64,000 nucleotides of DNA from Octopus vulgaris (taxonomy: Eukaryota): assembly GCA_951406725.2 (NCBI GenBank), contig OX597818.1, positions 66,216,001-66,280,000 of the forward strand, read 5' to 3'. The stretch's first letter is position 1. Each line of letters opens with the position of its first letter. The notes under the pieces were generated by a model. It saw nothing but the letters and a program-made list of their open reading frames with translations, was not told where the DNA came from and made no database searches. Below, one piece after another: positions 1 through 64,000 of this stretch. The position numbers were made by a program, and so were the translations under genes.

Positions 1-12566: not shown

Positions 12567-13760
12567 TGTTAAATTGTCTCAGAGGAAATGTCGCATTTGA
12601 AAAGGGAAACATTAAAATTGTTTTTTAAGTTTTAGATTATGTATTTATTTAATCAAAGTGTGATCTTTGCTTATTTATGGCCTTCATTGAATGTTCCTCT
12701 ATGGCATATATTCCATCTTCAGAGAATTTGTCATCTTTTACACTGACATGCTTTAATTTCCTCTTCATTATTTAAGAATGCTTTATTGTTTATAGCAACT
12801 CTAAGTGTATAAATATGTGATAATTAGAAGGAGAAATATAGGGAGAATAAGGAGGATGTATCAAAATTTCATAATTCCGGCTTTGCAACATGTGGACCGT
12901 AGCTTAAGTCTGTGAATTATCATGGAGCAAAGTTGGATTATCTCTATTCACTAATCTGCGTTGCTTCTTTTTTTAATTTTTCATGCATACAATCAATTTC
13001 CTGACAAAAGGATATTAATGTTACAGTTTTTCCTTCTTTCAAAACTGAATAATGAATAAGCCCCTTTGTTGACCACCATACGGTGACCATCAACATTTTA
13101 GAGTGCAGCGGCTGTTCTGGGTAGTGCTTTGGTGACTCTCCTGCATCTAACCACTGCCCTGTCCTCCTGCTGTTATCAAAGAGTATCCATTTCTCATCAT
13201 ACATAATGAGTCGATACAAAAATGATTCTCTTTCCAACAGAGAAATCAACATGGAACACACTGTTAGGCGTTTGTTACTTTGAATCTCATTGAGCCGATG
13301 GGGAATAAAGCTATCCATCTTTTTGACTTTTCACATTCTCCTCAAGTGTCCAGAAGAAGTTGCAGGAGATTTCTGGAGCTCTCATCCAATTTTTCGGAAC
13401 GTTCTTCTCGGATTTCGTTTAACCAAAGCATTCAATTCGTCATGCAGAAGAAGCGATTTTGTTCTCCCTTTTGTCATGTCAACAGAATCGTTACCAAAAG
13501 CCCGCTTTATATTTCCTAGAGCTTCGGTTGTAGAGTAACCCAACCTGTAGTCGTACAAGAACACGACTCGCCATTGTTCAGTTGTCAACAATGTAATAGA
13601 AATTGTGGGTAGCAATTCTGAATAATAGTATTTTCCAGAAAGAAAAAAAGAGTTAAGAGTAAACACAAGCATATACATAGAAACTCATTAAAACTCCATT
13701 TATAGATGACTCATAGGAAATCCATTAAAACTACGACATTTCATGTGAGACAACCCCATA
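12567..13760 (-). mobile_element. Mariner (Mos1/SETMAR-like) transposon, degenerate
   Basis: TIRs 'ttgtctcagaggaaatgtcg' / 'cgacatttcatgtgagacaaccccata'; ORF 12944-13318 has MYDEKWILFDN, LHSKMLMVTVWWSTKGLIHYSVL; ORF 13382-13678 has N-terminal HTH-like sequence (FLYDYRLG..ALGNIKRAFG). Confidence 0.9.
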
Positions 13761-14021
13761 TTTGTTGTTCTTTTCTTCCGTTCCGACAAACTTTCTCTCA
13801 ATGTTTTTAATGCATTTCCTAACTACAGTCATTATGTACATAGTTTACATCAATAAGTTCCATTCCTCATGAATTACTCTTAAATTTACTAAGCAAATCG
13901 GATATGTTGTTACATTTTTCTGCAAAGTCTGCCCACGCAGACACGTAGGCAGTACCTAATCCATAATGAGGACAAACATATTATCTTTGGAAAACGAAGT
14001 AAAGTGGAAACATTTAACCCA

Positions 14022-15168
14022 TACATGGGTTGGACAAAATAATAGAAACACCTTAAAATTTCAAACAAAGTTATTTTAATATGGAGTAGGACTGCTTTTG
14101 GCAGTGATTAGAGCTTGAAGGCTGTGTGGTATAAACTCGTACAAAGTTTGAGTTGTTTCAAAAGGAACTTTTCTCCATTCTTCAGCTAAAACAGTCTCCA
14201 ATTCTTGTAGTGAGAATGATGGAGGATATTGACTCCTTAATTATTTTTCTAAAATGCACCATAAATGTTCATTAATATTGAGATCTGAGAACTGTGGTGG
14301 GTAGCTAAGCTGTTCAACTTCACTAGAATTTTCCTCGTACCATTCAGTAGCAAGTTTAGCTGTGTGAAATGGTGCATTATCATCCCGAAAGATTGCATTT
14401 CCCTCCGTAAACATATGATGAATTTGATCAGATAAAATGCTTAAATAGTCTTCACTATTAATTCCGCAATAAAGAGAAACCATTGGACCAGTGGATTTCC
14501 AGGACAGAGCTCCACCTCCTAGATAATCACAGATTCTCCTCTATGTTTAACAGTTGGAAGAAGGCAGTCTGGGTCAAATGATTCTTTTGGATGTCTGCAC
14601 ACGTTTACTCGGCTGGTGGTCGGAAATAAGGTAAAGGATGACTCGCCCGAGAATATAACATTCTTACACTGCTCTAGGGACCAATTCCGTAGGGTTTTAC
14701 TCCACTCTAAACGCTTTGCAACGTTTGTTTTTGACAGTATTGGTTTTCTGATTACAGCACTCGCGTAAGAGTCCGACGGTCTCTATCTGAATGTTTTGGT
14801 TTTATTCCGGAGTTTTGTTTCAACGCGGAGGTATTTCCCTTTTTCTCAAATGCTGACATTACATTCGAGACAGTACTTCTTGATACACCAAGTATTTCGG
14901 CTGTTTCCATGACGCTAGCACTTGCCATACGAGCACTAACAATTTGACCTCTTTGAAAGTCCGATGGATCTATCAATTTAATAAATTTCAATTACCTTTT
15001 TCTGATGATATTTGAAGAGAAACAGCAATTTTAGCAAAATATATTAAGCAACACTAATAATAAATAAAAAAAACATAAAAAATAAACAATCTTTTGATGA
15101 TTTTATAGATATTAGAAAATGATGATGCTATGATGCTAGGCTTTTTCATCATTTTGTCGAAAACATTA
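14022..15168 (-). mobile_element. Tc1-like (DD34E) transposon, degenerate, copy 1
   Basis: TIR 'TAcatgggttggacaaaataat' and decayed 'ttcatcattttgtcgaaaacatta'; HTH ORF 14752-14991 (SDFQRGQIV..ETAEILGVSRSTVS); DDE ORF 14241-14483 (DDNAPFH..PPQFSDLNINEHLW). Confidence 0.9.
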
Positions 15169-15434
15169 AATGTAAAGAATATTTTTATTTTGCCAAATGC
15201 AAAATAATTGTCACCGAAATATCGAAATGAAATTACAAAGGCCAGAAACTTATGATATATTTTTCCTTTTCATGTTTAATCTTTGTACAGTAGGTACAAA
15301 ATTATTCGGGAGATATGTTCTATTTGTACTTATTTCCCTATATTCAATATCTTTGCGACTAAAAGCAATGAAAGATGACTGATTGAAAAGTAAAGTCGCC
15401 AACCTGTAATCAAAAGTATTTCCTGGGTATATTT

Positions 15435-15833
15435 TTCCACTCTAGGCAAAAGACCCGAAGGTTTGAGGGAGGGGACAGTCGATTAGATCCAACCCAGTAC
15501 GCAACTGGTACTTAACTTATCGACCCCGGAAAGATGAAAGGTTAAGTGAACCTCGTCAGAATTTGAACTCAGAACGCAACGACAGACGAAATACCTATTT
15601 CAATTTCTTTACTACCCACAAGGAGCTAAACACAGAGAGTACAAACAAGGACAGACAAACGGATTAAGTCCATTACATCGACCCCAGTGCGTAACTGGTA
15701 CTTATTTAATCGACCCCGAAAGGATGAAAGGGGAAGTCGACCTGGGCGCAATTTGAACTCGGAACGTAACGTCAGACGAAATACGGCTAAACATTTCCCT
15801 CGGCACGCTAACGTTTCTGCCAGCTCGCTGCCT
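15435..15833 (-). mobile_element. SINE family C, two internal units
   Basis: Reverse complement of the 4528-5072 consensus, head 'ctgccagctcgctgcc' at the right end. Confidence 0.85.
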
Positions 15834-16391
15834 TGCAATGAGACAGACATAACAGATGCAGAAGCAGTAAGAATATTCGGTCAGATGTTTGTTCAAAAGC
15901 TTCCGTGCAACGATGAAATATATTTGTTAGTGAAATGAAACGAGAATTAGACAAGTGAATATAAACATTAGAAGATAAATAAGAAGCTTAGAATAATAAC
16001 GGATTGTTATAAGACTGATTGGAAGGTGTTAAGATATTTTATTTTGAAGTATTTTACAAGCAAATACAGCTTTATAGAATGCGGTGTAAGTGATTGTGTT
16101 AATAATACATTATTATGACGAAGAAGGGAAAAAGGACGAGAATATTTAAAAGGGAGACCAGAGCTGCAACAATAGAACTATTTTTTGCTTACCATTGTTA
16201 TAGAATTTGATATTGTCCTCATAGCAGACAAATTGTAAGACTTTCTGTTTTTATAAGTAGAAGGGAGATGCAGAAATAGTAACAAGGGGAACGAGTTTGC
16301 AGATTGTGTGTCGATACAATGATAGAATCAGCCAAATGCGGTTAAGACAGGAATTACTTCGTTGTTAACTGAAGGGAAGAAAAACATACCT

Positions 16392-16427
16392 GCGTAGGTG
16401 GTGTAACGGTTAGCAAGATTACCTTCC
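16392..16427 (+). pseudogene. 5' half of tRNA-Gly(TCC), ending at the anticodon
   Basis: 'gcgtaggtggtgtaacggttagcaagattaccttcc' resembles metazoan tRNA-Gly-TCC 5' half GCGTTGGTGGTATAGTGGTTAGCATAGCTGCCTTCC; no 3' half. Confidence 0.55.
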
Positions 16428-16451
16428 TTTCATAGGTACATTCGCATACAT

Positions 16452-16505
<54 letters not shown>

Positions 16506-16507
<2 letters not shown>

Positions 16508-16913
16508 TCTTTTACTCATTTACTTGTTTCAGTCATTTGACTGCGGCCATGCTGGAGCACCGCCTTTAGTCGAGCAAATCAACCCCGGGACTTATTTTTT
16601 GTAAGCCCAGTACTTATTCTATCGGTCTCTTTTGCCAAACCGCTAGGTGACGGGGACGTAAACACACCAGCATCGGTTGTCAAGCAATGCTAGGGGGACA
16701 AACACAGACACACAAACATATGCACACACACTTATACATATATACATATATACGACGGGCTTCATTCAGTTTCCGTCTACCAAATCCACTCACAAGGCAT
16801 TGGTCGGCCCGGGGCTATAGCAGAAGACACTTGCCCAAGAAGACACGCAGTGGGACTGAACCCGGAACCATGTGGTTGGTTAGCAAGCTACTTACCACAC
16901 AGCCACTCCTGCG

Positions 16914-16916
<3 letters not shown>
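16506..16916 (-). mobile_element. tRNA/CORE-type SINE family B with LINE-like 3' tail
   Basis: Minus strand head 'ggcgcaggagtggctgtgtggtaag...gggttcagtccc', CORE-like 'cttgggcaagtg', internal (TG/TA)n, tail 'ggcggtgctccagcatggccgcagtcaaatgactgaaacaagtaaa'. Confidence 0.9.
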
Positions 16917-16995
<79 letters not shown>

Positions 16996-17010
16996 CATAT
17001 ATATATATAT

Positions 17011-17498
17011 CGGAATATGGCGATGAATCAAGAGATAGATAACGGTACTTAGAAGTAGAATAGTACGACAATTATGGGAATGGTATGGAGACAGGCCTTG
17101 GATATTCCAAGACGGCTCGGCACCATGCCATACAGCAAACTCAATGGAGAAATGGATCACCGAAAATTCTGTTGAGGTACGTCCAGCGCTAGGAAATTCA
17201 CGTGACATGAATGCAATTGAGATCCTATGGTGTCCGTTGAAAGATGAAATACATCAATCAGTTTTGGTTCGATTCGGACACAGTAAAGGATTTGTGCAGA
17301 ATACTCATTCGTGCCACGATTCGACGTGCACGAGCCCTTAGTTCTGCTCAAGGAGGGGAAACTGAGTAATGAAATACTAGTTCCGCGTAAATAATAGAAA
17401 ATAAATCATCTGCCAATAAATGAGTTTAGTTTATTTTACCTCTACATTTAGAAATACCAAAAATTTCAAAAATCTATAATAATATTTCCAATACTGTA
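17011..17498 (+). mobile_element. Tc1-like transposon, 3' fragment
   Basis: FQDGSAPCHTA and GNSRDMNAIEILW (SPDLNPIE-like); ends 'tttccaatactgTA' TIR-like. Confidence 0.75.
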
Positions 17499-17502
17499 TA
17501 TA

Positions 17503-17670
17503 TACGACGGGCTTCTTTCAGTTTCTGTTCACCAAATCCACTCACAAAGCTTTGGTTGACCCAAGGCTATAGTAGAAGATACTTGCTCAATGTACCACGC
17601 AGTGGGACTGAACCCGGTATGATGATGTGGTTTGAAAGCAACCTTCTTACAACACAGTCACAATGCGCCT
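17503..17670 (-). mobile_element. SINE family B, 5' half
   Basis: 'acgacgggcttctttcagtttc...ccacgcagtgggactgaaccc...gcgcct'. Confidence 0.85.
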
Positions 17671-19113
17671 GTGTGCGTGCGCGTGATTTCTCCTTATTTC
17701 GTGACCTTTAGATTTCTTTACCTTTTTCACACTCATTTAGAAATGAATATTGTTGCATATCTATTTAATTTCTCGTTGTCTTCCATAATAATTCATCTCG
17801 CTTTCTTCATCTGAATAAAATGCTCTGCCAATAGCAAACGACTTTCACACTATCCGATACACTTTGTTCACGGTTGCATTATAGATTTTTTTTTATTAAT
17901 CTCTAAATAGAAACATCATTAATTGTAATATGACAATTTCGTTATTCTTTCTCTGTGTTGACAGATATTTGCATCTCTTTTGTTATGTACCATCAGACGG
18001 GTTATATAATTATTAATTCCGAATCTTTATCTAGCTTTAGATACGTGTTCTTTTACATAAGATAAATATGTATCAGTTCTTTTCAAAATATTTTTCGAAG
18101 AATAGTAACTAGTTAAGGATTTTGACTACCTAGACGCAGTTTTTACCCTCACGATTTCCAGAAAACATTGAACCTCGCTTACATTATTTCCCAGATTTGT
18201 GAACGACATCTCTACACATCATTAAAAGTCAGTATTAACACCTTATCAATCATATTTGCTTGAAGTCATTCGACAATAATTCAAAAATCAATGAAGTCGA
18301 GATTCCGACATTGTTTACATAAACAATGTCCTGTTTGTAATGAATGTTATGAAACGTAAGATATATCAAATAAGACGATATTTATTATACGACAAAGTGA
18401 TTAGGAGATGAAGAAATAGCCATAAAAATTATAAAATAATTAGATTTATTCTTCTACTTGAGAATGGGAAATCGTTCCGACGTAATATGATGAATCAATA
18501 ATAGATTTTCAAGACACAAACATAGCGTTCCTTCTAAGCTTAATATCTCGTTAAAGGGGACTGAAGTGCCATTTAAATTCGAAATTTCCTAAATAAAATC
18601 ACAATCAGATTTATTCAAACATATATACACATTCATAAATACAGGAGTATATACACATACACAAACATGTATATACGATGTTTTGTTGATAGGTTCAAGT
18701 AGAAGAGACATTGTCGTAAATGGCGGAGTTCCCGTTTTTTGTGCTAAGTGGTAACATTTTTCTTTGATATATCAGTTAAGGTGGACCGATACAATTCGGC
18801 AAAGTTTTATTTGCGGAGAGAATATGAGTCTTCGTTATCTTCTTTTTACTTTCTTCAAATGATACATTGGACTTTCAATTCTACAAGATTTCGTTCTGGC
18901 GATTGTTGTCGTAACATCGAATATGTACCCTGTTTGTGTGATTCTATGCTGAGATTATTTGGATTAATATTTTCGCTTTTTGCAACATGTTTTCTCCTGG
19001 ACACGCATACACGCATGCAGGAACACACGCATGTGCGCACACACATATATACGCACACACGCACAAACGCACACAGTTAGATACGTATACACGAAAACAC
19101 TCATGTCTCTTTC

Positions 19114-19348
19114 ACTCTTTTACTTCTTTCAGTCATTTGACTGCGGCCATGCTGGAGCACCGCCTTTAGTCGAGCAAATCAACCCCAGGACTTTTCTTTG
19201 TAAGCCTAGTACTCATTCTATCGTTCTCTTTTGCCGAACCGCTAAGTTACGGGGACATGAACACACCAGCATTGGTTGTCCAGCGATGTCGGGGGTACAA
19301 GCACAGGCAACACAAACACACACACACACATGCACACACACACACACA

Positions 19349-19404
<56 letters not shown>

Positions 19405-19510
19405 CATATATACGAGGGGCTTCTTTCAGTTTCCTTCTACCAAATCCACTCACAAGGCTTTGGTCGGCTCGAGGCTATAGCAGAAGACACTTGCCTAATG
19501 TTCCACGCAA
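19114..19510 (-). mobile_element. SINE family B, 5'-truncated
   Basis: Tail and body match 16506-16916; internal (CA)n. Confidence 0.9.
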
Positions 19511-19714
19511 TTTTTTAAAAAATTGTTTACCTTTTATTTGTTCCAGTCTTCCGACTACTACCATGTTCTGGCTGGCACCAAATTTACCATTTAGTTGGAC
19601 TAATCCCTTCCAGTATTTATTTGTAAACCTGGCGCTTATTCTACGGGTTTCCCTTCCTCGAACATCTATGCAACGTCGATGACACTAATAATGGGTCTCA
19701 GGTTATGTAAAAGA

Positions 19715-19860
19715 GGCTTCTTTCACCTCCTTTCTATAAAATCCACTCACAAGTCTTTGGTTATTCTCGGGTAATAGTGAAGACTATTTGTCCATGATAA
19801 CGCGCTGTAGGACTGAACCCGTGAGCACTTAGTTTGCAAGCAAGTTTCCTACCTCACAGC
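19715..19860 (-). mobile_element. SINE family B, decayed 5' half
   Basis: 'atccactcacaagtctttgg...gcgctgtaggactgaaccc...gcaagtttcctacctcacagcc'. Confidence 0.7.
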
Positions 19861-19884
19861 CAAGCTTTCACCGGTATATATAGA

Positions 19885-20345
19885 CTTTTCTCTTTTATTC
19901 GTTTGAGCCATGTGGCTGCGGTCATGCTGGAACACAACTGTGATTTTACAGATTATTCTTTGTCCGATTTGAGAGAGGTGGGAGTTCATATCACTAATAC
20001 TTATTATACATGCTCTTTTCGTTGTTGGCCCGTTTTGTGCATGGGAATATATGGCACTGCTGCCCTGATCTGTACCTCATCCCGAGCTGTTGTACGTCCG
20101 GTATTATCGAGATGACAATGTCCAGTTCCTTTTTGAAGACATCACAGTCCGCATTATGTGGTGTTTTTTTTCTTTCAGGCTGGCATTAATATACTGGTGG
20201 TCTTCGAACCTCAAACTATTGCAATATCTCGTCCTGGCTCTAGATGGAGTGGGCGATACATTTGGTACAATGCAGCGGCATGCAATTTGGATATTAGTAT
20301 AAAACTCGATGCCGGAATTAGCCACTATACATTCTAGAAGTCGGT
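19885..20345 (-). mobile_element. Decayed 3' fragment of the CR1-like LINE family
   Basis: ORF 20104-20400 'LECIVANSGIEFYTN..CRCIVPNVSPTPSRARTRYCNSLRFEDHQ' aligns with the LINE C-terminus 'LEGSVLNFGIESYAN..GRHCVVPRTPNLPSRCRTRFCDSLGFRGPQ'; tail 'ttccagcatgaccgcagcc' at ~19915-19933. Confidence 0.75.
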
Positions 20346-21024
20346 GGTTTCTAACAATCATAAAATGCTCTTTCGTTGGAATGTAGGTATCATATTTCAA
20401 ACACGAAAACGTCTTGTATATTTTGTACTATTGCACTCACGAACTGTATTTGAAAGTATTTGAAAGGTGAGACTTATTTAGGTTAGTATTTCTTCTAAAA
20501 ATCGAAGGTAACGCAGTTAGTTACTTATTCAAACAGGAAGTGAACCAGCTAATGTTTTATATGAATTTAAGTTTGTAATCTGATGAGAAATGTTTTGAAA
20601 TTGATGTCCAAAGTTACCCTTTTACTCATTGATTTTGAAAGTGATATTGAAATCAGTAAGACAACCGATATCTATGACGATGTACACTCTATCTTATCTT
20701 TTGTAAAGAACAATATCCGGCCTATTCTGTTTGATCTGGACATATGTATTATGCATGTATTTATGCATCTACGTATATGTATATGTATATCAATATGAGA
20801 TACACCACACACAGACACACATATTCGTATTCATAAATATGTAGGCAATCATATATAAATATGCACGTAGGTGACTGAATTCGTGTACGTAAGCACATAG
20901 AATTTACATTTACGTTTTTAATAATATTAAATGTGCCATTATTCTGCGATGGATTCTTTACACAGAGAAGTTATTATTTCTGCAAGGTCATGGATATATA
21001 TCATACTTTCGTTGATGTATAATT

Positions 21025-21632
21025 TTCTCCTCTAGGCACAAAGCCCAAAACTTCTTGGGAGTTGGGGGCCAGTCAATTAGATCGACCTCAGTAGGCAACG
21101 CGAAAGGATGAAAAGCAAAGTAGACGTCAGTGGAATTTGAAGTCAGAACGTAGCGACGGACGAAATACCTCTAAGCATTTCGCCCGACGTACTAAGCTTT
21201 CGGCCAGCTTGCCGCATTAGTTTCGTTGATATATTATTTTTACTCTAGACGCAAGACCTGAAATTGTGGGGAGGGGGCCAGTCGATTAGATTGACCCCAG
21301 TACGTGACTGGTACTGAATTTATCGCACCCAAAAGGATGGCAGGTAAAGTCAACTTCGGCGGAATTGGAACTCAGAACGTAAAGACAGACAGACGAAATA
21401 CCTATTTCTTTACTATCCACAAGGGGATAAACATAGAGGGGACAAACAAGGACAGACAAAGGGATTAAGTCGATTACATCGACCTCAGTGCGTAACTGGT
21501 ACTTAATTTATCGACCCCGAAAGGATGAAAGGCAAAGTCGACCTCGGCGGAATTTGAACTTAGAAAGTAACGGCAGACGAAGTATGGCTACGCATTTCGC
21601 CCGGCGTGCTAATGTTTCTGCCAGCTCGCCGC
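21025..21632 (-). mobile_element. Two adjacent SINE family C copies (21025-21215 monomer; 21240-21632 dimer)
   Basis: Two heads 'ccagct(t/c)gccgcatta' and repeated 'aaggatgaaaggcaaagtcgacctcggcggaatttgaact'. Confidence 0.85.
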
Positions 21633-21964
21633 ATTAATTTCGTAGATATATTAAAGAACTACTGTCTTCGATGATAACGTTGACCTATAACAATAAGTAG
21701 TGAGGGTCGCTTATGACAAGAATATTCAAAAACAAATGGGTCTATCCTTGAAAGAAGGACACAACAATGATGTCGCAGACCTCTAAAGTTTGGTAGCATT
21801 GTATAGAAGCTGATGAAAGCTAGTTACAAAGTGCAAGCGCCTGAAGCAGGAATTTCGATTTGTACAGTACGGCACAACACAAAAAAGGAAAAATGTATTT
21901 TTTAACTTGTTTATAATCACTAAAATTCTTATAAAACCTAATTTAACATATTTTCGTCAACAAT

Positions 21965-22172
21965 GGTCTGGCAGAAATGTTAGCCCGCCGGGCTAAATGG
22001 TTAACGAATTCCGTCTGTCTTTATGTTCTCAGTTCTAATTCCACCGAAGTCGACTTTGCATTTCATTCTTTCGTGGTCGATGAATTAACTACCAGTTGCG
22101 TACTGGCGTCAATCTAATAGTATGACTCCTTCCGCCAAAATTTCGTGCCTTGCTCCTACTGTAGAAAAAAAT
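21965..22172 (+). mobile_element. SINE family C, decayed monomer
   Basis: 'ctggcagaaatgttagcccgccgggc...gtcgactttgcatttcattctttcgtggtcgat'. Confidence 0.8.
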
Positions 22173-23634
22173 TATTATTATTCCCCCCATAAATAAATAC
22201 CCGTGTCTATTTTGGTTCCTTTTTACGATATTCCTTTATATTTTTGATAATGCTAGAATCCTGATTGAAAATGATCTTCGGAAATTATACCAGCGATTGC
22301 GTTGAACCAGTGTATTATTTCTGTTATTTTTATGTTAATGTGACGAAATGGCGAAGTTAAATTCGCCAGGAAATGTGATCAGTGTGTATAGGCACATAAT
22401 CAAATAAAGCAATGGATTTAGTTTAGGTCTTTACATATAATATAATAAAAGTTGATGGTGATCTGCAAAATTGTGTAGAGTAGTGCTTGTCCAATCATTC
22501 TACCTCTAGTAATGGTACCAATTTTTTAAAAAATTGACTAATCAACGTCTGTTCATTTGAGTAAATACATTAAATATCTGAGAAGAAAAATTGCATTTTC
22601 TTCGATACAAACTTGGAACAAGGAAGACAGAACTGCAATTACACTTTCATTTAAGCAATATCATTAATAATCTTCATAATATATTACCTTTCACGAGTTC
22701 TATTCGAAGAAATGCCAGGTAGATAAAAATCTACTTTTCAATTTGAAAGATAAATGATCTTGCAGAAATAAGAGCTTATTCGAAGCATTTAATTTCTAGT
22801 ACATTAAATACAAGAGAATATATTATTAGCTGATTGAAATCTAAAAACTGATAGAAAATGTTACCGTAATATATAATGGAAGGTGCCAAATTGTGGAATT
22901 AGTTCTGTCAGAATGTGATGTACATTATTTATCATGCACCAATGCAATTAGTTCAGCCAAGAACTGTAATACATTGATAAAAATGAGGTCTTGTATTGCA
23001 CATATCCGTCAAAGGCTCATTATAATAATACATAGCAGCCTGTCTTGCACACATGTGGTTTCTGATTCAGGTATTGATTAAATTATCCCCCAACACACAC
23101 ACAAAAGCAAAATTAAATAAAATATATTTTTCCCATAATATGTTTTCAGAATGCTGTATTAGATATCTAATCAACGAAGGAAAATCCAATTTATGTGCCG
23201 CCCTGAAATACATGAAAATCTCAAGAAGAAAACAGAATATTCTAAAATAGGAATCAAATTTCACCTGAAATCAACATGTAAATAATTATAACAATATGCA
23301 TAAATGCCACAACAGGTATTGTGTTACCAGAGTTTTACCTGTTATATGACATGGGTAATTTTAAGATTATTTTTTTACTACCGTTGCTGTTATGAGAAAA
23401 TATGGCTTAAAGTAACGTGACGCTAACACACTCACATAGTCGTAAAATGGTGGTGGAGAGGCAAATACAGACACAAAAACACTGATAGATGCACGCACAC
23501 ACACGCCCGTGTGAATATATATATATATATATATAATATTAATTAGAGACAAAACTACTATTATGCAAATCAAACAAAGAAAGACTTAATCCAATACATA
23601 AAAATTTAATATAAATTAAATATAATTAAGATAT

Positions 23635-23680
23635 CCACTACGATCGTTTCTTGTCACTTCTATGGACATTCATCAGGTGA
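23635..23680 (-). ncRNA. Type I hammerhead ribozyme motif (palindromic stem III, dimer type)
   Basis: tcac CTGATGA a tgtc catagaagt gaca a GAAA cgatcg TA gtgg. Confidence 0.7.
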
Positions 23681-23760
23681 TTTCAAGACCTTCTTTGCAA
23701 GTTTTAAACTATGAAGTAAATTTACTTCATAGTTTAAAACTTGCAAAGAAGGTCTTGAAA

Positions 23761-23806
23761 CCACCTGATGAATGTCCATAGAAGTGACAAGAAAGGATCG
23801 TAGTGG
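23761..23806 (+). ncRNA. Type I hammerhead ribozyme motif, mirror copy with one stem III substitution
   Basis: ccac CTGATGA a tgtc catagaagt gaca a GAAA ggatcg TA gtgg. Confidence 0.6.
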
Positions 23807-23895
23807 ATATCTTAATTATATTTAATTTATATTAAATTTTTTATGTATTGGATTAAGTCTTTCTTTGTTTGATTTGCATAATAGTAGTTTTGTCT

Positions 23896-23951
<56 letters not shown>

Positions 23952-23954
<3 letters not shown>

Positions 23955-24097
23955 GACAGGCTTCTATCAGTTTCCGTCTATCAAATCCATTCGGCCCGAG
24001 GCTGTAGTCGAATACTCTTGCCTAAATTGCCATGCAGTGGGACTCAACCCAGAAACTTGTGGTTGCAAAAGCAGCTTTTTCTTACACATCCATGCTT
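23952..24097 (-). mobile_element. SINE family B, 5' half
   Basis: 'acgacaggcttctatcagtttccgtcta...gccatgcagtgggactcaaccc'. Confidence 0.8.
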
Positions 24098-24383
24098 CCG
24101 TCAACAGAAATAAATATTGAAAAGGAAAACCTTTATTTTTGTACATTTGAATAAAACTAAATGACACGAAGCAATTGCGAATATACTTCTGCTGTTTGAA
24201 CGGGAATATGTTAATTGCTATTGAAATATTTTATGGAGAAGGAATTCACAATCACTTCATTTGTTTTCCTACTACTCTTCCTCTGTCTCTTTTACACTAT
24301 CCTATGTGTGAAGCGTTCTTTTACTCATTGCCTGCCACAATGCCTATCATGTCATTCAGTATGCACCACATATCTTCATTCCC

Positions 24384-24419
<36 letters not shown>

Positions 24420-27400
24420 ATCTCTATTTTAGCCCCTCTACCCCTGTCTCAGTTTAGTGTAAAGCCTGATTGGAGGGATCAACGCACCAAATAAAATTCC
24501 ACTGAGCGGACATTTATATAGACAAATATTTTATACAGATAACTCAAAGACAATACCGCGCTATGCAGGCGCAGCCTCGAAATTTATCTAATACCAAATA
24601 CTAATTTATCGCAATTCAATAGACGTCTAGTTTCTTTACGAAAAAAAACCCCACAGAATTTTCTCTTAATGCCTTATGCATTTATATACAGTACAAAAAC
24701 AAAGATATGTTATATAGAAAACCCATTAATTGGTTGTTTTACTTTCGTACATGTATATATTTCCTTGTAAAAACAAACTGATTTATAAACATAGATATAC
24801 ATACGCACGTGGGAACACACGCGTTTATGCGTACGTTCATATATATGCATCCATTAATGTTTCGAGATAATGAAGCATCGTCTGGAAGAGCATATTTAAT
24901 TAAGGTCAGTGGTTTTTCACTCTTTGAAGAGTGCAACACTTTTCACACAGATACCTTGTCCGAGCATGTCGGAGTTAATATGATGGACAGCTTGAAAAAA
25001 GCCTAAGGTCGTTTGGGATTAGTGGACCGATTACGGATTCACAAAACTCGTTGCAAATATAGAATATTTCTTATAAAATTCATTCCGCTTCATCGCCTTT
25101 CATAAACAGCAGTCGATCTCATCCAAATATCTGCTAACGATGCTACTTTTAGCTTGCCATGTTCACTGAAATATTAATCGCTTGTTACCTGTACGCAGAC
25201 GTAACATACGTGGGAATTCACAGTTGTCTTGGAGACGCAGTTTCCTTCTTAACATACATCCGGTTGCAGAGCTGGCTATAGCGCACAATGTCTCAACCCC
25301 ATGTACATTTCCTGTACCTCAGCAATTCTTCTACGCGTGAGTGTTACGGGTTGATGTACTGGCGCTTAACTCAGTGACCCTTGCAGTACATGTTGCTGCA
25401 GTTGGTACGTGACTTGCAACTGGCTTTAAGCAGCAAGTGTTTCAATACCACGATGAGCCATACAGGCGTGAGCTAAATGATTATGAATTACCTATGTATT
25501 AGTGCAAGCACAAGTATTGATTGGACGGGGTTTCAATAATGGGTAAAATATAGAAACAGTTGAAAATTGATCCGTTTTAAGGGGGAAATACGTATTATCG
25601 GAAATTACTTAAAATTTGGCACTGGTGCATAAGGGATATTTTATTCTCAGGAGAAGAAAAACATTTCTAATTATATTGCTCTTATCTAGGACAAACGAGT
25701 TTGTATTCTAGGCCGTTTTTGTTTTGCTGGCACAGTTGCTTTAAATAATTTTTTGGTTATCCGATCAATAGTATCGGGTTTGGAGAAGGAACCGTTGTTT
25801 ACGTTTTCATTTGGGTCATACACGAACAAAAAGACAAAAACACTTCTTTCAACTTCAACTTTCCTATTTTAAAACACCACATTATCAACACCCAAATTAC
25901 TATTTCCACCATCCCCCTTTTTTTGTTCCATATAAAAATTCACCTGCACCTCTTCCTCGCCATCATCAATACTTGGCATTGCAATTTTCGTCATCATTAT
26001 TTCGATCACATCCATATCACAATGTTCTTTATTGTTGCTACATTCCCTCTATAAGGATAGAATAAATCTGTAATACCATTTTAAGGATGAAGCTACGTAA
26101 GAGATATGAGGGCATCGAAATTTCATCCTTGTTCGTATTTTAAATGGCCACATAAAGAAACTAGATAATACTCAACTGTAGAAACATGTTAATGATCAGA
26201 TAGACTAAGCATGTGATCTCTACTAAATGCAGCTTTATCACTATGACGTTGTTGCATCGTCTAACAAGTGTTGTTATAATTTTAGCAAAGATTTATTATC
26301 TTTTAATGTAAACAGAAACGCCATGAGGATAACATATATATGCGTGCGATTGAGTATAAAACGCTATATGAGTATATTACAACCACCGCATTATGTCAAG
26401 ACTTTCGATTGCTATATCACGTTTATGATCGCAAATGCTATACCCAAATGCGGTGCCAGTGAAACTGACAGATTTCTCAAACAATGATTCATAAAAGCAT
26501 AATTTGTTCTGCGAAGTAGGAAGAAACCGAAGACAAAATATGTTTTATGCCTTACATTTCATTCCCTACAGGTATCTTGCTGTCAAATGATTGTTGCATT
26601 TTCGCTATTTCACGGGGACCCTAAAAAAAATATGGCTAACAGGGGCCATGACATTCAACAGGGCACAACTCGTGATTTTTTCGGGATTGCTTCTTGAGTT
26701 TTTGCAGCTAAACTGCATATAAACATTCCCCTATCCTCATGCTAGAGACCCGAAGAATAAGAATTGTAATCGCCACACCATCTTTATACACCTTTAGACA
26801 TTTAGATTTCTGCCAGAATTACAACTACTCGCAACTAACTTGAATAACAGCTCCGGGATGGCATTTAATGGTGTGAGATTAAGCGGAGCTGCGTGTACAT
26901 GTAAGTGCGTGAGCGTGTGTATGTGTTGGTGTTTATAGAAACGTGCCACCCCTTCTACGTGTGTTTGTGTGGTTTGCAGGTTTTTAAAGTTTTTGAGGTT
27001 CGGCCTTTTATCATTTCCTGTTCATGGTCAACCCATAAAATCTTTACAATGACCAGGAGGAAATAAAGGTAATAGACCGCAATATTAAAACAAATGTCAC
27101 GGATGGTGAGATCACACGCAGCTACAAACACACATATATACGTTAACAGGGATGTACACGCACACGCATGCACACGTAGCCATGCCCTCAGATCCTGCGT
27201 TTACTCTTACCGCCTCTTCTAAGAAAGCACACATCTGCAGAAACATACATTCATGCATACACACAAACATAAGACCGATTCTCAGACGGAAGCATAGCAG
27301 ATCTTGGAAACGTAACTAAGTCACTAAGACACAGAAAGGTCAGAATCAGTGACAAAGGGATTTGGCTAACAAAGAATCGTTCGATTGCATAATCAGTACT

Positions 27401-27626
27401 GTAAACAATCGTTGGATTAATTAATTCGTAAGATATTCAGCAAATTGACTAACGATAAAAACTAGTATTGATCCTGTAAGTGTGTTATTGATATTGGCGT
27501 AATGACTCTTCATAGACACAGAGAAATCACGTGATATTCCATACAAAGATAAAAGTATTTTTAAACAGCAAAGTATATCAACTCCATTAAAACTATGAAA
27601 TAACGGTTTACTCAGGGTATCATCCC

Positions 27627-28060
27627 TCAGCTTGTAACACGGCCCCTACACGACTCTTGAACATGGCGCATTCGTTCCTGACTGTGCTTGTGTGAGGATC
27701 TTTGAATACGTCTTTGATTTTTGCCACTGGTTTTTTTGTTGGTGATGCAAGCAAAGAAGTTGGTATCTTTCACCGCAACGCACCATACATTGTAGTTTAC
27801 AATTAGGGGAACCGGGATGCAAGAAATTGGGGCTGAGGAAATGGTACAATTAGCCGACAACCACTTCTGAGGTTTTCAAGAGGTATCGTATGGAGACGAA
27901 CTCTGCTGCTACACATGACATTTTAACAACAAGCCTCTCTATCCAGGATTTGGCCACAGTCACAATCAGTTTCACATAACCGTTTGCATTTAGCCTGAAG
28001 ATCCGTTCAATGATGCGTGGTGGCACATTCAATGACCATCACCTTCTTGCTGACCATAAA
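27627..28060 (-). mobile_element. Highly decayed Tc1/mariner-superfamily transposase fragment
   Basis: Fragments 'PPRII..FRLNANGYVKLIVTVAKSWIERLV' and 'SPNFLHPGSPNCK' resemble DDE_3 transposase motifs (WPPNSPDCNPLD). Confidence 0.5.
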
Positions 28061-28115
28061 ATTGTAAACTGATTTCGATCTTACGTATTACCTTCAACAC
28101 AGTGTCCACAGAGAT

Positions 28116-28280
28116 TTGGCCAACAGTTATGTTATCGATATTTCGATACCTGGCATATGACTTCTTGATACAGGTGACACATTTTCAGTTTTCAGGTAAT
28201 TTCTCGTCCCCTCTCCCTATCAACTAACTTTCTCAAAAATTCTTAACCATTAAGAACCACAATGCCGTTAACACCAACAT
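28116..28280. repeat. ~165-bp dispersed repeat, copy 1 (copy 2 at 35898-36058)
   Basis: Shared 'ttggccaa.agttatgtt.tcga.atttcgatacctggcata...ttaagaaccacaatgccgtt.acaccaacat'. Confidence 0.85.
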
Positions 28281-28836
28281 GTTATTTAAAAGGGGAGTCA
28301 TAAATACCGTCAGATTTAGCAGAAGCAAACACCCTGAATAGACTCACGTATGTGCAGACTGACTGAGGAGTAATATTTATTGCTACTTAAACGTGTCTGT
28401 TCCGTAATAACCGACCTTGCTGCCATTTTAACCCCAGGAGGACACCCCCTCCTACTATTCATTCTATGCCATCTGCATCCGATATATATTGCAAGTGGGG
28501 GGGTGAGACCCTACCAAATACTGCCCACGAGACCACCACATTGTACACTTTCGATCTCAGTCTGTTGATCCTCGATATTGAATACTCGTCTGCTGGAAAT
28601 GGAATCTTTATTATGATCAAAATGATCTTACATAGAAAGGGATATTACAAGACAAACAAATACAAAAATGTTATATAAGGTCGAATGAATATCATGTTTA
28701 AAAATTTTTATATAATGGTTAATTCTCCTTCGAACTAGAACTTTTTTTAAAAAGAAAACAAAGAAAGAAAACGAATAAAAATATCGAACCCGGCAGCGTA
28801 TAAGGCGCAGCAACTATCTTTTCCTTTCATCAATGA

Positions 28837-29085
28837 TTAAGCTGGGTTACTAACACCCATCTTTCTCATCACATCCTTCCATAGTTGCTCGTATTCACTC
28901 GGTGGCAGGGTCTTCATCTTGCTCTTCAGATGGTATCTGAAGTAGGACAGCAAACTGGGTCCAGAGATGAAGGACCCTTTCACAGAACTTTCCGTTCTAG
29001 TCCTCCAAACACACTCTTTCAGCACTGCAACCATACAATAAAAACATGCCTTGCCTTCCTCTGTGAGTCCAGTTGGTGGTATCAT
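28837..29085 (-). mobile_element. Probable Tx1/L1-clade ORF2 C-terminal fragment
   Basis: 'FYCMVAVLKECVWRTR...LLSYFRYHLKSKM...YEQLWKDV' resembles the W..R-containing C-terminus of Tx1-like ORF2; recognised from memory only. Confidence 0.4.
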
Positions 29086-29729
29086 CTTTATTATAGATTC
29101 AACCGACAGCTGCTCGTCTGCTAGAAATAGTAGTACTTTACTCCAGCTCGCAATATATAGTAAATAAATGACAACCAGTCACTGATCTTCCATCAAGCAA
29201 AGTAGCCAGTTAGAAAATCTCTATAAGAGATGAAAGCAGTAACTATACTGAAAGGTGATGTCTATTTCTTTTTAAATTTGGCTGTTCCGTAAGAACCGAC
29301 GTTACTGCTGCTTTAATCCCAGGAGAGGACTCCTACTGTAGATCGTTATTTGATGCAATCTGCATGCGATATATATATATATAGATATATATATATATAT
29401 ATATATATTGCAGGCAGGTGACTACTGGTATTTCTAGCGGACAAGTATTCACCATCGAGGATGACCACAAAGAGATCGAAACGTTACGGTCTAGTGGCCT
29501 TGTGTGTGGAAGACACAGACATGCACCCATACATCAGATCATGATTGGATTTGTAATACTTCAATTTCGAAGAAATCATCGTCGATACCTTTGCGTTAAT
29601 TGCTTAATTATTTCAATATTATCAAAAAAAGCTATTGCTCCTTGTATTAATGCAGTTATACGCCAAATACCTGCATTTGATTAATTACAAGTACAAAAGG
29701 TACAAGAATATGTTCCGTAATACTGTTTT

Positions 29730-29912
29730 TACATTTAGGCACAAGGCCAAGAATTTCGTAGGAAGCGGGTATATCGATTTTGTCGACCCCTGTGCTGAAT
29801 TGCACTAATTTTAACGAACTCGAATGAACGAAAGACAAGCTTAACCTCGGTCCACTTTGATCTCAGAATGAAGAGACGGATAAAGTGCTAATAAGCATTT
29901 TGTCCGGCGTAC
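29730..29912 (-). mobile_element. SINE family C, decayed
   Basis: 'taggcacaaggcc...gtcgacccc...aacctcgg...tctcagaa...aagcattttgtccggcg'. Confidence 0.7.
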
Positions 29913-31695
29913 TTATATCAGTCCGTTGCTCGGCGTTTGATTTCTCCAGTCACGCATTATATCGTTAAAGGAGAGGGGGCGATAAAGTAAATGAAAAAAA
30001 TGTAAAAATTTTACATAAGATGCGCTGTATTCGTGCCATGCTAGGCTAACAAATGAGCAGGTTCCACACAAATTGTGAAAGAAAGACTCATATACTGAAT
30101 GAGAGAAGAGGAGGAACAGTTTCTATTTCCTTATTTTAAGTTTTAAATATTTTTCTTATTTTAAGGTAATTACGTTTGTTCTGAATATTACTAATTTTTT
30201 TCTTTTCTTAATAAGCAACAAATATGTTGATACCTGTTAAATTATAATTACCGTATGTATGGCATATCTTTTCATGACGGCAAAAATACTCTTTGAAAGT
30301 TTTCCCTCTTATGACGGGTAACACCCTGGTAGACTAATACAATCCGAAGTACTAACGAACGGAGACTTTTGTATTTTCTTTCTATAATAGAAGCGTAAGC
30401 AGGAAATGTAATTGAAAACTGGCCATTTATAAACTTTAAGACCGAAATAGCTTCACGTCGATGATATATTTATGCAAAGGCTGATTGTTGACACAATTTA
30501 AAAGCGAAAATACCACTTAGTAAGGAAAATAATTGATTTCTTGTTTAAGAGAAATTATGAATATTGGCATATTTAGACTCTCATAGAAATGTCAATAAAA
30601 AAAAATAGTGTCTCTTTCTTGGAGGATACACAAATCTATTGACTTTCATCTGTTTTCTGTCACGAAAGAAATCGATGTAGCTGTATCAGCTTTCACAATC
30701 ACCCAAGCAATCAGATCTTGGCAAGTTATTGGAGGTCAATTGATGACTTGCCAACATCGAAAATTGATAGGATCGCGATTATTTCACCCTTGAGTGCACA
30801 GTTATCTTGTGGCTAAACACACTTTCAGATTATTCAATGTAGCGTAAATGCATCTATTCTAATAGATCATGTAGTTGACCGTAATAAATTTGCTTAGCAT
30901 TTCTTCCTTTTGGAAAATTTCTAAACACAAACAAACTCAGTTAAAAGGAACCTTTCAAATGCAGTGAAACCAAAAATATTTACTGTATTTAAAGCATGCT
31001 AAATGAATATTTATATGGAGCAATAAAATCTAAATCAAAGTATGTGAACATTAAAGTAATAACTAAATTTACTAGGGTCACACAAATATCCGCCATTGAA
31101 TAGTAAAAAGATACAATACAAAAAAGAAACATAAATCTTGGTGAACATATTGGCATTAGAATTCTATGTAAGAATTGAAAATAACTTCTATAGATTGAAA
31201 CAAGTAAAAACAAAAAAAACAGCAGCAAATTTCTTCTTCGTGACACGACTGATATATACGGAAATAAATCAGACAAACATGTGATATATTATCAATATTC
31301 ATGGGAAAATATATTAATATCTATAAAGAAATTTTGTATGAGTATCATCTCATAGATTCTGTGAAGTGATACAGCGCCGGGAGACGAAAAAAGTACCTTA
31401 TTTGGTATGAAATCCCCAAAGAGTAAGAATTTTATGTATCATTAGCATATCATTTACAGTTTCGATCTAAAAGTTCCACGGTCTGCAACGGAACTCAGTC
31501 AAGACATATTTGTATTCATACTAAGGAGAAACTAGTCCAGCTGATACACAATGCATTAATTGAAATGCCGCGAATATTCGATATACATTTTTATAAAAAA
31601 CAAAAATTTCAATAGTGACCAGCAATATAATACTCAAATATTATATTGTATATACACGATCACTCGTATATATGTGTATATGTACATATGTATGA

Positions 31696-31820
<125 letters not shown>

Positions 31821-31827
31821 CATACAT

Positions 31828-32134
31828 GTGGAGGCGCAATGGCCCAGTGGTTAGGGCAGCGGACTCGCGGTCGTAGGATTGCGGTTTCGATTCCCAGACC
31901 GGGTGTTGTGTATGTTTATTGAGCGAAAACACCTAAAAGCTCCACGGCGCTCCGGCATGGGGTGGTGATCCCTGCTGTACTCTTTCACCACTCTTTCTCT
32001 CCCTCTTTCGTCTGTTGGCCTGCTCGCTTAGCCAGCGGGGTGGCATCATTCGAAAGCTAAAACAATGCGAACGCATTGTGACCAGCGATGTGTAGCAACA
32101 TCTGATGGTCTGGTCGGTCACGTGATCACGTGAT
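31828..32134 (+). mobile_element. tRNA-derived SINE family A2 (same head as A, different 3' tail)
   Basis: Head nearly identical to family A; tail 'ttagccagcggggtggcatcattcgaaagctaaaacaatgcg...ggtcggtcacgtgatcacgtga'. Confidence 0.9.
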
Positions 32135-32194
32135 ATACATACATATATATACATGGACCCTGGGACCAATCAACAACAGCCCCCCCCCACAGAA

Positions 32195-32620
32195 ACACAT
32201 GTATACATATATACACTCACACAAAGACACACCCACTCACATCATTCTGACCACCATACAGACACACATATGCACACACATGCACACACCCAGCACCATG
32301 CGAAATGCCAATCACGGACATACACACACACACACATACAAACACACACATACACACACACAACACCAAGACAATCACACACACGGTTGACAAACAGATA
32401 CCCATATACACACACCATCCTACCAGTATTTACAAACACACAGACACATCTATTCACATCACATATGTATATACACACACACACTTTATATTCATCCAAG
32501 TACCAGTCCTGCCATTCGCACAACATGGATACTTCAATCATACATACACACACACGGAAATACACGCACATCCACACACACATACACAGAGACACAAATG
32601 CATGCACACACATAGACACT
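32195..32620. repeat. Degenerate (CA)-rich low-complexity tract
   Basis: Direct reading; source of the 213-aa His/Thr ORF. Confidence 0.85.
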
Positions 32621-33018
32621 TATGTATATACTTCATTTGTAGGTTTTAAATGGTTTCCAATGGTTTCATGTGAAAGGATCTTCATGTCTGTTCAAGTGTG
32701 TTACATACAAGTGTTGGTCCACATCTCTATCTTGGATGAAAATGCGCGTGGCCGAACGGCTTTTCGAAAGAAAAACTCAGTCCATGGGAGGTGATATCGA
32801 AGAATATATTAATTGTTGGCTATTTTACATTAGCCCTTGTTTTACCAGAAATTGTGATTATAATTGATTAATTAATTCGTTAAATATGTTATGTGATAGC
32901 ACTCATGTACGCATATGTACACGCCTACGCATGTATATGTATGTACGTATATATTTATCTATGTATGCAACCATGCATGCATGCATGCATGTATGTGTGT
33001 ATGTATGTATGTATGTAT

Positions 33019-33216
33019 ACTCTTTTACTCTTTTACTTGTTTAAGTCGTTTGACTGCGGCCATGCTGGAGCACCGCCTTTAGTTGATCAAATCGACCCCG
33101 GGACTTATGCTTTGTAAGCCCAGTACTTATTCTATCGGTCTTTTTTGCCGAACCGCTAAGTGACGGGGACATAAACACACCAGCATCGGTTGTCAAGCAA
33201 TGCTAGGGGACAAACA

Positions 33217-33300
<84 letters not shown>

Positions 33301-33466
33301 TACGACAGGCTTCTTTCAGTTTCCGTCTACCAAATGCACTCACAAGGCATTGGTCGGCCCAGGGCTATATCAGAAGACACTTGCCCAAGATGCCACGCAG
33401 TGGGACTGAACCCGAAACCATGTTGCTCGTTAGCAAGCTACTTACCACAGAGCCACTCCTGCGCCT
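33019..33466 (-). mobile_element. SINE family B, full length
   Basis: Colinear with 16506-16916 and 52853-53266. Confidence 0.92.
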
Positions 33467-33559
33467 ATGTATGTATTATGTATGTGTGTATGTAAACACT
33501 GTCGGGGTATTCTGAACCTTAGGCTTTTGTGAATGGAACGAGTTTAGAAGTCATTCATA

Positions 33560-34560
33560 CTTTTGTTTACCATTGAAGCACACTGTCAGATAATGGTGGT
33601 CTTCACGCAGAGATATACTATGGATTAGGGAAGAGCAGTGTTGCATTTGGAAACCTCGAAAAGTGAGTATAGGTAGATGTAGATAATTTTTGTCGACAAC
33701 AGTCAGTGTCTATAAATCGTGTGTATTAAATGCACTTCTTTATTCGAATGACACGTAAACCACTTAGACGTGGAATGGAAGCACTCCGTCGGTTACGACG
33801 ACGAGGGTTCCGGTTGATCCGATGAACGGAACAACAGCCTGCTCGTGAAATTAACGTGTAAGTGGGTGAGCACTCCACAGACACGTGTACCCTTAACATA
33901 GTTCTCGGAGATATTCAGCGTGACAGAGAGAGTGACAAGGCCGGCCCTTTGAAATACAGGTACAACAGAAACAGGAAGTAAGAGTGAGAGAAAGTTGTGG
34001 TGAAAGAGTACAGCAGGGATCACCAACATCTCCTACCGGAGCATCATGGAGCTTTAAGTGTTTTCGCTCAATAAACACTCACAACGCCCGGTCTGGGAAT
34101 CGAAACCGCGAGTCTGCTGCCCTAACCACTGGGCCATTGCGCCTCCACATACTACAACGTAGTCATTATATGAAAATGCTGGAGAGATTTCATCAAATGT
34201 GCCTCAAACGTATATAGGAAGTCAAGTGAGGATTGCTTCATACCAGATATAGTTTTTTTTACGCAGGGTACGTTTTAGCTCAATTCAACAACATGTTAAC
34301 GTCGTGCAAATGAAATGGACTGGACATATTATCAGAATGAAAGTAGGGCGATTAAGGAAGCGTCTTTTTTTTATGGTGAGCACAAGTTTGGTAAACGACC
34401 ACAATATAAGCCGAGGAAATGATATAAATAATGTGTGAATGAAAACCCGAAGAAACTAGATATGAAGAAACTGTTTTGGAAAACTGATGCTCAAGATCAG
34501 AACAAGTGGAGAGGTGCTCCTAGGACCGTTTGCGTGGCTTGAGAAGACAAGAGGATTCAG
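33560..34560 (+). mobile_element. Decayed RTE-clade LINE, 3' RT region, interrupted by a SINE
   Basis: Motifs LHAEIYYGLGKSSVAFGNLEK, MLERFHQMCLKRI, KWTGHIIRM, FYGE..GKRPQYKPRK typical of RTE/BovB ORF ends. Confidence 0.75.
33771..34148 (-). mobile_element. SINE family A, full length, nested in the RTE fragment
   Basis: Reverse complement of 48893-49279. Confidence 0.92.
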
Positions 34561-35061
34561 CACTCTGAGCTTAAAAAGAGCCTGTTGGAAAGAAACATTT
34601 GGAAGCGAAATCAACTGTGGATATATTGGATACATATTATGTGTGATCGTGTTCTGTTGACGAAAGCAGGACGTGTGAATTAAATGCAGTCGTATTTAAG
34701 TCGAAATGCCCGTGTAGGTAATAATTTTGAACACCAATTGCCTCTTAGAACTTATATGTCGCAGAACATGTAAGACAATATATGGACTAAAAAGACATAT
34801 GCTAGTTCACAAAAGCATTCCTTTAGAATGGGATTCCAAATAGAAACGACGCACGCAAAAGAAACTGGACTGTCAGTTGTGTTTTAAATCCTGTCAGTGA
34901 GTAGCTAGTCGTAAAAGCCACGTGATGGCTAATTAACGGAGGGATCGCAATGTGTGTTGAGGAGACAGCTGTGGTGTGTGTTGAGGAGACAGCTACCATC
35001 TGTCAAGATGAAGCAATCGTCATGTATATACTTATATATCTTTATATATAAATATATAAAT

Positions 35062-35106
<45 letters not shown>

Positions 35107-35190
35107 GCATGTGTATATATATACGTATATATACATATATATATACACATATATGCATATATATAAATATATGAATATATACATACACAA

Positions 35191-35233
<43 letters not shown>

Positions 35234-35332
35234 TATATATAAAGTTAATCCAAACATGCAAACACAACAACGCGTGGACGTGGAACACGTATAGTGTTAT
35301 TGGATGCTCAGGAAAGGAAAGAAAGAAGGAGG

Positions 35333-35367
35333 ATTTAACGTTTCGAGCGGAGCTCTTCGTCAGAAAC
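35333..35367 (-). ncRNA. Minimal type I hammerhead ribozyme motif, canonical core
   Basis: Minus strand: gttt CTGACGA a gagc tcc gctc GAAA cg TT aaat; palindromic AACGTT stem III; lies in a ~180-bp insert inside (TA)n. Confidence 0.65.
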
Positions 35368-35420
35368 ATAGGAAAAGGAAAGATCCAAGGAAGGAAAGAC
35401 GGAGGAAAGACATCGCCAAT

Positions 35421-35456
<36 letters not shown>

Positions 35457-35897
35457 AATAAATACAACATATGCATATATATATACATATATGTACGTAC
35501 CTACCTCTACATGTATATATGCACACATATATGATTACAGGACACCAAAAAAACGTCAACACAATGAGAAACGAAAACATAGACACAAACCCAAGGAACG
35601 GACATTTTTCTTAAACAACAACAAAAAAATAGAGTACAGGCCTAATAACACAAGGAAAAAACGCCTTCTATATATATACTGGGTTCACAAGAAAGTAAAT
35701 TTGTTTAAAATGACTTTTGCCTACGCTATGTTAGTTTTTCTTTTTGATATGTGATAGATGTTTCTTTGAACTAAATTTACTAGCGAAATGCGCTAAATTT
35801 TGTTTACAGCTGAATTCAAAGTGAATTTTAACATTGAATGCAAAAGCGTACATTTTCGCCATATTTTGTTTTTTGTTTGTTTCTTTTTGTTGCCGCA

Positions 35898-36058
35898 TTG
35901 GCCAATAGTTATGTTGTCGACATTTCGATACCTGGCATATAACGACTTGATACAGGTGACACATATTTTTCAGATAATTTCCAGTCCCCCCAGTCAACTA
36001 ACTTTTTCTCAAAAAATGTCTTAATCTTTAAGAACCACAATGCCGTTGACACCAACAT
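35898..36058. repeat. ~165-bp dispersed repeat, copy 2
   Basis: Matches 28116-28280. Confidence 0.85.
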
Positions 36059-36300
36059 ACAATATATATATATATATACACATATATATACATATATACA
36101 TATATATATATATATACATACATATATATGTATATATTATATGTATATATATACATATATTTATATATATATATATATATATATATACACTTCACTATAT
36201 ACATATGTATACTCATATTTATTACTTGTATATATATATATACATACATATGTGTGTGTATATATATATATAGGTATTTATATATATATATATGTATATG

Positions 36301-36348
<48 letters not shown>

Positions 36349-36400
36349 TATATATATGTGTATGTGTGTGTGCGTGTGTGTGAATGAGTGTGTATCTGTG
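36059..36400. repeat. (TA)/(TG) compound microsatellite
   Basis: Direct reading. Confidence 0.9.
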
Positions 36401-37018
36401 CATGAGTAGATGTCAGTGTGGGCAAGCCTCAATAGGTTTTGTATGATATAGACACCACTAACAGACTGCAAGCTGTGGGTGACATCAATAGGAAAGAAAA
36501 AAAGGTAATTCAGTAGCATTATATATAGAATCTTCATCGATTGTTCGACGCGAACCTGAGCAATTTAATTGATACTAATGATTTTTCTCTTCTGTTAAAG
36601 CCAACGCACTTAGAAACAAATGTGATTCTTGCTATTTAAAGCGATGCAGCATAATACCGTTTCAAGTAACACAGTATACACCGAAGGGCATCTAGAAGTT
36701 TCGGAATATCACAATGAAAACGATATTTCTTGCTCAAGGATAAGAAAATCCAACCAATGGTTGTTATTTAAAACATTTTTCCAGCTAATCGGGAAAAGTA
36801 CATATTAGTTTGTGAAATAAGTAATATATAAAGTTCGAACTGCAAATCTTTAATGAATCGAAACACATACCCCCAAAGCCTTACATTTCTGAAATATGTT
36901 GCATGGAGAAGAGACGCATGGTGCAGCCATCTGATAACTTCCGTAAGATAACCAACGAGCAATGAGTGTACAATTATAGATCTGCCATTTTTGTATTCTT
37001 GTATTCTTGTATTCATCA

Positions 37019-37092
37019 TCTAAGTTAAAAGATATGTGTGCGTATATGTACGTATATATAATATATATATATGTGTGTGTGTGTGTGTGAGT

Positions 37093-37139
<47 letters not shown>

Positions 37140-37818
37140 TAGATAAATATAGCTATGATCGCTCTATGACGTTAGCGAGGTGTTCGCATCATTAAAGCGC
37201 TTACCTTTACAACGGTCCATCAGAAACTAATGGAAAAATATGTCAGGGTCCCGCTTAGTAATGAAGTCCCTGATGCCCCACTTGATTGAGGCCACAATTG
37301 TTACAGGGTACGCGAGGGGGAAAATGTTTTTTTTTTATTTCAAGGATGCAGCTTTATCCCTCGGAGCCCGACATGCCGTTTAACTTCCGCAGATCGCAGT
37401 TCCCGGTGAGGCCATGCTTGGGCATGTCCATCAACAAATCCCAAAGCCAAACACCATATATGGTAGGCATCTATTTGGGGTTTTCCATTCAATCAGGATA
37501 AAGACTTGATAAACCCATTCGTTTTAGGATTTCCCACTAAAATTTACTACACCGTATTTTCAACCATAACTTTTATCAATTTTGACATATTTTGCTCAAA
37601 CTTGATGCCGGCATTACTTAGGTCTCATGGGATCCTTGAATACTTTAAGTTCTAAAAAAAAAAAATCGATGAGTGGAAATACTCGGTAAACCGTTTCCTT
37701 ATCAAGGGATTTCGCTCAACTTTGATGTCGGTGTCACTTATTTTGGTTTGAAATAAAGCGCTTGATCACCTAATACTCTTAATGTAATCTCTGGAAGCGC
37801 CGGGCTAAATTGCCAGTC
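37019..37818 (+). mobile_element. Possible non-autonomous Helitron-like element
   Basis: Ends 'gaagcgccgggctaaattgccagt' (GC hairpin remnant + CTAG-like end); possible a|TC start followed by (GT)n; 5' boundary uncertain. Confidence 0.35.
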
Positions 37819-38068
37819 ATTCTAAACCCGTGAAAATCTGTATTCGACCGCTCGTTTCCGCAGCAAACACGAACATTTCACGGAAACACACACTACCTTC
37901 CTTTCAGGCATCGCATATTTCGAAGAACAGAGGAGAAGCACTGCAAAACAATGAAGCCCCACGTTGTAGCATGACATCGGACGATGACTCTGGTCGTAGA
38001 CCGATACCTTAGATTCGCATGAAGTGGTTCCTAGCGACGGAAGCCTGAACTACATATATATTCATACG

Positions 38069-39181
38069 TACAGGGTTTGGACAAAATAATGGAAACCCCT
38101 TAAAATGTCAAGCAAATTTATTCTAAAGTAAGTTGGGACGGCCTTTGGCAAAAATTACAACTTGAATTGTACTAGATATGGGCTCATACAAAATTTGAAT
38201 TGTTTCCAAAGGAATTTTTGTCCATTCTTCAGCTAACACAGTCTCCAGTACTTGTAGTGACGATGGTGGAGGATATGGACACTTTAATGGTTTTTCTAAA
38301 ATGCACCATAAATGTTCAATAATATTGAAATCTGGGGACCGTTATGACCAGAAAATATGTTCAACTTACGATGTTTTTCGTGCTATTCAGTAACAATTTT
38401 ATCTGTGTGAATCGGTGCTTTATCGTCCACAAACTTAGGATGAATTTAATCAGATAAAAAGCTTAAATAGCCTTGACTGTTAATTCTGCCATAAAGAGAA
38501 ACCATTTGGCCGGCGCTTTCCATGATATAACCCCCACCCAGTTCATCATAGATCCTCCTCCATTTTTAACATTTGGAAGAAGGCAGTCACGGCTAAATTA
38601 TTCTTTTGGCTGCCTCCACACGTATACTCGGCCGGTGGTCGAAAATAAGGTAAAAGATAACTCGTCCGAGAATATAAGATTCTTCCACCACTCTAGGGAC
38701 CAATTCCGTAAGTATTTACTCCACTATAAATTATTTGCAATATTTATTTTTGAAAGTAATGTCTTTCTGATTGCAGCCCTCCCATTAAATCCGGCGTTGT
38801 GCAGCTCCCGGCGAACAGTTTATGTGGAAACCAGGTTCTCGAGGTGGTCAATAATGTCTCCAGTAATTTTGAGAGCTGTACTTTTGTGATCCTTTCTAAC
38901 AATTCGCGTAAGAGTCCGACGGTCCCTCTCTGAAAGTTTTGGTTTAATTCCGGAGTATTATTTCCACGTGGAGGTTTTTTCCCTCTTTCAAAAGTGTGTC
39001 ATTACTTTCGAAACAGTACTTCTTGAGACACCAAACATTCCGGCTGTTTTTGTTACGCTAACGCCTACCATAAGAGCACCAACAATTTGACCTCTTTGAA
39101 AATCCGATAGATCTGTCCTTTTAATGAATTTGCATTACATTTTTCTGATGGTATCTGAAAATAAACAACAATTTTAGCAAA
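38069..39181 (-). mobile_element. Tc1-like transposon, copy 2 of the 14022-15168 family, right TIR lost
   Basis: TIR 'TAcagggtttggacaaaataatggaaac'; colinear with copy 1, e.g. 'ttttctaaaatgcaccataaatgttca', 'tcgcgtaagagtccgacggtc'. Confidence 0.9.
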
Positions 39182-39232
39182 TTCAGACTCACGATACCTC
39201 GACCGATAATCCGCTACTCTAACCACTAGGTT
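39182..39232 (-). mobile_element. Decayed tRNA-derived SINE head truncating the Tc1 copy
   Basis: Minus strand 'cctagtggttagagtagcggattatcggtcgaggtatcgtgagtctgaat'. Confidence 0.5.
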
Positions 39233-39431
39233 ATAAGCATCCATTAATTGTCTAATGATAAAGAAGTATAAGTAAAACAGCGCGTGTGTTATTATTGGTG
39301 TAACGAGGCTACCAAACACAACAAATATGCTTCAACGCACAAATTATGTTGACCAAATACAATAACGATATATATACACACATGTATATATGGATAAATG
39401 TATATATGTATGTATTAATTCTTTATGCATG

Positions 39432-39463
<32 letters not shown>

Positions 39464-39734
39464 GACATATGCGTGTATGTACATGTGTATATGCTTTCTA
39501 ATTAACTCAGACAAAGTCCCTGTTCGTGGCAATTAACTAGATAGTAGTTTTAGAGTATTTCTCTGAATTTTATTCATAGCATTTCGATACTGCGACATTA
39601 CACAATCGCAACAATAATGCTGTTTAATTTGGTAATTAATCTTGGTCTTATGTATTTTAGAATTTAAATGGAATATTGATTTAAGAACTTTATAATTAAA
39701 ACACTATACTATCATTTTCGGCGTTTATTCTCTC

Positions 39735-39737
<3 letters not shown>

Positions 39738-39784
<47 letters not shown>

Positions 39785-39890
39785 GCGTATGTGTGTGTGT
39801 CTTTGTGTGTATGTACTATGTATGTATATGTGCATATATATATATATATATATATATGTACATATATATATATGTAACTATATATGTGCG

Positions 39891-39936
<46 letters not shown>

Positions 39937-40007
39937 CATATACATACATACATATATATATATACATACTTATATAAATGTATCTATATATGTGCGTCCG
40001 TGCATGC

Positions 40008-40046
<39 letters not shown>

Positions 40047-40120
40047 CATACACACACACGCATATATATATATATACATGCACACGCATACAAAATCACA
40101 CACACACATACATATATAAT
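39738..40120. repeat. (TA)/(CA) compound microsatellite
   Basis: Direct reading. Confidence 0.9.
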
Positions 40121-40542
40121 GTTTATAACCTTATTGATATCACATGCAATACGCTTTTATACATTATGTTTGTAATCAGAATTTGAAATTTATGTTCGTT
40201 ACTATAATTGCTTTGCTATTGGTAAATTTTGTTACACAAAAGTTCTTTTTTGCTGCAGCTCTCTTTATTATTCATAGGGTTTCAAAAGAGTAGATCAGTG
40301 GCTTCGTTTTAGCTGAAGTTAATCATTGGTTCACTCTAATGGACAACATTAATTTATTAAGAAGTCTACGTTTCTATACTCAGATGTATCACACAGCAGA
40401 AGATTAATTATGCTGCCAAAAACGGCTTGTAATTACAGCAAAAATTCTCACTTTCATAACAAAATTAGAAGAAAATATGCAAAAGTTTCAGTTGCATGTA
40501 TACAGATAAAGGAAAGCATTTCGTAAGGCAGAAATAGTCATG

Positions 40543-41106
40543 TACAGGGATGAGTCAGAAAGTGATACCATTTTGTTTCGGACAGGTATAATTACCAACA
40601 CAGGACATGTCATACATCAACATGAAGCTGTTCCTCTGTGGATCACATCCCTACTTCTCAACATAGTCACCGTTTCTCTTAATAGCAATGTTCCACCTTC
40701 GAATGACATCATGTATCTCTGTCCCGTAAAATTCTCGTGACTGCTCTTTGAGCCACTTCTTCACTACAGTTTTTCCTTCCTCGTCACTGGAATAATTTTT
40801 GCCTTTCAAACTCTCTTTCATGTCCTCGAAGACATTTTGTAATCGTCGGTGAATGTTCACAGGGTGTTTCCCTCTCAGCAACAAGAAATTCAATCACTGC
40901 TCTTTGTTTCTGACGTAACTCGAAGGAGGCAGCCATTTTGAATTTTTCTTACAAGTTTAAAAACCTAAAAAGTACAAAACAAAATATTTAAGAACGTAAA
41001 TGATATAATCGTTTATAAGTAGGAAAATGTTCAGTTATTTTTATCAAAATCTTCACATGAAATACAAAAAAAAAAAAAAAAAATAACTTTCAGACTCACC
41101 CTCGTA
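40543..41106 (-). mobile_element. Internally deleted non-autonomous mariner (564 bp)
   Basis: TIRs 'TAcagggatgagtcagaaagt' / 'actttcagactcaccctcgTA'; ORF 40651-40893 joins N-terminal 'IHRRLQNVF' to C-terminal 'KESLKGKNYSSDEE..RWNIAIKRNGDYVEK'. Confidence 0.9.
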
Positions 41107-41329
41107 CATCATATACAGGAGCAATTACTAGTTTTACACTGAAAATATGTTAGTGTTTCTATCCGATACGTATCGAAATATCTCTGTACTTTACGGCACG
41201 AATTGAATTCGGAATCACCAGTCAGAGTGTTTAATCTAAGGACAATCAATTTTGTGTTTGTGGAATTTTACCTCCACAAAGGAATTCATCAACAATAATT
41301 AATTCTTACCTATTCAAAAATGTTGGGAG

Positions 41330-41905
41330 TTTTTTTGTTTAACATTCTTAGTCCAAATTCCATTCAGGCCGACGTTGAATTTTAGCTTCTCCGAGTCCAA
41401 AAATAAGTATCAGTTTATCACTTCGCTAGATGTAATCAATTCACGCACCCCGCGCTCGTCAAAACAAAAAATTCTAGTCTTGTGTCAAAATTTGAGTCCA
41501 ATATATTTTCCCTGTAGAGGATGAGAGCTGGCAGATACGTTAGCGCGCTGGGCGTAATGCTTAGCAGTATTTTGTCTGTCGTTACGTTGTGAGTTCGAAT
41601 TCCATCGAGGTCGATTTTGCTTTTCATCCTTTCGGGGTCGATAAATTAAGCACCAGTTACGCACTGGTATCGATGTAATCGACTTAATACCTATGACTGT
41701 CCTTGTTTTTCCCCTCTGTTTTTATCCCCTTGTGGGTAATAAAGAAATAGGTATTTCGTCAGAGTTCAAATTCTGCCGAGGTCGACCTTCCCTTTGGTCC
41801 TTTCGAGGTCGATAAATTAAGTACTAGTTGCGCACAAGGATAGATCTAATCAACTGGGACCTTCCCAAAAAGAATTAGGGCCTTGCGTCTTGAGAAGAAA
41901 AGAAT
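41330..41905 (+). mobile_element. SINE family C copies (decayed 41330-41495; dimer 41519-41905)
   Basis: Head 'gagctggcagatacgttagcgcgctgggcg' and conserved block repeated twice. Confidence 0.85.
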
Positions 41906-42173
41906 ATTTTTCCCCGTGATAATGGTAACACTTTGCTGAGAAATGTCAAATCTTTCTTTCATCTTCAAAACATATATATAGACACCTGGAAAGGAATTCA
42001 GATCAATGGGTGTTCCTTCTAAGGGTTATCTCGCTTCCAGAGAGTATATGAAAGAAATAGGGCGGCGAATGGAATGTAGATGCTGTTCTCATTCGACACA
42101 CATTACTCCCGCTCACTTTCTCTGTCTCTCATATATGTATCACTCACTCTACACACACACGCACCCATATATA

Positions 42174-42349
<176 letters not shown>

Positions 42350-42505
42350 TGAGGGAATCTAATTCCAACCTTACAGGGAAAAATTCAATTATCTTATATT
42401 TAATCTTTAAATAATATGTAATTTTCTAGATGCTTTAATTTAATTTTTCATTATTGAAGTGATAAAAGGTGTTTTTTACTAGTTTATATATATATATATA
42501 TATAT

Positions 42506-42589
<84 letters not shown>

Positions 42590-42890
42590 ATACACATGCA
42601 TATATCAAATTCAACCTGCGTTGAAACCCAATAAACAAAGACTGATTTAGAATCGTTGATATGTTTTGAAAGATACAGATAAGGAAATAATTTTATTCTG
42701 AAAGGCTAATATTATAGCACGAAGAAGATAACATATTCATATTTTTCAGAAAAATCTGTCGCCGACTTATAAAGCTCGATTTACACATCCTAAAATTGGA
42801 AAAAGATTTTGTCGCTGGGCAGTTTAGCTTAATGGTAAAAAACCTGACGCGTGATCACAAGGATGTGAATTCCTTTTATACATACATACA

Positions 42891-42975
<85 letters not shown>

Positions 42976-43577
42976 TTAACATACTTGCTAGAGGATACGT
43001 GGCTTTGAATCATATAATAATATAAATAATATATATATATATATATATATGCATACTTATATGTAAGTATATGCATACGTATATGTACATACAACTATAC
43101 GTATATTTATATGCATGTGGCCACAGGATATCATGAAACGTGTACAACAAAAAGATACGAAGTACCAGTACAAGTAATATGAATTATTTTTTGAACAACG
43201 TAAGACACAAATGGAAAACAAAACAAACAACACAAAGAACGACCCTTCTTCAGTTGTTGGCTGTTTTTCTGCTCTCGTATTCCGAGCATTTAACAAGAAT
43301 ATACACTTTCGATAGAACAGTTTCTTCCGCAAAGCAAATTAAATAAAAATTTGGATATTGTGGAGGGTCAAACTTCGTAACACAAACAGGACAGTGGAAA
43401 CAAACAGGAAGGGCTGTTACGTCTAAATGAGGTTGTGGTGGCGAACGAGTAAAGCAAACTTGGACAGGAGACTGACAATGACACGTCTTTATTCTTCCAG
43501 CCACATCGGAAAGAAATACTCACAAGTTAGGGGAGGAAAGATGGCCGATGGTATATATATATATATATATATATGAG

Positions 43578-43900
43578 TGGAAGCGTAATGGCCTCCACAC
43601 ATAGGTTAGGGCAGCGGTGTCGCGGTTGTAGGATCGCGGTTTCGATTCCCAGACCGGGCGTTGTGTGTGTGTTTATTGAGCGAAAACACCTAAAGCTCCA
43701 TGAGGCACCGCCAGGGATGGTGGCGATCTCTGTTTTACTCTTTCTCCATAAATTTCTCTCAGTCTTTCTTCTGTTGGCCTGCCTGCCGCTTAGCCAGCGG
43801 GGTGGCGTCATTTGAGGGCTAAAACAATGCGAACCGCATTGTGATCAGCGATATGTTGCAACATCTCATAGCCTGGTCGGTCACGGGGATCATGGTGATA
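43578..43900 (+). mobile_element. SINE family A2, diverged
   Basis: Colinear with 31828-32134. Confidence 0.88.
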
Positions 43901-43902
43901 TA

Positions 43903-43958
<56 letters not shown>

Positions 43959-44514
43959 CATATAGATACTTCGTTTTTGTATATAGTTTGAAAGATACTT
44001 CATGTGAATTTGTGTCTTAAAGAAAATTTGTCCAGTGAGAGTCATTATGCCAATATCATTAACACATTCACTGGTTCAATTACACTCGTTTATTATTAGA
44101 CAATTCGTCAAATATCCGAATATCTAATCGATTTTGAATCGTGTTTCTTCTTGTTTGTCAAAGCTCTTTCCTTGTCACTCACAAGTTTTTCAATGACTAT
44201 TGACTTTGTCCTTTATACAATCTGAGATCGCATATCACGGCGAGTGTGTACCTATCTGTCTATGTATTCTTCATATTCATGTGTTTTTGTGCGTGTGTGT
44301 ATATGTGTGTTTGTGTATATATGTATATGCATGTGTGTATCTGCGTGTACATCTACTTCATTGCGTACTAGTTAGCGTTCGTCTACGCGTGAGACTATGC
44401 AAATATTCACGTGCGCATGTTATGTATGCATGCCTGCCTGCCTATATGTGTGTGTATGTGTACACGTGTGTGTGGTGTGTGTGTGCGTGTATATAATGTC
44501 AGGTGTACGTACTT

Positions 44515-44770
44515 GTCTGTCTGTCCTACCTAAGTACCTATTAATCTATCTATCCACCGAACTAACTACTCACCCATTAATCCACCTAGTTACTTCCTTC
44601 TCTACCTAGTTGCCTATTTATCTACATGTTAGCTTGCTTATCTTCCCACCTGTTTACTACCGTCATAATTAAGTTACTAAGAACCTATATAATTGACCTA
44701 ACCACCTAAAACCTATCTCCATACCTATTTACCAATTTCCCTACTATTTCCCTACTTGACTGCTTACTTA
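44515..44770. repeat. Degenerate (TACC/CTAC)n tetranucleotide tract
   Basis: Direct reading. Confidence 0.7.
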
Positions 44771-45270
44771 CGAATGTACACAAGTATCTCTAATCTGCGG
44801 GTGGGATGTATAGTATTGGGGTATCTCTACCTTCAACGTGTATTTCCTATTTAGTGCTGGTAACGTTTCATTTATGAGAACGTGATTGCTTGTTTGGTAG
44901 CATGAAGAAAAAACTGATCTGAATTCGGCCTGGTGCTTCTCCATGTTCGTCTTTTGCATATTGATAGAATAAAGGACGACTGTTTATCCCACCATTGCGC
45001 GTTTAGCCTCTCCGCTACACCCCTGCAAGTGTCCCCAAAGTTTATCGTGTGTGTGTTCTTACAGACACCTTCTATGCACCTTATACCGTCAAATACGTTT
45101 CTATTAATAAGGGCAATACCGTGTTAATCTTACATGCTGCATACTTTTCTTTAATGCATGGGGTATTTTCGAAGGGGTACATCCAATAGAATTGTGCGAA
45201 AATGTGTATGTGCATGTGTCGCTTTATGCATAGTTATGCAGATATACATCAACAATTTCATAAATAGGAT

Positions 45271-45322
<52 letters not shown>

Positions 45323-45324
45323 CA

Positions 45325-45358
<34 letters not shown>

Positions 45359-45362
45359 CACG

Positions 45363-45433
<71 letters not shown>

Positions 45434-45676
45434 ATTTAGGATGGTCATTTTGCCAGTTTAGCCAATAAAAACACACGCACTATATATTTGGTGTTACTTT
45501 GCTTCAGCCTTATTTATTTTTTAGGTTAATATTAATCTTATTTAGGCCAGAGTGCTTTCGTCACACTGGCGAAGTGACCATTCGTAAATACAACAATATC
45601 TGTTTCAACACACGATTTCACATGAAAAATCATGCAAAACAAATATATAAACGTATATATATATATATATATATAT

Positions 45677-47726
45677 AAGTCCCGCCTGAAAATAAAACTG
45701 TTGGAAATTGAAAATTGTCTGCAACTCTCCCATGAGAAGGAACGAGCAGACAAAGAAGACTGGGCTATAGACAACATAAAAACTAACCCCAGAGCTTTCT
45801 ACAGGTATGCCAAAAAACAGCTACGGTGCACTGTAGGATAGGGCCACTCCTTGAAAAGGATGGCACACTCACAGGAAAACCAATGAGGGTAAGTGAAATA
45901 CTGAATGAACAATTCAAGAGTGTTTTCACTCCACCCCTTGGGCATTTCCAAATCATCAATCCAACTGACTTCTTTACCACTGCAGATATAGAATCAGAGG
46001 CGGCGACGATAAATTACATCGACATAAAGGAAGACGATGTAATAAAGGCTATAGATGAAATGAAAATAGACTCAGCTATTGGCCCCGATGGATTCCCGGC
46101 AATCCTCCTAAAAGTATGTAAGAGAGTCCTAGCAAGACCACTGCAGTTCCTCTTTCAGAGCTTCCTTGCAGCTGACAAACTTCCAAGAAAACTGAAGGAA
46201 GGTAAAATATGCCCTATTCATAAAGGAGGTAGCAGAGCGGAGGCCAAGAACTACAGATCTATCTCTCTGACCTCACACATCAGCAAGGTCATGGAACGAA
46301 TAGTCAGAAGGAAACTAATCACCTTCCTTGAAGAAAATGACTTGCTGCCTGACACCCAACATGGTTTCCGACCAGGAAGAAGCTGCTTAACTCAGCTCCT
46401 GCAGCACTATGACTGGGTGCTGAAACAACTGCTCAACCACTCAAATGTGGAAGTCATATATCTCGACTTCGCAAAGGCCTTCGATAAAGTCGATCATGGA
46501 ATGATATGTCACAAACTGCGTGATCTTGGCATAGTTGGAAAACTAGGAGAATGGCTTCACGACTTTCTGAAGAATAGAAGTCAGGTGGTAGCAGCCAATG
46601 GGGCCACTTCCATTAGCACGCAAATAGTGAGCGGTGTTCCACAGGGCACTGTTTTGGGACCACTACTGTTCATAATGGCCCTCTCAGACATGCCCTCAGC
46701 CACGCGGAGAGCCACGATCACAAGTTATGCAGATGATACAAAAGTTTCACAGGCAATACAGAACCCTGAAGACACTAAACACCTGCAATATGAGCTGGAC
46801 GAAATATACAAGTGGGCTGAAAAGAATAGCATGCAGTTCAATGCTGAAAAGTTTCAAGCTTTATACTATCAGCATGCAAAACTGAATGCAATACCCAATG
46901 AATACACTGGACCCGGAGGGATTGCAATCCCGGAGGCACAATCAGTGCGTGACCTGGTTATTCACATGAGTGATGACGCGACCTTTCATGTACATGTTGC
47001 TAAACTGACAATGAAATGCAGACGGCTGGCTGGATGGATTCTTAGAACCTTTAGAACAAGAGAACAAGAAACCATGATGGTCCTCTGGAAGACACTTGTC
47101 CTAAGCCACTTTGACTATTGCTCTCAGCTATGGTCACCATCCAGTGTCAAGTTGATCACAGAACTTGTGGAGATCCAACGAAGCTACACGAAGAAGATAG
47201 CCTCTATGCAGAATGTAAGTTACTGGGAAAGACTCAAGAGATTAAAATTATATTCCCTGGAGCGTAGGCGGGAGAGATATGCCATAATATACATCTGGAA
47301 GATCCTGGAGGGAAGTGTCCTGAACTTTGGCATCGAGAGTTACGCAAATGCCAGAACTGGGCGCCACTGCGTGGTGCCTAGGACTCCAAACTTGCCATCA
47401 AGATGTAGGACAAGATTCTGTGATAGCCTGGGCTTCCGAGGCCCACAGCTCTTCAATATCCTCCCGAAGAACCTGAGAGACCTGCATGGGGTGGATACAG
47501 ATGTCTTTAAAAGGAAGCTGGATCTCTTCCTGTCAGGTGTCCCAGATGAACCAACTTCACGGCAGGAGGGGCAGATGAGGGCAGCTGCATCGAACTCTCT
47601 CATGCACCAAATAGCAGTTGCTAGAAAGCCTCCATGAAGTGAAACCAAGTAGCAACACCAAATGGCGGTGCCCCAGCATGGCCACAGCTCATAAGCTGAA
47701 ACTAGAATCAATCAATCAATCAATCA
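45677..47726 (+). mobile_element. 5'-truncated non-LTR retrotransposon (CR1-like LINE) inserted in (TA)n
   Basis: RT ORF, 3' UTR 'ggcggtgccccagcatggccacagctcataagctgaaactag' and (AATC)n tail; no endonuclease domain retained. Confidence 0.93.
45826..47637 (+). CDS. LINE ORF2 reverse transcriptase domain and C-terminus (603 aa, N-truncated; upstream part in another frame, ORF 45632-45841)
   Basis: NYRSISLTS, QHGFRPGRSC, YLDFAKAFDKVDH, GVPQGTVLGPLLF, YADD, CR1-like LERRRERY..IWKIL. Confidence 0.92.
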   Translation: MHCRIGPLLEKDGTLTGKPMRVSEILNEQFKSVFTPPLGHFQIINPTDFFTTADIESEAATINYIDIKEDDVIKAIDEMKIDSAIGPDGFPAILLKVCKRVLARPLQFLFQSFLAADKLPRKLKEGKICPIHKGGSRAEAKNYRSISLTSHISKVMERIVRRKLITFLEENDLLPDTQHGFRPGRSCLTQLLQHYDWVLKQLLNHSNVEVIYLDFAKAFDKVDHGMICHKLRDLGIVGKLGEWLHDFLKNRSQVVAANGATSISTQIVSGVPQGTVLGPLLFIMALSDMPSATRRATITSYADDTKVSQAIQNPEDTKHLQYELDEIYKWAEKNSMQFNAEKFQALYYQHAKLNAIPNEYTGPGGIAIPEAQSVRDLVIHMSDDATFHVHVAKLTMKCRRLAGWILRTFRTREQETMMVLWKTLVLSHFDYCSQLWSPSSVKLITELVEIQRSYTKKIASMQNVSYWERLKRLKLYSLERRRERYAIIYIWKILEGSVLNFGIESYANARTGRHCVVPRTPNLPSRCRTRFCDSLGFRGPQLFNILPKNLRDLHGVDTDVFKRKLDLFLSGVPDEPTSRQEGQMRAAASNSLMHQIAVARKPP

Positions 47727-47749
47727 TATATATATATATATATACGCCT

Positions 47750-48140
47750 TTTAGTTTTTCTTAGTTTTCACTTATTCAGTCGTTATTCTGCGGGGATACC
47801 GCTTTGAAGATGATTCTACACCAAAAGAATAGCTTCTAGTTCCAATTTCTATTTGAAACCTCGTACATATTCTGTTGGTCACTTTTGATAGACTACGAAA
47901 TTACGGGGACGTAAACACACCAACGCCGTTTGCCAGAACTGGTGGGGAACAAACAGACACAAACACAATCGCACATATAAGACGCATATAAGAGTATCTT
48001 TGATTTTCCCTCGGCCAAATTTATTTACAAGGCTTTTGTCGCTCTGATTCTATGGTAGCAATAGACCTGTTGAATGTGTAACACAGTGGGAATCAATCCG
48101 GAATCTTGTTGTTGGGAAGCTCGTTTCTCAGCACAAGGCT
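47750..48140 (-). mobile_element. SINE family B, old decayed copy
   Basis: 'ttacggggacgtaaacacaccaac...ggggaacaaacagacac...acaaggctttt...cagtgggaatcaatccgg'. Confidence 0.7.
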
Positions 48141-48892
48141 GACGTGTGTGTATGTGTTTGTGTACGTATTCCAATATACGCTGAAATGGATATATAAATT
48201 TCGAGATGTCTATGTGTGTAAGTATGTGTATGTGAAGGTGCGCCCTGTATATAGGTATACATATATATATATATCTACAGTTTCATAGATAGAATGATGA
48301 AACCTGAAAGTATAACGATCGAAATCGGAAATATAATATTCATATAAATTGGGAACGTGTTATTATCAATGAGAATATTATATACCCATATATTATACTG
48401 CCTTTCCTCTCAAAACCTGTGTAAATAAAAAGTCCTGATATATACAATTCCCTCCATCGTAGTTCAAAGATATTGAAAGCAAACTCAATGTTTACCAGAA
48501 TCCAAAGAAACGTCCCAATGCTGGCTTACCTTGCATTTACAGAATTGTTCGATTCCAATATGTCGACATCCACATGTCAACTTCTTTTTGCATTCTGTGT
48601 TCTAGGGTGTCATATCCCGTTTGAAATAACAGTTTAAAACGTACAATTTGTCGTCATATATATGTTTCACTCTTTCAGAAGCAAACGAAATCCCGATACA
48701 ATTAGGCTTAGTCTATTACCAAACCAAAGATGTGCATTTAGACGTGATATGGCTTAGAGCTATCTTTGTTGTTGTATCTGTCCATCTGTTCGTTCTATTG
48801 AAACTCACAGCTCATGAGACTGGTTAACCGTTTTAATGACGTACAAGTGACTGAGATTACTACAATCCATCTGAAAGTTATACAGGTCCGGT

Positions 48893-49279
48893 GTGGAGGC
48901 GCAATGGCCCAGTGGTTAGGGCAGCGGACTCGCGGTCGTATGATCGCGGTTTCGATTCCCAGACCGGGCGTTGTGAGTGTTTATTGAGCGAAAACACCTA
49001 AAGCTCCATGATGCTCCGGCAGGGGATGGTGGTGATCTCTGCTGTACTCTTTCACCACAACTTTCTCTCACTTTTACTTCCTGTTTCTGTTGTACCTGTA
49101 TTTCAAAGGACCGGCCTTGTCACTCTCTGTGTCACGCTGAATATCCCCGAGAACTACGTTAAGGGTAAACGTGTCTGTGGAATGCTCAGCCGCTTACACG
49201 TTAATTTCACGAGCAGGCTGTTCCGTTGATCGGATCAACCGGAACCCTCGTCGTCGTAACCGACGGAGTGCTTCCATCC
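48893..49279 (+). mobile_element. SINE family A, full length, with 14-bp target-site duplication
   Basis: TSD 'atacaggtccggtg' at 48880-48893 and 49280-49293; tRNA head with A/B boxes; tail 'gtcgtcgtaaccgacggagtgcttccatcc'. Confidence 0.95.
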
Positions 49280-49689
49280 ATACAGGTCCGGTGCAGGTTA
49301 CGAGATCAACAATTTTCAGGGTTGAGAACAGCAATAACCTCGACACATACACTTGATAGACAATTTATATTATTTGGCTCCCAAGGAACGAAAGGTAAAG
49401 TTGCCTGAATAGCATTTGAAATCAGAACCCAAATGAGCGGACGAAATGATGTTACGCACATTATACGTTGTGGCAGCGATTTTGATCGCAGGATGCTTAA
49501 CCAGTAAATAAAATATTTTGTCCGGCATCTATCATAGAATATAGTGATATAATTCATGCATGTGAAGTCACATGATTTAGCAGTTTAAGATATTCTGCTC
49601 ACGATCTTCAGGTCCTGAGTTCAATTTCAGGCGTGTGTTGAGCCCTTGAGTAACACACATAATTTTACGTAAGACCAGTCTACACAGCC

Positions 49690-50230
49690 AGCGGTGAGCT
49701 AGTAGAATCTTGAGCGCGTTGGACAAAATGCTTCGCGGCATTCCACCCAGATTTTGGTTCTGAATTCCAGTGGCACCGATGTCGAACACTGCTTTTCATG
49801 CATGGGTTCCATGAAATAAGTAGCAGTGAGATATGCTTTCCCACTCTAGGCACAAAGACCGAAATATTCGGGGTGGGGGCCAGTCGTTAGATCGACCCTA
49901 GAACGCAACTGGTAGTTAATCTATCGAGCCTGAAAGGATGAAAGGCAAAGCCGACCTCGGTGCAGTTTGAACTCAGAACGTAGCGGTAGACGAAATACCT
50001 ATTTCTTTACTACCCAAGGGGCTAAACACAGAGGGGATAAACAAGGACAGACAAACGGATTAATTCGATTACATCAACCTCAGTGCGTAACTGGTACTTA
50101 TTTAATCGATCTCGAAAGGATGAAAGGCAAAGTCGACCTCGGCGGAATTTGAACTCAGAACGTAACGGCATGCGAAATACTGCTAAGCATTTCGCCTTGC
50201 GTGTTAACGTTTCTGCCAGCTCGCCGCCTT
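49690..50230. mobile_element. SINE family C: decayed + copy (49690-49830) and - strand dimer (49840-50230)
   Basis: Family C head and conserved block. Confidence 0.85.
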
Positions 50231-50615
50231 GTAGCAGTAAGATATTATGGCCAATGTAACGGACCTGCATCGTTCCATAATAATTGCTGATGTGGTTTAA
50301 AAATTAGATGGAATTATCTGATAGTGGAATGTAACCTGTTTGAATAGATAGCTACAGTTAAATATACATCAGTATTCACAAATTGCTGTTAGTTCTTCTT
50401 GTTCTTCATTTTATCTATTCTGTTTTTGCATTTACAGATGTAAATTTTCACGTCGAAGAAGCATGATAACTGGTTCACGTGTCTGTTTGTAATGAACCAA
50501 ATGCTAATATATATAAAAGAATATCAAATGTGTAACCATGAATATCGTTTTTCTACAATGGAGAGTCATTCATATCAGTGCTACCAAACTACAATACTAG
50601 AAATAATACACGATT

Positions 50616-51042
<427 letters not shown>

Positions 51043-52321
51043 TTTTATTGAATATATAAAAAAAGTTATTTGTACATCTAACACAGATATGGTATACAGC
51101 ACTAGACGGGTTTCACTTTGGAAAACAAATTTCAATAAATATTTAATGATTTAGAATTTCGTCACAAATTGATTTGCATTTATGCATCATACATAGTCAC
51201 GGTTTATTCTACTGCACATATATGTGTATGATCTTTCGATGGCATCAAAGGAATGAAACAAAGCATAGAAATATACAAAACCAATATTCTGTTATTTTGT
51301 CAGAGCTAAGGTTTTCCATAGACATTTAACATAATTCACGTGCCACTCGCACCTCGTCTTTTGCGAGTTGCATTTCGAGCATTTAGGCCACCGTGGGACA
51401 CCGCCATTATCTAATCTGCGATTACACTAGTTGGTGCCTCTACTGAAGATTAATATTTGGTAAATGAAGAAGTTTGATGTTGCTGACGTCATCTACTTTT
51501 CCTGCCGCGAGGTAGGCTTATGTGGAACTATTGACTGGAGAATCAGATTTGTTTTCAAGGCACTATATACACGCCATGCGGGTTTCTCAGGCTTTTCAGG
51601 AAGAAACTAAAGAGCTGCGGCTCTTGAAACCAAAACTGTTTTAGTATTTCGTCCTGTATCCTCATGGAAATTCTTGAGTCTTTGGCACTATGCACTTCTG
51701 CTGGTCGTGTAATTTTCGATGCCAACGTTTAATATAATTAATTCCAGGATATTCCAGAGGCTTATCACTATATATCTTTCCCGCCATCCTTCAGAGAAGT
51801 AGAGTCCTAACTTTTTCCACCTTTTCCCAAAAGTTCATAAGTGGCATTCATATATTATTTAAAAATATATTCTATTTGATAAGGACGCAGAAATGATATT
51901 GTAGAAAATATTTTCCTTGTGAAAAACAACAAATAGAGACAACACAGCTACCACGACCACAACCACCACCATCACCAGCACCACCATCACTTGTACACCC
52001 CTAGCACCGCCAAACAACTACCGAAATCAACAACAAAATCAACAGTAACCAATCGGTCAATATGTTTGTGAGTTTTAATAGATTTCCTTTTCAACAAATA
52101 GTGAAATGTTGGTTTTATAACACGGTTCTAGATCAAAATATTTGCCAGAATATCTCTAACATAAAAGATATGAATTCATTCAATTGGATTTTAAAAGTGT
52201 CCACCTGTTGGGATAGGCAAGTTTATCATCAACATATTACTATATTTGTATTTCTCTGTCTGTCTGCCTTGTATCTCTTTTCTCTTTCTCTCTCACCCTG
52301 TATATATATATATATATATAT

Positions 52322-52366
<45 letters not shown>

Positions 52367-52368
<2 letters not shown>

Positions 52369-52770
52369 CTATGAGGCTGCGGCCATGCTGGGGCACCACC
52401 ATTGAAATCACCTTTTAATTGGCCAATTATATGGGTTTGGCTTCGGGCGAAGGTGGGAGTTCGATACCACTGCCCTCTTTTGACTTACCTGGCTTGATAT
52501 TGGTTCACCTGATATCCGGGATAGTAGGTGGTCAATTTCTTTCTTGAAAAAATCTACTCCCAGGATTAAAATACCTGCGGGCCCTTCAATCCCAAGGTAT
52601 TGCAGCACATGCTGCTCGCCCTAGGTGAGACAGCTGGGGCATTTGGAACATTGCAGCAACGTCCATTTTGAGTTCTAGTATAACTTTCAATTCCAGAGTT
52701 TGGGCGCATCCCCCACCAGTAGGTTCTAGTAACTTCCGCAAATATTTCACTGCGTACCTGTCCCATATGT
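52367..52770 (-). mobile_element. Decayed 3' fragment of the CR1-like LINE family
   Basis: 'NSGIESYTRTQNGRCCNVP..CNTLGLKGPQVF' and 'GVDFFKKEIDHLLSRISGEP' match the LINE C-terminus; tail 'tggtgccccagcatggccgcagcctcatagct'. Confidence 0.85.
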
Positions 52771-52772
52771 AA

Positions 52773-52812
<40 letters not shown>

Positions 52813-52852
52813 TCGTTGTGTACCTATGTTAATTTTGGAGGGGAGCTATGTA

Positions 52853-53266
52853 TACTCTTACTCTTTTACTTTTTTACTTGTTTCAGTCATTTGACTGCGG
52901 CCATGCTGGAGCACCGCCTTTAGTCGAGCAAATCGATCCCAGGACTTATTCTTTGTAACCCCAGTACTTATTCTATCGGCTTCTTTTGCCGAACCGCTAA
53001 GTGACGGCGACGTAAACACACTAGCATCGGTTCTCAAGCAATGCTAGAGGGACAAACACAGACACACAAACATACACGCACATACATATATATACATATA
53101 TACGACAGGCTTCTTTCAGTTTCCGTCTACCAAATCCACTCACAAGGCTTTGGTCGACCCGAGGCTATAGTAGAAGACACTTGCCCAAGGTGCCACGCAG
53201 TGGGACTGAACCCGGAACCATGTGGTTGGCAAACAAGCTACTTACCACACAGCCACTCCTGCGCCT
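52853..53266 (-). mobile_element. SINE family B, full length
   Basis: Colinear with the other family B copies. Confidence 0.92.
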
Positions 53267-54787
53267 ATATGTATATGTATATTACATCCACACAGTATTC
53301 TTGTATAAGAATTTGTACAGTAGAAATGTATAGAGTAACCAATCAGATTAGCGGAAAATTGCTGACCGAAAATACATACGTACGCATGTGTACATACGCA
53401 TGTGTGCGAATTTTTGTGCATGTGTGTGAACATGTTTGGCGTAGCATTTGCATATGTTTTATATTTCACGTGTTTGTGTGAGCAAAATCTATCCGAGTCA
53501 TTTGATTATAGTATGAAGCAAAAGTTTTATATATAATTTTATAGCAGTTTTATATCTTTCTTCGATATAGTCTGCTTCTTTATTACACATATCAATGATC
53601 ACTTGCCTGGAGCAAATCAACTGACGCTCAAACACTATTCTTTGATTCACAAATCGGCTCCGACCTATTTTAAGGTAATATGAACTTTGTATCAACATGT
53701 ATATTTCCTTCCGGGCAACGATGTTATTCTGCCTTTTGCTGTTATCTCAGTAGTTTATATTTACGTTTGTGTTTTGTTTAGAGTTGGGAATTTTTGTTTT
53801 TCGTATTTTCTGCTGCAAATAAGCTTCAATTATCACGTTTTGTTTCTTGTATTTTTATTAGCATCTGCGAGATTAAGAGTTTAGAGAGCAGATAGATCGA
53901 CGGTATAATGCAATGAAATAGGCCATAAAGTCATCCCGCATCTAATTCAGCGCTTAACGTTTTGATGTGTTATAATCACGATCACAAGGTTACTGTCTCG
54001 ATCCCAGTGACAAGTGGTGTGTTGTATTCTTCCGTTAACCACTTTCTGTAACTTTGTTCCATTAAACTCAGCAGTATATACGTAAACTTATGATAGACTG
54101 ACTTATTGTAAAAGGAATATATTGTGATCTCAGTTTCTTAAACACCATGGAAATCATCGACTTACGGCCGTTTCGATTGTTCACAGTCACATGTTTAATC
54201 TAGAATTCAGTGCCTCGCAATTGACATCAGAGATCATATTAAATAACCGATCCTTTCGTATATATTACCCCTATACCATACACACGCCCACACACGCTCA
54301 CACACACGCACAAACACACACATATATGTGTATGTGTATTAAAACACACAAATACACACCTTATGTATATGTGTATGTATAGAAATATATATAATTTTCA
54401 TACAGAAACACATATATATGTACATAGCTGTAATGTAAATGTGAATAAGTGGAATAAATACACTACCATAAGAAAGTGTGTTATCACAATAACGGATTAT
54501 ATTTATCCAAAAAAGTGTTACTCATGTAAAAGATGCTAAGCAAACCATTGAAAAAAGTATGACGTTCACTAATTCAGTAATTTCTAAAATAGAATACTTC
54601 TTGGAATTCATTTAATGCTCATTAAGATGCTCTGTTTATATGTCCTGCTGTATTGATAGGTATTCATCACTAATTAATGAAGTAGTTTGTTCCAAGCAAG
54701 AGCAATGCGTAGCAGAAACAGCATAACGCAAATGGTAATTTGCATACGAAACGACAAGAAGTAATATTATCAACATGATACTTAAAC

Positions 54788-55052
<265 letters not shown>

Positions 55053-55488
55053 GCATTGATTCTATTTTATCTTATGATTTCTATGGCTTATTGGGTGGAT
55101 TTTAACTAAAACAAAGCAAATCTTAGATTTTGTTTTTTTTCACATCTGTTGTTCTGCTGTTGTAGGTAATATTAATGAAAACCTTCAAACATTTGAAATT
55201 CCTCCTTACCACAGTTATTAGTTTGGGATTGATTTAAATCCCGCAGATCTAGAAATGGTAAAGGAAGAAGCACGCTAAAAATTTGCAATGCAGGAATATA
55301 TGAAGGTGATTTATGAAATATGACTGTTCGAATATCGTAGAGTGAACTTTCGGCTTGCAGTGCTGTAGTATGTATTGTGTATTTATGATATTTCTTACAT
55401 TTTAAACAGTGCAATATATACGAACAAATCAAGATATGACGGATGATCTGGTAAATGTAATGTATCCTAGAACACACAATATAAGAAA

Positions 55489-55865
55489 CTAGCAGTATCT
55501 CCCGGCGTTGCTCAGGTTTGTAAGGGAAATAACTATAAAGCATTTTTAGAGAGTTATAGCCAAAGCAAAAAAATGGAAAAAAATGATGGTAAATTTTTTT
55601 GAGAGTAAAGAAAGGTGGAGTTGCGTCCCCTAGACAGTTTGCTGTTTGTGTTTCTGATTCTCGACCCCATGTCGAATTTATCGTTTTTTTCAGAACTGGG
55701 GGAACTTTTCAAAATTTTCGCTGCGTTAGTTTTGAATTATGACATTGGGCTATGTGTGCGTCAAGTTTCATCAGAATCGGTTGAAAGCCGTGGTCAGGGC
55801 GAGGGTACAACCTAACAGACACACAGAAACACGCACAGACAAACTGCCGTTTATATATAGAGAGA
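55489..55865 (-). mobile_element. Non-autonomous Helitron
   Basis: Minus strand A|TCtctatatataaa ... cctgagcaacgccgggagatactgCTAG|T: 5' TC, 3' CTAG, subterminal GC-rich hairpin remnant, AT target, no TSD. Confidence 0.7.
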
Positions 55866-55874
55866 TAATATATA

Positions 55875-55984
55875 AGCGGAGTGGCGCAAAAGGAACGTTT
55901 GCGTTCATAACCCAGGGTTCCTGTATAATAGAAACGTTTCGGTCCATAACCCAGAGGTCTGTTTATCGAAACTCTTCTCTGTTA
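55875..55984 (+). pseudogene. Initiator tRNA-Met pseudogene with duplicated anticodon arm
   Basis: 'agcggagtggcgca...cataacccagaggtc...atcgaaac..tctctgtta' matches the metazoan iMet pattern AGCAGAGTGGCGCAG...CATAACCCAGAGGTC..GATCGAAACCATCCTCTGCTA; 'aacgttt..cataacccag' occurs twice. Confidence 0.7.
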
Positions 55985-56049
55985 AGGAATCGATTTTACA
56001 TTTGACTCTAACAGAATTGTCAACAAAGATACCGAACATAGTTTCACCC

Positions 56050-56272
56050 TCGGGTGCGTGGTAAGAAGTATGCTTTAAAACTACGTAGAACCAATTTCAA
56101 TTCCATGGAATTCTTCTGTAGTATTTGGTATTCTCCAAAAACCTGGTACCGATAAAGTATGTATTAGGCTTTATAACATAATTACTAGTCTCGATCAGGA
56201 AGCAAAATTATTGAAGACGGTGCCCCAGCATATCCGCAGTCAAATGACTTAAACAACTAAATGATAAAGATA
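56050..56272 (+). mobile_element. SINE family B-like decayed copy
   Basis: 'gcgtggtaagaagt...' head remnant and tail 'acggtgccccagcatatccgcagtcaaatgact'. Confidence 0.6.
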
Positions 56273-56633
56273 AAATCTAAATGATAGACATACATAACAA
56301 CAGGTATGGGTGCAACAATGTATGGTAAGTTCAAAGGACCACCAACTGAGTGAGTAACATTAAAATCCCAAGTAGTATGGAAGGCAAGCATGGCAATAAC
56401 ACCAGGATTTCTCTTTCAGTTGGTAATTTGCATTATTTTCATCTATTCGTAATATTTCCGTGTAACATAAAGTCAATTATGTCATGCACTGGTTCCACTA
56501 ATCTAATGTGTTCTGATGTAGCAACGACCTTACATGTCGCTACTTACACAAAACAATTTTAAGTAAGAACTGGTTTAAATATTAGAAATTTTTACAATTC
56601 TAATTAAGAACTGGTTTAGATTTAGAAATTTGG

Positions 56634-56776
56634 CCAAGATACCTCAGGAAGGTTGGGAGGTATATAAGCCGAAATTTATTTTTTTTACAAAAAACAAGAT
56701 GGGGGCAAATATCCTTGAAATGTAAATAATGTAAATAATGTACATAATTCCTTATTTCTTAAGTATTGAACTGTAT
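56634..56776 (+). mobile_element. Decayed copy of the 6586-6672 hammerhead-bearing repeat
   Basis: 'ccaagatacctcaggaaggttgggaggtatataagccgaaa...aacaagatgggggcaaatatcc..aaatgtaaataat'. Confidence 0.5.
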
Positions 56777-57747
56777 GGTTAATATATTATGAGTTACTTG
56801 CATGGTATAACAAAGATGACATATAATTATGAGGATGTGTATTTATAGTTGTGACCACAGATTAAAATGCAATTTTGGCAAATATTTCAGCATTGGTATA
56901 AATATGGAGTTTGAATAGCCAAGATTCCTTCTCTATATGTAGATTAGGCCACGGTGACATTATAGATTTGATAACATTTACGCAATGATACACATGCTTA
57001 CTTTCTGAATTTAAATGAATCTCTTATTTCCAATGCACGAGCAATAACGTTCCTAGGAAATTCTTAGCTATCATCCAGCTTTTAAGAAATGCTTCAGGAA
57101 AATATAAGAGGAACTTGTTAAAAGGAATAAGTGGTTTGAGTACTGGTTCGTATTTATATGTCTTTTCTACATTATTACAAATATGAAGCATCTGAGAGGC
57201 TCTGTTCTCAACCATTGATATTTTCGGAGTGTTTCCTTGAAAAGTAAACAATATACGTTGTGCAGACAATTACTCGCAATTAACATTATACGACTGATAA
57301 ATTACACAAACTGTATTGATTTAATTAATACATTGTATTTTATCTAAATATATCCCTTTGCATAATATATAAAAACTTCATTGTAAACCACAGTATGAGG
57401 AAAATATACTTTGACCATCAAAAGTAAATAACCTTTGTGTGTATGTGTGTATGGATGCGTGTGTCATGTCATGATCAGACGTTTGCGACAAGGTGAGAGT
57501 GCGTTGTAAGCTTGTGTCATGTAATTAGCAGGTATCAACTGTGGAGCACTTATCATCTTTACCTTCCCCCTACCACTACTTGTCAATTTCGGTGTTGTTC
57601 TATTGAATTTTACACTCAACTTAACTCTTCGAGGTTCTCTTTAAAAACTCTCTTCTCTTCCTGCACAGCAAAGGGTACCTGGTGAAATGAACCGGCCAAA
57701 TTTTTTATCGACTAATATTATATGCAGCTATATGTAAGGGGTACAAA

Positions 57748-58160
57748 GGCGACGAGCTGGCAGAAACGTCAGCACGCCGGGCGAAATGCGTAGCCGTATT
57801 TCGGCTGCGTTACGTTGTGAGTTCAAATTCTGCCGAAGTTGACTTTACCTTTCATCCTTTCGGGAAAGATAAATAAAGTACCAGGTACGCACTGGGTTCG
57901 ATATAATGGATTTAATCCCTTTGTCTGTCTTTTTGTTGCCTCACTGTGTTTAGCCCCTTGTGGGTAGTAAAGAAATAGGTATTTCGTCTGCCGTTACATA
58001 CTGAATTCAAATTTCGCCGAGGTCGACTTTTTTTTTCATCCTTTCAGGGTCAATAAATTAAGTACCAGTAACGCACTGGGGTCCATGTAATCGACTTAAT
58101 CCCTTTGTCTGTTTTGTTTGTCCCCTCTATGTTTAGCCCATTGTGGGCAAAAAAGAAATA
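57748..58160 (+). mobile_element. SINE family C dimer
   Basis: Head 'ggcgacgagctggcagaaacgtcagcacgccgggcgaaatgcg' plus two units. Confidence 0.88.
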
Positions 58161-59774
58161 ATATGTAAGTTGTATTGTCTTTATCAGTTGATAACGTTGA
58201 AATAAAAACGCCTGTAGATAGACGGGGAAGCAAAATATAAAAACATTAAAAAGTAGCAATGTTCAGTGGGTGTTCGTGTGTAAGCTTCATTCGTATTTTA
58301 TTGAGATATATACTCAGCCTAACAGAAATGTATTGCCATTTGAAAATATATAAGCCACAGATATAGAAACGATTCCTACAACCCCAAGATGGCACCCAAA
58401 ATACCATGCTTCAAGATATTCACTTACCCAACATAAAAAAATTTGTGAGGAATAAATTTAGTCAAGATAATAAACTAACTGGAATCTTGTACGAAATCTG
58501 TGGCTGAAGGGAAATTAGTCCCGCTAAAATAGGTTTGCTTTGTTTTAACAAAATATTCTTGTACAGTGAAGTGTATATCAAGTCTCCATATGGGTCAAAC
58601 TAGTTGATTTATACGAGATGAGAATGATGAACATATTCTTGTTGTTGTTGTTTGAAAATTTGTTCGTTCAATAAATTGCTTGTGTTAATTATTCTTATTT
58701 AAAAACGGCAGGAGATACGAGCCTCCACCAGCAAGAAATATAATCAAATATTAAATCCATTTATTGAATTATAGAATTTCAATTCAAACACGATTACATT
58801 AATTAAATTAAATCAATGATTTATCTGATCATTATTAACAGAACAAAAAAATTACAGATAAAATCAACCAAATCAATTTTATTTTGATTTTTATTTGATT
58901 TCACATTTGTGTCATTTGTTATTTCTCTTCGTTTTTATAACTTTTATCAAATTTATATCAGAAGTGATTTTTTTCCATGCAAATTTTTAAACTGAAATAT
59001 TATATTTTGCAAAACATTCTGCAAGAAAAATCGTTATTTTTTCTATGGTGGTCGACAATATTCAAAGCGGAAATACTGTTGCACAGTTCAGAACATTACG
59101 GTCGACATTATTGCAGAACATTACATTCTGAACTCTACTATATGCATGTGTGTGTACGTGTTTGTATATGTGTGTGCCAAAATATGTATATTAAAGAGGC
59201 CAATCATGTAGTATATGTGATTCTGAGTCAATTGCACGAAATATTAGGCAAATTGCCTCACAAAAATAATCAGCTATGATTCAATGTAGTGAAGAGCATG
59301 GTGAGATACATATGAGCTAAAGAAAAGTAATTCTGATCGAGCAAGAACAGGTATTTAAATAATATAGGCAAATGCATGTCTAGCAACTACCATAAAATAT
59401 TAATTTCCCTAGATGATGAATATTAATTAAAGAAATACCAGTTGAAATGGGCTCTACGCGAGAAGAGATAACCTCAAAATTCAAGCGTTATCCTCATTTG
59501 ACATGTTGTCATAGAAAAGAGCAGGTATATCTGAAACTTAGAGAACATTGGTGGATATCTTTTTCAGGTATTATCGCCGTAATCAGGATGACAATTATCT
59601 GAACATATTACCAATAAGCTAAGGGGCTGGCCTTTTAGGAAATAGAGTAGAGTAAGAAATATTTATTTTCTAGCGGGATTTGCATACGTTAGAATGTCAT
59701 CTGAGTGCCAATTAAAAGTATTTGAACAACAAAGAGAAAGATATGTAAATCAAACGCCACATACGTACACACAC

Positions 59775-59839
<65 letters not shown>

Positions 59840-59842
59840 TAC

Positions 59843-59888
<46 letters not shown>

Positions 59889-59892
<4 letters not shown>

Positions 59893-60155
59893 CATAAGGG
59901 ACTAAAGCCATCTGAATATGGCTAGGGACAGGGCAGGGTGGTGGGGTGTTACTGTTGCATTTAGCCCCAGGTGAACATCGACGTCACCAGAAAGGCTCGA
60001 CACCGTCACGGTGCCCTGCAGGTTAAGGGCACCGTGACGGTGTCGAGCCTTTCTGGTGACGTTGATGTTCGCCTGGGGCTAAATGCAACAGTAAAACCCC
60101 CACCACCCTGCCCTGTCCCTAGCCATATTCAGATGGCTTTAGTCCCTTATGTTAT
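59889..60155. repeat. Inverted repeat, ~130-bp arms with 8-bp spacer
   Basis: '...gacaccgtcacggtgccct gcaggtta agggcaccgtgacggtgtc...'; ~3 substitutions and 1 indel between arms; between (TA)n tracts. Confidence 0.95.
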
Positions 60156-60193
60156 CGAGCAGTTACTGTCTATATCCCTTTTAGAGAATTATT

Positions 60194-60247
<54 letters not shown>

Positions 60248-60254
60248 TATATGC

Positions 60255-60296
<42 letters not shown>

Positions 60297-60299
60297 GTA

Positions 60300-60955
60300 T
60301 ATATTATATAGAGGGCATTATTACACATAAATGCCTCACACTAAGAGGGACATAAGTCATTACTACCAAAAATTTCACTAATCATACCCAATGCAGTTTT
60401 TCAAAGAAAGACATTTAAAAAATGAATTTAGTCCTATATCACCTGTGATTTCGCACTCACCGCATAAAAACTGCGTCTATGCTCATCGGTAGAACTGATT
60501 CTGAACACATCATAAATAAACGACCAACAATGTCGAAGCCGAACAGGCAACTGCTCTCTCCAACGAAGCACATGGAGATGTTTATAAATCATATATTCGG
60601 TAAATGGCGGGCTTTTACGAACTGCACTTCGGATAGGAAAAGTTTTTTCGGAATAAATTTAACAATTAAGGATAACTTCTTAATAAGAAATCTTAACAAG
60701 AAATTATCAGGTAGTTAGCGTGAAAAACCTCATAAGAGAAAAAAAATTCGATAATAATTTTTTTCTTTTGAACATATTAATTTATATTATATAGAGGGCA
60801 TTATTACACATAAATGCCTCACACTAAGAGGGTCATAAGTTTCACTAATCATACCCAATGCAGTTTTTCAAAGCAAGACATTTAAAAAATGAATTTAGTC
60901 CCATTTTTTAAATGTCTTGCTTTGAAAAACTGCATTGGGTATGATTAGTGAAATT
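60300..60955 (-). mobile_element. Non-coding hammerhead-containing element with direct repeat and inverted 5' arm (Penelope/retrozyme-like)
   Basis: Direct repeat 60300-60434 / 60783-60901 (483-bp offset, 16-bp deletion in copy 2); hairpin arms 60840-60891 / 60902-60953; hammerhead at 60432-60494. Confidence 0.7.
60432..60494 (-). ncRNA. Type I hammerhead ribozyme motif (U4C core variant)
   Basis: Minus strand: ttcta CCGATGA gcat agacgcagtttttatgcggtga gtgc GAAA tcac ag gtga TA tagga; stems I, II and III can all pair. Confidence 0.6.
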
Positions 60956-62096
60956 CTCGTTTTCTGTGACCTTTTCTGGTGTGTGCCTATACCATCTTTT
61001 TTCTGTTGTTATTCCATAATGTTGGCATAGCTTCCAATGTATGTAGGTTCCAACTCTGTCATGTCTGTGAATATATTCCTTCTTAGCCAGGACTGGGCAG
61101 CTAGAGATAATATGATTTATTGTTTCTTATCCATCTCCACATATTCTGCAGTTACTTGTAATATTTCTTTTCATTACATGTTTTTGGTAATTTCTGGTGG
61201 GGAGGCTTTGGTCTTGTGCTGCAATTAAAAATCCCTCTGTTTCTGCTTTGAGTCCTGAGCTTCTCAACCATTGCTGGGATTTTTCTTTGTCTATTTCTTT
61301 TGCGTTTAGTTTAGTCCAGTATTTACAATGAAGGGGCTTTTCTTGCCATCGTTTTATCATGGTTCGTTGCTGTTCTATTTTAATTTGAATTTCATTTGTT
61401 TTATAGCTTTTGTTGTTTCTTCATCTTCTTCTTCTTCATATTTATTAGGTGGTATGATTTCTTGTTTGTATTTGTCAGCTTCCTTAAATACCGAGAACAG
61501 TTTTTTGTTTTGCTCGTGTTTTGCTGCTATTTGTATCAGTTTTCCTTCCTTCTGAAGTAGATATTTTTGCAGTCCTATGGTGGTTATTTTATAGTAGTTT
61601 TCCAGCTGTATAAGGCCTCTACCACCTTCTATACGTTGTATATATAGTCTTTCTATGTCAGATTTTGGGTGATGCATTCTAGATCCTAACATTATTTTTC
61701 TTGTTTTCCTATCTATTTTGGTCAGTTCATTTCGTGTCCAGTTAAGGATATTGTAGCTGTAACTTATAACTGGGACAGCTAAATTGTTAATACCTATTAT
61801 CTTGTTTTTAGCATTGAGCTCTGTTTTTAGTATTGATCTAACTCGTCTATAATATTGTTTTTAATTTTCTCTTTCATTTGTGTGTGTTGTGTCTTATCTA
61901 GTTCATGGATTCCTAAATATTTGTAAGTTTGGCTTTGGTCTAGTTCTTTTATTTCATTGGTTTTATCTAGTGTGATGTTGCTACTCTTAACTAGTTTTCC
62001 TCTTTTCATGGTTACTTTGGCGCATTTTTCTAATCCAAATTTCATATCTATTTCTTTGGTAAATCCATGAATTGTCTTTAATAGTGTTTCCAGCTG

Positions 62097-62099
<3 letters not shown>
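60956..62099 (-). mobile_element. Dong/R4-type RLE non-LTR retrotransposon fragment, degenerate
   Basis: MKFGLEKCAK, YKYLGI, MHHPKSDIERLY..GGRGL, LKAETEGFLIAAQDQ, CRIC..ETINHIISSC, RHD; 5' end abuts (TAA)n; 3' end cut off by the 60300-60955 element. Confidence 0.88.
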
Positions 62100-62135
<36 letters not shown>

Positions 62136-62475
62136 GAATGAGAGAGCAGTTCATGCCATCAAAGTGACACTGGGGTAAAATATACGAAGCCCAATATACC
62201 CATCATGACAACCCGTCTGATAAGGGTACACCAGGCACATGCATCACAACCATATGTGCGCAACATGGTGATCTCATATCAAGATAAACAGCACATGACC
62301 TTGCAGGTGGGGCCCAGTTAGAATTTTCTTCAGGTTGAGTAGCCCATCCCGCTCAAACGGTCCCTGAATAAGGGTTGTTTAAGGATGTTGAAAGAACCAC
62401 CCATGTTTCCAGAGGTGAATTATTCAAACCCCAAAGAATCCCTCTCAAAACATGGCTATGATGCTCCCCCACTAC

Positions 62476-62477
<2 letters not shown>
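62136..62477 (-). mobile_element. ~340-bp non-coding insert between two (TAA)n tracts, probably the 3' end of another non-LTR element
   Basis: Sharp borders against (TTA)n on both sides; higher GC; no ORF of note; strand inferred by analogy with its neighbours. Confidence 0.45.
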
Positions 62478-62519
<42 letters not shown>

Positions 62520-62520
<1 letters not shown>

Positions 62521-62666
62521 TATGTTTGACTTTTGCTTTATATTTGTACAAGTTGGCTCCAAGTCTCACCCAGAGACCTCAAGAGACAACAGGGTTGGAA
62601 GTTCATGTTGTTGTTATGCCTAGTGTGCCATATATTTGGGGGGTGGGGATGTTGTACTAATGAATG

Positions 62667-62704
<38 letters not shown>

Positions 62705-64000
62705 TTTTTTTTTTTTTTTTTTTTTAAACCGAAAATTATGTTTGTTTTAAACCTTGAGATTACATAGAGAGTATTTTGCGTAGGATATGAGCAGTTCCCA
62801 TGAGCACTATCTTTTGAACTTCTGCCATTTTTGGGTTTCCTGGTATCTGAGTTAGGTAGCTATCAGCCCCTTTTGCTATCATTCCCAGGGCACCTATGAC
62901 AACAGGTATTGTTTTAGTCTTCAGCTTCCACATTTTGCTGATTTCTATTTCAAGATCTTTATATTTGCTCAGTTTTTGGTAGGTCTTGACAGATACGTTT
63001 ATATCGATTGGGACAGTCATATCAATGAGGAGGCATGTTCTTTGTTTGAAGTTTTTCAATATGATGTCTGGCCTATTTGCATCTATCTTCCTGTCAGTTT
63101 GAATGGTGAAGTTCCAGAGGAGTGAGATGTGGTCATTTTCAAGCACTGGGGGTGGTTTGTGTTCCCACCAGTTTTTTTCATGGGGCAAATCCAGGTTTTT
63201 ACAGATTACCCAGTGAATATATTGTGCAGCTCTATCGTGCCTGTTGAGATACTCTGTAGGCGCTAGAAGACTGCACTTGGAGACCACATGGTCAATGGTT
63301 TCATTTTGTTGCTTGCATACACGACACGTTGGACTGCTTCTGATCTTTAATATGTTGGCCTGGTAGTTTCTTGTTGGTAGGCATTGATCTTGAGCTGCTA
63401 TGATAAACCCCTCTGTTTCAGATTTTAAGCCAGAGGCCATTAGCCATTGATGGGTCAGGGCTTTGTCGATATCTGCATTATTCGCTCTCTTTGGGTATTT
63501 GCCATAGAGAGGTTTTTCTTGCCATTTATTATTCAGAATATCTAAGGCCGCAGTTTTGGCACGGGTTTTCATGCGCCTAGCTTTTTCTGTGCTTGTTTCT
63601 TGTATATCTATCTCCGAAATTGGTTGTATTCGGAATTCACTTAGATATTCCTTTGCCTGTTTTGTGACTGAGTATGATGCTTTCTTGTTTTCATGTTTTG
63701 AGACAAGTTTTAGCATCCAGTCCTCAGAGTTTTTCAGGTAGGTGTCTAGGCCAATTGTAGCAATCTTCATTGTTATTGCCAGTTGCAAAAGACCACGGCC
63801 TCCCTCTTTTCTTGGCAGATAGAGTCGTTCTGTATCTGCCTTAGGGTGGTGCATTCTATGCATTGTCAACAGTTTCCTTATTTTTCTGTCGAGCTGACAT
63901 ATTTCAGTAATTGACCAGTTAACAATATTGAAACTGTAAGTCACGACTGGTATAGCTAATGCATTGATTGCTTCGATCCTGTTTCTTGCATTCAGCTCTG
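62520..64000 (-). mobile_element. Dong/R4-type RLE non-LTR retrotransposon, 3' part (continues beyond the window)
   Basis: Open ORF to the window edge, ~240-bp 3' UTR ending in (TAA)n. Confidence 0.92.
62760..64000 (-). CDS. C-terminal part of RT/zinc-knuckle/restriction-like endonuclease polyprotein
   Basis: ORF 62760-63944: RLYLPRKEGGRGL, CRVC..ETIDHVVSKC (CCHC), RHD, RPDII, LIDMTVP, KLSKYKDL, PVVIGALG. Confidence 0.92.
   Translation of the reverse strand, partial: ELNARNRIEAINALAIPVVTYSFNIVNWSITEICQLDRKIRKLLTMHRMHHPKADTERLYLPRKEGGRGLLQLAITMKIATIGLDTYLKNSEDWMLKLVSKHENKKASYSVTKQAKEYLSEFRIQPISEIDIQETSTEKARRMKTRAKTAALDILNNKWQEKPLYGKYPKRANNADIDKALTHQWLMASGLKSETEGFIIAAQDQCLPTRNYQANILKIRSSPTCRVCKQQNETIDHVVSKCSLLAPTEYLNRHDRAAQYIHWVICKNLDLPHEKNWWEHKPPPVLENDHISLLWNFTIQTDRKIDANRPDIILKNFKQRTCLLIDMTVPIDINVSVKTYQKLSKYKDLEIEISKMWKLKTKTIPVVIGALGMIAKGADSYLTQIPGNPKMAEVQKIVLMGTAHILRKILSM

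What the first reader, a model, noticed from the sequence alone, without database searches (positions are those of the whole stretch)
60300..60955. Candidate cephalopod retrozyme / Penelope-type non-autonomous element whose repeat boundary sits at a hammerhead cleavage site
Seen: a non-coding ~483-bp unit followed by a partial second copy. A type I hammerhead fold lies on the minus strand (60432-60494; stems I-III pair, core CCGAUGA/GAAA/AUA), with predicted cleavage between 60437 and 60436. Homology between the two direct-repeat copies stops at 60434/60901, so the upstream minus-strand copy begins within about 2 nt of the cleavage site. It is then capped by a ~52-bp inverted copy of itself. 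Established: Penelope-like elements carry hammerheads in their repeats and often show tandem plus inverted 5' structures; metazoan non-LTR retrozymes are short type I hammerhead tandem repeats processed into circular RNAs. Inference: this is a reverse-transcribed, ribozyme-processed RNA (more than one unit length, as expected from a circular template) mobilised in trans. It lies where the adjacent Dong element is cut off.
Basis: partly seen in the sequence, partly recalled or inferred. Interest (0 to 1): 0.8.

Follow-up and report, generated by a model that had tools for sequence, protein, structure and literature searches.

The report
Octopod hammerhead retrozyme with Penelope-type ends
A 483-base non-coding repeat, abundant in this animal (likely an octopod) and in other organisms' sequencing runs, carries a conserved hammerhead motif predicted to cut its own RNA and likely spreads by borrowing the enzymes of Penelope-like jumping genes; this kind of element is already known from other animals, but here one copy ends two bases from the predicted cut.

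Summary
The minus strand carries a type I hammerhead (60430-60496, predicted cut 60437|60436) in a 483-bp ORF-free unit. A partial second copy (60783-60901) starts 2 nt from the equivalent cut site and is capped by a perfect 52-bp inverted arm. Public contigs show a high-copy family: 67-2,895 contigs in each of four runs, three organism labels. The canonical CUGA core is the majority (75-100% of depth). The tail-to-head junction recurs without an ORF (11 of 32 listed pieces). The strand folds into a long self-paired RNA (z -3.9 to -4.9), and family variants avoid breaking it (8 seen, 15.8 expected, P=0.005). Best reading: a non-autonomous, retrozyme-like parasite of Penelope-like elements, inserted in (TA)n and likely copied from a longer-than-unit linear RNA cut at its upstream hammerhead. 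A circular template is possible but not needed, and it does not predict the stop at the cut. Not shown: self-cleavage, RNA circles, clustering of 5' ends (one copy only), or the helper element. Animal retrozymes, their Penelope link and an Octopus Penelope-like hammerhead are already published. Verdict: new member of a known kind.

The parts
60198..60299 (.). (TA)n microsatellite at the element's 3' end, the likely insertion target
   Evidence: sequence; (TA)n is the listed target of Hydra- and Naiad-clade Penelope-like elements, including Octopus families
60300..60436 (-). tail: 137 nt downstream of the predicted cut, downstream copy; 3' end of the element
60430..60496 (-). type I hammerhead motif: stem I 60496-60490 with 60436-60430; core 60489-60483; stem II 60482-60479 with 60456-60453; GAAA 60452-60449; palindromic stem III; AUA 60439-60437; predicted cut 60437|60436
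   Evidence: family majority U at position 4 (60488) in 4 of 4 runs
60497..60783 (-). ORF-free body of the unit, pairing long-range with the tail (for example 60723-60715 with 60344-60336, and 60627-60620 with 60398-60391)
60301..60783 (-). one full 483-nt period of the repeat
   Evidence: covered along its whole length by contigs in 4 of 4 runs
60783..60901 (-). partial upstream copy of the tail; starts 2 nt inside the equivalent cut site; 16-nt deletion between 60839 and 60840
60902..60953 (+). 52-bp perfect inverted copy of 60840-60891 (fold-back arm); its outer end coincides with the edge of the 16-nt deletion
60954..62090 (-). neighbouring non-LTR retroelement fragment (R4/Dong-like; label recalled), cut within its ORF at the arm with 2-nt microhomology; likely a bystander
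   Evidence: contigs continue past 60954 with the element's normal sequence in 4 of 4 runs (loose ends)

Best explanation
This is one copy of an abundant, protein-free 483-nt repeat family with a conserved hammerhead motif and a self-paired predicted RNA fold, likely copied into (TA)n tracts by the reverse transcriptase and endonuclease of a Penelope-like element, and likely from a longer-than-unit linear RNA whose 5' end was made by hammerhead self-cleavage. Steps: (1) a tandem or partial-tandem locus is transcribed on the minus strand (inferred). (2) An upstream hammerhead cuts after AUA, probably as a dimer through the palindromic stem III (motif and conservation shown; cleavage untested). 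(3) A Penelope-like protein acting in trans nicks (TA)n and starts copying about 136 nt downstream of an uncut hammerhead (target and end position shown; helper inferred). (4) Copying runs through one whole unit and the preceding tail and stops at the RNA's cut 5' end (edge 2 nt from the cut shown in one copy; cause inferred). (5) The cDNA end folds back and copies itself, giving the inverted arm (arm shown; mechanism inferred). (6) A rearrangement at the base of the palindrome likely removed 16 nt on one side, and the rest of the arm plus the neighbour's 3' end on the other (coinciding edges shown; event inferred). The family may also make RNA circles as known retrozymes do (untested). I put the element's identity at about 0.9 and the full linear, cut-defined route at 0.6.
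For: High copy: 2,895, 2,615, 811 and 67 contigs laid in runs X2, X3, X8 and X9 (three organism labels), with every bin of the unit covered. Core position 4 reads U in 75%, 88%, 100% and 92% of depth. None of the 40 rows shown (of 132) falls in GAAA, stem III or AUA, while loop 2 and N7 vary. Two loose ends (X3, X9) keep GAAA, the stem III palindrome and AUA with a different loop. U1.1 to C is common (30-94% of depth) and one X8 loose end has G at 2.1, an unphased compensatory pair. The tail-to-head junction is bridged by 31 or more letters each side in 11 of 32 listed pieces (X2 3, X3 6, X8 2, X9 0), with no ORF between. Fold z: -4.27 and -3.89 as a circle, -3.86 linear, -4.91 for 60437-60901; opposite strand -2.15; 16 control windows -2.23 to +1.12. 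Of 40 shown variants 8 break helices against 15.75 expected (P=0.005); pair 60396/60622 runs C-G, U-G, U-A across runs. Partial tandem, inverted 5' copy, (TA)n target and a hammerhead near the 3' end are described Penelope-like signatures (PMC8557442 passages and supplement). CCGA is a tolerated natural core variant (PMC9608096 passage).
Against: No Rfam hammerhead hit. G10.1 reads U in 59-78% of depth, which breaks the first pair of stem II unless 11.1 also changes; one X9 loose end has U there, as in many Hydra-clade hammerheads, but it is unphased. The 5' edge at the cut rests on one copy; table 6 lists no clustered ends and no listed joint reproduces this inversion. In the one Penelope-like element tested in vitro, hammerhead mutants still inserted, uncut RNA was the main substrate, and no RNA reads began or ended at the cut (PMC11167929). 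Only 1 of 9 Xenopus retrozyme dimers cleaved in vitro. No helper element sharing the tail was found (short exact strings against one paper's supplement only). The variant test used 40 of 132 rows, unphased, on a structure predicted from one copy.
Confidence: 0.6

Rival explanations
1. Same element, but copied by rolling reverse transcription around a covalently closed 483-nt RNA circle.
For: More than one unit was inserted. The predicted fold holds the two sides of the cut together at the end of a long rod. Mussel, coral and axolotl retrozymes are circular RNAs (PMC7229834). The 16-nt difference between the copies coincides with the palindrome base and may be post-insertion, so the copies may have been nearly identical at birth.
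Against: The two copies differ at 60407/60874, a family polymorphism with both alleles seen, and the arm shares the upstream allele, a weak hint of two non-identical units. The circular fold is not more stable than the linear one (-114.1 against -119.1 kcal/mol).
Confidence: 0.2
2. Same non-autonomous element, but the 5' edge is a random truncation or a polymerase stall in stem I of an uncut RNA; the hammerhead is conserved for another step or is slow.
For: The edge lies 5 nt inside the 3' strand of stem I, where a structural stall is also plausible. Uncut RNA is the main substrate of a Penelope-like protein in vitro. The neighbouring fold-back element at 59889-60197 has the same inverted 5' end with no hammerhead hit.
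Against: A uniform stop would fall within 2 nt of the cut about 1% of the time (5 of 483).
Confidence: 0.12
3. The sequence is only the terminal repeat of an autonomous Penelope-like element, left as two 5'-truncated copies; there is no separate non-autonomous family.
For: Hammerhead position near the 3' end and the palindromic stem III with a 1-2 nt loop match Hydra-clade terminal repeats; 431 loose ends were not shown and might include ORF joins.
Against: The same tail-to-head junction recurs in 11 of 32 pieces from 3 of 4 runs; no ORF remnant in six frames; helices join body and tail across the whole unit and variants respect them.
Confidence: 0.05
4. A local duplication, plain satellite DNA or assembly artefact with a chance hammerhead-like string.
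For: No Rfam hit; palindromes and (TA)n tracts are hard to assemble; no listed piece spans the whole stretch.
Against: Thousands of contigs in several organism labels, canonical core in the majority, conserved junction and structure-preserving variation.
Confidence: 0.03

Closest known systems
Metazoan non-LTR retrozymes (Cervera and de la Pena 2020, PMC7229834; Li, Clavereau and Pollet 2026, bioRxiv 10.64898/2026.07.22.740005)
   Same: Short ORF-free unit, low GC (33%), type I hammerhead, head-to-tail junction, highly self-paired predicted RNA, many copies; proposed to be non-autonomous derivatives of Penelope-like elements. Length 483 lies within the 51-972 bp range of Li et al.
   Different: This locus has 1.28 units and only one hammerhead, so it fails Li et al.'s two-motif rule for an active retrozyme. 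The motif is of the Penelope type (longer palindromic stem III, long stem II) rather than the canonical short-stem-III type. The unit is slightly longer than the 150-450 bp of Cervera and de la Pena. Circles and cleavage are untested. No cephalopod retrozyme turned up in my searches.
Terminal repeats (pLTRs) of endonuclease-bearing Penelope-like elements, for example the Hydra clade including Hydra-1_Obim of Octopus bimaculoides (Craig et al. 2021, PMC8557442; Cervera and de la Pena 2014, PMC4209133)
   Same: Hammerhead near the 3' end, palindromic stem III with a 1-2 nt loop, (TA)n target, partial tandem plus inverted 5' copy.
   Different: No reverse transcriptase or GIY-YIG ORF. The hammerhead sequence differs from the published Hydra-1_Obim motif, and short exact strings of this element were not found in that paper's consensus files apart from one unrelated 10-nt match.
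Poseidon_Ac of Anolis carolinensis (Frangieh et al. 2024, PMC11167929)
   Same: Reverse transcription starts internally some distance downstream of the hammerhead and targets AT-rich DNA, as inferred here.
   Different: There the hammerhead overlaps the ORF start, cleavage was not needed in vitro and no RNA ends mapped to the cut; here there is no ORF and one genomic copy ends 2 nt from the cut.

Membership tests
Type I hammerhead ribozyme | Core CUGANGA / GAAA / NUH with three stems, stem I open | tested here: met
   the window has C at position 4, the family majority has U
Type I hammerhead ribozyme | Match to an Rfam hammerhead model such as RF00163 | tested here: not met
   no hammerhead family listed
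Type I hammerhead ribozyme | Covariation of the stems across copies | tested here: inconclusive
   unphased hints only (1.1/2.1 pair; wobble-keeping changes at 60462 and 60473; G10.1 often U)
Type I hammerhead ribozyme | Self-cleavage after the NUH triplet | not testable with these tools
   needs in vitro transcription
Metazoan non-LTR retrozyme | Short non-coding unit without LTR or ORF | tested here: met
Metazoan non-LTR retrozyme | At least two consecutive units each with a complete hammerhead | tested here: inconclusive
   not met at this locus (1.28 units, one motif); the tail-to-head junction recurs in 11 of 32 pieces, but no piece is long enough to span two motifs
Metazoan non-LTR retrozyme | Multi-copy family with a highly self-paired predicted RNA | tested here: met
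Metazoan non-LTR retrozyme | Expressed as monomeric linear and circular RNA | not testable with these tools
   only contigs were available; they cannot show strand, ends or circles
Penelope-like element (autonomous) | ORF with telomerase-like reverse transcriptase and GIY-YIG endonuclease | tested here: not met
   no ORF in the unit
Penelope-like element (autonomous) | Partial tandem, inverted 5' copy, microsatellite target, hammerhead near the 3' end | tested here: met
   against the descriptions
Non-autonomous derivative of a named Penelope-like family | Shared terminal sequence with an autonomous helper | tested here: inconclusive
   only short exact strings against the Naiad, Chlamys and Hydra consensus files, no relevant match; no genome, Repbase or Dfam available

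The most novel reading that the evidence does not exclude
Across this family the 5' edges of inserted copies pile up at the hammerhead cut, so the genome holds a fossil record that ribozyme cleavage defines the template of Penelope-type retrotransposition in vivo, in an abundant, structured and possibly circular cephalopod RNA that bridges Penelope terminal repeats and retrozymes.
Probability: 0.3. Interest if true: 0.65.

Novelty: new member of a known kind. Interest (0 to 1): 0.38.

Why it matters
Why Penelope-like elements keep hammerheads is an open question: Craig et al. call the function unclear, and the one in vitro system did not need cleavage. A family with very many short copies, each recording where reverse transcription stopped, makes the question testable with an assembled genome alone. 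It would also extend retrozyme-like elements to cephalopods, where my searches found no report. Without that edge clustering it is one more animal retrozyme-like family.

Tried and rejected
No whole genome is held for this window, so copy edges could not be counted. Rfam: no hammerhead hit; the miRNA hits are the palindrome and the (TA)n tracts, all below gathering score. JGI metagenome scans: 0 matches to the hammerhead pattern; 3 matches to a tail 20-mer, none extending beyond 20-23 nt, rejected as chance. No other copy of the unit in the window. No tRNA in 59700-61100, so no evidence for a tRNA-headed SINE. Expression: no RNA holder listed; run X9 is only guessed to be RNA, so it is not used as evidence of transcription. 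The idea that C at core position 4 inactivated the downstream motif was dropped: CCGA is a tolerated natural variant. The 16-nt difference as proof of two different template units was dropped because its edge coincides with the palindrome base. The neighbouring non-LTR element as helper: by eye, the 3' end of the second, end-intact copy (62640-62760) does not resemble the tail; the broken copy's missing 3' part is not elsewhere in the window. Twin priming was rejected by reasoning, because the arm duplicates sequence already copied. Lunse et al. (PMC5785218) is not held; I saw only its title in a reference list. Earlier scan findings by sequence and by place were empty.

Full report
Observation. 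Positions 60300-60434 are repeated at 60783-60901 with two substitutions and a 16-nt deletion in the upstream copy. Homology ends at 60434/60901. A perfect 52-bp inverted arm (60902-60953 against 60840-60891, 10-nt loop) follows. On the minus strand 60430-60496 forms a type I hammerhead: 7-bp stem I, core CCGAUGA, 4-bp stem II with a distal hairpin, GAAA, a palindromic stem III and AUA, with the cut at 60437|60436. It is the only descriptor hit in the 64-kb window on either strand. Shuffled windows gave 0.05 hits each at a looser threshold and none in 100 at this motif's 16 stem pairs; 3 of 5,000 shuffles of the element gave a hit. The descriptor was written after seeing the motif. Rfam finds no hammerhead, the isolated motif is not more stable than shuffles (z -1.44), and the catalytic fold lies 3.3 kcal/mol above the minimum. 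The stem III palindrome pairs with a second copy at -13.2 kcal/mol, which fits the dimer mode described for Penelope-type motifs (PMC4209133, parts 1-2 of 4 read; PMC6765202 passages).

A family, not a local accident. No genome is held, so I used public runs. Twenty of 24 listed rows hold part of the unit, under four organism labels. I laid 4 of them (X2, X3, X8, X9; three labels) at 80% likeness: 2,895, 2,615, 811 and 67 contigs, covering every bin of the unit. Depth sums are not copy numbers. Core position 4 (60488) reads U in 75%, 88%, 100% and 92% of depth, so the family core is the canonical CUGA. Among the 40 substitution rows shown (92 more were hidden) none falls in GAAA, stem III or AUA, while loop 2 and N7 vary. 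Two loose ends (X3, X9) keep GAAA, the stem III palindrome and AUA with a 1-nt loop. U1.1 is often C (30-94%) and one X8 loose end has G at 2.1, which would restore the pair; this is unphased. Against a simple picture, G10.1 is U in 59-78% of depth; one X9 loose end has U at 11.1, which would give the U-U arrangement seen in many Hydra-clade motifs, again unphased. The tail-to-head junction at 60783 is bridged by 31 or more letters on each side in 11 of the 32 pieces listed (6,386 more were not shown): 3 in X2, 6 in X3, 2 in X8, 0 in X9. No ORF lies in the unit and no tRNA. The family is therefore a fixed non-coding unit, not just a terminal repeat cut from a longer coding element.

A structured RNA. 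The hammerhead strand folds much better than dinucleotide shuffles: z -4.27 (0 of 100) and -3.89 (0 of 60) as a circle, -3.86 linear, -4.91 for 60437-60901; the other strand gives -2.15 (1 of 60), and 16 control windows -2.23 to +1.12 with 15 shuffles each. The fold is a long rod in which the tail pairs with the body and the hammerhead sits at one end. Of the 40 shown variants, 8 break a helix of 4 or more pairs against 15.75 expected when the same changes are placed at random (P=0.005). Four turn a wobble pair into a Watson-Crick pair (1.8 expected, P=0.095, not significant alone). Pair 60396/60622 is C-G in the window, mostly U-G in X2 and X3, and mostly U-A in X8. Limits: best-supported rows only, unphased, structure from one copy, and tail contigs can fit two places. 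The circular fold is not more stable than the linear one (-114.1 against -119.1 kcal/mol).

Surroundings. The 3' end abuts (TA)n. The arm joins, with 2 shared bases, an RT-bearing non-LTR element cut inside its ORF; contigs in all four runs continue that element normally past 60954, and the missing part is not in the window. The outer end of the arm coincides exactly with the edge of the 16-nt deletion, which suggests one rearrangement at the base of the palindrome; the neighbour is likely a bystander. The host is likely an octopod: the best named relatives of the window's intact LINE protein are from Argonauta at 58-63% identity; three closer and one comparable hit (87, 65, 65, 75%) are unnamed and the other listed hits are at 43-47%.

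Mechanism. Shown: unit, motif, family conservation, junction, (TA)n flank, edge 2 nt from the cut, arm. Inferred: a tandem locus gives a longer-than-unit RNA; an upstream hammerhead cuts; a Penelope-like protein in trans primes at (TA)n and starts about 136 nt downstream of the next, uncut hammerhead, in line with the internal start shown for Poseidon_Ac (PMC11167929, parts 1-2 of 4 read); copying ends at the cut 5' end and the cDNA folds back. I prefer this to a closed circle because a circle has no end at the cut, and because the two copies differ at a family polymorphism (60407/60874) with the arm sharing the upstream allele; that is one site and weak. A uniform truncation would land within 2 nt of the cut about 1% of the time, but this is one copy, and a stall in stem I is possible. 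One search lists no clustered ends, and contigs cannot show them. The Poseidon_Ac study found cleavage unnecessary in vitro and no RNA ends at the cut, and only 1 of 9 frog retrozyme dimers cleaved. The window's CCGA core need not be dead (PMC9608096 passage; bioRxiv 10.64898/2026.09.16.752053 passages).

Known and new. Non-LTR retrozymes are described from coral, mussel and axolotl (PMC7229834: passages, part 2, sections 14 and 17) and argued to be non-autonomous Penelope derivatives (bioRxiv 10.64898/2026.07.22.740005, parts 1-3 of 5; its supplements are closed and might list related families, though it sampled 31 vertebrates, three insects and one coral). Partial tandems, inverted 5' copies and (TA)n bias are described for Penelope-like elements, and a hammerhead is listed for Octopus Hydra-1_Obim, with a different sequence (PMC8557442 passages and supplement parts 2 and 52). 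My searches for hammerhead with octopus, Penelope with octopus and non-autonomous, cephalopod with ribozyme and retrotransposon, and retrozyme with cephalopod found no description of this family; Repbase and Dfam could not be searched, so it may already be catalogued. It works like a retrozyme or non-autonomous Penelope derivative; strict membership (two intact motifs in tandem, circular RNA) is not established. Verdict: real, well supported as a family, a new member of a known kind; interest 0.38, rising to about 0.65 if 5' edges cluster at the cut.

Noticed in passing
window 59889-60197: A second fold-back insertion in the same (TA)n tract, in the opposite orientation: arms of about 129 bp at 97% identity around an 8-nt loop (60018-60025), with a 44-nt extension on one side only and (TA)n on both sides, the layout described for Penelope-like insertions. 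No hammerhead hit, no other copy in the window, no notable fold.
   Followed up: partly
run X8, joint 60744 to 60437: One contig (depth 4) joins the sequence just after the cut site almost directly to the head of the unit, skipping the tail: a possible shorter variant of about 340-350 nt.
   Followed up: no
window 60839/60840 and 60953/60954: The 16-nt deletion and the outer end of the inverted arm meet exactly at the base of the palindrome, suggesting one cruciform-base rearrangement that also removed the neighbour's 3' end.
   Followed up: partly
window 62760-64000 (minus): A second R4/Dong-like non-LTR copy (label recalled) with an open 412-aa C-terminal frame, about 50% identical in protein to the broken copy, ending near a poly(A)/poly(T) inverted tract at 62670-62725.
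   Followed up: partly
window 45787-47637 (plus): Open 616-aa frame of a LINE-type reverse transcriptase; best named relatives are from Argonauta.
   Followed up: partly
window 12944-13330 (minus): Mariner-type transposase fragment (Transposase_1).
   Followed up: no
window 57745-58160: Tandem SINE-like repeat with a period of about 184 bp and 77-80% identity between copies.
   Followed up: no
window 60540-60580 (minus): Variable hairpin region whose family variants loosely resemble polymerase III promoter boxes (by eye, from recall); no tRNA was called. A possible internal promoter, untested.
   Followed up: no
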